Positions 1 through 64,000 of a stretch of DNA of 64,000 nt are shown here, in pieces; positions within the stretch are counted from its first letter, which is position 1; every line of letters begins with the position of its first letter. A model generated the notes under the pieces. The model was not told the DNA's origin. It saw only the letters and a list, made by a program, of their open reading frames with translations, and searched no databases. The translations under genes were made by a program, and so were the position numbers. The stretch covers positions 105,464,001-105,528,000 of the forward strand of contig NC_086107.1 of the NCBI RefSeq assembly GCF_963921235.1. The letters are read 5' to 3'. The DNA is from Mobula hypostoma (lineage: Eukaryota).

Positions 1-2445
1 GTTATATAAAGCTGAGATGGCTTAGGTGATTCTGAACGTCAATGTGCAGCAGATCCTACGCACTTCAGTCCCCCACCAAGAAAGCATCAAGGCTCTCTGG
101 TTCTTTCTCGACAAAAGAACCGAACATTTCCCCTCCAGCACCACCCTCCTCTGTTGGTCCTCTTCCTCTGAATTTTTCCCTTCCGCTCCTCCCGCTTCCT
201 CCAGATGCGAGGGGTAGCCCACACGGGTCCCAGCTATGCCTCCCTGTTTGTCGGCTATGTAGATCAGCCCGCATTTTAAGCCTTCCCAGGCAATACTCCC
301 CAACTCTTCCTCCGCTACATTGACGACTGCATTGGCGCTGCTTCATGCACCTGTGCTGAGCTCGCCAATTTCGTCAACTTTGCCTCTAACTTCCACCCTG
401 CCCTTAAGCTCACTTGGTCCATTTCTGATACCTTTCTCCCTTTATCTCGAGCTCTCTGTCTCCATCTCTGGAGACAAACTGTCAACTGACATCTTTTATA
501 AACCTACTGATTCCCATGGCTACCTTGACTCTATACCACTACCCACCCTGTCCCCCTGTAAAAATGGCACTCCCTCTTCTCAATTCCTTCACCTCCACAT
601 CTATTCCCAGGACACAGCCTTCCTTTCCAAATGTCCTCCTTCTTCAAAGACTGAGCTTTTCCTTCCTCTACTATTGATAATGCCCTCGCCCGCATCCCCT
701 CCATTTCCTGAACATCTGCACTCACCCCATCTTCCCGTCACCTTATAGGCTGATTTATACTTCTGCACAGTAGCCTAAGCCGTAGCCTATGCAAGTGGCC
801 TACGCCGTTGTGAGCATTTATACTTGTGCGTTGGTGTGTCTGCATCGCTCTGCAATTCACCGCCAAAACACTAGTTGGCGGTGGGGATTCTATGCCACTG
901 CGTTGAGGTTCTTCGTGTTCAAACTCAGCACGAAGAAACTCAAACTTCAAACAATGGCAACTGAAACTGGAGGAGGATGAATTTTCTGTGGGCCACTGAG
1001 AGACATAGACGAGGAAGAGCATTTCAAATATTTTCGGATGTCGGCAGGTAGATTTGATGATTTGGTTCATCGTCTCCAACCATTTATTTCGCATCAGTGT
1101 ACGCACAGTATACTCAGAGACTGGCAATCTCCATTCGAGTTTTAGCTTCAGGTGGAAGTCAACAGGCTGTAGCAGCTAGCTACAAACTGGCGTCAAGCAC
1201 AGGGTCCTCCATAATTTCGGAGGTCTGTAAAGCTTTATGGAAAGCATTGCGGCCAGAGTTCCTTCCCTGCCCTTCAGTCAACCAATGGGAAGCTACTGCA
1301 GCGTAGGAGGAAATGCGATGCTACCAAGCGGACCAATCACAGTTGTTGCGGTCTGCGTCGCCACGATGCATAGTTACATTTTTGGGGAGGTGCGCGTCAG
1401 GCTACTGCGTAGGGTACGTAGCTACCTATGGCGTAGATTTGATGCAGAAGTATAAATTGGCCTTAACAGTGATAGTTCCTCTTGTCCTCGTCTACCACCC
1501 CATGAGCCTTTGCATCCAACACATCATTCTGTGTAACTTCCACCATCTCCAAAGAGATATTTACCTCCCCTCCTGCTCCGCTTTCCCTTGGGATAGCTCC
1601 CTCCGTAATTCCCTTTTCCATTCGTTCTCTCCCCCACCCCCACAAATCTCCCACCCAGCACTTATCCCTGCCAGTGGCCCAAGTGCTACACCTGCCCATT
1701 CACCTCCTCCCTCCCCTCCATTCAGGGCCCCAAACAGTCCTTCCAGGCGAGGCAACACCTCACCTGCGAATCTGCTGGGATCGTGCTCGCGAGGCAGCCT
1801 GCTCTACGTTGGAGAGACCCGTCGTAAACTGGGGAGGGGGGGGCTGCTTCAGCGGGTGCCTCCGCTTCATCCACCCAAAGCAGAACTTCCCGGTGGCCAA
1901 ACATTCCCATTCCCGTTCCCATTCTGACATGTCAGTCCACAGCCTCCTCTTGTGCCAAGATGAGGCCACCCTCAGGGTGGAGGGGCAACACCTTATATCC
2001 CGTCTGGGTGGCCTCCAACCTGATGGCATGAACATCGATTTCTCCTTCCAGTGATTTTTTCTCCTTCCTCCCCCCACCCTTTCTATTCTCCACTCTGGCC
2101 TTTCACCTCTTCAAACCTGCCCATCACTTCCCCCTGGGTCCCCTCTTCCTTCCCTTTCTCCCGTGGTCCACTCTCCTCTATCAGATTCCTTTCTCTCCAG
2201 CCCATTACCATTTGCATCCACCTAGCTTCACCCATCATCTTCCTGCTAGCCTCTTCCCCCCCCCCAACCCACCCAACCTGCTTATTCTGCTGTCTTTCCC
2301 CCTTCCTTTTCAGCCTTGAAAAAAAGGTCTCGGCCCACGGCTTCGACTGTTTATTCGTCTTGCTATTTGCTGCCTGGCCTGCTGAGATCTTCCAGCATTT
2401 TATATGTGTTGCTTTGAATTTCCAGCATCTGCAGACTTTCTTATG
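1..2445 (+). mobile_element. Penelope-like retroelement remnant (RT, GIY-YIG endonuclease, 3' pLTR), split by a Harbinger insertion
   Basis: Frameshifted RT motifs GPSYASLFVGYV and LFLRYIDDCIG; GIY-YIG-like LLYVGETRRKLG; decayed hammerhead motif near 2311-2350. Confidence 0.85.
747..1463 (+). mobile_element. Non-autonomous PIF/Harbinger DNA transposon
   Basis: TIRs AGGCTGATTTATACTTCTGC / GCAGAAGTATAAATTGGCCT; flanks TAT/TAA; transposase remnants [14 protein letters not shown] and [15 protein letters not shown]...[12 protein letters not shown]. Confidence 0.85.
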
Positions 2446-2474
2446 TTTAAGGTACAATGAATGACAGGGAACAA

Positions 2475-3490
2475 TATCCACATAGAAAATCAGGACCGAC
2501 AAGATCGGCACCCCACTAGAGGTGGAGCTGAGGTGGCTCACGTAGTCCCCTCCCTGCCACTCCAGGAGCCAAGTGGACTCGTCTCCCAGGATGGTATGAA
2601 TTTCCTGCAGGAAAATCATTGCATTTCTCCTGACTCCAAACCTTCAGAGAGGACCCCAGCTGCCGTTCACATTAAGACGAGCCATGGTGAGCTTCCTGTC
2701 AGGTGTGCCCCAGGCCTCGGCACCAGTGCCCTTCCTGGTGAGAGCAGAGCTGGTGCTCTTCACCCTACGAAGAGCAAGACTTGAGTGTCGCCAGAACTAT
2801 CTCGTGCCCCGCTATCCCCTGAAGCAGTGGCCCCCAACCTCTGGGCCGCAAAGCACCCAGCACATCTTTTAGAAAAAAGCCGAAATAAACAAGCTAAATA
2901 ATTAGGTGCCACCTGGCACGTAATTAATTAGCTTGATTATTTCGGCTTGTTTCTTACAGATGTGCTGGGTACGTCCCGGCTACCGCTGCACCGCTGCATG
3001 CTTCGCGGCCCGGAGGTTGGGGACCACCGCCCTGAAGGAGTGAGGCTGATTCTCGCGCAGATTTCTCTCACCAGGTCAGCCAGGAAGGTTTTAAGCTGTC
3101 GCCTATCATTCCTGGTCACAGCCCTCCTATTCCATCTGGGAACGAGACACAAAGACCTCACCAGCCTTGGCTTTCTGGACCAGCATAGGAAGACTAGTTT
3201 CAGCCTAAGCCTCGACCCTCAGAGGGGAGAATAAATTCTCTGAATTCGTCAACGTATCAGCGGGACTTCTTGGGAGGGCTGAGGATGCCTCACTGCCAAG
3301 CCTGTTATCTCCTCCTCCATCACTACACCTACAGCCCCCATCTTCCTCAAGTCTACCAGCAGATGGCCGTACTTCTAATCCACATGACGCAGCAGGTACC
3401 CGCTGTCTCCATCTCAGACCTACCCCGGGAAAAATGACACGGGCGTCGACCCCGAACTATCTTGGGAACTGAGGGTTGATAGGTTTGGCA
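2475..3490 (-). mobile_element. Tx1-clade (L1 group) LINE fragment, ORF1 end and ORF2 endonuclease start
   Basis: Minus strand reads KLTMARLNVNGS then IFLQEIHTILGDESTWLLEWQGGDYVSHLSSTSSGVPIL, typical of the APE N-terminus. Confidence 0.75.
2825..3029. mobile_element. hAT-type MITE
   Basis: TIRs CAGTGGCCCCCAACCTC / GAGGTTGGGGACCACCG; perfect 8-bp TSD CCCTGAAG (2817-2824, 3030-3037). Confidence 0.9.
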
Positions 3491-4845
3491 CGGTGAGTGT
3501 TATCTCTCGTCTCAAGCGTCTTGGGTCCCAGACCACCAGGTTCAGGAAAAGCTGTTGCCCTACAACCATTAGGCTCCTGGACTGATGTGGAGGGTTTCAC
3601 TTGCCTCAGTACTTAGCCCACTCCACAGCCTGTTTCCAGGTGTGGTTTTTCATGGATTCTATTGTATTTCTCTATTTTCCTGTAGGCGCCTGAAAAAAAA
3701 AAGAATCTCAAGGCTATATTTGGTATATATACTTCGATAGGATTGTAGGCCATTCTCAGGGTAGAGCAGCAACACCTCAGAATCCATCTAGGTAGCCTCC
3801 AACATGGTGGCATGAACACAGATTTCTCCTTCTGGTATTTTTTCCTTCTTTTCTTTTCCCCTCCTTGGCCTCTTATCTCTGCCTGTCACCTCCCCCTGGT
3901 GCCCCTCCATCTTCCCTCTCTCCCATGGTCTACTCTCCTCTCCCATCGGATTTCTTCTTCTCCAGTCCTTTGCCTTTCCCACCCATCACCTTCCAGTGAG
4001 TCCTACTCTCCCTCCCACACCTTTTTATTCCAGCGTCCTCCCCCTCCCTTTCTCGGCCCGGAACATTTATTCACTTCCATCGCTGCTGCCTGACCTGCTG
4101 AGTTCCTCCAGCTGCTCGTGCCCGTTACTTCGATAATAAATTTACTTTTGAACTTTTTGAGTTTTTAAACAGGCCCAGGCTGATCCTGGCCTAGCCAGGT
4201 GGCCAAGAAAGCACCCCAACACCACCATCTCCTCAGAAGGCAAGGAAATTCAACATGACTCCTATCATTTTCCATAGATGTCAAAGTCAAGGTAAAATTT
4301 TATTCCAAAGTACATACATATCACCACATCCTATCTCAAGATTCATTTTTTGCAGGCATTTACAGGAAAATAGATATATTAGAATTTAAGAAAAACTATA
4401 AAGACTGGCAACAAACTACATGTAAATAAATAATACTGAGAACACAAGTTAGAATCCTTGAAAGTGAGTCCGTAGGGTTGTGGAATCAGTTCAGTGATGA
4501 GGTGAGTGAAGTTATCCACACTGGTTCAGGAGCCTGATGGTTGAAGGGAAATACTCTAACTGTTCCTGAACCTGGTGGAGGCCCTCTGTCTCCTGCCAGT
4601 TGGTAGCATGAAGAGAGCATGGGGGTCCTTGATCACTGATGCACCACAGAAAGCATCCTATCATGCATCTGCCCATCTGCAAGAACCTGCAGAGTTGTGA
4701 TCGAAGAAGCCCCCCCCCCCCAGTCTATCACACAAAACCAGCCTTTCCTGCACCGAGTGGACCCATGCTTCTGGGAAAGCAGCTAACGTAACCAATGACC
4801 TTTAAAAAAAAGCATGAGAGAGCAAACCACCAGAAAGAAGGACAA

Positions 4846-5046
4846 GCAGCACGCATCAACGTTGCTGGTGAACGCAGCAGGCCAGGCAGCATCTCTAGGA
4901 AGAGGTACAGTCAGGACGAAGGGCCTCGGCCCGGAAACGTCGACTGTACCTCTTCCTAGAGATGCTGCCTGGCCTGCTGCGTTCACCAGCAACTCTGATG
5001 TGTGTTGCTTGAATTTCCAGCACCTGCAGAATTCCTCGTGTCTGCG
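4846..5046. mobile_element. Penelope-derived fold-back mini-element around a damaged hammerhead motif
   Basis: ~60-bp inverted arms around GACGAAGGGCCTCGGCCCGGAAACGTC; 14-bp TSD AGAAAGAAGGACAA / AGAAACAAGGACAA. Confidence 0.8.
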
Positions 5047-5349
5047 AGAAACAAGGACAACTTCAGCCCACGCTGTTACCAGACCCCGTAAGGGTCCTCC
5101 GACACACTCAACTTGATCTCCCTCCCAATCTAGCTAGGAATAACCCGTACACTTCTGTCTCCCCGTACCGTAACATTTCGGTTCCCTCTTTGGCTAACCC
5201 GATGTAATTATGTTTAAAATGTCCTATGTGAGCGGCGCTTTTCAATGCGCTCGTTACGGTGATGATAACCCCTTACTAAAAACGAAACTTAAAAAAGATT
5301 CCCGAATCGAAAGTGAAAGAGGCGCACTTACACATCATTATAATAATAG

Positions 5350-5960
5350 GGAACTAACCCCCCCCCGGCCGCCACACCTTAAATTAAATTGCAAACTTTT
5401 TTTCAAATCAGCGAGCTTCAGGGGAACCCCGGGAGCTCACCGAGAACGGAAAGGCCTCGGTCACCCGCACTGAGCGAGCCGGCGAGCTCGAATTGTAGCA
5501 GGCGCTCCCGCAACCGCAGCGACAGCCCACGCTCCGTCAGCAGATAAGGAGAAACCCCTCCAGCAACCGAACCCCATCATCCGGCCGCCGGGGATGTCCC
5601 CCCGCCGCTCCCCGGATCCTCACCTGAGCAGCTCCTCGGGAGACCTCGCCTTCGCTCCGGCTCCGAAACGACAGGGCGCTCGACCGGGAGGGCAAGGGGG
5701 AGGAGAGAAATGCTAACCCCTCCCGGTGGCCTTTGTCTCTGTTACTCGCCCCGTGCAATCCCAGTTCTGTTGGCTCGGCAGGGAAAGGGGGACGATCTCG
5801 GCCGGTACAGCCGCGCACGAAACAGCCTCTTCCCGTTTCACCCAATCCGAGTTGAAAAATAACAGGTCAATTAAAAATTGCTTTTTCTCTCTCGTTCCGT
5901 GCGAATGATGACTCGCACCTATCCGGAGGAAGGGGCATTACCGCCACCTACTGTAATGGA
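5350..5960 (-). promoter_or_regulatory. CpG-rich island, probable promoter/first exon of an unidentified minus-strand gene
   Basis: Non-repetitive GC/CpG-rich block; minus-strand donor CAG|GTGAGG with the exon ending at 5624; CTCF-like CAGTAGGTGGCGGTA (minus, 5939-5953). Confidence 0.5.
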
Positions 5961-6339
5961 GTATGACAGGGATCAGAACTAATAAAAAAGTTCACCACCT
6001 ACGACTTAATTTAGGTGCCCGCAAAACTGGGCACCCCAGATCTACCCAGTGATTGCCTAATCAGCTTCCCATGTTCCAACTAAAATCTAAACACGAGGAA
6101 TTCTGCAGGTGCTGGAAATTCAAGCAACACAGATCAAAGTTGCTGGTGAACGCAGCAGGCCGGGCAGCATCTCTAGGAAGAGGTGCAGTCGACGTTTCGG
6201 GCCGAGACCCTTCCTAGAGATGCTGCCTGGCCTGCTATGATCACATGTTCCGTCTCTGGGGCCTGACAAATGCATATTCCCATGCATAGCAACAAGTGCC
6301 AACGTGGAGTGCACACCCGTATGTCCAAACACAAACAAG

Positions 6340-7765
6340 GGCAAATCTGCGGACGCTGGAAATCCGAGCAACACACACAAAAAGTGCTGGAGGAACTCAG
6401 CAGGCCGGACAGCATCTCTGGAAAAGAGTACACGGTCGACATTTCAGGCTGGGATCCTTCATCAGGACAGGGAAAAAAAAAGATGAGGGAGGGGTCAGAT
6501 TTAGAAAGTGGGGGAGGGGGAAGGGAAGTAAGGACCACAGGGTGATGGGTGAAACCCGCAGATGAGGGTGGGAAGAGGTGAAGCAAAGAGCTGGGAAGTT
6601 GATTGGTGAAAGAGATACAGGGCTGGAGAAGGGGGGAATCTGATGGTCAAGGAAGAAAGAAAAGGGGGAGGAGCACCAGAGGAAGATGATGGGCAGGTAG
6701 GGAGATAAGATGAGAGAGGGAAATGGTATTGGGGAAAGATGAGGGGGGTGGCATTATCAGAAGTTCGAGAAATCGATGTTCATCCCATCAGGTTGGAGGC
6801 TACCCAGACAGAATATAAGGTGTTGCTCCTCCACCCTGAGTGTGGCCTCAACACAACAGTAGAGGAGGCCATGGACTGACATGTTGGAGTCGGAATGAGA
6901 AGTGGACTTAAAATGCCTGGTTTAGAGAGTATGCATTATGATCAGAGATTAAGGGAGCGAGGGCTTTACTGTCTGGAGAGAAGGAGGATGAGAGGAGACA
7001 TGATAGAGGTGTACAAGATAATAAGAGGAATAGATAGAGTGGATAGCCAGCGCCTCTTCCCCAGGGCACCACTGCTCAATACAAGAGGACATGGCTTTAA
7101 GGTAAGGGGTGGGAAGTTCAAGGGGGATATTAGAGGAAGGTTTTTTACTCAAGAGAGTGGTTGGTGCGTGGAATGCACTGCCTGAGTCAGTGGTGGAGGC
7201 AGATACACTCGTGAAGTTTAAGAGACTACTAGACAGGTATATGGAGGAATTTAAGGTGGGGAGTTATATGGAGGCAGGGTTTAAGGGTTGGCACAGCATT
7301 ATGGGCGGACGGGCCAGTACTGTGCTGTACTATTCTATGTTCTATGTTCTAAAGTGGATGGCCACTGGGAGATCCCACTTTTTCAGGTGGATGGAGTGTA
7401 GGTGCTCGGTGAAGCAGTCTCCCAATCTACGTTGGGTCTCACTGATATATAGAAAGCCACACTGGGAGCACCAGATACAGTAGATGACCTCAACAGACTC
7501 ACAGGTGAAGTGCCGCCTCACCTGGAAGGACTGTTTGGGGCCCTGAGTGGTAGTGAGGGGGGAGGTGTAGGGGCAAGTGTAGCACTTGTTCCGCTTGCAT
7601 GGATAAGTGCCAGGAGGGAGATCAGTGGGGAGAGACAAATAGACAAGGGAGTCACGTAGGGAGTGACCCTTGCAGAAAGGAGAAAGTGTGGGGGGGTGGG
7701 AAAGGAGAGATTGTGCTTGGTGGTGGGATCTACGGAGAACTATATGCTGGACGTCAAACCTCAGT
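6340..7765 (-). mobile_element. Penelope-like element 3' part (GIY-YIG domain and pLTR), interrupted by a CR1 3' fragment
   Basis: ORF 7342..7881 contains VIYCIWCSQCGFLYISETQRRLGDCFTEHL (GIY-YIG); hammerhead-like motif on minus strand at ~6435-6470. Confidence 0.85.
6911..7350 (+). mobile_element. CR1 LINE 3' fragment
   Basis: [23 protein letters not shown]...TRGHGFKV...RVVGAWNALP (CR1 ORF2 C-terminus) and (TTCTATG)n tail. Confidence 0.9.
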
Positions 7766-8360
7766 CTCGCCAACCACATATTTTCTCTCATATTCCTTCC
7801 AAAACATGCCTCCCCTGGACTGATGGAAACAAATAGTAATACCGTCTTCCTGTCCCACTCCCATCCCACAATTTCTGCCATTTCCCTACCCCAGTCAACC
7901 TAATACAAGGTCTGGCTTCATACTCTCCCATATTAACTATAACCACCTACCTCAGACTTAGTAAGTGCCTATTTTGCTATAACTTCTGCCTTTTCATTAC
8001 CCAATACACCCACATGTAGTAGTACCCAACAAAACTGTACGATTATTCCCTGTGGATGGATCAATTCAATAATTATGCATTCGGAATTCTCTGGAGAAGT
8101 CTAAACCCTCCTTCACAATGGTGGCATACTCTCCCCCCACCCCCACAGCTGGAAGTTGATCATATCTCGCATCCTCATAACCCGGATTCTTAAACAATAC
8201 ATGTGATCACAACCAAGCTTCTTGGACACAGATAACACTCAAGGGAACACCAAAACCTAAAACTTATGATTTAAGTTCTTGTCCATTGGCTAACAGAGTT
8301 CTCTCACTGCAGTGAAGAACTGAGTTGATCGGAAAAGATCAATGTGTAGCACCCTGTGTA

Positions 8361-10518
8361 CAATCACCCTCCACCAGCAGCCCATTCCTTCTGAAATCAT
8401 TCCCCAAATCACCCTCCACCACCAGCCCATTCCTTCTGATATCATTCCCCAAATCACCCTCCACCACCAGCCCATTCCCTCTACTATCAATCCCCAAATC
8501 ACCATCCACCACCAGCCCATTCACTATCATTCCCCAAATCACCCTCCACCACCAGCCCATTCCCTCTACTCATTCCCGAAATCACCCTCTACCACCAGCC
8601 CATTCCCTCTACTATCATTCCCCAAATCACCCTCCACCACCAGCCCATTCCCTCTACTATCATTCCCCAAATCACCCTCCACCACCAGCCCATTCCCTCC
8701 ACTATCATTCCCCAAACACCCTCCACCACCGGCCCATTCCCTCTACTATCATTCCCCAAATCACCCTCCACCACCAGCCCATTCCTTCTACTATCATTCC
8801 CCAAATCACCCTCCACCACCAGCCCATTCACTATCATTCCCCAAATCACCCTCCACCACCAGCCCATTCACTATCATTCCCCAAATCACCCTCCACCACC
8901 AGCCCATTCCCTCTACTATCAATCCCCAAATCACCCTCCACCACCAGCCCATTCCCTCTACTATCATTCCCCAAATCACCCTCCACCACCAGCCCATTTC
9001 CTCTACTATCAATCCCCAAATCACCTTCCACCACCAGCCCATTCACTATCATTCCCCAAATCACCCTCCACCACCAGCCCATTCCCTCTACTATCATTCC
9101 CCAAATCACCCTCCACCACCAGCCCATTCCCTCTACTATCATTCCCCAAATCACCCCAGCCCATTCCCTCTACTATCATTCCCCAAATCACCCTCCACCA
9201 CCAGCCCATTCCCTCTACTATCATTCCCCAAATCACCCCAGCCCATTCCCTCTACTATCATTCCCCAAATCACCCTCCACCACCAGCCCATTCCCTCTAC
9301 TATCATTCCCCAAATCACCCTCCACAACCAGCCCATTCACTATCATTCCCCAAATCACCCTCCACCACTAGCCCATTCCCTCTACTATCATTCCCCAAAT
9401 CGCCCTCCACCACCAGCCCATTCCCTCTACTATCATTCCCCAAATCACCCCAGCCCATTCCCTCTACTATCATTCCCCAAATCACCCTCCACCACCAGCC
9501 CATTCCCTCTACTATCATTCCCCAAATCATCCTCCACCACCAGCCCATTCCCTCTACTATCATTCCCCAAATCATCCTCCACCACCAGCCCATTCCCTCT
9601 ACTATCATTCCCCAAACACCCTCCACCACCAGCCCATTCCCTCTACTATCATTCCCCAAATCACCCTCTACCACCAGCCCATTCCCTCTACTATCATTCC
9701 CCAAATCACCCCAGCCCATTCCCTCTACTATCATTCCCCAAATCACCCTCCACCACCAGCCCATTCCCTCTACTATCATTCCCCAAATCACCCCAGCCCA
9801 TTCCCTCTACTATCATTCCCCAAATCACCCTCCACCACCAGCCCATTCCCTCTACTATCATTCCCCAAATCACCCTCTACCACCAGCCCATTCCCTCTAC
9901 TATCATTCCCCAAATCACCCTCCACCACCAGCCCATTCCCTCTACTATCAATCCCCAAATCATCCTCCACCACCAGCCCATTCCCTCTACTATCATTCCC
10001 CAAATCACCCCAGCCCATTCCCTCTACTATCATTCCCCAAATCACCCTCCACCACCAGCCCATTCCCTCTACTATCATTCCCCAAACACCCTCCACCACC
10101 AGCCCATTCCCTCTACTATCATTCCCCAAATCACCCTCCACCACCAGCCCATTCCCTCTACTATCATTCCCCAAACACCCTCCACCACCAGCCCATTCCT
10201 TCTACTATCATTCCCCAAATCACCCTCCACCACCAGCCCATTCCCTCTACTATCATTCCCCAAATCACCCTCCACCACCAGCCCATTCACTGTCATTCCC
10301 CAAATCACCCTCCACCACCAGCCCATTCACTGTCATTCCCCAAATCACCCTCCACCACCAGCCCATTCACTGTCATTCCCCAAATCACCCTCCACCACCA
10401 GCCCATTCCCTCTACTATCAATCCCCAAATCACCCTCCACCGCCAGCCCACTCCCTCTACTATCGTTCCCCAAATCACCCTCCACCACCAGCCCATTCCC
10501 TCTACTATCATTCCCCAA
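8361..10518. repeat. Minisatellite, 45-bp unit CCCCAAATCACCCTCCACCACCAGCCCATTCCCTCTACTATCATT with shorter deletion variants, roughly 50 copies
   Basis: Directly visible tandem array with strong C/G strand skew. Confidence 0.97.
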
Positions 10519-10827
10519 TGTATTTCATATAACGCTTTTCCTGTAATTGCCAGTAATCCCAAAAACTTTGATGCCACATCCGCCACTGATCTGTGTCCCA
10601 CCTGCACTGTTCCATTAACTGCACTGTATAGAAACACAAGAAAATCTATTTTGTTTAAGAATCAATACCTCGCTGGAAGTCTTAGCTCCTGACACTCCTC
10701 ATTCTGAAACACTGTAAATGCCTGTTTTAACCCCACACCTGTCAGATATAGAAGAATCAAATTTTCTTGCAGCTTCAGCTAGGAAGTATTAGGCACTATT
10801 GTTACCTTCTGAATTTCCCAGGTCTTT

Positions 10828-11095
10828 TGGCTCAGTAGCATAGTGGTTAGAAGAACACTTTACAGTTCTGGCGACCGGGGTTCAGGTCCTGCCACTGCCT
10901 GTAAGGGGATTGTAAGTTCTCCCCATGACTGCGTGGGTTTCCTCTGGGTGCTCTGGCTTCCTCCCACAGTCCAAGTAGGTTAATTGTAAATTGTCCCGCG
11001 ATTAGGCTAGGGTTAAATTGGGGGTTGCTGGACAGCACGGATCGAAGGGTCTGAATGGCCTTCTCCACACTGTATCTCTATAAATAAATAACACA
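10828..11095 (+). mobile_element. tRNA-derived V-SINE (HE1-like); related copies at ~17066, ~44876, ~52350(-), ~60118, ~63547
   Basis: A/B-box-like head (TAGTGGTTAG...GGTTCAGGTCC) and core GACTGCGTGGGTTTCCTCTGGGTGCTCTGGCTTCCTCCCACAGTCCAA repeated across the window. Confidence 0.8.
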
Positions 11096-11572
11096 GGGCC
11101 CCCTAAATAAGCTGCACCATGAGCACCCCAACAGTTGCGGCAAGCTGCCTCAGTGCCAACTTCACAATTCCCGTAATCGTGTTCACCTCCACATCTTGCA
11201 CCTCGCAATTCCTCCCCGCGAGATGCAGCAACGTGCCCGGTTCGTTGGCACTTGAAACGCCGCAATGGTGGAGGGTCATACATTCTGACAGAATAACTAA
11301 TTCAGCCTAAGTAAACTTTTGATGGGAGCAATTCAGCAGAAAAACACAACAGAACAGACAAACGATCGCATTTTTTCCCTTTTCTCCAAGTCTGTAATCA
11401 CTTAGCGGAATCTAGCTTACCCCCTCTCAAATTGTCCGTAATATTTTCCATAGATACACACAAAGGGGCTCCTGAAATAACACTCTGAAGCTTCCTTTCT
11501 CCCCCTACCGATCTACTAATAATTTTACTCCCATCTAGAGTCGTCATTTTCAATATTTTCTCCTGTTGCTTT

Positions 11573-11983
11573 TGTGGTAAAGTGAGCAAAGTCACCAGAG
11601 AGACACAGCTAGCAGATATAAAAGTAGTCTTTTATTCAACAAAGTGAGACACTCCAGAGGAAGAGGCATCTTCGACCCAATATTACATGACATTTTATAA
11701 GCTAAAGGTCAAAGGACAATTTTACAGTTACAATGTATCTACAATGCTTCCTTTGAATTAGATGTAATTTTCACACCTCCCTTCTTCACACCCACACTCC
11801 AGACACCCAAAATGAATGTGAATCAGCATCGTCTGGTTTTTAATTGACCAATGTCCACAGGTCCACGAAGCTATTGTCCATGGTTGCATTTTAAATTTAA
11901 TCTACAATCCACATTCAGGTCTAAAGGTTGGCTGCTGAAGTTAATGCTTGCTGTATACCCTAATTCCAGAATATGCCCAAACA
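11573..11983 (-). mobile_element. Probable solo LTR inside the Nimb ORF1
   Basis: TGT...ACA ends; flanks CTTT/GTTT; TTTATT near 11631; the Nimb ORF1 peptide resumes on both sides. Confidence 0.5.
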
Positions 11984-12411
11984 GTTTTAAATCAGCACAT
12001 GTAATCAACACCCTACCTTTGCTAAGACTTGTTGCTGACTTGACTTTACCAAAATCCTTCTGAATAGCTTCCCCATCAATCTAACTGGATGAAGATGTTA
12101 ATGAGAATCAGATATGAAAGTTATCATTACCTTGGAGTCAACATCATCTTCCACCCTGGTCCTAATGCCCTTCACCATGTGACCCTCCTCATCTGAACCC
12201 ATTCCCTCTCCCCAACTCATTTTCCTTCTATTTCTCCCAAAATTCCATTCTATAGCATCACTTAACTCCCCATCTGAACTTCCTGCCATAGGCTCCCCTC
12301 AGTTACATTACAGGTGGTGCAAACTGCCAGCGGTCTCTTCCGGCCAATAGCTCAAGTAGTGGGTCTGTTAAGAATTACACCTCTCTTCCACCTTCTTTTC
12401 TCCATTGCTTA

Positions 12412-13034
12412 TGTAAGGGGTTTCTTCTTTTATGTTACTGCGTATGTTAATCAAAATGGCTTCTTTGTTATGTTATAGTTAAAATGGCTTCTTTGTTATG
12501 TTAAAATGCTGAGAAAGTTCTCTCGCTAGCAGCTTGTTTGGGTTATATTATCGATAAGAGAGCGAATGAACCAATGGGTGTCCATGTTATTCTTTTTTGG
12601 GGTGAAATTCTGTCTCATATGGCTGGGAAACGATGTTTTTGGCGGGCTTTTGGAGGAGAGACTGGGAGTAAGACGGACGTGCTGGAAGCGCTGTGGTCAA
12701 TCACCTTGGGTGTTCCCGAGCGGCGAGTCGAGGGGGTCGGAGTGGATCGCAGGGGGAAGAGAGAAGACCCGGGTATTTGAGCTCCAACTGTGTGTGCACG
12801 AAGAAATTGAACTTTGATAAGTCTGGCGCCTTTTTCTTTTCCTTTTATATTGTATCTCTATTAATCTCACAGTCCTAGTAAGATTTATAAAGTGTAATCT
12901 GTAAATTGTACATCGTGTGCTGTCTGATGTTTAAGGTCGAATCAGGTGGCATTGCACAGCAACTGGGAGACACGGTTGGGTGGCGGACGGGGTTTCCCCT
13001 AGATAAATACGAGCCGATATAGCTGAGCGTTACA
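12412..13034. mobile_element. Solo LTR
   Basis: TGTAA...TTACA inverted ends and perfect 4-bp TSD CTTA. Confidence 0.8.
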
Positions 13035-13043
13035 CTTAAATAA

Positions 13044-13061
13044 ACACACACACACACAAAC

Positions 13062-13093
<32 letters not shown>

Positions 13094-13112
13094 TTGTGTG
13101 GATAGATAGATA
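13044..13112. repeat. Compound microsatellite (CA)n(TA)n(TG)n(GATA)n
   Basis: Visible in sequence. Confidence 0.9.
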
Positions 13113-13599
13113 GAGGCCCTTCCAGCCCAACAAGCCCACTGCCCAGTAACCCACCCATTTAACCCTAGGCCAATCACAGGACAATTTACAGTGATCAATT
13201 AACCTTACCACTGGTACGTCTTTGGAACATGGGAGGAAAATGAAGCACCCAGAGGAACTCTATAAAGTCAGTTTTAGTTTCGAAAACTAAATGTCTTTCA
13301 GTCTTCTAAAACTTTGTATATGGTGAAATACCTATTTGCTAATCTATTCCTCATGGTTTTTGTTATTCTGGACTGTGGGTTATTTCATTGTAGGATGTCT
13401 AAGAAAGTTACAGTTAACTTTTGGAGAAGTGCAAGAACTTTTTCTCAGGGAAAGGGAGCCCAGAACAGTAACATCATGAAGGATCCCACTCACCCTCCTC
13501 ATGGTCTGTTTGTCCCACCCACATCAGGAACAAGACTACGTAGCATCCACGACAGAACCACCGGACTCGAAAACGGTTACTTTCCCCAAACATCTGGTT

Positions 13600-14190
13600 C
13601 CTAAGGGTTGTCATAGCTGGGGTTGGTAGTGGGGATAAGCTCCCACTACCTATAAAGTGCTCCAAATGGCGTATGACTCTAACAGCCTCTGACAACCAAG
13701 TCCAACTCTTGGCCTTCACGTGAGGCTTAGCTACTAGGCCCAGTGGAACTGTTTCTACTGACAAGAGAAGGGGCAAAGGAGGACCACTGACACCTCAAAA
13801 CCAGTTGCTTCGGGCAGGTGGGGCTCGTCAGCTTTGGACGGCAGCCCGCCTGGGAGAAGGAACACTGATTTTAAATCTCCGCTGCCTTGCAGCCATACCC
13901 ACCCATGGGAAAGGCTTCAGGAGTAAACCCTGAGGAAGAAATCCCGAGCTCGGGGTCTCTAAGGCAGTTTGATGTTGTTTACAACTTCACTCTGGCAACC
14001 CCTGCGACGACACTAGCGCCAAGCTGTATCGGCGCTTGCCCTTCCCTTGGATTACATCAGAGGGGGAGCCCGCTGCACAGGCAACAGCCGGTTCTTCAAA
14101 TCTTCCCGCCCAGGCTTGCGCCCTGGAGAGGACATAGTCCACCAGAGGCGCAAACCCATGATCCCCCGGGATCAATGGCTGCCTACTAGA
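13600..14190 (+). mobile_element. Non-autonomous RTE-related retroelement; related inverted copy at ~30592-31903
   Basis: Blocks shared with the 31.5-31.9 kb copy (GGAGAAGGAACACTGATTTTAAA, GGAGTAAACCCTGAGGAA); 5' hairpin GGTAGTGGG...CCCACTACC; no ORF. Confidence 0.55.
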
Positions 14191-14889
14191 GGCTGATCAA
14201 CACCTCCACCCACTAACCCACCCTTCCGGACCCTCCACCACCACTACTTTATCACTTCTGTCAGTCACTTTATATACAAACACTCCTGTGCCCAGCATCA
14301 CTTATCTGATGCATTTATATTTATTGCGTGTTCTTTTTTTAATTACTGTATTGTGTTCTTTTCCTGATTGTGTTTCTCTCTGTGCTGCATTGGATTGGGA
14401 GTAACAATTATTTTGTTCTCAGTTATCTTTGTGCACTGGAAATGACATTAAACAATCTTAAATCATAAACTTTGAACTAGCTAGAGGGAGCCACACACAA
14501 AGTGCTGCAGGAACTCTGCGACCGTCCATTTTCCTCCATGGATGCTGCTTGATCTGTTGAGTTTCTCCGGTGCTCTGCGCGTACCTCCAGGTACCAGCCT
14601 CGGCATCCTCTTGTGTGTGAGGGCACAGGTTTAAAGAGAAAGGGGTAAAGGTTTAAGAGGGACCTGAGGGGCAACTTCTACACACAGAGGGTGCTGTGTA
14701 TACTGCATTATACAAACTGCCAGGGGAAATGATGGAGGCAGGGATTTCATTTGTTTACCACACTATGGAGTATTCTGGACCTCATGGGTGGCGGGGTGGA
14801 GGTACGTCTCTACCAAAGGAGGTGTAAACTGCTCTTTTCCTCTGCCAGTCTGCAGGTCACCCTTTGGCAAGGTGAGGCACCTGCTTAGA

Positions 14890-15366
14890 TTCAAGATTCA
14901 AGATTCAAAAGATTCAAAAAACTTTATTGTCATTCTGACCGTACATTAGCTCTGCAGGGCAGAATGAGGCAGCGTTTCTCAGGAGCAGTGAAATCATAAC
15001 ATAACAAACGCAACACTAAATAATAAACATAACAATAAATAGTAAAACACAACAGCCGCGTGTCACTTAAAATCAGTTATAAGTGTCCAGTGCAAGTTAA
15101 AAGTGTCCAAAGCAGAGTCAGGTAGAGCAGCTATTTAGCAGTCTGACTGCCTGTGGGAGGAAGCTGTTTAGTAGCCTTGTGGTTTTAGTTTTGATGCTCC
15201 TGTAACGTTTGCCTGATGGCAGAAGAACAAACAGTTCATGGAGAGAGTGTGAGGGGTCTTTAATGATGTACCGTGTCTTCTGGAGGTATCGACTCTGAAA
15301 GAGGTCTTGGACAGAAGGTAGGGAGACCCCAATAATCTTCTCTGCTCCCCTAACCAACCTCTGCAA
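14890..15366 (-). mobile_element. Rex1/Babar-like LINE 3' fragment
   Basis: IIKDPSHSLHELFVLLPSGKRYRSIKTKTTRLLNSFLPQAVRLLN; (GATTCAA)n tail; flanked by GCTTAG duplication. Confidence 0.8.
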
Positions 15367-16515
15367 GGCTTAGCCCTCTGATCAGGGTTATGTGAAGCCA
15401 TAGGAGCAGGTGGTGGATGGTCGTATGAGCGTACCACAAGTACTGGTTATGTGACCATTGATGATAGGCAGACAATCTCTGCAGAGCGTTGATAATTTTT
15501 TTTTTGGGGAGGGGATGTGTGGGGTTAGTTAGCAGGGCAGGAATTCTTTTGCACTCTGAGATATTTCAAAATTTCAAAATACACCAATGCCTTTGAATGG
15601 TTTGTCCTTTGTTTCTTGTGATATCATTCTGGAGGAACATTGTATCATTTTTTAATGCATGCATTTCTAAATGACAATAAACGAGGAATGAGTGTCTTCA
15701 TAATCTAAAAAAAATCCTACAAGAGGTACAGTAGTGGGGATTCAGCCCAGTACTGATCAGATAAAGCCCTCACAACCAGTGAACACATCTATATGAAGCA
15801 CTGTCATAGGAAATCAGCATTCATCATCAAAGATCCTCACCACCCAGTCCATGCTCTTTTCTCGCTGCTGCCATCAGGTAGAAGGTACAAGAGCCTCAGG
15901 ACTCACACCACCAGGTTCAAGAACAGTTACTACCCCTCAACCATCAGGCGCTGGAACAAAAGGGTGTAACTACACTCATCTATTGAGATGTTCCCACAAC
16001 CAACGATCTCACTTTAAGGAGTCTTTACCTTGTTATTTCATGCTCTTGTTATTTATTGCTATTTATTTATAGTTGCATTTGCACATTTTGTTGTCTCCTA
16101 TGCTCTTGCTCTTTCATTGATCCTGTTGTAGTTACTGTTCTGTAAATTTGCTGAGTTTGCCTGCAGAGAAAGAATCTCAGGGTTATACGTACTCTGGTAA
16201 TAAATTTTACTTTGAACTTTTGAACTTTGATTTAAAAATCAGAGTTTGTATTGGTACACAACTTGAAATTTGTCCTCTTCACAGAGATCCTTGAAACAAA
16301 GAAATCCCACAGAACAATAGAAACCTCGAAGCCCTGATGCTCTCCCTCCCTTCGTACGAGCACCAGCAAAAAGCACCGACCTTCCACTCCACCCGCACCA
16401 GCAGGAGCATTGCCCAGCCCCACCGAGCAAGCGACAGAAGCACCAAAGAGTCATTGGTCCAGAGTCCATTAAACCACAGCCTTACAGTCTACAATCCAGC
16501 ACTTCAGTATCTCAG

Positions 16516-16519
<4 letters not shown>

Positions 16520-16579
<60 letters not shown>

Positions 16580-16595
16580 ACTCTCCCTCTCTCCC
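16520..16595. repeat. (CT)n microsatellite
   Basis: Visible in sequence. Confidence 0.9.
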
Positions 16596-19500
16596 TCCCC
16601 CCACCCCCCAGTGAGGGAGTGAAAGGCCGCTTCTCTTACTTAAAGGGTCAAGGCTACCCTCTCGGTGCTTGGTGCTCTGACTGAAGTTTTCTGCTCTCTG
16701 TGTCCTTGTATTGTTCAAGGTTGGATCTAGCTTTTTTTTTGTTTAATTAAACTCCTAGCTGAACTCTATTATTCTCAGTCTCTGTGTTTTCCTGCATCTG
16801 GATCTGAGCACGAACCCTGACACAATACAGCAAAATGTTACAATAACATTTAAAACACACTTGAACAGGGTTATGGATGGGAAAGGGATAGAGGGATATG
16901 GCTCAGGTGAGGGCAATTGGGACTAACAGATGCGCATCTTGGTCAGTATGAATGAGTTGGGCCGAAGGGCCTGTTTCTGTGCTGTACTGCACAATGACTA
17001 AGAACTTTATCAGATATCCTGGACTGACATCTCTGTGTTGCTCTGCTGTAACCATTTTCCATGACTGGGTGGCACGGTAGTGTAGCGGCTAGTGTAACCG
17101 TTTACAGGGCCAGTGTCTGGGGTTCGATTCCCGCTGCAGTCTGAAAGATGTTTGTACATTCTCCCCACAACCATGCGGGAGTCCTCCAGGTGCTCCAGTG
17201 TACATACGGTTAGGGTTGGTAAGTTGTGGGCTCGCTATGCTGGTGTTGGAAGCATGGCAACACTTGGGGACTGCCCCCAGCACATCCTTGGACTGTTGGC
17301 CATTGGCGCAAATGATGCATTTCTCTGCTTGTTTCGATGTTTGGGAGCGGGAAGCGCAGAATCAAATATCGCCATGATGATTGTACGTTCTAGTATCAAT
17401 TGTTTGGCGACAATAAAGTATAAAGTATGTTTCAATTCAAACTTCAAAATACAAAGTATGTATATGTCACCATATACCACCCTGAAATTCATTTTATTAT
17501 CCATTTTACAGATGTGAAGAAATATAATAGAATCAATGAAAAACTACACACAAACACAACCAACCAGTGTGCAAAAGACATATTGTGTAATTACAAAAAT
17601 CAAATCATAACAATAACGAATAAACAATGCTGAGAAGTTGTGGAATCCTTGAAAGTGAATCCATAAGTTGTGGAATCAGTTCAGGGTTGAGGTGAGTGAA
17701 GTTATCCACTCTGGTTCAGGAGCCTGATGGTTGTAGGGTATTAATTGTTCCTGAACCTGGTGGTATGGGACGTAAGACTCCTGTAACTCCTTTCTGATGG
17801 CAGCAGTGAGAAGAAAGCATGGCCTAGCTGGTGGGAGCCCTTGATGACGGATGCTGCTTTCTCGTGGCAATGATCCTCGTAGATGTGCTCAATGGCTTAT
17901 TTTACAACTCAAAAATAACACGGCTTCAGAAGCAGATGGCATCTCTGTTTAAATCCTCAGTAGGGAAGGGCTTCAGTCCAAAATCGACAGGTGGCATCTC
18001 AGGGGAAGTGTCAGAGGCAGGTACAATTACGACATTTTAAAAGGCGTCTGGACGGTTTCATTCATGGGAAGGGTTCAGAGGGATATGGGCCAAATGCAGG
18101 CAAACTCATTTAGGCAACTTGATTGCAATGGATGAGTTGGGCCAAAGGGAGCCAAGGTCACTACTATATAATAGTTAAAAATAAAATATAAATATTAGAA
18201 GAGAGTAAGGATTTTCAGGAGTTCCAGAGATGAAGAAATAAAATCGACTACAAGTTATTGGGTTTATTTAAAGCGGAGGCTGATAGGTTCTTGATTAGGA
18301 AGGGTGTCCAAGGTTAGGGGAGAAGGTGGGAGAATGGGGTTGAGAGGCATAATGCATCCGCCATGATGGAATAGCAGAGCAGATTTGATGGGCTAAATGG
18401 CCTACTTCAGCTATGATATCTTATGGTCCTCTGCTTCAGTCTGTGAAGAACCTCTTCTCAGAGCCCTCTGTTTGTGACGGGTGACTTGCCCACCTGCAAC
18501 TCATTGGCATGTTTTTCTATTTTGTAAGAATTGTTTTTATGTTTTGGAAATCCTTTAGAGAATTATAATTTCAGCTAGAATTTATGTCCCAAAATAAGCA
18601 TTCTCCAATTAAAATAAAATAACTGTGTTGGCTTGAAGTATCTCCTCTTGGATTGGCGGGGGGGGGGGGTGCGGTTTATATCACTCGATATTTTCAAAAA
18701 GTCCAAAGTTCAAGTTTATTTGTTGTTGAACCATACACATGTATACTGCTAAACAAAACAGCGTTCCTCTGGGGCCATGGTGTAAAACACAGTACATATA
18801 GCCACACCACAGTAAACAGCACATATAGTTACGACAGCATGTGCAGTTGAGAGAAGTAATATTAGCACAGGTCCCTGAGTGGAATGGCCTGAAGAGTGAT
18901 GGTGCATGGGGTGTTGCCCTGGAGCCACGTTTCTGCAAGAACAGGTATGCAGCAGTTGCTCATCTCGCACTGGTGACAGCTAAGCCCCTTTAGTAAAAGA
19001 GACTAAAGTGGTTAGGTAAATTATTCTTTGAAATACAAGTGGCTACAGTATAGTTTCCCTAAAATGAGGAGAGTAATAGTAGACACAGCTGATAAGGCTT
19101 AAGGTCTTTAAGTCTAGAATAGACACACTCAATATCATTGTGGAGTCCTATTCAGTTGAAGAGTTACTTCCCAAATCACCATATAGATGCTATTCACTAG
19201 AGACACAGTAGACATGACAATTCTAAAGGAAGTGCAGGAAACAACACCAGCCACAGTATCTTCAGCATCATGAAGCCTTTAACTCCAACCATCAGGATCG
19301 ACGATGGAAAACCCTCTTCAAATCAAGTTGTGGTGCTAACCAGCGAGTCCGTGACGATACGGATCTCGATGAAAACAAGGCTGCTTCATTCCCCAACACT
19401 CTTCTGATCTTTCTTATCGCATTATTGGCGCTCACTTCCAACAAAACAAGGGAGTGACCCCACTCCCTTGTTTCTCTCGACAAAGGTGAAGTCCACCACT

Positions 19501-19689
19501 GCCTTGAACAAGCCAACATGGTCCTTAGTTAACTGATAAAAAGGAATTTGAAGATCAAAATCAATGTCAGGCCCAGGATAGATCCCCTGAGATGTTCAGA
19601 ATCAGAATCAGGTCCAATATCACCAGCATATGTCATGAAATTTATTGTTTATCCGCAGCAGTACATTGCAATACATAATAAAAAATATA

Positions 19690-21080
19690 ATTCCCACCTC
19701 AGCTACTGAAGTTTGTAACTCTTCCAGAGATGTCATAGGTCTCTTGGTGGTCTCCCACACTAGTCCCCTTGCATGGTCACTCAGTTTTTGAGGACGTCCT
19801 GCTCTAGGCAGATTTACAGCTGTGCTGTATGCTTTCCATTTCTGAATGATTGACTTAACTCTACTCCAAAGGTTATTCAGTGACTTGGAAATTTTCTTGT
19901 ATCCGTCTCCTGACTTGCGCTTTTCAATAACTTTTTTGCAGAGTTGCCTGGAGTGTTCTTTTGTTTTCATGGTGTAGTTTTAGCCAGGATACTGACTCAC
20001 CAGCAGTCGGACCTGCCAGATACAGGTGTACTTTTATTGTGTTACGAGAATACACATAAAATTAAGATGTTTGCTGGCCTGGGCTAGCATCAGTGGCATC
20101 AGCAGTTGGTCTGCCACCTGCCCTCAGGGGAAGGAGAGATAAGGAACAATGGAGCAGCATCTGGAGATGTGTAATGGAGGGACGTGGGAGAGAGAGCTGT
20201 CTGGAGCGGCTCCCCCCTTTGAACCCTGAACTGTTTGAAGTGATGGACAGGCGATACCCCAGCAGGGGGATAGAAAGGGGACAGGTTCGCTAAGACAGAC
20301 ACACACGCCACCCGAGGTAACGAGACCCTGGAAGCGGTGCGCCTCTCACGAGTGGGTGAGAAGTGCCAGACAACGACCAGGGTGGAAAGGTACGATCAGC
20401 GGGAACCCGGTGTGTGTCCGCCCTTGCCTGGGTGCCGGGTTCACTGCAGAGGATCGACCGCATCTGGAGGAGGGGTCACAGTCGGTGACCTCAGGTGACA
20501 TCACCAAGGACCCGCCCAAAAGTTGCTTGTGAGCCATCCCGCTGGTCTGTGAGTGAAGCCGTTCTGAATGATCAGTTGTTCCTGTTCTCTCTGTCTCTCT
20601 TCCCCCACCTTGTCCATCGCCATGGCAACGATTACTGCGAACTGAACTACAAACTGGACTGAACTTTGAGTCATTTTGAAATTGGTCATTTACCCCTAGA
20701 CAACGATAGAGCTTGATTGATGCTGTTATCTTACTTCTGTGCACATGTGTGTTTATCATCACTGAACTGTTGCATTTATTATCCTTTCGATTAATGTGTT
20801 GCTTGTTTCTTTAATAAAACTTTCTTAGTTCTAGTACTCCAGACTCCAACTGAGTGATCCATTTCTGCTGGTTTGGCAACCCAGTTACGGGGTACGTAAC
20901 AATTGAAACACCTTAACTACACACAGTGATCTACATTTAACTTATTATGTGACTTCTAAAACCAACCGGCTGCACCAGTGATGATTTGGTATGTCGTATT
21001 AAAGGGGGTGAATACTTATGCAATCAATTATTTTGTGTTTTATATTTGTGATTAATTCAGATAACTTCATAGGGATCTGT
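19690..21080 (-). mobile_element. Tc1-like transposon remnant (transposase N-terminal HTH), interrupted by a solo LTR
   Basis: MKTKEHSRQLCKKVIEKRKSGDGYKKISKSL...LPRAGRPQKLSD (GRPxK motif). Confidence 0.85.
20040..20901 (+). mobile_element. Solo LTR (862 bp)
   Basis: TGTTACG...CGTAACA ends, perfect 4-bp TSD ATTG, AATAAA near 20813. Confidence 0.9.
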
Positions 21081-21709
21081 TGAAGAAAATCAGTTTCTTG
21101 GTCTTATCATAAACTTAAGGAGAAGGAAATCATTCATTCAGATGTTGACACACAGGAACTTGAAGCTGCTCACCATTTCCAATGAAAACTGGTGTGTGTT
21201 CTCCTGACTTCCTCTTCCTGGAGACCACAGTCAATTCCTTGGTCTTGCTGATGTTAGACTTGATGTTGTTGTAACACCACTCAACCAGCTGATCTATCTC
21301 GCTCCGGTATGCCTCCTCATCGTCACCCGAGATTCTGCCAATAACAGTGGGTGTTGGAGATGGGTGCCTGAGCTGTGCTTAGTCACGAGCATTGCTACAG
21401 TACGGCAGTAGGCCCAGCTCTCACCCTAACACCTGAGGAGATTTCATTACTGACCTGCGCTGACCGTCTTTCCCCGATGTGGGAGTTGATGAGCCAGTTG
21501 CAGAGGGAGGTACAGAAGCCCAGGTTTTGAAGTTTGGTTGTCAGCACTGAGGGGATGATCGTGAAAAGTGAGCAGCACGGCAGAGTCGTGGTTTGTGCAA
21601 TGCGAGGGTTCAATACCCGCCGCTGCCTGTGAGGAGTTTGCACGTTCTCCTTGTGACCATGCGGGTTTCCTCCCGCATTCTAAAGTGTTAAGGATTAGGA
21701 AGTTGTAGG

Positions 21710-22356
21710 CGGGAGGAGAAGATGGCGGCGCGACGCAGCTTGCAGCCGCCACCCGGTGGTGATGTCTGTTATTTGTCAAGTAGGGTGCCGTGCACAATCC
21801 TGATTTGATGGAGATGGACGTGAGAGCACGGAGGAACATCTGGTGAAACTTCTGAAATGCCTGCTTCGCTACTGCTGCTACTGTGTAATCCAGAATCTCC
21901 GGAGGGGAAGGCCCCGAGTCCTCGGCTTTGTTTGTTGCTCGGCGGCCGGGTCGGGGTTGAAGCACTCGGCAGAGGCTGTGTCCGAGCCTCGAAGTTTTTG
22001 GACGGACTCAGAGTCCGCTGCGGTCAGGTGCTTCCAATGGTGCTGCATCGGCAAGTTGGCGGCGCTTGGAGGTTCATGGCAGGGAGAGTTTCTTCCTTCT
22101 GCATAAGATGACGAGTCTATCAGGACTTTGAGACTTTTTTTTTACTGTGCCCATGGTCTGCTCTTTTTCAAATTATGGTATTGCTCTGCACTGTTGTAAC
22201 TATATGTTATAATTATGTGGTTTTGTCAGTTTTAGTCTTGGTTTGTCCTGTGTTTTCTTGTGATATCATTCTGGAGGAACGTTGTATCATTTTTTAATGC
22301 ATGCAATTCTAAATGACAATAAACAAGGACTGAGTGTCCTCATAATCTAATCTAAT
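21710..22356 (+). mobile_element. Non-coding non-LTR retroelement with AAGATGGCGGCG 5' end and (AATCT)n tail, inserted in a V-SINE
   Basis: GC-rich head; 3' end shared with a truncated copy at ~15600-15710; host SINE resumes after the tail. Confidence 0.6.
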
Positions 22357-22703
22357 GCTATGTTGGCGCCAGAAGCGTGGCAATCCTTGCGGGCTACCCC
22401 CCCCCAGCAGATCTTCAGACTGTGTGGGTCGTTGACACAAACAATGCATTCCACTAACAAGAGAAAGTCTGCAGATGCTGCAAATCCGAGGAACATCACA
22501 AAAAGTGCTTGAGGAACTCAGCAGGCCAGGCAGCGTCTATGGAAAAGAACCGATGAAGGGTCTCGGCCCGAAACGTCGTCTGTTTACTCTTTTCCATAGA
22601 TGCTGCCTGGCCTGCTGAGTTCCTCCAGCATTTTGTGTGTGCTGCAATGCATTTCCCTTCATGTTTTGATGTAGATGAGACAAATAAAGCTAATCTTTAA
22701 GAG

Positions 22704-22873
22704 CGCAAACACAAGGAATTCTGCAGATGCTGGAAATTCAAGCAATACACATGAAAGTTGCTGGTGAACGCAGCACTGGCCTGACGAAGGGTCTCGGCCT
22801 GAAACATCGACTGTAGCTCTTCCTAGAGATGCTGCCTGGCCTGCTGCGTTCACCAGCAACTTTGATGTGTGTT
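22704..22873. mobile_element. Penelope-derived fold-back mini-element with hammerhead motif
   Basis: Perfect 15-bp TSD GCTAATCTTTAAGAG (22689-22703, 22874-22888); CTGACGA-AGG-GTCTCGG-CCT-GAAA-CATC-GACTG. Confidence 0.88.
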
Positions 22874-23454
22874 GCTAATCTTTAAGAGTTAACCTTTAAT
22901 AAAACTGATCTTTAAAAAGAACAACATGATGTATATTTTCCTCTCGTCTAGTTGCTCCAAAGCCAAGTGGAGAAGTGGTAAAATTGTTCTGCAGTAGACA
23001 AAGGTGAATTGCAACGGGTCCAGGTCCTTGCTGAGGAAGGAGTTAATTCTAGCCATGACCGACCCCTCAAGGCACTTCATCACAGTATAAGTGAGTGCCA
23101 CCAGGCAATAGCAGCTGAGACAGCTCACCCAGCTCCCCTTTGGCACTGGCATGATCAATGCCCTTTTAAAGCCAGTGAGAGGTTGAAGATGTCCTTCAAC
23201 ACTCCTGCCAGTTGGTTGGCACAGATTTTCGGTACTGTGGCAGGTACACCATTGGGACCTGGTGCCTTGTAAGTGTTCACTCTCTTGGACGTTCTGACGT
23301 TGGCCGCCGAGATATAGGAAACAGGGTCACCAGATGCTCTGGGAATTGGCGCAGGCATAGTGTTATCCTCCTTTTCAAAGCCTGTAGGAAAGGTGTTGAG
23401 CTCACTGGTGAATGAAACATATCCCCTTTTCCTAGTTTGTTTGTCTCCAGCTTT

Positions 23455-24400
23455 TCTTTCCAGAACATCAGAGATGTTTTCCCTCTTCATAGAATAGGGT
23501 TTCCCTTCCTCTATCATTAATGCTGCCCTCACCCACATCTCCTCCATTCCCCAGGCTTCTGTGCTCACCCCGTCTTCCCACCAACTTAACACGGATAGTG
23601 TTACTCTTGTTCTCACCTACCACCCCATGAGATTCCGCAACCTTGGCCATCTTCAATGGGACCTTACCACTAAACACAGATTTACCTCCCCCCCGCCACC
23701 TACTTGGCTTTCCACAGGGATTTCTCCCTCCGTAATTCCATTGTCCATTTGTCCCTCCCCACTAATCTTTCTCCTGGCACTTAAGCCTGCAAGTGGCCAA
23801 AGTGCTACCGCTGCCCACTCACCTCATCCCTCACATCTATTAAGGGCCCCAAACAGTCCTTGCAGGCGAGGAAACACCTCACATGCAAATCTGTTTTGGT
23901 CGTCTATTGTATCTGCTGCTCCTGATGTGGCTTCCTCTGCATTAGTGAGACCCGTCGTAAATTTGGGTACCGCTTTGTCAAACACCTCCACTCCATCAGC
24001 CACAAGTTGAATTTCCCAGTGGCCAACTTTAATTCCTATTTCCATCCCGACAAGTCGATCCACGATCTCATCCTGTGCCACAAGGAGGCCACTCTCAGGG
24101 TGAAGGAGCAACACCTCATATTTCATCTGGGTAGCTTCTAACCTGGTGGTATGAACATCGATTTCTTGATCCTGTAAAAAAAATCCCACCTCCTCTGTTC
24201 ATCCTCTATTACCACACTGGCCTACTGTACCTCTTCTCTCCTAAGGTACCTTTTCTCACCTACAGTACCTGTCACTATCCCTGGGTCCCCTCCTCCTTCT
24301 CTTTCACCTACGGTCCACTCTCCTCTCCTATCAGATTCCTGCTTCTCCAGCACTTTACCTTTCCCACCCACCTGGCTTCACCTAGAACCTTCTAGCTAGT
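23455..24400 (+). mobile_element. Penelope-like element fragment (GIY-YIG region and 3' end)
   Basis: Collinear with the 1-2445 copy; degenerate VYCICCS..GFLCISETRRKFG. Confidence 0.75.
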
Positions 24401-24639
24401 CCTTTTTTGAAGGTCCTACCTTACTTGTTGAATGTTTCCAGTATTTTCAGTAGCTATCTCTCTTAAATCTGCATTTAATCTGAGCTACTTTGAGATTTAA
24501 TTTAACTACTTAATATATATACAGTACTGTGATTAACTTTTTTCTATACAGCATTTTACAACTGCCGCAAAGAAAACAGATTTCACGACATATGTCGGTT
24601 GTACATCACTGATTCTGATGCCGATGTTGACCTTTGTCA

Positions 24640-24900
24640 TTCCAGTCGTGCAGCGACTGAAGCAACACAAGAACTACAATTCCCAGCGCACACCGCGCAA
24701 GGTTCGCGCATGCTCGTTCAGTGAAGATGGCGGACACGTTACCGGAGGAGACGGAGCGGCGGAGTCCCGAGCCTGAGGAGGAGCCGGAGCCGGAGCCGGA
24801 GCCGCAGACTTTCCGAGATCTGGTAAGTGGCGGTCCCGGGACGGCGCTGAGTGATTGGGGGATGTGCGGCGGCGGCGGATAGAACACTGTCTGAGAAGCC
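24640..24900 (+). promoter_or_regulatory. ddx47 CpG-rich housekeeping promoter
   Basis: ACTACAATTCCCAG (ZNF143/THAP11-type motif) at 24673-24686, NRF1-like GCGCATGCTC at 24706-24715, YY1-like AAGATGGCGG at 24724-24733 overlapping the ATG; no obvious TATA box. Confidence 0.75.
24727..24822 (+). CDS. ddx47: ddx47 coding exon 1 ([32 protein letters not shown])
   Basis: ATG in context aagATGG within a CpG-rich stretch; ends TFRDL (DDX47 TFKDL); donor CTG|GTAAGT. Confidence 0.93.
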
Positions 24901-27900
24901 TTTCTTTGCCCAGAGTCCTCGGTGGTTAGAAGCTGGGCCTGGGGCACATGTCGGGTGTCCGGTACCGGATTCCGGGGCAGGGGAGGGAGGTGGAGTGGAA
25001 GTAGGATGGGGGGGGGGTGGGGTAGAGTAGAGAGAGTGGTGAGGAAGGGATCAGATGAGGGGAGAGCGATGCAGTGGTAGATTGGATGGAAGATGAGGGG
25101 AAGGTGAGAAGAAGAGGGGGTTGTGGCAGAAGGATGGATGGTTGTATATGTGCAGGCTCACCACCCACTATCCCCCCTCCCACCGTCCTTCTGCACTGCC
25201 CTCTTTCCTTTTCATTGTGTCATAGAACATTACAGCACGTAAACAGTCTATTGGGCTCTTCTAGAACAGCCTTCCATACTCCTCTCAGCCAGGTACCTAT
25301 ACAAACTACTCTTAAATGTTGAAGTCAAGTGTGCATTCACACGTTCTATTGACAGCTTGTTCCACACTCGTACCATTCTGAGTGAAGATGTTTCCCCTTA
25401 TGTTCCCCTTAAACATTTCACCTTTCACCCTTAACCCATTTTCTCTTGTTCTAAAACCATAAGACGTAGTAGCAGAATTAGGTCTTTTGGCTCACCAAGT
25501 CTGCTCCACCAGCCCATTGTGGCAGTTTTATTATCCCTCTGTTTTCCTGCCTTCTCCCTGTAAACTTTAACATCCTGGTTAATCAAAAACTTAACAAAAT
25601 CCGCTTTTAAGTATACCCAAAGTCTTCTGATGACACCAGCAATGAATTCCAGTGATTCACTGCCCTCTGGCTAAAGAAATTCCTCCTCATCTGTGTTAAA
25701 ATGCATGTCCCTCTATTCTGAGGCTGTGCCCTCTGATCCCAGACTCACTCTATTTAGGAAACATCCTCTCCACATCCACTCTATAATGAAGGAGATCGTG
25801 ATCTTTGACCATGATTGTTCTTGGCAAGTTTTTCTACAGAAGTAGTTTGCCATTGCCACCTTCTAAGCAGTGTCTTTACAAGATGGATGACCCCGGCTGT
25901 TATCGATACCCTCTAAAGACTGCCTGCCTGGTGTCAGTGGTTGCATAACCAGGACTTGTGATGTGCACCAGCTGCCTGTATGACCATCCCACCTGCTCCC
26001 ATGGCTTCATGTGTCCCTGATTGGTGTGGGGGGGTGCAGGTGCTACTTCTTGCCCAAGGGTGACCTGCAGGCTAGCGGAGGGAAGGAGCACCTTACACCT
26101 CCTTTGGTACAGACATATCTCCACCCTGCCACCTCAATTGTGTACCCCTATCTTCAAGTCCTGGCAACATCCTTGTAAGTTTTCTCTGCACTCTTTCTTG
26201 GTGGTTGACCAGAAGTACACACAATACTCCAAATTAGGCCTCACCAATGTCTTATTCAACTTCAACATAATATCCCAATTCCTGTACTCAATAATTTGAT
26301 TTATGAAGGCCAATATGCCAAAAGCTCTCTTTATTACCCTATCAAGGAATTATGGGTCTATATTCTCAGATCGCTCTGTTGTACTGCAATCTGCAGTGCC
26401 CTTCTGCTCATTGTGAAAATACAACCCTGGTTGGACCTCTCAAAGTGCAAGGCTTCAAATTTGTCTGCATTAAATTCCATCTATTATTTTTCCAGATGAT
26501 TCAGATCCCTCTGCAAGCTATGACCGCCTTCCTTGCTGTCCGCTACACCCCCAAACTTCGTGTCATCCGCAAATTTTCTGATCTATTTTACTACATTATC
26601 ATCTAGATCATTGGCATAGATGATGAAAAAACAGTGTGTCCAGTACAGATCCCTGGGGAACACTGCTAGTCACAGTCCGCCCGCGAAATCAATGTCAAAT
26701 AGAACTTACTATCTTGCCTTGAGTGCCAAGCGACTGAACCTATTGGACCAACCTCCCGTGTGGGACCTTGTCAAAGGCCTTGCGTGTAGACAATACCCAC
26801 TGTCTTTACCTTTTTCAACTTTCCTGGTAACTTCTTTGAAAAACTATAAGATTGGTTAGACGCAAACTACCATGCACAAAGCCACATTGACTACCCCTAA
26901 TCTGTCCCTGTCTATCCAAGTACGTGTATGTTTTGTCCCTTAGAATACTTTCCAATAACTTAGCCACTACTGATGTCAGGCTCACCAGCCTATAATTTCT
27001 CGGCTTGTTCTTAGTGTCTTTCTTAAACAAGAGAACAACCTTAGATATCCTACACCTCACCCATGGCCAAAGATGTTTTAAACATCTCTGCTAGGGCTCC
27101 TGCAGTTTCTGCACTAGGCTCCCACAAGGTCCAAGGGAACACCTTTTCAGGCTGTGGGGAACTTAATCACCCTGATTTACCTCTTTGACAGCAAGCAGCT
27201 CCTCTGGAATCTGTATATACCTAGTCCGTGACCTTACTGCTGGTTTGCATCACCTCTGTAGACTCTGTCCGTCTTCCTAGTAAATACAGATGCAAATTAT
27301 CCATTTAAGATCTCCCCATATCCTTCGACTCCATGCATATATGGCCTTTCTGATCTTCAAGAGGACCAGTTTTGTCATTTGCTCTCCTTTTGCTCTTAAT
27401 ATATCTGTAGAAGCCCTTGGGCTTCTCCTTCACCTTGTCTGCTAGAGCAACCTCATGCCTACTGATTTCCTCCTTAAGTCTTCTTTTGTTCTTGTACTTC
27501 TCAAGTACCTCATTTGTTCCTGGCTGCCTATACCTGCTGTGCGCCTCCTTCTTAACCAGGACCTCAATATCTCAAAAACCATGGTTCCCTAAACCTTTTA
27601 TTCTGACAGGAACCGTGTACTCTCAAAATTTCACCTTTGAATGCTTCCCACTTAGCCAGCACATCTTTGCCAGAAAACAATCTTTCCTACTCCACACTTG
27701 CCAGATCCTTTCTGATACCATCATGGTTGGTCTTTCTCCAATGTACAACCCCAACCTGAGGACCAGACCCATCTTTCTTCATAATTATATTGAATCTAAT
27801 GGCGTTATGATCATTAGGTCCAGTGTTCCCCTACTCACAGTTCTGCCACTTTCCTTGACTTTTGTTCACTAATAGGAGATCCAGTATCACAATCTCTCTA

Positions 27901-30900
27901 GTTCAGATCTCTATATATTGATTAAGGAAACTTAACTGAACGCATTTGACACAAACTATCCCATCTAGCCCTTTTACAGTATGGTAGTCCCAGTCAATAT
28001 GTGGAAAGGTAAAAATCATCTACGATCATGACCTTATGTTTTTTGCAACTGTTTGTGATTACTTTACAAATTTGTTCCACTAAATCCCACTGATTGGGTG
28101 GTCTATAATATAATTCCATTAATGTGATCATCATTCTTTATTCCGCAGTTGCACCACATAGTGTCAGTAGAGAAGCTCTCTAGTTTATTGTGTCTGAGCA
28201 CTGTTGTGACATTTTCCCTGTCTAGTAATGCTATCCTTCCCCTTTAATCCCTCCTGCACTGTCATATATAGAACAACGGCACCCCAGAGCATTGAGCTGC
28301 CTGTCCTGCCCCTCCTGCAGTGGTTACAGTGTTATGATTCCACGTGCTGATCCACTGCCTTTCCTATGATACTCTATGCATTGAGATAGATGCAGCTCTG
28401 AACATTATACCCACCATACTCAACATTTCAATTCTTGTTTTTGTATGTAGGGTTAACAACGTCTTTTCCTACAACCACTGTATCTGCTGTAGCCCTCTGG
28501 TTCCCATCTCCCTGTAGCTCTAGTTTTTAAACACCCCTCCCCCTTCCCCCAGTGCAACACTAGCAAACCTTCCTACAATGATGCTCACAACGCGCTGGAG
28601 GAACTCAGCAGGTCGGGCAGCATCCGTGGAAACGATCAGTCAATGTTTCAGGCCGGAACCCTTCGTCAGGACTGTAGGGAGAAGGGGCAGAGGCCCTATA
28701 AAGAAGGTGGGGGGAGGGTGGCAAGGAGAAGGTCTGCTTCCTACAATGATATTTGCCCCCCTGCAGTTCAGGTACAAACCATGCTACCTGTACAGGTCCC
28801 CCTTTCCCTGGAAGAGATTCCAATGATCCTAAAACCTGAATCCCTCCCTTCTGCACCATCCGTGTGTTAAATTCTATTAGCTTCCTATCTCTGGCCTCAC
28901 TAGCACGTGGCACAGGTAGCAGTCCTCGTATCACAACCCTGGAGGTCCTGTCCCTTAACTTGGCACCTAACTCCCTGAACTCACTTTGCAAGATCTCGTC
29001 ACCCTTCCTACCCATGCCATTGGTGCTGAAATGCACCACAATCTCTGCATGTTAACCATCCCACTAAAGAATGTTGTAGACGCGAGCCGAGATGTCCCTG
29101 GCACCCAGGAGGCAACATACCATCTGGGAATCCCGTTCTCATCTATGGAACCCTGTCTGTTCCGCTAACCATAGAATCTCCTTTCGCTACAGCTTGCCTC
29201 CTCCCCCGTTCCCTTCTGAGCCACAGAGCGAGACTTGGCACCAGAGACCTAACCACTGTGGCTTTCTTCTGCTACGTTATCCCCCAAAAGTATCCAACAG
29301 TATATCTGTTCTTGAGGGGAATGACAACAGAGTTAACCTTTTCCCCCTTCTGATGGGCTCCCAATTACCCATGTCCTGCATTTGGGTGTAACTACCTCTT
29401 GGTCTTGAAGATCTCCCTTGGATATCTCTGTAGCCGTCAACGTGACGCCGTAAGTACTGCGTTGCTGCAAACCCTACGCAAAGCCGACGCGGAACCCTAT
29501 GCGAGAGCCTGCGTTGCTGCGGCGCGCACCTCTCCGAAAATGTAACCGCGCGTTGCGGCAACGCAGACCGCAACAGCTGTGATTGGTCCGCTTGGTAGCA
29601 TTGCATTTCCTCCTACGCTGCAATAGCTTCCCATTGGGTGACTGAAGGACAGGGAAGGAACCCCGGCTGCAATGCTTTCCATAAAGCTTTACAGACCTCC
29701 AAAATTATGGAGGACACATTTCGCTTTTACGAAAAAAGATGCTCGCTTCTTGCTTACCCCGAGAAAGACTACCATGACCATGAAGCCTTGCGCGGGCAGG
29801 TGTGTGCGCATGCGTGACGTGCGCGAATTGCAGAGCGGCGCAGACACACCAACGCGCAAGTATAAATACTCACAACGCGCCTAAGTCACTCGCGTAGGTT
29901 ACGGCGTCCAGTTAACGCAGAAGTATAAATCAGGCTTGTGTCAACCATCAGCACCTCCATCCCTTTTCCCATAGCCTTGCTGTGGGAGCAGTCATGCCCG
30001 AGGCCCTTATTTGAATTTTCCTGAAGGGTTGTCGGAATGTGTAACTCAGTTTTTGTATCTCTTGCTTCTTTGTATTGTAGGGTGTGACTGAGGTTTTGTG
30101 TGAGGCCTGTCAGCAACTGGGATGGAAATCTCCAACCAGCATCCAGAAAGAAGCTTTGCCCATGGCCTTGCAAGGTGAGAGATAGAGCAAAAGTAGCTGC
30201 TGTCTGGCTGGATATCGCAAATCTTTTTTTGCTGTTCAGCTGTAGGTATTTTCCTGTCTGGTTGCTAATTGAAGCTTTGGTGACCTGGTTAATGTTTGCA
30301 TTTTTGCACATAGCAATCACCTGCCCAGTAGGGTGTTAAAAATTCCTGTGGCAATTTCGGAAGGGGAAGTTCCTCCTGAGTGTCTGGGCTCACATTTAAC
30401 CATAAACATCACTCAACAGAAATCCCCAGCTTGTCATTAAATTGGTAATCACAAGAGCTCTTTCTGCATGGGCTGTGTTCCCCGTTTCCCGATGTTGCAA
30501 CTTTTTTTTTGAGGATGTGATGGAGACTTAGTAGAGGGGAACTAGTCGATGTAGTGTATTTAAATTTCCAAAAGGCATTTGACATGAGGCCCTCTGTTGG
30601 TCAGGGTCAACCATGGATATTACGTCCTTACTGTATGTGATACGCAAGCCAAGGCAGTATGATATGGAGAGCAAGCTGTTGCCCACGTGGCAGGCATCCC
30701 TTCTCCACGCAGCCGATAAACCCAGAGGATTGTCGGAGACCAATACAGTTTGGCATCAGCAGAGTCGCAAGAGTTGCCAGTCAGCGTTGAATGCAATCTA
30801 GGATTGCCTTAGGGCAGGGGTCCCCACCCTTTTTTCCTCCGCAGACCGGTTTAATATTGACAATATTCTTGCGGACCGGCCGACCAGTGGGGGGGTGGGG

Positions 30901-33900
30901 GTTGGGTGTTAATCACGACTGGAAAACAGGTGATAAGTCAACTAAGTCACTTATAAGTGGCTAATATACTCAATTTCATTTCTAAAAGGGTTTATCTAAT
31001 GAATTTAATATTAAACACATAGCACATATTTTCCCCGTATGAACATATAAAATCATTGCAATACACCAATATCGGTGAATCAGTGGGAGCCCTGGGGTTG
31101 TTTCCTTGCAACAAGATGGTCCTATCGAGGGGTGATGGGAGACAGCGATACTCGAAGGGGGTTCCTTGTGTCCAGTCTATTCCGCAATTTAGTTTTCGTT
31201 GGATTCATTGCAGAAAACTCCACTTCGCAGCGATATGATTTTGGAATTGGAAGCAACGTTTTCAGTGTTTTCGTGGCTATCTCAGGATATTCAGCCTTGA
31301 CTTTGATCCAGAATGCCGACAAAGACGTTAATGTCAAACATACTTTTCAGCCCGCCGTCATTTGCAAGCTTGAGGAGTTGATCATCTTCCCGCACTGACA
31401 TAGATGACGCGTGGGTAATGACCTCGCGTGCGTTCCAAGTTCCGACAGTGGGCGTCGCAGGGAATGAGGAAAGGTGCAGCTGACTCATATCATTTCATAT
31501 CGCCAAATCATATCGTTTCCTCGCGGCCCGGTGGTTGGAGACCACTGTCTTAGGGACTCGGGCTCTGGATTTTTCCTCAGGGTTTACTCCCAAAGCACTC
31601 TCCATCAGTGGGTATAGACGCAAGGTAGCAGAGGTTTGAGATTAGAGTTTTCCTTCTAGATGAGCTGCCAAACATGGCTGACGAGCCCCATCTGCCTGAA
31701 GGGACTGGTTTTAAATGCCAGAAACCTGCCCTGGTGCCTTCTGTCAGTAGTAACGGTAACGTTGTGCTTAGTAGCCACATGTGAAGCCTATGAGCTGGGC
31801 TTGGTTGTCAGAGGCTGTCTGAGACGCATGACGTTGGGAGCATTTAATAGGTAGTGGGAACTCATCCCCACCACCACGACTGACTATAACAACCTTAAGG
31901 AACTGGCATTTGACAAGATGCCATGTAAAATGCCGGTGAATAAATTAACAAACTAAAGTATTAGAAGAAGTGTGTTATCATGGAATGAAAACTATTTGTA
32001 ACATCGAAAAACAAAGAGCTGGAGAAAGTTGGTCCTCCTCAGGCACGAGGAATGTAATTGGTAAATTATACCAGTGGTTTTTGGTCCTCACATTTTAATT
32101 TAATGACCTGGATGAAGGAAAAGAAATTGAAGTTTTTAAAGTTTGCCAATGATATGGAAATGGATGGAAGAGCATGTTGTGGTTCTGCAGTGTGCTGTGG
32201 AATGGGTGACTGGGCAAAAGACCTGGAGTTTAATGTTGGTAATTGTAGGCAATGCTCTTCATTTAAGAGCGATGAAGAGGTGCATATGTAGACAATTTCT
32301 CTAACTGTGGACTGATGAACACTCGGATCTTTAGAAATGTTTTTGTAGCCTTTTCCAGCTTTGCATCTCTACAATTCTTCTGAGGTCCTCTGAAAGTTGT
32401 TTTGATCGAGGCATGGTGCACATAAGCAGAACTTTCTTGAGAAGAGCAGGCTCTGTCAGTAACCTGATTTACTGTGTCTTTTTTCATAAGGCAGGGCACC
32501 TCTACAACCCACACCTCCAATCTCGTCTCACTGACTGGAACACCTGATTCCAAATAGCTTTTGGAAAAGGCATTACCCCGGAGGTTCATGTACTTCTTTG
32601 AATCTAGACTGTGATTGTGTAAATGGTCTACTCAGTATTGATGAGAAGAAGTAGAATTATTTGTGTGTTATTAATTTAGGCAGATTGTGTTTGTCTATTA
32701 TTGTGACTTAGAAGAAGATCTCATCATTTTTTATGAGTAATGCAGAAAACCAGTGAATTGTAAAGAGTTCACAAACTTTTTCTTGCAACTGTACCTCAAT
32801 TGGATCACACTTGAGTCTCACAGTATGATAGAAAATGAATCTGATAGCCAAAGTAAAATCACTTGCCAGTAGCATAGAACATAGAACAGCACAATACAGG
32901 TCCTTTGGCCCATGATGTTCCGACCTTTTAACCTACTCCAAAATCAATAGAGTTCTTCCACACACATCAAAGGGATACGAGAGGATCATGGGACAGGAGG
33001 CCTAGGGAGAAAGAAAGGGGGAGGGGGGAAGCCCAGAGGATGGGCAAGGGGTATAGTGAGAGGGACAGAGGGAGAAAAAGGAGAGAGAGAAAAAGAATGT
33101 GTGTATATAAATAAATAATGGATGGGGTACGAGGGGGAGGTGGGGCATTAGCAGAAGTTAGAGAAGTTGATGTTCATGCCATCAGGTTGGAGGCTACCCA
33201 GACGGAATATAAAGTGTCGTTCCTCCAACCTGAGTGTCCCAGACAGAATATAGCGTGTTGTTCCTCCAACCTGAGTCTATCCACGGCCTCCTCTACTGTA
33301 AAGATGAAGCCACACTCAGGTTGGAGGAACAACCCTGTTTGTTTATATACACACATTCTTTCTCTCTCTGTCCTTTTTCTCCCTCTGTCCCTCTGACTAT
33401 ACCCCTTGTCCATCCTCTAGGTTTTTCTCCCCCCTCCGCCTTTTCCTTCTCCCTGGGCCTCCTGTCCCATGATCCTCTCATATCCCTTTTGCCAATCACC
33501 TGTCCAGCTCTTGGCTCCATCCCTCCCCCTCCTGTCTTCTCTTATCATTTTGGATCTCCCCCTCCCCCTCCCACTTTCAAATCTCTTACTAGCTCTTCCT
33601 TCAGTTAGTCCTGACGAAGGGCCTCGCCCTGAAACGTCGACTGTACCTCTTCCTAGAGATGCTGCCTGGCCTGCTGCGTTCACCAGCAACTTTGATGTGT
33701 GTTGCATGAATTTCCAGCATCTGCAGAATTCCTCGTATAATAGAATTCTTCCTTCCCTTACAACCCTTCATTTTTTTTTCATCCAAGTGTCTATCTCAAG
33801 TCTCTTAAATTAATATATATGGCTCTACCACTAACCCTGGCAGCATGTTCCATGCACTTAACCGCTACCTGGTTGCTTTACTGTTTGGTATGGAGAGGCC

Positions 33901-36900
33901 ACTGCACAGGATAAGTAAAAACTGCAGGGGTTTTCAGCTCCATCTTAGGTATTTGTCTCCCGGTCATCAAGGACACCTTCAAAAGTTGATTCCTCAGAAA
34001 GATGGCTTCCATCATTAAGGGCCCCCACCATCCATAACTGCCATCGAAAAGGAGGTACGGAAACCTGAAGATACACAGTTAATGTTTTATGGAGAGCTTC
34101 TCCCCCCCGCCCCCGTCAGATTACTGAATGGACAATGAATCCATGAACACCATCTCACTACTTTTGCTCTCTTTTTGCAGTAAATTTATTTTTTTTGTAT
34201 GTTTCTTATTGTAATTTATAGTATTTTGTGTATTGCATTGTTCTGCTGCCGCAAAACAACAGATTTCATGACGCGTCAGTGATGATAAACCTGATTCTCT
34301 GTGTCAAAAAACCTAGCATTATCGAATTATGGCCGAGTTGTACTGATTTAACTGTCAATCTCAAAGCTCATGCTTGTATTAGTAAAGCCAGATTTCCTGA
34401 TTGTATCCACCAACTATGTCAGGTTTTTGGGAGCCTTTAACACTAACGCAGTATAAAACTCACCAGTGTCTCAGTGTGAACTAAAGATTACCACTAAGCA
34501 CGTACCTCAGCATTTTCTGGGCACCCACCTCTTGCTCCACTTGTGTTGAGCTGGGCTGCATTTGACCATGACTCCCTCTTTCGTTCAGGGCGGGACATCA
34601 TTGGCCTGGCTGAGACTGGCTCTGGAAAGACGGGCGCCTTCGCCCTGCCGATTCTGCAGGCCTTGCTGGAGAAACCTCAGCGCCTCTTTGCGCTTGTCCT
34701 GACGCCGACCCGGGAGCTGGCCTTCCAGATCTCCGAGCAGTTTGAGGCCCTGGGTTCTTCGATTGGAGTGAAGTCCGGTCAGTAAGTGATGCCTTGTGGG
34801 GATGGGGAGAAAGGAGTTATGTTGAGTTCGGATGGGGAGTGGGGGAGAGAGAAAAGTTATGATGGGATGTGGTATATTTGGAGGAAAAAGAAAATTTATG
34901 GATGGTGTGAGGTGAGGTATAGGCAGTGGTGCGAGTTGGTGTAGATTGAGGTTGTGTAATTTATAAGGTGTTCTTTGCCTTTCATCCGCACTGGAATGCA
35001 ATAGTAAAACCACCCTGTGGCCAGGTCATTTCATGTTTGATGCATTGCCTGTTATCGTCAGTGCCAAAAACTGTCATTGGTTACAAGATACTAAAATGGT
35101 TCATGGTTTTGTTGGGACGTGGTGCTATGGTGAGGACCTCCTGTTTCTCCTAATCTGATGAATCTGCCTTTTCCCTTGCAGCGGTGATTGTGGGCGGAAT
35201 TGATATGATGTCACAGAGTCTTGCTTTGGCGAAGAAACCGCATGTCATCATAGGTGAGTTCTGGCTTTCCTGTGTCCTCCTTCTTCTTCTAAACACTGGC
35301 TGGTACGAGGCTACCTGCTGTCCCTCCGACTTCTGGGTATTCCTTGGCCCCTTCTGATGAAGTCTTTTTGTAGGAGTCAGGGCGAATATCTCTGTCTCAA
35401 ACTAGCAGAATCTATTTTATGTGATGAGACGCTGTTAGGGAAATTAATTTGCCAAGGAATTTCAATTAAAGTCCCTAATAAATTGGACACGGGCTTCAAA
35501 GTGACTAGAGAGTGCCTTTATTCATGTTTAAGGGAAGAATGACTCAGTTAACGGTGTGATCATCGAGTCTTCCAAAGAATAGTCACGGCCCTTTTTATGT
35601 ACGCACACCGAAGGTCAATTACATCAAAGTTCAAAAAGTCAATCCTGTGTGTTTTATCAATTCTAACAAAAAGGCAGTCTCTTTTCTACCCACAACACAC
35701 AGATAGGTTGTCAGAACATCCTTAAAACTAAGATAGATTATTGTAAATGTGCTAAGAACCCAGGCCAAATGGTGAGTCTTTATTTATGATCTGAAGAAGG
35801 TTCATTAAACCTTAGATGCAATAAGTCATTAAAGTATCATTTGTTTTGTTTGTTACTACCAGACTGGTGAAGGAAAACCATACACACGATTTAATTATCG
35901 GGAACTTGACAGCCCACAGGGTCCTCCCCACAGTTTGTGACCTTCACTGTCTCCATCTTGTTTACAGTACTGTGTTATGCACTAGAATCAGCACTAGGCA
36001 TATTGTTAGTTAAAGGAAGGTGCAGGGTGCTAACAACTCAGATATTTTAAAAGTTTATTCAGAGTTTTCTTCCTCATTAAGTCACGTGGCCTCGTGGTGT
36101 ACCGCAGTAGGCTAGAGAGCAGTCTTGTGTTCACAGCAGTACCCTGAAGGGCAGCACCACCATTCTCTGCTGATCTAGGCATTAAACAATACAGTCACGC
36201 AATTCTATAGTCTTGCAAAGGTATTTACCCGACCCAGTTGGCCAAAATCCTCCACAGATTCACAAATGCTACATTTAAATTTTGTGTGAATGAAAGAGAC
36301 AAAGTAAAGGCTTTTACAAATTAGATTCTACACATGATCAAACAACCCAGGCGATGACTTTAACCCAGCAACTATATTTCTTTATTGATCGCTCACCTTC
36401 TTTTCCATTCCCCATTCTGGCTCCCCCCTTGCCCCTTCTCTTCTCTTCTCCTGCCTATTACTGCCCTCTTTAAGTCCTGATGAAGGGTCTCAGCCTGAAA
36501 CAGCGACTGTTTCTCTTTTCCACAGATGCTGCCTGGCCTGCTGAGCTCCTCCAGCATTTTGTGTGTTGCTTGGATTTCGAGCATCTGCAGATTTTCTTTT
36601 GTTTGTGACTGTTCTCTGGTGCCCTTTCTCCCATGGTCTGCTCTACTTCCTATAAGATTCTTTCTTCTTCAGCCCTTAAATTTTTTCACCTATCACCTCC
36701 CAGCTTCTCACTTCACCATCCCCTTCCCCCTCACTTGGTCTCATCTATCACCTGCCAGCTTGTACTCCTTTGCCTCCCTGCCTTCTTATTCTGGCTTCCT
36801 CTCCTTCCTTTCCAGTCCAGATGAAGGGTCTTGGCCCAAGACGTTGGCTCTTTATTCCTCTCGATAGATGCTGCCTGAGTTCCTCCAGTACGTCTGTCCG

Positions 36901-39900
36901 TCCCTCCCCACCGCGATTTAATCCTAGCCTAATCACGGGACAATTGGGTCAACACAAAATTGCTCTTTTCTTGCTTCAATACCTTCAGCTAGATGTCAAT
37001 CAAATCTTCACTATGCTTCATGGTCTTTTTAGCTATTTAGCACAAGGCTGTATTCCTGTGCTTAAAATTTACCTCTCCCAGTCCCCGGGGATCATGGATG
37101 ATTCAGTTCCACTCTGATGGCTTTTAAAGAATCAGAAGAAAGCAGTGTGCAGAATCCTTCACGGTCGCTGGAGGATAATTTGTGAGCTGGTATATTCCTT
37201 CCACTGAGGTATTTGAGCTCCCTGTGTTGGTACTCAAGATCCCAAATGGTTTATCCCAATTTGTTTGGGAAAGGGCCAGGGATTCCTGGGAGTCAGCAGG
37301 GATATAGCATTTTTCAGGGAGATTCTATGCACGTTCTTGAATCTCTTCCTCTGTCCACCTGGTCATCTCTTTTCATGCCAGAGCTCAAAACGTTGTCCAT
37401 TGCGGAAGTCCACCATCTGGTTTTCAATAATGTGGTCTGGAAAAAAAATTGCTCTTATGTTTTTGATGTATTATTTATAGCCAAAGTTTTGCAAGGGGTT
37501 ATTTTTTTCCCATGTTGTGCTCTTAGGTAAGGTCTCAATTTCATGTAGCCATAAATCTTGAATAGGTGGCCGCATGGCATATTGGATTCTGCAGTAACAG
37601 CAGTAATAGTTACTGCACTGGATAGTCCTCACTCCTATGTCAGAACACATACTTTAAACAGGAGGCACTTGATCCGGAAGACCATATCCCATAAGACAAT
37701 AGGAGCATAATTTGGCCCATCTGGTCTGCCCTGCCATTCCATCATGGCTGATTTATTATCTCTCTCAACCCCATTCTCCTACCTTCTCCCCGTAACCTTT
37801 GAAACCCTTACGAATCAAGGACCTCTGCTTTAAACGTATCCAATAACTTGGTCTCTGCAGATGTTCACAGCAATGAATTCCACAGAATTTCACCACCCTC
37901 TGTCTGAAGAAATTGCCCCTCATCTCTGTTGTAAAGAGACATCCCATTTTGAGGCTGTGCCCTCTGGTCCTAGATCCCCTGTTACTGGAAACATTCTCTC
38001 CAATCTGTCTAGGCCTTTCAATATTTGATAGGTTTCAGTGGAATCCCCCTCATTGTTTTAAACTCCAGCGAGTACTGTCCCAGAACCATCAAGAGCTTCT
38101 TGTGTGTTAAAGAGGAAGAGAAATTCTGCCTGAGTTCATTTCTCCCTGTGACTTTGCACAATGGTCACCCCTGACTCCCAAGTAGAAGTAGGGAGAATCA
38201 ACCCAGGCCTCAGGGCGGGGAATTTCAGCGCTGTTGTGCCATTTCCATGATTTGTTTTCAGAGGACGTTTCTAAAATTGCCTTCTCTCTTTCAGCCACGC
38301 CAGGCCGCCTGATGGATCACCTGCAGAACACGAAGGGCTTTAATCTCCGAGCGCTCAAGTACCTGGTGATGGACGAAGCTGACAGAATCCTTAACATGGA
38401 CTTTGAAGTTGAAGTATGTGAACAAGGATTTCTTGTGCTTTCCTCATTTGTTTCTTTGATGCTGCAGGATTTAATTGGAACCTTTCAGGACTTCAAAGAG
38501 TTTTGTTTTATGGTGTAGTGTCACTGTTCTCACTGACTGTACTGTGATAACTGAGATGATCTTCGAGATGTTTGAGGTGTAAATACCCTAGGGCATTGTA
38601 CTGTTTAGAATTGCACACTGGGATAAGACAGACAGAACTTTGTCGCAATGTCAAACCTCTGACAATGATGTATAACCTCACTGCTGCCCAAGGCTAGAGT
38701 AGGACTTTAACTAGGGACTTTCTGATCAGTACAAAACAGGAACAGGCACTTTAGCCCACAATGTTGTGCCGAAACAGCTAAAAAATAATCTAAATCAAAA
38801 CTAATTCATCCTGCCTACACTATGACCATATCCCTCCATTTTCCTCGTATTCACGTGCCTATCTGAACACCTCTTAAAAGCCTCTAATGTATTTGCCTCC
38901 ACCACCACCATACCAGGTAGTGCACTCCAGGCATCTGCCACTCTCTGAGTAAAAAATACTTAACCCTCACATCCCCTTTGAACCTACCCCCTCACCTTCC
39001 ATGCATGCCTTCTGGTATTAGACATTTCATCCCTGGGATGCTCCCTGTCTTCTCTGTATATGCCTCTCATAATCTTATAAACCTCCATCAGACCTCCCCT
39101 CATCCTCCGCTGCTCCAGAGAAAACAATTCAAGTTTATCCAGCCTCTCATGATATCACATGCCCTCTAAACCGGGCAGCATCCTGGTAAACCTCTTCTGC
39201 ACCCTCTCTCAAAGCCTCAACATCCTTCTTATATTGGGGCAGCTGGAATGGTACGCAGTACTCCAGATGTGGCTTAACCAGAGTTTTATAAATTTGCAGT
39301 CCTGATGGTCTGCTTACTGTTTGACACTGCCTGGATGGCAGAGCAAATGGAGAGGGATACAACACAGGAGCAGGCCCGTTTGCCCACTCCATCTGCGCCA
39401 GGCACCTATTTTGTTCTCACCAGCTTTTCTCAGGTTCTATCCTTTGCCCTTCTCACTAGAGGCAACTTGCAGTGGTCAATGAGCCTAGCAGTTTGACGTG
39501 CGGGAGGAAACCAGAGCCCCCGGGGGGAAGCTGACGCAGTCACAGTGTAAAGTGTACAATCTCGACACAGCAGCAGAGGTTGGGGTTGAACCGGGCTTGC
39601 TGGTGTTCTGGGGAAGCAGCTCTGTCAGCTCTCCTACACTGCAGTCCCAAATGTTCATTCAATTCCAGTAATCTCCAGTGTGATAGTAATGCCTGCTCCC
39701 AAGAAGCATAACCCGTTCCTCCAAACCAGACCTGCCCCTCGGCCAAAGAGCAAAGAGGGCAACTTTGCTCTTGTCCTGTCATGCTGGTTTCAAAGATAAC
39801 GTCATTATTAGAAAATATTTTGGGGCATCTTAGAGTTGTAAAATATCATGGAGTTAGACAGCATGGAAACATGTCCTTTAGCCCAACAGGTCCCTGCTGA

Positions 39901-42900
39901 CCCTTGTGCCCACCAAACTCGTCTCATTTGTCTAGAAGTACAAGTTGTGTATATAGAGTGGATTCCAGTAAATTGGGCCATCAGCTTATATGTGCAGCTT
40001 AATTGGGACGCAAACAACAGGAATTCTGCAGATGCTGGAAATTCAAGCAACATACATCAAAGTTGCTGGTGAACGCAGCAGGCCAGGCAGCATCTATAGG
40101 AAGAGGCGCAGTCGACGTTTCAGGCCGAGACCCTTCGTCAGGACTAACTGAAGGAAGAGTGAGTAAGGGATTTGAAAGCTGGAGGGGGAGGGGGAGATGC
40201 AAAATGATAGGAGAAGACAGGAGGGGGAGGGATGGAGCCGAGAGCTGGACAGGTGATAGGCAGAAGGGGATACGAGAGGATCATGGGACAGGAGGTCCGG
40301 GAAGAAAGACGGGGGGGGGTGACCCAGAGGATGGGCAAGAGGTATATTCAGAGGGACAGAGGGAGAAAAAGGAGAGTGAGAGAAAGAATGTGTGCATTAA
40401 AAAGAGTAACAGATGGGGTACGAGGGGGAGGTGGGGCCTAGCGGAAGTTAGAGAAGTCAATGTTCACGCCATCAGGTTGGAGGCTACCCAGACGGAATAT
40501 GGTGTGTATATTCCGTCTGGGTAGCCTACAACCTGATGGCGTGAACATTGACTTCTCTAACTTCCGCTAGGCCCCACCTCCCCCTCGTACCCCATCTGTT
40601 ACTCTTTTTAATGCACACATTCTTTCTCTCACTCTCCTTTTTCTCCCTCTGTCCCTCTGAATATACCTCTTGCCCATCCTCTGGGTCACCCCCCCCCCCG
40701 TCTTTCTTCCCGGACCTCCTGTCCCATGATCCTCTCGTATCCCCTTCTGCCTATCACCTGTCCAGCTCTCGGCTCCATCCCTCCCCCTCCTGTCTTCTCC
40801 TATCATTTTGCATCTCCCCCTCCCCCTCCAGCTTTCAAATCCCTTACTCACTCTTCCTTCAGTTAGTCCTGACGAAGGGTCTCGGCCTGAAACGTCGACT
40901 GCGCCTCTTCCTATAGATGCTGCCTGGCCTGCTGCGTTCACCAGCAACTTTGATGTATGTAGCTTAATTGGGAAGCTGCTTATTTGGGACAACTCTTAAA
41001 CAATGAAAACTAATGGAGAAAATAGCCGGGATTCCCTTCATTTATTTGGGACACTCTCTTGCTTAATTCTGACAGTAGACTGTTACCCAGCAGTTTCTAA
41101 CTAGTGTCAGTTGAGTGCACGGATGTGGCCGTTAGGCAGTACACCGTGCTTAAAGCGAATAGTTTTTGAGTAGCATTAGTTGTGTTTGTGTTCAAGAAGC
41201 AGTAAATTTTGTCTCTGATCGTTGGCGAGAAGTAAGCATTAAGACAATTCAGAACTGTTTTGCTTACTGCGGTTTCAAGCATTCAAGTTTGGGAAGCCAG
41301 AAACGGCAGGGAATGAAAATGAAACCATTTCACAACATCAAGTTAGGAACTACGAAAAATTTGAAGGTATTGATAATCCTCTTGAATGTGACAATGAAAA
41401 GGAAGATTTGGAGGAAGCAATCGTCGATAGCAATGTATGAAGGTGGTCCATGACCTGCACTGCGTGTTTGCACTGATTTTGTTCATTTACAGTCAACCAA
41501 AAGAACACAGCAGATGAATTTCTCTTGATAACTATTAGACACTAATACACAGTTTTATAGTACAGGTCGACCTTCACTAATCCGACTACCTGTAATCCGG
41601 TTCCTTTGATAATCCGCACTGATTTCAAATTTTCCGCGCAACTGTAATTTCAAATTTTCCGGGCCACCGTACCAATCTGCTGCGCATTGTTTTGGTTGCG
41701 CTAGATCTGTTCATGTGTTGGCGCGCCCCTGTAAGCACAGACAGGTGATTCCTGCTTGTTTTTCTGCATTTATTAATATCATTTGCGTGAGACACGGCCG
41801 CTGGGCGCCCGTCCGTCTCACCCGCCTGTGGTCATGCAGTGCCCGCCGGCGTTGCCCGGCTGGCGCTTCATTCTCTTCTGTCCACGACCTCAGATCAGAC
41901 GCGGTGACCCACTGAATTTAAGCATATTACTAAGCAGAGGAAAAGAAACCAGTGAGGATTCCCTCAGTAACTGCGAGTGCAATGTAGTCTTTGGGGTAAC
42001 TGCAAGTCTGTGTCTTTGCTATTGCTTTGCTCACGCTTGAGTGCTGGTAGTGGGCGTGCTTTACTTTTGCCGGTGGGGAGGGAGGGGATTGTTTCTTGCT
42101 GCCACTTACGCGGGGGAGGAAGGGGAGCGGTGGGGGGGGGGATCTTAGGGGTTCTAACATTTAACTGTCATTCATTCTTTGGGGCACTCTGTTTTTGTAG
42201 ATGGTTGCGAAGAAAAAGCATTTCAGGATGTATATTGTACACATTTCTCTGACATTAAATGAACCTTTGAATCCTTTGATATTTTAAAGGTACGTTGAGG
42301 CGGTTAGCTATTGCTTAATGTGATCCTTCTGTAATTCGGCATTTTCACTAGTCTGGCATTCCTCAGGTCCCAGTGGTGCCGGATTATAGAAGGTCGACCT
42401 GTACTGTTGTAGTATTGCTAGTGTTCTTATTTGTTCAGTATTTCATTTAAATACATAATTCGTTATTCAGTTCTATGGTCGTTTTGTCTTTTTTATACCT
42501 TTTTAACTATTTAACTTCTGCTAAATGGGGCAACCACTTAAATGGGCCAAAATTTACTGGTCTGATGTGTCCCAAGTAACCAGAATCTAAAAAAAGGGTG
42601 AAGACCATTCTGTCCTTCTGGCTGGCTGTGCCATTTGCAGATCTGCCTCCGTTATCTTCTAGCTCAATCTCTATACCCTTTGATTCTCTCAATAGTCAAA
42701 ATCAATTTGTATTTTATCTCCAATGAACACAGTTACAGACCTTTCACAGCGATCTGGGCTAGAGAATTCCAAAGTTTCATGACTCAGAACTTCATCTTAA
42801 TCCTAACCCTTGCTCTGAGAAGTGCCTTTTGTGCACTTAGTCAAGCCCTAAATGAATGTGTGCTTTGATGAGATCTCCTCTTATTCTTATACAGCCTGGA

Positions 42901-44207
42901 GAATATATTTCCTTTAGTGCCCATGTCATTTGCTTGAAGAGATCCTGAACTAGCAAGAGTGGAAACATTCTGTGGTATTGAGTCCTGTCCAGTAGCAGGT
43001 TGATGCATCTCATGTACCTATGCATTGGGTGAATTAACCTGTGTTCTGTATATTGGCCAGCAGATGGTGCCATTGTCCATGATGCAACAGAAAGCAATCA
43101 GACTATTTAACATTTAATATTCATTCCACTGTTCGTTGGAATACTGTTTCTGCAGGTAGTTGGTGCACAAAGTTACTTGAGTTACTGCCATTTTCCTGTC
43201 AGCTTGAGCCAATCTTGCCATTCTCCTCTGACCTCTCATTAACAGGGTTTTTCTGCCCACAGAACTGCCGCTCACTGGATGTGTTTTGATTTTTCTCACC
43301 ATTCTCTGTAAACAGGGGTTCCCAACCTTTTTTTTATATGCCAGTGAGCCTTACCATTAACCGAGGGGTCTGTGGATCCCAGGATGGGAACCCTTGCCGT
43401 AGAGACTGCTGTGCGTGAAGATCCCAGGAGATCAGCCTCTGCGATACCCAAACCACCCAGCTGGAACCCACAATCATTCCATGGTTAGAGTTACTGAGAA
43501 CACATTTCCTGCTCATTCTGAACGACAGCTGAACCTCTTGACCGTGTCTGCATGCTTTTGTGCATTGAGCTGCTGCCACATGATTGGCTGATCAGATTTT
43601 TGCGTTAACGTACAGGTGCACCTAAAACGTATCCACTGAGTGTATTTGTAATGGGTGATGTAAGGATTTGTTAGTTGCGGGGGAATAGTCCTTTGAATGT
43701 CAAGTCCACTTTCTTATCCGGTTTCACTGACCCATAACTTTTTTCCGTAGGTTGATAAAATTCTCAAGGTGATTCCTAGAGAGCGGAAAACCTACCTGTT
43801 CTCAGCTACAATGACTAAGAAGGTAAAGGAGGTGTTAGAGTTGAATCTGAATGAAACGCGGGAGACCAGATGCTTATAGTTACCACAGTTTATTGCGCAC
43901 CCTCCTGCAAGAGTTTGAGACTCAGTTGTCAAAGGGAAGGCACGTAAGTACTGCCACCATTTGACAAGTGGGCCTTCTCCCTCGGTTATAGCCGTATATT
44001 TATACATAGTAAGCCCCATACATTACTGTTGCAAGGTGTTATTTGGACTGGTACGCCCACCAAGTTTGTTTGTGCAGAACTTAGTTACAGATAAGGGAGT
44101 CCACTAGATCAAGACTTAATTACAGATGGATGTTCATTCCTGTCCTTGGTGAGCCCTCCTCCCCCTACTCAAACGAGAGTACAATGTACAATGTTATCAA
44201 TCTCTCA

Positions 44208-44248
<41 letters not shown>

Positions 44249-47200
44249 AGCTGACTGCTGAAGGCAGAGTTTACTTCAGTTCAAAAATTCCTATCCTTTT
44301 AGCCAGAGGTTACATAGGTTCAAGATAATTTTTATATCCCCAATTCCTCAGAGGGGTGCACTGAAACGGGGTTATTTAATGTATCTGTGCACATGCTTCT
44401 GATGGAGCACCTCAGTACAGGTGGTGAGAGAGAGGGTAGGAGTCTGAGAGAGGTTAAGTAAAACTCTACAGCTGCTAATGTACAAACCTCATTCCGAAGG
44501 AGAACTAGCGGAACCAACAAGACGCCTGGTTCAATTATTAGCAGTGTTTTTAAAAGTTGCAGTGTTGTTTCTTTCTGAAGGGGGGGGGTGTGTGTGTGTG
44601 TCTTTCTTTCTCACACTCCATCTCTCCCTCCCCCTAATCAGGTGCAGAAACTCCAGCGAGCTGCCCTGAAAGACCCTGTGAAATGTGCAGTGTCAACCAA
44701 GTACCAGACAGTGGAGAAGTTGCAACAATATTACGTATTTATTCCTTCCAAGTTCAAGGTAACGCACATTTAAACCGTCTTTCGCCGATTTAGTGATCCG
44801 AAGTTTTCCACCTGTGGGATGCTGACAAAGGAAGTTTTATACCCATAGAGTTTGTCACTTTACATATCAGAATTGGGAGTGCATTGTGGTGTAGTGGCTA
44901 GCATAAAACTTTACAACGCCGGTGATCCAGATCCAGATTTTCCTGCCACTCTTTGTATGTAGTTTGTGTGTTTTCTCTGTGATCCAGTGTGTTTCCTTCA
45001 GGTGCTCCAGTTTCCTCCCACATTCCAAAGATGTACAGGTTGGGGTTAGTGAGTTGTTGGCATGCTGTGTTGGTGCTAGAAGCACCTCGACATTAGCGGA
45101 CTGCCCCTGGCACATCGAACTGTGTTGGTCGTTGACGCAGACGACAAATTACACTATGTTTGGATGTACGTGTGAGAAGTAAAAAGCTAAATTTTATCTT
45201 TAATCAGATTTGAAAGGAAAATGTTGGCATTCCAATTAATAATAATAGATATGGGCCACAGAAAATAATTGGATCTGTGTTCTGGATTGAGTGAATAGTT
45301 GTACAAAGCTCACATGAAGGGAAGTTTGTGCATTGATTTTGTTCAAAGTTCCATGGTTTGTCTTTTATTCTGTTTTTTCTCTAGGATTGTTACCTGGTTT
45401 ACATTCTCAATGAGCTTGCTGGGAATTCCTTCATCATCTTCTGCAGCACGTGTAACAATACCCAGCGCACAGCATTGCTCCTTCGCAATCTGGGATTTAC
45501 TGCCATTCCCTTGCACGGCCAGCTGAATCAGGTAGGCCGACGCTCTTCACACGTTGAAGTGAAGAATTTGTCTTAAGATTCTGTTTAAAATCCTTTCCTT
45601 GGGGTTTTATTTTTATCAATTGCAGAACAAACGACTGGGTGCTTTGAATAAGTTCAAGGCCAAGTCTCGGTCAATCTTGCTGGCTACGGATGTGGCAAGT
45701 CGGGGCCTGGATATTCCTCATGTGGATGTGGTTATAAACTTCGACATTCCCACGCATTCTAAGGTAAGCCTGGGACAGAACATCGTACGTAGAACAATGC
45801 AGCACAGTCCGGGCCATTCAGCCCATGATGTTGTACCAACCTTTCAACCTGCTCTAAAATCTATCTAACCCTTCCCTCCTGCATAGCCCTCCATTTTTCT
45901 ATCATCCATGTGCCAATTTAAGAGTCTGTTAAACGTCCCTAATGTATCTTCCTCTACCACCACTGCCAACAGCACATTCCAATCACTCGCCACTCTGTGT
46001 TCTAAAAAAAAACTTGCCTTTGACATCTCTCCTATACTTTCCTCCAGTCATCTTAAAATTATGTCCCCTTGAAATAGCAATTTCCGCCCTGGGATAAAGT
46101 CTGTGGCTGTCCACTTGATCAATCGAATTTTGAAAGGTCTAAATCAGAGGTTCCCAACATTTTTTATGCCATGAACCAATACCATTCAGCAAGGGGTCCG
46201 TGGACTTCAGGCTGGGAACCACTGGTCTAGATGGAGTGGGTGTGTTTGATATTGTGGGAGTCTGGGACCAGAGGGCGCAACCTCAGAATAGAGTTACGTC
46301 CATTTAGAACGGAGATGAGGAGGAATTTCTTTAGCCAGAGGGTGGTGAATCAGTGGAATTTGTTGCCACAGGCAGCTGTGGGGGCCAGGTCATTGCGTGT
46401 ATTTAAGGGGGAGGTGGGGAGGTTGACAGATTGTTGATTAGTCAGGGCGTGAACGATTAAGGGGTGGGAAGGCAGGAGAATGGGGTTGAGAGGAAAATGG
46501 ATCAGCCATGATGAAATGGCCTAAATCTGCTCTTTTATCTTACTGTTTTGTCTATGTCACTCACATAGAAAATAACTTCTTCATTGAACATGTGGGCCTC
46601 TGTGCATTAGCTGATCAGATAAATGTGAGGTGTTGCAAATGCAAGGAGACAGTACACAGTTGAGGGCAAGATACTTAACAGTGTTGCTGAGCAGAGAGAC
46701 ATTGGGATATTTGAAAGTGGCTACACAGGCCGATAAGGTGGTTAAGAAGGCTTATGGAATGCTCGGTTTTATTCGTCGAGGCATCGAGTTCAAAGGTCAG
46801 GTTTTTGTGTTGCACCTTTATAAAACTCTGGTTAGGCCACATCTGGTGTACCGCATACAGTTCTGTTTGGCCCAGCATAGGAAGGATGTTGAAGCTTTGG
46901 AGGGTGCAGAAGAGTTTCACCAGGATGCTGCCTGGTTTACTGTCACGAGAGGCTGGATAACCTTGGGTTGTTTTCTGTGGAGTGCCAGAGGCTGAGGGGA
47001 GATCTGATAGAGGTTCATTAGATTATGAGAGGCATAGCCAGGGAGCATCTGTTTCCCAGGGTTGAAGTGTCTCATATCAGAGGGCGTGCATTGATGGTGA
47101 GAAGGGGTAGGTTCAGGGGGTATGTTTTTCACTCAGAGTTGTAGGTAGGAGAGATTAGTGTTTGGATGTTTTTGATTTGCTTTTAAGCTGTTCGGCACAA

Positions 47201-50200
47201 CATTGTGGGCCGAACGGCTTGTTCACATGCTGAACTCTTCTGTGTTCTGTATGAAGGGTAAACTGAGGGCAATGGAATAAGTGCTAATCAGCTCCCGTTA
47301 GATAATGTTCTCAGCTGGCTGACCTCAGTCAGTGTTCTACAGTTAACTGCAGTACCATTGAATGGGAAGAATCAGCCAAAGATTCTCCTGCTCAATGTTT
47401 GCTGTTTTTGGGCAATAGGGATTTGGATGTGATACTGGAGTTATAGGGAAGTACAGCACAGAAGCAATCCCTTTGGCCCATCTACTCCATGCCAAACCAT
47501 TTAAACCACCTACTCCCATCGACCATCACCGGGACCATAGCCCTCCATATCTCTACCATCCATGTACCTAGCCAAACTTCTCTTAAATGTTGAAATCAAA
47601 CTCACATGCACAACCTGTGCTGGCAGCACATTCCACACTCTCTCAACCCTCCGAGTGAAGACGTTTCCCCTCATGTTCCCCTTCAACTTTTCACCCTCAA
47701 CCAATGACCTCTAGTTGTAGTCCCACCCTTCCCAATAGAACATAGCACAGGAAAAGGCCATTTTCCCCATGATGTATCGAACCAGCTAAAAAGCAAATCA
47801 GAGACACCCAAACACTAATCCCTCCTACCTACACCATGTCCATATCCCTCCATTTTCCTTACATCCATGTGTCTATCCAAAAGTCTCTTAAAAGCCTCTA
47901 ATGTATTTGCCTCTACCACACATTCCAGGCATCCACCACTCTCTGAGTAAAAAAAAACTTAACTCCTCACATCTTACAGTGCCTGGGAGCTTAGAAATAG
48001 CAGATGTACATGAGATTAGTCATAGTCATACTGTATTGATCCCGGGGGAGATTGGTTTTTGTTACGGTTGCATCATAAGTAATAAATAGTAATAAAACCA
48101 TAAATAGTTAAATAATAATATGTAAATTATGCCAGTAAATTATGAAATAAGTCCAGGACCAGCCTATTGGCTCAGGGTGTCTGACCCTCCAAGGGAGGAG
48201 TTGTAAAGTTTGATGGCCACAGGCAGGAATGACTTCCTATGACGCTCTGTGTTGCATCTCGGTGGAATGAGTCTCTGGCTGAATGTCCTCCTGTGCCCAC
48301 CCAGTACATTATGTAGTGGATGGGAGACATTGCCCAAGATGGCATACAACTTGGACAGCATCCTCTTTTCAGACACCACCGTCAGAGAGTCCAGTTCCAT
48401 CCCCACAACATCACTGGCCTTACGAATGAGTTTGTTGATTCTGTTGGTGTCTGCTACCCTCAGCCTGCTGCCCCAGCACACAACAGCAACCACGATAGCA
48501 CTGGCCACCACAAACTCGTAGAACATCCTCAGCATCGTCCAGCAGATGTTAAAGGACCTCAGTCTCCTCAGGAAATAGAGACAGCTCTGACCCTTCTTGT
48601 AGACAGCCTCAGTGTTCTTTGACCAGTCCAGTTTATTGTCAATTCGTATCCCCAGGTATTTGTAATCCTCCACCATGTCCACACTGACCCCCTGGATGGA
48701 AACAGGGGTCACCGGTGCCTTAGCTCTCCTCAGGTCTACCACCAGCTCCTTAGTCTTTTTCACATTAAGCTGCAGATAATTCTGCTCACACCATGTGACA
48801 AAGTTTCCTACCGTAGCCCTGTACTCAGCCTCATCTCCCTTGCTGATGCATCTATGCAACTATGGCAGAGTCATAGAGAAGCATTGAGTAGCTTTATTAC
48901 TGATTTCTCCCCCCCGTCACCCCCTCTGTGATGCAGCTTGCTCTGTTGCCGCTGCCTGTCACATTTCCTGGGTCTGTGTTCCTGTGTGTGCGCTGCACAG
49001 TCTACCCCAGTTTAATGCAAGCCCGGTTTTTATTTTGCAGGATTACATCCATCGGGTGGGACGCACAGCCAGAGCTGGTCGCTCGGGAAAGTCCATCACT
49101 TTCGTCACCCAGTAAGTTTTGCCCGTTGAGGTGTAGCAACTCTGTTACATTTGGTTCCCTATCACTTGCTCATTCAACTTGTTACTGAAGTGGAGCCAGA
49201 GACTAGACGGAGTTTCGGAGAAGAGAACAGCCCCTTGTAGGTTACCAGCCTTCACGAAACCTAGTGCTTGTTCAGAGTGGGGAATACCCAGTATAGTGGA
49301 GGATGCTAAGGTGAATCTGGCATATGCTAATGATCAAGGGTATGTTGAAATCAAGGAGCTGATGGTCTCTACTTTAAGAATATTAAACTTTATAAGTCCC
49401 CTAGACCTGATAGGTAAAATAAGTAAAGGCATCTGTTAGTCTTGCGGGACCATGGATCTGCGCCTGGAAAGTCTTCACTCTCCAGGGCGCAGGCCTGGGC
49501 AAGGTTGTATGGAAGACCAGCAGCTGCCCATGCTGCAAGTCTCCCCTCTCCACGACACCAATGTTGTCCAAGGGAAGGGCAGTAGGACCCATACAGCCGC
49601 AGAGCACTGTGTGGTTAAGTGCCTTGCTCAAGGACACAACACGTTGCCTCGGCTGGGGCTCGAACTCACAACCTTCAGATCGCTAGTGGAATGTCTTAAC
49701 CACTTGGCCACGTGCCCAAGGTATAGGTATGACCCTGGCTATTGAGAGAGGCAAGAGAGATTTCCCTTCCTTTCCAGTCCTGAAGATGTGTCTTGGCCCG
49801 AAACATCGACATAGATCCTGCCTGACCTGCTGAGTTCTTTCAGAATTTTGTGTGTGTGTTTTTTTTGCTATGGATTTCCAGCATCTGTAGTCTGTTTTGT
49901 GTTTAAGAGAGGAGATTACTGAAGCCTTGACAAAGATCTTTGTATCTTCTCTGGCCAGAGATGAGTTATCAGATGAGCTGTGAATCTAAGACTCTGGCGG
50001 CCTGTCCTGGGACTGGAGTCCTTTCTGTGTATGTGAATGGGTGGGTAGGTTGGGAGGGCGGGAAGAGGCCTTTGCTGTGTTGTTTTGATGCTGCTGTTGC
50101 TGCTTGTGTTCTGCAGAACATTGTGGACGTGCTGTGGTGGCGACATTTGTGGCCTCGGGCGTGTTGTTAACACAAACAACACATTTCACTGTATGCCTCG

Positions 50201-51663
50201 ATGAACATGTGGTTTGGAGAGTAGCCAGTGCTGTTTCCACTGAGAAGGACAATAGGGATTATTTAGGAAATTATAGACTGGTGGTAGGGAAATTATTGGG
50301 GAACATTTTAGGGGTAGAACATGAAGAATAGTCAGCATGGCTTTGTTTGGGACAAGTTGTATCTTACAAACATGATTGAATTTTTTTTGATGAGATCACG
50401 AAGTAGATTATGGATAGGACAGTGGGTGTTATCTACATGGACTTCAGTGGGGCATTTGTCAAGGTGGTAGCTCATCAGGATATAAAGATGTGTTGGTGAT
50501 CCACAGTAACTTAATATTTTCGTAGGGGTATTGAGGACTATGGTGCAGGTCAATGGGAGTAGGCAGTTTAAATAGTTCAACATGGACTAGATGGGCCAAA
50601 GGGTCTTTTTCTGTGCTGTACAGTTCTATGACTATGGACTTGAAATTGGATAGAGCATAGAAGACGGAGTAGTGGAGGGGTGTTAACCTGCCTGAGTGTC
50701 AGTGACCAGTGGATCAGTGCTGGGACTTTTGTCTGTGTTGTATATAACAGACTTGGATGCAAATGTAGAAGGGGTGATTGGTAAGTTTGCTGATGACACC
50801 ACAAATTGCTGAAGTGGATAGTTAAGGTTAAAGGACACAGCAGGATATTGATCAATTGCAGATCTGTGTCAACAGAGAAATGGTGACGAGTTTAATTTGG
50901 GCAAGTGTGAGTTGTGCTTTGGGAGGTTAAATGTAAGGGGCGTGTGTAAGTAAATGGCAGGACCTTGGTTGGGGATTCATTGGTGGGTGAGGGGGTATTA
51001 TTGACAGTGACCCAGGGGCTGTCCCCACCAGCCTAATGAAAGGGAGGGGGGAATCATTCCACCAAGGGCGAGTCTGGTTTAGAGCAGACTGCAGTGGGAA
51101 GTTGGATGTGTGAGGTGGGGCTTGGTGGAGTTACAGGCAGTAAAGTTTGATCGCAGTTGCAGTGTGGGGAACGTGGCAGTGACTTTTTTATCTAGGACAT
51201 TTACTGGGGTGATGAATAGAAGCTGTTTCAGTTATTAGGATGATTATTATTTATGGGTATGGAGTAGAAGAGAAAACTGCCCCTAATTTCTCCTCCCACC
51301 CCTTTCTCGCTGTTTCCATTCCCCATTCTGCTTCCCCTCTTGTCTCTTCTTACCTGTTGGTCACCTCCCTCCTCCTTCTCTTTCCTCCATTGTCCTTTCC
51401 TTTTAGGTTCCTTCTTGACCCCTTTATCTCTTCCACTTAATTCCTCTCAGCTTCTCACTTAATTCCCATGCCCACCCCCCCACACCTAACTTCCTTACCC
51501 TTGACCGGGGCTCACCTGCCAGCTTGTACGCCTTCCCCTCACTCCACCGCCTTATTGTGGTGTCCGCCCTCTTCCTTTCCAGTTTTGTTGAAGGGCCACG
51601 GCCCAAGATGTTAACTATTCTCCTTCATAGATGCTTGCTGCCCAAACTGCTGAGTTCCTCCAG

Positions 51664-51698
<35 letters not shown>

Positions 51699-54600
51699 TG
51701 TCTGTCTGCCTGCCTCTGTCCTGCTCTGCTCTGATTTAAATTGGCCTCCTGGGATCCTCCATCCAAGAGGACAGACAAGCTTTAGTTTAACATGTCATTG
51801 GGAAGGTGATCTCTTTCTCCCAAGTGATACAATGTGAAAACCCCCTCTTGCATTGGCACTGAGGACACCAAGGACACCAGTACTGTTGAGGTGGCTGCCT
51901 CATCATCAAGGACCCCCACCAGGCCGTGTTGTCTCCACACTGCTGCTGTCAGGAAGGAGGTACAGAAGCCTTGTGTCCCACACCACCAGTTCAGGAACAG
52001 TTATTACCCCTCAACCATTGGACTCCTGAACCAGGGTGGGTAACTTCATTCACCTCAACACTGAACTGATTCCACCACCTATGCACTCACTTACAGGACT
52101 CTTACCACTCATGTTCTCAATATTATTTATCAGTTATTTACTTATTATTATTTTGTTTTTCTTTTTGTACTTGTGCAGTTTGTTATCTTTTGCATACTGG
52201 TTATTTGTCCATCTTTGTGTGCAGTTTTTCATTGATTCTCTTGTGTTTCTTTGTATTTACTGTGAAGGCTCGCAAGAAAAAAAGAACCTTGGGGTAGTAT
52301 ATAGTGACGAAGGTGTCTGCCTGTCTACCTCTTCTTCCCACCTCCAACCCCTCCCAAAATAGACCCCTCTGGTCTGTCAAGTTGCACTGCCCAGCAATCT
52401 GTTGATTTAATCGTACCCTAACCACGGGACAATTTACAATGACCAGTTAAGCTACCGACCGGTACATCTTTGGACAGTGGGAAGAAACTGGAGCACCCAG
52501 AGGAAACCCACATGGGGAGAGTGTACAAGTTCCTCACAGGCAGTGATGGGAGTTGAACCCGGGTCGCCAGTACTGAAAAAACATTGTACTAATCACTACC
52601 CTACCGTGCCCCCCTACTTTGATAATAAATTTTACTTTGAACTTTGACACAGGTGTTCCTGCTATGCTTTAGTCGTCTGAGACAGCTCTCCGGGGCAGAC
52701 TGAGGAAGATGCCTCCTGTGAGACTGAGCAGATTGCCGATCGATGCTCGTAGGTTACGAGAGTTTCAGATTCTTGCTCAGCGGGCTACAACTTGGCAAGA
52801 AGCATGAATCACGGCATTGTTTTGTATCCCAGCTTGGACTTTGATGCCTTTGGTCGAGTACAAGCCTGTAATAACTGACGGTCGACCCCCAGCCCTCCCC
52901 TTCCTTCCCACAATTATTAAGAGGAGTCCCTGCCTGTTACCTGCTGCGGTTTAGGGCAGCAGTGAAGGTTCTTCATCTCTGGCAGTGTTCAAGGCTTCCT
53001 TCATTGTTTCAATAGCTTCCACTCGGTTTTCACTACTGTCAGTCACGCAAGCCTTGGATGGAGACTCAGGAATACTGTCGCACTCAGATAGAGAAGGACT
53101 CTTCATTGCTGTTTCCGTTTCAGTTTGTTTTACCATTCAGGGTTGTTGGTCTTGAGCTGAATCCCTGAACCTGGAGGATCGCTAGGCCACTCTTAGTCCA
53201 TTCTCTACCCTTTGACCTTTTTGGCATGGGTGACGCTACCAAGAGCCAAAGCATAAAGCCCTGACTCCAGCCAACATAGCTCTTCAGGTCACTGAGGCAT
53301 GCAAGCCTCCAAACCACGACAAGATTGTGGAGGAATTAAGAGGAGAATATAAAATAAATCAAAACAAATTGCTTTTGATTTTACAAAAAACAAAAGGTCA
53401 CCTTCCCAATGACATGTTAAACTAAAGCTTGTCTGTCCTCTTGGACGGAGAGTCCCAGGAGGCCAATTTAAATCAGAGCAGGACAGAGACAGAGACACAC
53501 AAATTGGTGGTTTTGCATTGTGCAGCAGGCCTGAGCCTGAGGTGGAGAGAAGCGATCGAAAGCAGACTTGTTTTCAAAGTAGCTCCGATTTGACCTCGTA
53601 CGGCTGGAAGCAATTAATCAGCCATTGTGCAACAGATCTTGTGTTTCCATGTCTCTGTTTTTTTTGAAACTGCTGCGGGACTGTGCGATAATGAGCCCAG
53701 AACAAACGAAGCCCTGCTTCTTTGCGAGGCCAGACCCTGAGTCATGCAGGGTCCTGGAGCTGAGTCTGTATGTTGGAAGCTTTGAAGTCCGCGCAGCGCT
53801 TGAAGTGAGTGCTTCTCTTGTGCTGCATGCTGAGCCCGCATTCCAGCTGCTGGCAGCCCTGCTTAAGGTACACAGGGGTGCCCAACCTTGCTCCCGACTT
53901 GGGGTGCAGCAGTTAGCTTCAGCACCCATGTTCTCAGATAGGACGTGATAGCATTGAAGAGAATCCATAGGAGGTTCTCAAGAATAGGGTTGACATATGA
54001 GGAACATTTGATGGCTCAGGGCCTTAACTCGGTGGTTAGAAGAATGAGGGTGGGATCTCATTGAAACCTATTGAATATTGAAAGTCCTAGATAGAATGGA
54101 TGTGGAAAGTATGTTTCCTGTAGTGGGGGAGTCACAGACCAGAGGGCACAGCCTCAGAATATAAGCCAGAGGGGAGTGGAGGCCAAGTCATTGGGTAAAT
54201 TTAAAGCAGAGCTTGATAGGTTCTAGGTTAGTAAGGGTGTCAACGTATACGGGGAGAAGGCAGGAGAATGGGGTTGAGAGGGATAATAAATCAACCATTA
54301 TAGAATGATGGAGCAGATTCAATGGGCCGAGTGGCATAATTTTACTCCTATATGTTATGATCTTGCTGCTCATTGAAGTGATGGGGTGAAATGGGATCAG
54401 TGCATTGCAGACTGCGCTCCCATTTAGGATTAAAGAATAGTTACTTTAGTCCATGTCCGAGCTACCCATCAAGTCCCACTTTCCTACCTTCTCACTGTGG
54501 CTTTTAAGTTTTTCTTTTCAGGACTTACCTAGCTCTCCTTTGAATGCTCCAGTTGTATCTGCCTCCACTACAGTCTCTGGCAGGAATTGCAGATCCTGGG

Positions 54601-57600
54601 TTTTTAAACACAAAACCTTTTCAATATTATTTTCGTTTCTTTTGCCAATCTCTTCAATCTGTGTTCTTAGTTCTTGATCCCTCCACAAGTAGAAAACGGA
54701 TCTCATGGTTCACCTAGGTCTTCTGGTTGGGGAGAGCTCTGAATGATTTTGTGGGGACGTACTCATCTATGACTGTTTTTATAAAGTCCATGGCAACCAT
54801 GGTGTTTTCGTTCAGATCCACAGATGAGTGTTTGAACATGGCCCGGTCCATTGTCTGTAAGCAATCCCAGCAGTTTTTATCTGTTGATAGTATTTGTAGC
54901 CTTCATGGCTTTAATGCCTCTAGCAGACCATCTCACAAGCTCCATTTTGTAGAGAGGTCTGTGAAATTATCAGAGGTATAGATAGGGTAAAGGCAAGCAG
55001 GCTTTTTCCACCAAGCTTGAGTGAGACTAGAACTAGAGGTCATAGGTTAAGGGTGAAAGATGAAATGTTTAAGAGGAATATGTAGGGCAGTGAGCGTGTG
55101 GATCGAGCTGCCACTGGAAGTGGTGGACGTGGATCTGATTGTAACATTTAAGAGTGGCTTGGGGTGTATCCATGGAGTGTACATGGATGGGGTGGAGTAT
55201 TGAGGTCTATGGTCCAGATGCAAGACAATGGGAATAGGCAATAATAGTTCAGCATGGACTAGATGGGCTGAAGAGCCTGCTTCTGTGCTGCAGTGCTCTA
55301 TGACTCTTGCACTCCGGGGAGATCCAATCTTGGCCGCTGTCTATCCATGTAATTCAAGTCACTTATCCTTGCAATCATTTTCATAAATATCATCTGTAGC
55401 CTCTCCAAAGACTTTATGTCTTTCTTGCAGCATGGCCACTGGAACTGGGCACAGTCTGCATGGTGCGGATGAACCTGTATGTTTTATAAGGGCACGTCGT
55501 GACTTCCTTGCCTTTGTATGTTTGGAGTGCTGGGGGCGGTTTGGTGCAGCTTCCGAGCCGGAGCTGGTGCTGCCCCCTCGTGGTCGCTCAGCAGAAGACG
55601 AGCCGTATTGTGTTGGATTGCAGACTCCTGCAACGTTTATAGAATCAGGGTCTTGTGCTTGCGGTCCTATATGTGCTTGTTGTCTTTATGTGCTATACAT
55701 CCCTTGTGCTGTGTATGACCATTTGTATTGTGTTTTACACCTTGACCCCAGCGTAACGCTGTTTTGTTTGACTGTATTCCCTGGTAGTCATGTATGGTTG
55801 AATGACAATTGAACTTGAATTTGAAGGTCCTTGATCCCATATGGTCTTTCATCCACTTCCTCAACTTGCCCTGTGTACTCACAGATCAGTTTCTTCTGCC
55901 ACTTTCTGAATTATTGTCTCTAGTTTATAATGCCTCTTCTCATTCGTAAGATCTCTCTCACTAATCTACCTCCTGGCACTCTTCCCTCCTCCATTCAATG
56001 CCCCAGACAATTCTTCCAGGTGAGGCACCACTTCACCTGTAAATCTTTAGTGGCTGTCTAATGTATCTGGTGCTCTCGATGCAGCCTCCTCTACATTGGT
56101 GAGACCTGACGTAGATTGGGGGACCACTTTGATGAGCACCTTCGATCCATCTGCAAAAAGTAGGATTTGCCAGTGGCTAACCATTTTAATTCCAGTCCGC
56201 ATTTCCATTACGAAATATCGGTCCATGGCCTCCTCTAATGCCACGATGAGCCTACTGTCAGGTTGGAGGAGCAACACCTTGTATTCCATCCAGGTAGCCG
56301 CCAACCATGGACATTGATTTCTCCAACTTCCAGTAGTTTTCCCTATTCTCCGATTTCCTACTTTGGGTCTCCTGTTACTTCTTCTCTTCTCCTCATCTGC
56401 CTATCACCTCCCCGTCCTTGCAGTTCTGCCATTGTACATTCTGTTCTCTTGTGAAATTCCTTCTCCAGCCCTTTGCCTTTTCCACCTATTGCCTCCCTCA
56501 GCTTCTAACTTCATCCCCTCCCCACCTGGCCTTCTTGGCCCAAAACATCGACTGTTTATTCATTTCCATGGATGCTGCCCAACCCACTGAGTTCCTCCAG
56601 CATTTTGTGTGTGTGTGTTGCTCTTGTATTCTGTTTGATATTTTCCATATTTGGCCCCCATACATACTTGCCCTTCTTGAATGAGTCCAGCAATGTTGCG
56701 TTCATCCTTGGGTCAGAAACAGACTGATCAAGAAAGTTCTGAATGCACTTTAAAGAACTCCTCTCCCTTGTAAATGTTATTATGATCTAACTTGTGTAGT
56801 TGTAAGCAGACCAGTTTCTTTAGGTTGATTTCAAGTGTACAAGAGGGGAAATTTCTTCACCCAGAGGCTCGTATTGCCAGTGCCAGTGGTGCGTGCAAGC
56901 TTGATTTCAACGTTTAAGAGAAGTTTGGATGGTAGGGGTATGGAGAGCTATGATCCTGGTGAAGGTTGATGGGAGTAAGCAGTTTAAATGGTTTGGCACA
57001 GACTAGTTGGCCCGAACGGCCTGTTTCTGTGCTGTACTTTTCTGTGACACTGTCACCCTGCTTCACTACTTTGTGGCTTTTGTTCATCCATGTAAGTTTT
57101 CAGCAAATTTGCTCCTCAATATCGTTCTCACAAGTTGGCAGTTTATCAAACACTGGCTATTCATAATTATTAGCAGATTCTGGCCTTGATTGTTCTGATG
57201 CTGTTGTATCCAGTGCTGCAGTATTCTCGATCAATACTGTGACCAGTTCCCACCTTGTTCTTCTCAGTGTGTGAAGTTTGTTGGCTGATACTAATGCCAG
57301 GGTAACCCATACAAACTTTGGCACTGAGCCACACAGAATATCAGTGATGAATATCAAAGAAACTGCAGATGATGTAAAGATGAAAGTAAACAATATGATG
57401 ATGTGCTTAGCATGAGAGGTAACACCTGTGGAAGCAGAAACAATTTAACATTTCATGTCTGAGACACTTTGTCAGAATGTTGTGACAAAGCAATCAGACC
57501 TGAAATATTAATTTGGTTCTTTTTTTAATCCAGCATTTTCTGTTTCAACTGTGAGCAATTTGAAACTCCTGGGACTGCACATCTTGCACAACCTCCCACA

Positions 57601-58513
57601 GTCCCAGAACACATCCTACACAATCAAGAAAGCTCACCAACACCTCTACTTCATGAGGAGGCTGAAGATTATGCACATCAATCTTTCTAAAGACACACAG
57701 CAGAGAGAATCCAAACATGCTGCTTCACTGTGGCAGACAGGAAGTCAAAGCTTCCCAATTCATCACTGGCACCAGCCTACCCTCCATCAAGGACGTATAT
57801 ACAGAAAGGTGCTGGAAAATCCACCCATCTTGCTCATGGGCTGCTTGTTCCACTCCCATCAGGGAGGAGACTATGTAGTGTCCACATCAGGACCACCAGA
57901 CTCAAAATCAATTACTTTCCCCAACCAGTAAGGCTGATCAACACCTCCATCCACTAATCTACCCCACCACTACTTTATCATCTCCCGTCAGTCACTGTGC
58001 CTGTGCCTTTATGTACATACAATCAATCTATGTATATAAACTATCATATGTATTTGTATTTATTGTAGATTTTTTTTATTATTGTGTTCTTTACCTTGTT
58101 TTTTCTGTGCTGTATCAGACCCCGAGTAACAATTACTCCGTCCTCCTTCACACTTGTGTACTGGAATTAATGTTAAACGATCTTGAATCTTCACTCTGGT
58201 GAGGAATTTGAGTTGAAGATGAGGTTTAACTAACCCTTTAATAGTAATGAGGGAGACATCTAGTTGGAGAACTTCAGAGCAGGAGAAAGAAATGGTGAAA
58301 AATAGGAGGTAACTGCTGGTACTGTAATTGTATGTTCAGAGGTTGTAAGACTTCCTGCTATTTATTGCTCTTGCCAATTTCAGATATGACGTGGAGTTGT
58401 TCCAGAGGATCGAGCATCTGATTGGGAAGAAGCTCCCAGCATTTCCCACGCAAGAGGACGAGGTCATGATGTTGGTGGAACGTGTGTCGGAGGCACAGAG
58501 AATCGCACGACTG
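24727..58513 (+). CDS. ddx47: ATP-dependent DEAD-box RNA helicase DDX47 (Rrp3 family), spliced CDS exons 1-11; terminal exon not in window
   Basis: Eleven GT-AG exons (96,94,189,72,119,72,117,147,138,71,130 nt) join in frame. The product has the Q motif, [38 protein letters not shown] and [10 protein letters not shown], and closely follows vertebrate DDX47 as I recall it. Confidence 0.97.
25225..29400 (-). mobile_element. Long degenerate CR1 LINE (ORF1 esterase-like region, ORF2 RT) with nested insertions, in ddx47 intron 1
   Basis: [45 protein letters not shown] (ORF1) and LFKK...[20 protein letters not shown] (RT); CR1-type 3' end near 25225-25450. Confidence 0.8.
28583..28736 (-). mobile_element. 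Short Penelope pLTR insertion with hammerhead motif
   Basis: 14-bp TSD CTTCCTACAATGAT (28569-28582, 28737-28750); minus strand reads CAGTC-CTGACGA-AGG...CCT-GAAA-CATT-GACTG. Confidence 0.85.
29425..29937 (-). mobile_element. Second Harbinger-derived element, related to 747-1463, retaining one TIR
   Basis: GCAGAAGTATAAATCAGGCT end; internal block is the reverse complement of ~1205-1400. Confidence 0.75.
30081..30174 (+). CDS. ddx47: ddx47 exon 2 ([32 protein letters not shown] motif)
   Basis: Acceptor tattgtag, donor AAG|GTGAGA, 94 nt. Confidence 0.96.
30815..31547 (-). mobile_element. hAT (Charlie/Buster-like) deletion derivative retaining the C-terminal dimerisation domain
   Basis: TIRs CAGGGGTCCCCACC / GGTTGGAGACCACTG; 8-bp [53 protein letters not shown]...KTKLRNRLD. 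Confidence 0.88.
32285..32791 (-). mobile_element. Tc1-like transposon left end
   Basis: Minus strand TA|CAGTTGCAAGAAAAAGTTTGTGAAC terminus followed by degenerate [15 protein letters not shown]. Confidence 0.75.
32960..33738. mobile_element. Penelope pLTR insertion with partial inverted duplication, intact hammerhead motif at 33606-33643
   Basis: 14-bp TSD AATAGAGTTCTTCC / AATAGAATTCTTCC; rearranged antisense arm followed by sense arm. Confidence 0.8.
33606..33643 (+). ncRNA. Minimal type I hammerhead ribozyme motif (Penelope-associated)
   Basis: TAGTC-CTGACGA-AGGGC-CTC-GCCCT-GAAA-CGTC^GACTG: stem I AGTC/GACT, intact core, 5-bp stem II, palindromic ACGT in place of stem III. Confidence 0.75.
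34589..34777 (+). CDS. ddx47: ddx47 exon 3 ([14 protein letters not shown]...[24 protein letters not shown])
   Basis: Walker A and motif Ia; acceptor gttcag, donor G|GTCAGT; 189 nt. Confidence 0.97.
35182..35253 (+). CDS. ddx47: ddx47 exon 4 ([23 protein letters not shown])
   Basis: Acceptor ttttcccttgcag, donor TAG|GTGAGT; 72 nt. Confidence 0.96.
35433..36035 (-). mobile_element. Probable solo LTR in ddx47 intron 4
   Basis: TGTTAG...CTAACA ends; flanks ACGC/ACTC; TTTATT near 35517. Confidence 0.6.
38295..38413 (+). CDS. ddx47: ddx47 exon 5 ([39 protein letters not shown])
   Basis: DEAD motif; acceptor ctctttcag, donor GAA|GTATGT; 119 nt. Confidence 0.97.
40009..40960. mobile_element. Palindromic (inverted pLTR) Penelope-like insertion
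   Basis: Arms 40050-40500 and 40508-40960 are near-perfect reverse complements with a 7-nt spacer; 13-bp TSD AGCTTAATTGGGA (39996-40008, 40961-40973). Confidence 0.92.
40864..40901 (+). ncRNA. Minimal hammerhead ribozyme motif; mirror copy on minus strand at ~40109-40146
   Basis: TAGTC-CTGACGA-AGG-GTCTCGG-CCT-GAAA-CGTC^GACTG. Confidence 0.72.
41563..42401. mobile_element. Tc1/mariner-superfamily (pogo-like) non-autonomous element carrying an rDNA fragment
   Basis: TA|CAGGTCGACCTTCACTAATCCG ... CGGATTATAGAAGGTCGACCTG|TA: 22-bp TIRs with 2 mismatches and a TA duplication. Confidence 0.9.
41885..41979 (+). pseudogene. 28S rRNA 5'-end fragment preceded by GC-rich ITS2-like sequence (~41785-41884)
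   Basis: CGACCTCAGATCAGACG..GACCCACTGAATTTAAGCATATTACTAAGCAGAGGAAAAGAAAC..GGATTCCCTCAGTAACTGCGAGTG matches the conserved start of eukaryotic LSU rRNA with several substitutions. Confidence 0.9.
43751..43822 (+). CDS. ddx47: ddx47 exon 6 ([24 protein letters not shown])
   Basis: SAT motif; acceptor ttttccgtag, donor AAG|GTAAAG; 72 nt. Confidence 0.96.
44210..44244. repeat. (CT)n microsatellite
   Basis: Visible in sequence. Confidence 0.9.
44642..44758 (+). CDS. ddx47: ddx47 exon 7 ([39 protein letters not shown])
   Basis: Acceptor aatcag, donor AAG|GTAACG; 117 nt. Confidence 0.96.
45385..45531 (+). CDS. ddx47: ddx47 exon 8 ([49 protein letters not shown])
   Basis: Acceptor ttttctctag, donor CAG|GTAGGC; 147 nt. 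Confidence 0.96.
45626..45763 (+). CDS. ddx47: ddx47 exon 9 ([46 protein letters not shown])
   Basis: Motif V; acceptor ttgcag, donor AAG|GTAAGC; 138 nt. Confidence 0.97.
46145..46224. mobile_element. 80-bp hAT MITE; related copy at ~43313-43396
   Basis: TIRs CAGAGGTTCCCA / TGGGAACCACTG; 8-bp TSD GTCTAAAT/GTCTAGAT. Confidence 0.8.
46610..47250 (+). mobile_element. CR1 LINE 3' fragment
   Basis: [23 protein letters not shown]...[10 protein letters not shown] (CR1 ORF2). Confidence 0.8.
48015..48880 (-). mobile_element. Rex1/Babar-like LINE, 5'-truncated, 231-aa open RT C-terminal region
   Basis: [55 protein letters not shown]; short tandem tail at ~48017-48031. Confidence 0.88.
49041..49111 (+). 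CDS. ddx47: ddx47 exon 10 ([24 protein letters not shown])
   Basis: Motif VI; acceptor ttttgcag, donor CA|GTAAGT; 71 nt. Confidence 0.97.
51667..51697. repeat. (TG)n microsatellite
   Basis: Visible in sequence. Confidence 0.9.
51712..53495. repeat. Pair of ~100-bp inverted repeats (about 51712-51809 and 53397-53495)
   Basis: CTCTGATTTAAATTGGCCTCCTGGGA...AGCTTTAGTTTAACATGTCATTGGGAAGGTGA and its reverse complement. Confidence 0.85.
55950..56620 (+). mobile_element. Penelope-like element 3' fragment
   Basis: Degenerate GIY-YIG ([16 protein letters not shown]) followed by pLTR-like tail. Confidence 0.75.
58384..58513 (+). CDS. ddx47: ddx47 exon 11 ([43 protein letters not shown])
   Basis: Acceptor tttcag, donor CTG|GTGTGT; 130 nt, in phase with exon 10. 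Confidence 0.95.
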
Positions 58514-59269
58514 GTGTGTGGGGTACTGGGTTTAATATGGGGGAGATGGGCATTTGATTTCCTTAAAATTACTCCTAGTCCTCTAGAGTAACAACCGTTG
58601 ATCCAACAGGAGATTCTGAACTTCAACATTTGAATGGTCTGTTGAGCACTTTTTACTGAGATTTGGGTACTGACCTGCGGTAAGCGGATGATGATGAATT
58701 CGCTGTTGAGTGGAACTTGGCTGTCAGTCGGTACTAGTGGCAAGCTGCTCTTTGTGAAGTACAGTCTCTGTCCTCACTACTTCCGGCTGCCAAAACACAG
58801 CTCAGTACAGGCCCTTCGACCTGCGTTCAGTGGAAGAACATTGTATCGTTATCTGAGGGAGGGTGGGTGGTTGTAATGGGAACGAGATTTCCCTGCCCAT
58901 CTTCGACCTGGAGCCAGTTCTTAGGACTTGCAAGTCCTCTCCTGCTCGTTTCACTGTACTCCCACCTCTGGTTGTGTCTTTCACATTCTTTATACAATGT
59001 GTACACAGGGATTGTGATGGAGGGCTCAAACATCAGTCAATCCTGAATGTCAAGGTTTTTTTTAAAGAGGAATTTGAATAGGTACGTGGATGGGAGGGGT
59101 AAAGAGGGCTATGGTCCAGGTGCAGGTCAATGGGAATAGGCAGGGTAGTAGCTTAGCACGGACTAGATGAACTAGAAGAGCCTATTTCTATGCTGTAGTG
59201 TTTTATGACTTGTGTCGCTTTAGTAATCTGTGGGGCCAACTCTTCAGTGCATGTCAAGTAAATAAATAC

Positions 59270-59815
59270 TTTATACTTTACTATACTTTATACTTTATTG
59301 TCGCCAAACAATTGATATTAGAATGTTCAATCATCATAGCGATATTTGATTCTGCGCTTCCCGCTCCTTGGATTACAAACCGATAGTAAGTATAAAAAAT
59401 TTAAATCATAAATCATAAATACAACATAGAAAAGTGGAAAATAAGGTAGTGCAAAAAAACCGAGAGGCAGGTCCGGATATTTGGAGGGTACGGCCCAGAT
59501 CCGGGTCAGGACCGTTCAGCAGTCTTATCACAGTTGGAAAGAAGCTGTTCCCAAATCTGGCCGTACGAGTCTTCAAGCTCCTGAGCCTTCTCCCGGAGGG
59601 AAGAGGGACGAAAAGTGTGTTGGCTGGGTGGGTCGTGTCCTTGATTATCCTGGCAGCACTGCTCCGACAGCGTGCGGTGTAAAGTGAGTCCAAGGACGAA
59701 AAATTGGCTTGTGTGATGTGCTGCGCCGTGTTCACGATCTTCTGCAGCTTCTTCTGGTCTTGGACAGGACAACTTCCGTACCAGGTTGTGATGCACCCTA
59801 GAAGAATGCTTTCTA
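59270..59815 (-). mobile_element. Rex1/Babar-like LINE 3' fragment; same 3' end at 17343-17427(+)
   Basis: [45 protein letters not shown]; (TATACTT)n tail. Confidence 0.82.
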
Positions 59816-60788
59816 GGACTTTGCATGGTTGATTGTGCTAGGACTGACTTTGTCCTGTCACCCAATTTGTTGTGTTCATACTGGGTGCCAGGGTAAATGA
59901 CCTCTAGGTTTTTTTTTTGTCTTTCTTTGTTTCACTGTAACAGTGATGGTACTTAGTCAGCCTTCTGAGACTCTGTTGCAATGGATCTGTGGCCAAGTTA
60001 AGGCTGGTCTGACAGGTTGCCCCAAAGACCATCCTTGAACCCGATTCGGCTTTTGATGACAGTGTAGTTGCTTCACATTATTAACTAAATTTAAATTTAC
60101 TTTAATAAGTCAACTTGGGGCACCATGGTAGTGTAGTAGTTAGCCAGGTGCTATTATAGCTCTGAGCGCTCGGAGTTCAATTGTGGCAATATCTGTAATG
60201 AGTTTGTATGTTTTTCCCGTGACTGTGTAGGTTTCCTCTGGGTTCACTAGTTTCCTTCCCCAGTCCCAAAGACGTACTGGTTAGTAGGTTAATTAGTCAA
60301 TGTAAGATGTCCTGTGATTAAGCTAGTGTTAAATGGGTAGGTTGCTGATAGGTGCATCTGGAAGGGCCTATATCTCTCAATATATAAAAAGAAAAATTAG
60401 TAATGCTGCAGCCTCGCAGCATTGGTGACTCAGGTTCATTCCAACCTCTGTTATTTGTGTGGCACTTGCATGTTCTACTTTTGAGCCCCCCCCCCCAAGG
60501 GTTTTGCCCCAGATGCTGTAATTTCTTCCCATGTCATCTCAAAGCCATGGGTGTTGGTGATTGAATGGGTCACTCTGTTGCCCCTAATGTGCAGGTTAAA
60601 CCGGGCGGGGGTGGGTGGAAAGGTAGGCGCAGTGTAAGATGGGATTCATGTTCAGTGGTGGACTGAGAGGCTTGTTTCTGTGTTGTATGGCTTGAGCTGA
60701 CATGGGGTTTGAACCCGCCTCTATGGGTTGTTAGGTTACTTGCAACGTGCGCCATTTTATCTTGCGTGAGGGTGACCTGTCCTATATG

Positions 60789-61461
60789 CACTCAGTATAG
60801 CCACTTTAATGCAAATATCTAATCAGCTGCAAACAGGAGGAAATCCGCAGATGCTGGAGGTCCGAACAACACACAATAAAATACTGGAGGAACTCAGCAG
60901 GCTAGGCAGCATCTATAGAAAAAAAGTACAGTCGGCGTTTTGAAAAGTACAGCCCACTGGGTTCCTCCAGCATTTTGTGTGTGTTTATCTAATCAGGCAG
61001 CAACTCATTCCTTAAAGGAATGCAGACGTGGTGTAGAGGTTCAGTTGTTATTTATACCAACTATCAGAATGGGGGAAGAAACGTGAACTAAGTGACTTTG
61101 ACCATGGGATGATTGTTGGTACCAGATGGGGTGGTTTGAGTATCTTGGAACCTGCTGATCTCCTGGGATTTTCATGCAAGACAGACTCTAGAACTTGAGA
61201 GAATGGTGTGAAAAACGAAAAAAAACAACGTCCAGCGAATGGGCGAAAACGCCGCCTTAGTGAGAGAGCTCAGAGGAGAATGGCCAGATTGGTTCAAGCT
61301 GACAGGGAAGTGACAGTAACTCAAGTATCTGTGTTACGGCAGTGGTGTGCAGAAGAGCATCTCTGAATGCACAACATGTCGAGCCTTGAAATGGATGGGC
61401 TACAGCAGCAAAAAGTGACACCCGGTTCCACTCCTGTACCTAATAGAGTGGCCACTGAGTG
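60789..61461. mobile_element. Tc1-like non-autonomous element containing a Penelope fold-back mini-insertion; related copy at ~43150-43645
   Basis: Ends CACTCAGT..GCCACTTTA / TAGAGTGGCCACTGAGTG; inner insertion flanked by TATCTAATCAG duplication. Confidence 0.65.
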
Positions 61462-62509
61462 TTGAGGAGTCCATAGGTACCACGGATCCTGACCCGAGTC
61501 ACTGTTCAGTGTCTCCTGACATGTAACTGTGTGAAGGAATGGAAATGGTTAAATACTTTGGTGAGCGCCCAAGTGACTGGTCATGGGTGTCTGATGGGGA
61601 ATGAACGTGGAGCTGAACCCCCAATGGCCTCAGAGTCTTAGGTGTGCCGAGCAAGAGGAGATGTTGTCTGCATGAACGCTGGAAGGCGTTCAGAATGTGC
61701 AGGCATTGTGTGATTAGTGCCAGCAAGCATAATAATTTGGGTGAAGTCATCGTCATCCTTCAACAGAAACTCTGGTATTCAGTACTTCTCCCAAAAAATG
61801 CATGCCAAGATTTTTGTTGCCAGCTTACATAACTTGCACTGGGCTGCAGACCAGGCTAGATTGAGTTAGCAAGACGAACAGATTTTGGGGAGCAGCAGCA
61901 CGGACCACTGGGTTCGATCTGTTTATGCACTTCACTGCCTTCCCAACTGCTCCAAGAAACAGTTCTGGGTTCTCCATATGCTGGAAGAGTTCAGCTTAGG
62001 ACACAGTGCAGACATTGTAATTTGATCGTAGCTCTGGGGGTTATTGACATCTTAACCAAAAATAAAAACATGCTGGTGATTTGTATATCGACCAAAACAT
62101 TTCTCTTCCTGTAGAATCCAGAATTGGAGCTTACTGCATCATCTCAGTCCGTGAGTAGAATGGTTGTGGTGTGGTAATTAATGTTGCTTATTTTGTTAGG
62201 TAATTTTCTAATTTTAATTCTTAACAGCCTCTGAACTGTTCCAGCAAACCACTCATTGAGGGGTGAGCAATACACTTCTATTTTGCCAATGATGCCTACC
62301 ACCTGGGAATGTATATAGTTCATCCATCATTACCCTTCATCCGTTGGGCTCCTGAACCAGCATGGATGACGTCACTCACCTCAACTCTAAACTGATTCCA
62401 CAACCTACACAACTAACTTTCAAGGACTCTGCAACACATTTTCTCAGTGTTGTTTTAGTGTATTTAAACAGTTTGTCTTTTGCACATCAATTGTTTGTCA
62501 TAGTCATGA

Positions 62510-63005
62510 TCATAGAACACTACAGCACATGCCCTGCAGCCCTTCTAGACCGTGCCGAGCTATTAATTTGCCTAGTTTCATTGACTTGCATCTGAACCAT
62601 AGTCCTCCATACCCCTCCCATCCATGTGACTATCCAAATTTATCTTAACTGTTGAAATCGAACCCGCATCCACCGCTTCCACTGGCAGCTCGTTCCAAGT
62701 TCTCACCACCCTCTGAGTGAAGAAGTTCCCCCTCATGTTTCCCTTCGACATTTCACCTTTCACCCTTAACCCATGACCTCTAGTTCTAGTCTCACTCATT
62801 CTCAGTAGAAAAAGCCTGCTTGCAAATACTCTATAAAGTCCCTCATAATTTGATATACCGCTAGCAAATCGCCCCCTCGTTCTCCAGTGCTCTAGGGAAT
62901 GAAGTCCGAACCCACTCAATCTTTCCTGATAACAGGTTCTCAAATCCCGGCAACATCCTTGTAAATATTCTCTGCACTCTTTCAATCTTATTAATATCTT
63001 TCCTG
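62510..63005 (-). mobile_element. CR1 LINE 3' fragment
   Basis: [34 protein letters not shown]. Confidence 0.8.
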
Positions 63006-64000
63006 TTTTTGTTTTAGATGCTTTTGGAGTTAAGTTGCCCATTTTAGATAAAGACCGCAAACAATCTTTTTTAGTGATAGGAAATGTATTTATGTATCGA
63101 GGCAATGAGCCTGTGAGGAAAAACAACTGTGTGTGTTCTTTATTTTTCTGTGATGTCCCATGAGACTCAGGCTGATCTATATATACCATCAGAGGAGGCA
63201 GGATTGGTACACTGTGTGCTGTATGAGCAGGAATGGTTCAAACCTTGTTTATACGATTCATACTTGTGGCCGTGTAGAATGTTTTTAATTAAATCTCATC
63301 ACTGGCAAAATTAGTTCTTTAGAATGTTGTCAGAATCAATTGCTTTTCTGGGAATCATTTCCAAAGTTGATTCACATTTGGATACAGAGTGACAGTGAGT
63401 GGGCAGGGAGATGATTTATTTTCTTGCGTGGGACTGCTTGTTACCAGGATGCCTAACCGTCTGAATTTTACGATCCTGCCCTCCCTCCCCAACTCCCAAA
63501 GACCATGAGAGGGGCTTTTCAGGCTCAGTAAAAGGCTTTGCCACAAGGTGTCACGGCAGCATAGCGGTTAGAGGGACGCATCGCGGCTTGGGGTGTCGGA
63601 GTTCAATCTCAATGTCCTCTGTAAGGAGTCTACGTCCTCCCTGTGGAATACGTGTGTTTTCTATGGGTGCTTCCGTTTCATCCCACATTCCAAAGACGTT
63701 TGGTCATTTTTACTGTTACTGCCATGTGTCGTGAAGTTTATTATCTTTGCTGCAGCCGTACAATACATTATATTAATGTTTTAATATTATATACATACTG
63801 TTATTCAGTTTTTTCCCTATTATGTATTGCATTGTACTGCTGCCTCAGAGGCAACAAATTCATGACATATGCTGGTGTTGATAAACCTGATTCTGTTAGT
63901 GGGTTAATTGGTCATTGTAAATTGTCCTGTGATTAGGCTAGGGTTAAATTGGAGGATTGCTGGCTGTGTGGCTTGAAGGGCCAAAAGGGCCTATTCCGTG

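Follow-up and report, generated by a model that had tools for sequence, protein, structure and literature searches.

A multicopy, TA-duplicating DNA transposon family with 28S rRNA and likely ITS2 cargo and a built-in retro-type piece, with a copy in a ddx47 intron

Ribosomal DNA is rarely reported inside DNA transposons; among the entries of Table 2 in a 2024 review (PMC10946416), Pokey/mPok of Daphnia alone belongs to class II. Pokey/mPok is of the piggyBac type, inserts in 28S genes, and carries IGS repeats. Passages of Tan et al. 2021 (PMC8277862) describe multicopy animal Pack-TIRs, which hold host sequence between TIRs, have junctions common to several loci, and carry GC-rich cargo; the same passages give zero Pack-TIRs for the elephant shark. 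The terms rRNA, rDNA, and ribosomal are absent from the main text and the 12 supplementary files of PMC8277862. For 28S rRNA/LINE-1 chimeras, parts of a preprint (bioRxiv 10.1101/2025.02.02.635956) report 18 cases, 83% of them in the same direction, with a median of 269 nt. SINE28 (Longo et al. 2015, PMC4994717) consists of dispersed mobile copies of 28S.

The window analyzed here, a stretch of 64 kb, holds at 41563-42401 an 839-bp TA-flanked TIR DNA transposon copy inside an intron of ddx47. The features of this region are listed below by position.

38414-43750 (+): ddx47 intron holding the nest of repeats, with the preceding exon ending near 38413 and the next one beginning near 43751
39956-42587 (+): older high-copy TIR-type repeat with approximate ends, from flank depth, degenerate inverted ends, and empty sites
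41561-41562 (no strand): left TA target-site duplication, from the sequence and the empty-site joint
41563-41784 (+): left arm of the non-autonomous DNA transposon, from subterminal motifs and copies with other flanks (X1-4, X5-18, X9-27)
41563-41584 (+): left TIR, 22 bp, from the inverted match to the right end
41785-41884 (+): GC-rich cargo that likely represents the 3' portion of ITS2, from its direct contact with 28S position 1 and from loose ends into GC-rich sequence
41885-41979 (+): decayed 5' end of 28S rRNA, from Rfam RF02543, with CpG-decay changes at 41911, 41936, and 41953 relative to the majority letter
41980-42278 (+): 5'-truncated piece of a very-high-copy repeat with a CTTTGA-type tail, from depth, a distant homolog, and shared junctions
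42279-42401 (+): right arm, from a short family form joining 41616 to 42312 (8, 7, 2, and 4 contigs)
42380-42401 (-): right TIR, from the inverted match to the left end
42402-42403 (no strand): right TA target-site duplication, from the sequence and the empty-site joint

The two 22-bp TIRs match at 20 of 22 positions, a level reached by none of 500 random end-pairs of the window at equal spacing (best, 17). The motif TAATCCG occurs in the left arm at 41578, 41593, and 41610, and all four of its copies in the 64 kb fall in the ends of the element. Relatives were collected from the contigs of four sequencing runs, out of at least 24 available, with three organism labels, at 80% likeness to positions 41350-42600. 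All four runs contain contigs (7, 8, 2, and 4) in which 41559 is joined to 42401. This joint skips 841 letters, that is, the 839 of the element plus one TA, while the letters between the two joint ends are not known in these empty-site contigs. Empty sites are available because the flanking high-copy repeat has other copies that lack the element. The TIRs, the TA on both sides, and the empty sites in every run bear out the earlier note, which had described this stretch as a TIR element from its letters.

The TA duplication, the short TIRs starting with CAG, and the subterminal repeats agree with pogo/Tigger elements, and by its resemblance we take the element to be of the Tigger type. The pogo/Tigger assignment is a likely type label that rests on the TA, the form of the TIRs, and this resemblance. 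None of the seven reading frames scanned in the element matched a transposase family, and no remnant was found. No second copy of the element was found within the 64-kb window, and the TIR motif had no match in metagenome contigs or in viral contigs. Three matches in prokaryote genomes (L001, 1501-1522; L002, 599-620; L003, 1004-1025) were rejected, since they consist of the 22-letter end motif only and about one is expected by chance.

The host gene was identified as DDX47 (best PDB match, E of 4.7e-20) and runs on the + strand, as does the 28S piece, in agreement with the sense orientation proposed before. The element jumped into a TA of the older repeat at 39956-42587, which is presumably Tigger-like from its resemblance and in whose reading frames no Pfam match was found. 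We rejected a functional connection with ddx47, since the element landed in this older repeat, other copies have other flanks, and orientation is a coin toss. The setting looks accidental, and the suggestion that the location may be a coincidence is thereby supported. The older repeat also holds, at approximately 40003-40960, a partly duplicated, inverted repeat that occurs at 32969-33733 as well, and the nest in this one ddx47 intron has three layers. Elsewhere in the window, positions 8361-10518 form a tandem array of ∼2.1 kb with a unit near 43 letters and long open frames on the + strand. A 231-codon open frame at 48164-48859 (-) is one that we take to resemble the end of a LINE reverse transcriptase, and a frame at 19620-19979 (-) presumably resembles the N-terminal part of a Tc1 transposase.

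The cargo was examined with Rfam. LSU_rRNA_eukarya (RF02543) matches 41908-41986 at model positions 24 to 103 of 3401, with 53.5 bits against a gathering value of 50 and an E of 8.7e-10 (47.7 bits in another Rfam scan). Counting back from this match places model position 1 at 41885, the same position at which the 28S 5' end had been set from the letters. The stretch at 41785-41884, already pointed out as GC-rich, has 62 to 79% GC versus 45% in the arms and lies directly 5' of 28S position 1, where ITS2 would lie. Neither 5.8S nor 18S is among the 11 Rfam matches in the 64-kb window.

A single contig of run X5 matches from 41785 on, and its upstream part (255 letters listed) is GC-rich and is not transposon sequence. 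The same kind of GC-rich, non-transposon sequence lies upstream in single contigs of X1 and X5 that match from 41848 on. The contigs that leave upstream of 41785 or 41848 rank among the best-supported loose ends listed, and depth goes up by about 1,500 at their start. This rise and the GC-rich upstream ends are what a homogenized rDNA array would give. Position and loose ends together indicate that 41785-41884 is likely ITS2. After 41826, at least 11 contigs of X5 and at least 5 of X9 continue differently, and the ddx47-intron copy has probably lost part of the ITS2-like spacer through an internal deletion near 41827-41847. The 28S-junction motif had no match in metagenome contigs. Folding scores (z of −1.2 to −1.3 for the cargo and −2.2 for a second hairpin, with 6 of 200 shuffles) were set aside as GC-driven and weak.

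Compared with the majority letters in the relatives' contigs, 9 CpG decays stand among the 28 differences listed for the whole element. The 195-letter cargo of the ddx47-intron copy has at least 13 differences, at least 5 of which are CpG decay. This decay suggests that the ddx47-intron copy is a dead, methylated passenger.

The data on relatives come from 32 of 59,397 pieces, 15 of 521 joints, 24 of 2,440 loose ends, and 40 of 337 differences; in these listings presence counts and absence does not. Run contigs resembling human DNA were dropped by a filter and may include some that bear 28S. Twenty-two of the 32 listed pieces lie in the element, the other 10 being flank pieces that were left out of the tally, and none of the 32 spans the whole element. 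The junction between left arm and cargo (41784/41785) is bridged by at least 3 of the 22, with at least 31 letters on each side. These bridges are diverged (X5-20 by 15%, X5-21 by 4%, and X9-27 by 8%), and X9-27 continues into 785 letters of a different left flank. The left end is found with hundreds of letters of other flanks in X1-4, X5-18, and X9-27, and positions 41792-41802 are present in 20 to 38 contigs per DNA run.

A short form of the family lacks the cargo, with 41616 joined to 42312 in all four runs (8, 7, 2, and 4 contigs). This form is ∼150 bp long and has about 10 other letters between the two positions. An rDNA insertion private to the ddx47-intron copy, with no cargo family behind it, would agree with the single copy within the window and with the commonness of such cargo-less short forms. 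Diverged contigs that bridge arm and cargo, one of them with a different flank, speak against it, and X5-20 and X9-27 largely refute this explanation, which is now highly improbable. The earlier note had regarded relatives lacking the rDNA segment as the sign of a one-off insertion. Some relatives do lack it, namely the short form, but three contigs bridge left arm and cargo, so that the dispersed, rDNA-derived cargo that it had proposed stands. Only some members of the family bear the cargo. Four listed pieces stop at 41783, three of them continuing into unaligned letters, and they may derive from a parent whose interior was different or from copies in which the cargo is longer.

Summed depth in the inner arms is 2,100 to 2,500 in X1, versus 6 to 9 for single contigs. 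Although summed contig depth is not copy number, these values suggest, roughly, that copies of the long form number a few hundred and those with cargo tens to low hundreds. In X9, which is only guessed to be an RNA run, depth is ∼900 to 2,000 over the spacer part, 25,000 to 50,000 over 28S, and 250 to 300 over the inner arms. This step is a weak hint and was not counted as expression, given the guessed nature of the run.

The piece at 41980-42278 is likely the 3' end of a SINE or LINE, with class and sense read from its tail, and it starts somewhere within 41980-41994. In X1 its peak bins reach a summed depth of 85,000 to 425,000, versus ∼2,500 in the inner arm. A distant homolog lies at 16448-16224 (-) with an E of 1.1e-5, and the similarity seems to extend further 5'. 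The homologous stretch at 16448-16200 (-) is preceded by a long GA repeat.

The earlier note had treated this piece as a separate insert bounded by CTTTG. The motif is indeed present at both ends, at 41989-41993 and 42274-42278. However, at least 2 of the 22 listed pieces (X5-22 and X5-23, 14% different) join 28S to the retro piece, and X5-22 has 97 extra letters on the spacer side that are missing from the ddx47-intron copy. In at least 2 of the 22 (X9-31 and X9-32) the retro tail is joined to the right arm, and these continue through the TIR into 418 and 1,240 letters of other flanks. The former bridges are from organism B and the latter from organism A. Other copies thus show the same connections of this piece, to 28S on one side and to the right arm on the other, which means that it moved along with the transposon and did not insert later into the ddx47-intron copy alone. 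What is new here is that the retro piece is built into the rDNA-carrying transposon family, which makes an RNA route slightly the better reading of the capture.

The boundary role of CTTTG is in doubt as well. The 3' copy is the repeat unit of the retro tail itself. For the 5' copy, bin arithmetic in X1 shows that, with 41980-41993 outside the repeat, the mean depth over 41994-42021 would have to be 127,000, and position 41998 has 82,000; the arithmetic assumes that no unlisted position lies far above the depth at 42009. The same pattern is seen in X5 and X10. Because the depth at 41998 is too low for placement outside, the retro body probably includes the 5' CTTTG, and it is doubtful that CTTTG is the target-site duplication of the piece.

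These observations bear on how the cargo was captured. The main alternative, a strong one but somewhat less likely than the reading preferred below, is that two steps were involved, a Pack-TIR-style DNA capture of the ITS2/28S junction from rDNA, by gap repair or a template switch in replication, and then a retro insertion at CTTTG in one cargo copy that was still transposing. The CTTTG on both sides would suit such an insertion, and a spacer in the cargo comes naturally from a DNA donor. The three listed pieces that leave at 41783 (into 31, 37, and 275 letters) do so as a parent with another interior would, and passages of PMC8277862 have multicopy Pack-TIRs arise by template switching and transposition and favor GC-rich DNA. 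The second event would, however, have to land within 14 letters of the cargo end and in the same sense, the origin of the two CTTTG copies is as described above, and none of the 15 joints listed, of 521, omits the retro piece alone.

We prefer an origin by template switching because the rRNA is 5', the tail is 3', both have the same sense with almost no spacer (14 letters at most), and both junctions are shared. There is about an even chance that the ITS2-28S-retro block inside this multicopy TA-duplicating DNA transposon arose as one chimera, by reverse transcription of pre-rRNA together with retroelement RNA, and that it was then amplified. A LINE reverse transcriptase would have primed on a CTTTGA-tailed RNA at a site inside the pogo/Tigger-type element and copied ∼290 to 300 nt. 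It would then have switched, 95 nt inside 28S, to an ITS2-containing pre-rRNA and continued backward past the first position of 28S into ITS2 before integration. Copies with the arm-cargo, 28S-retro, and retro-arm junctions lie at other loci, as seen junction by junction. The TIRs, the TA, and the lack of coding capacity suggest that a transposase acting in trans multiplied the composite. The ddx47-intron copy sits in a TA of the older repeat and has CpG-type changes, and it would have lost part of its ITS2-like spacer. In the two-step account as in the chimera, it is as DNA that the composite multiplied, and the cargo is likely a neutral passenger.

The chimera also has points against it. The stretch 41994-42278 has CTTTG on either side, which is the pattern expected from an independent insertion, and pre-rRNA is a short-lived nucleolar RNA and thus a scarce template. 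A single target duplication around the block of cargo plus retro piece was not found, the longest shared word being 4 letters; it could have been erased by deletion, or not made by the LINE class concerned. Going by its tail for the class and sense of the retroelement, the block places cellular RNA upstream of a retroelement 3' end with both in one orientation, and it works like a template-switch chimera. It is not filed as one, since it lacks the target duplication. An empty-parent joint of 41784 to 42279 is not among the best 15 of 521 joints, and cargo copies without the retro piece may be hidden among the filtered contigs or the other 506 joints. The passages of the preprint on 28S/LINE-1 chimeras (10.1101/2025.02.02.635956) do not mention ITS2, which counts against this reading too. 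In addition, the two bridges from 28S to the retro piece and the two from the retro piece to the right arm come from different organisms, B and A.

A retroelement already present in a 28S gene or an rDNA orphon, with ITS2, 28S, and retro piece captured as one DNA block, would explain the shared 28S-retro junction of X5-22 and X5-23 without RNA switching. The block nevertheless ends exactly at the retro tail, and Rfam gives one LSU stretch, with no 28S after 42278, which makes this origin unlikely.

In its full form, the chimera reading would have a LINE reverse transcribe a nucleolar pre-rRNA containing ITS2, the product end up in a DNA transposon, and a class II transposase multiply it in a common ancestor of several related species; we consider this course of events somewhat short of evenly likely. 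If true, a class I capture was spread by class II machinery and left datable fossils of ancestral ITS2 outside concerted evolution. The family would then document that unprocessed pre-rRNA was accessible to the reverse transcriptase of a LINE, and old ITS2 would survive in the copies for comparison with the homogenized arrays of today. The cargo is unusual and is moved by known processes; no host function of the element is indicated.

The fragment had been said to contain the site of ITS2 reverse primers, and the published primer ITS4col, in passages of PMC4948600, fits 41922-41941 with 1 mismatch in 20. The concern for rDNA PCR that was built on this site was overstated. Because no 5.8S match lies in the window, a universal 5.8S-28S amplicon from the ddx47-intron copy is impossible. 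Shark species assays, as given in passages of PMC3322161, combine an internal ITS2 forward primer with a 28S reverse primer. Only designs of this kind, probes, and read counts could therefore be affected. Copies could add signal to probes for the 28S 5' end, to short qPCR amplicons, to estimates from read mapping, and to assays with a forward primer late in ITS2. The practical effect is modest and the PCR risk is small.

No paper on a TIR element with ITS2/28S cargo was found in a search of listings and the starts of abstracts, with repeat databases and subscription journals outside its scope. Like Pokey/mPok of Daphnia (PMC10946416), the element is a DNA transposon or MITE with an rDNA-derived interior. 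It differs in being TA-duplicating and dispersed and in carrying the ITS2/28S junction; it lies in an intron and not in a 28S gene, and its cargo is the 28S 5' end and not derived from the IGS. It shares dispersed mobile 28S copies with SINE28 (PMC4994717) and differs from it in class and in the region of 28S, the cargo corresponding to model positions 24 to 103 of 3401 whereas SINE28 originates from the 28S 3' end. The likeness to the 28S/LINE-1 chimeras, in the parts of 10.1101/2025.02.02.635956 that describe them, is an rRNA piece of ∼50 to 480 nt in the same sense and 5' of a retroelement 3' end. Those chimeras are single-locus and made of mature 28S, often starting near position 3636. In contrast, the piece described here seems to cross the ITS2/28S boundary, its partner is a putative retroelement, and it was amplified inside a DNA transposon. 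With the multicopy animal Pack-TIRs, as portrayed in passages of PMC8277862, the element shares host sequence between TIR arms, GC-rich cargo, and cargo junctions that recur at several loci where the flanks differ, each junction being seen separately (X9-27, X9-31, and X9-32, and the diverged X5-20, X5-22, and X5-23). It differs from them in that its cargo is rDNA and that a retro 3' end is fused to it.
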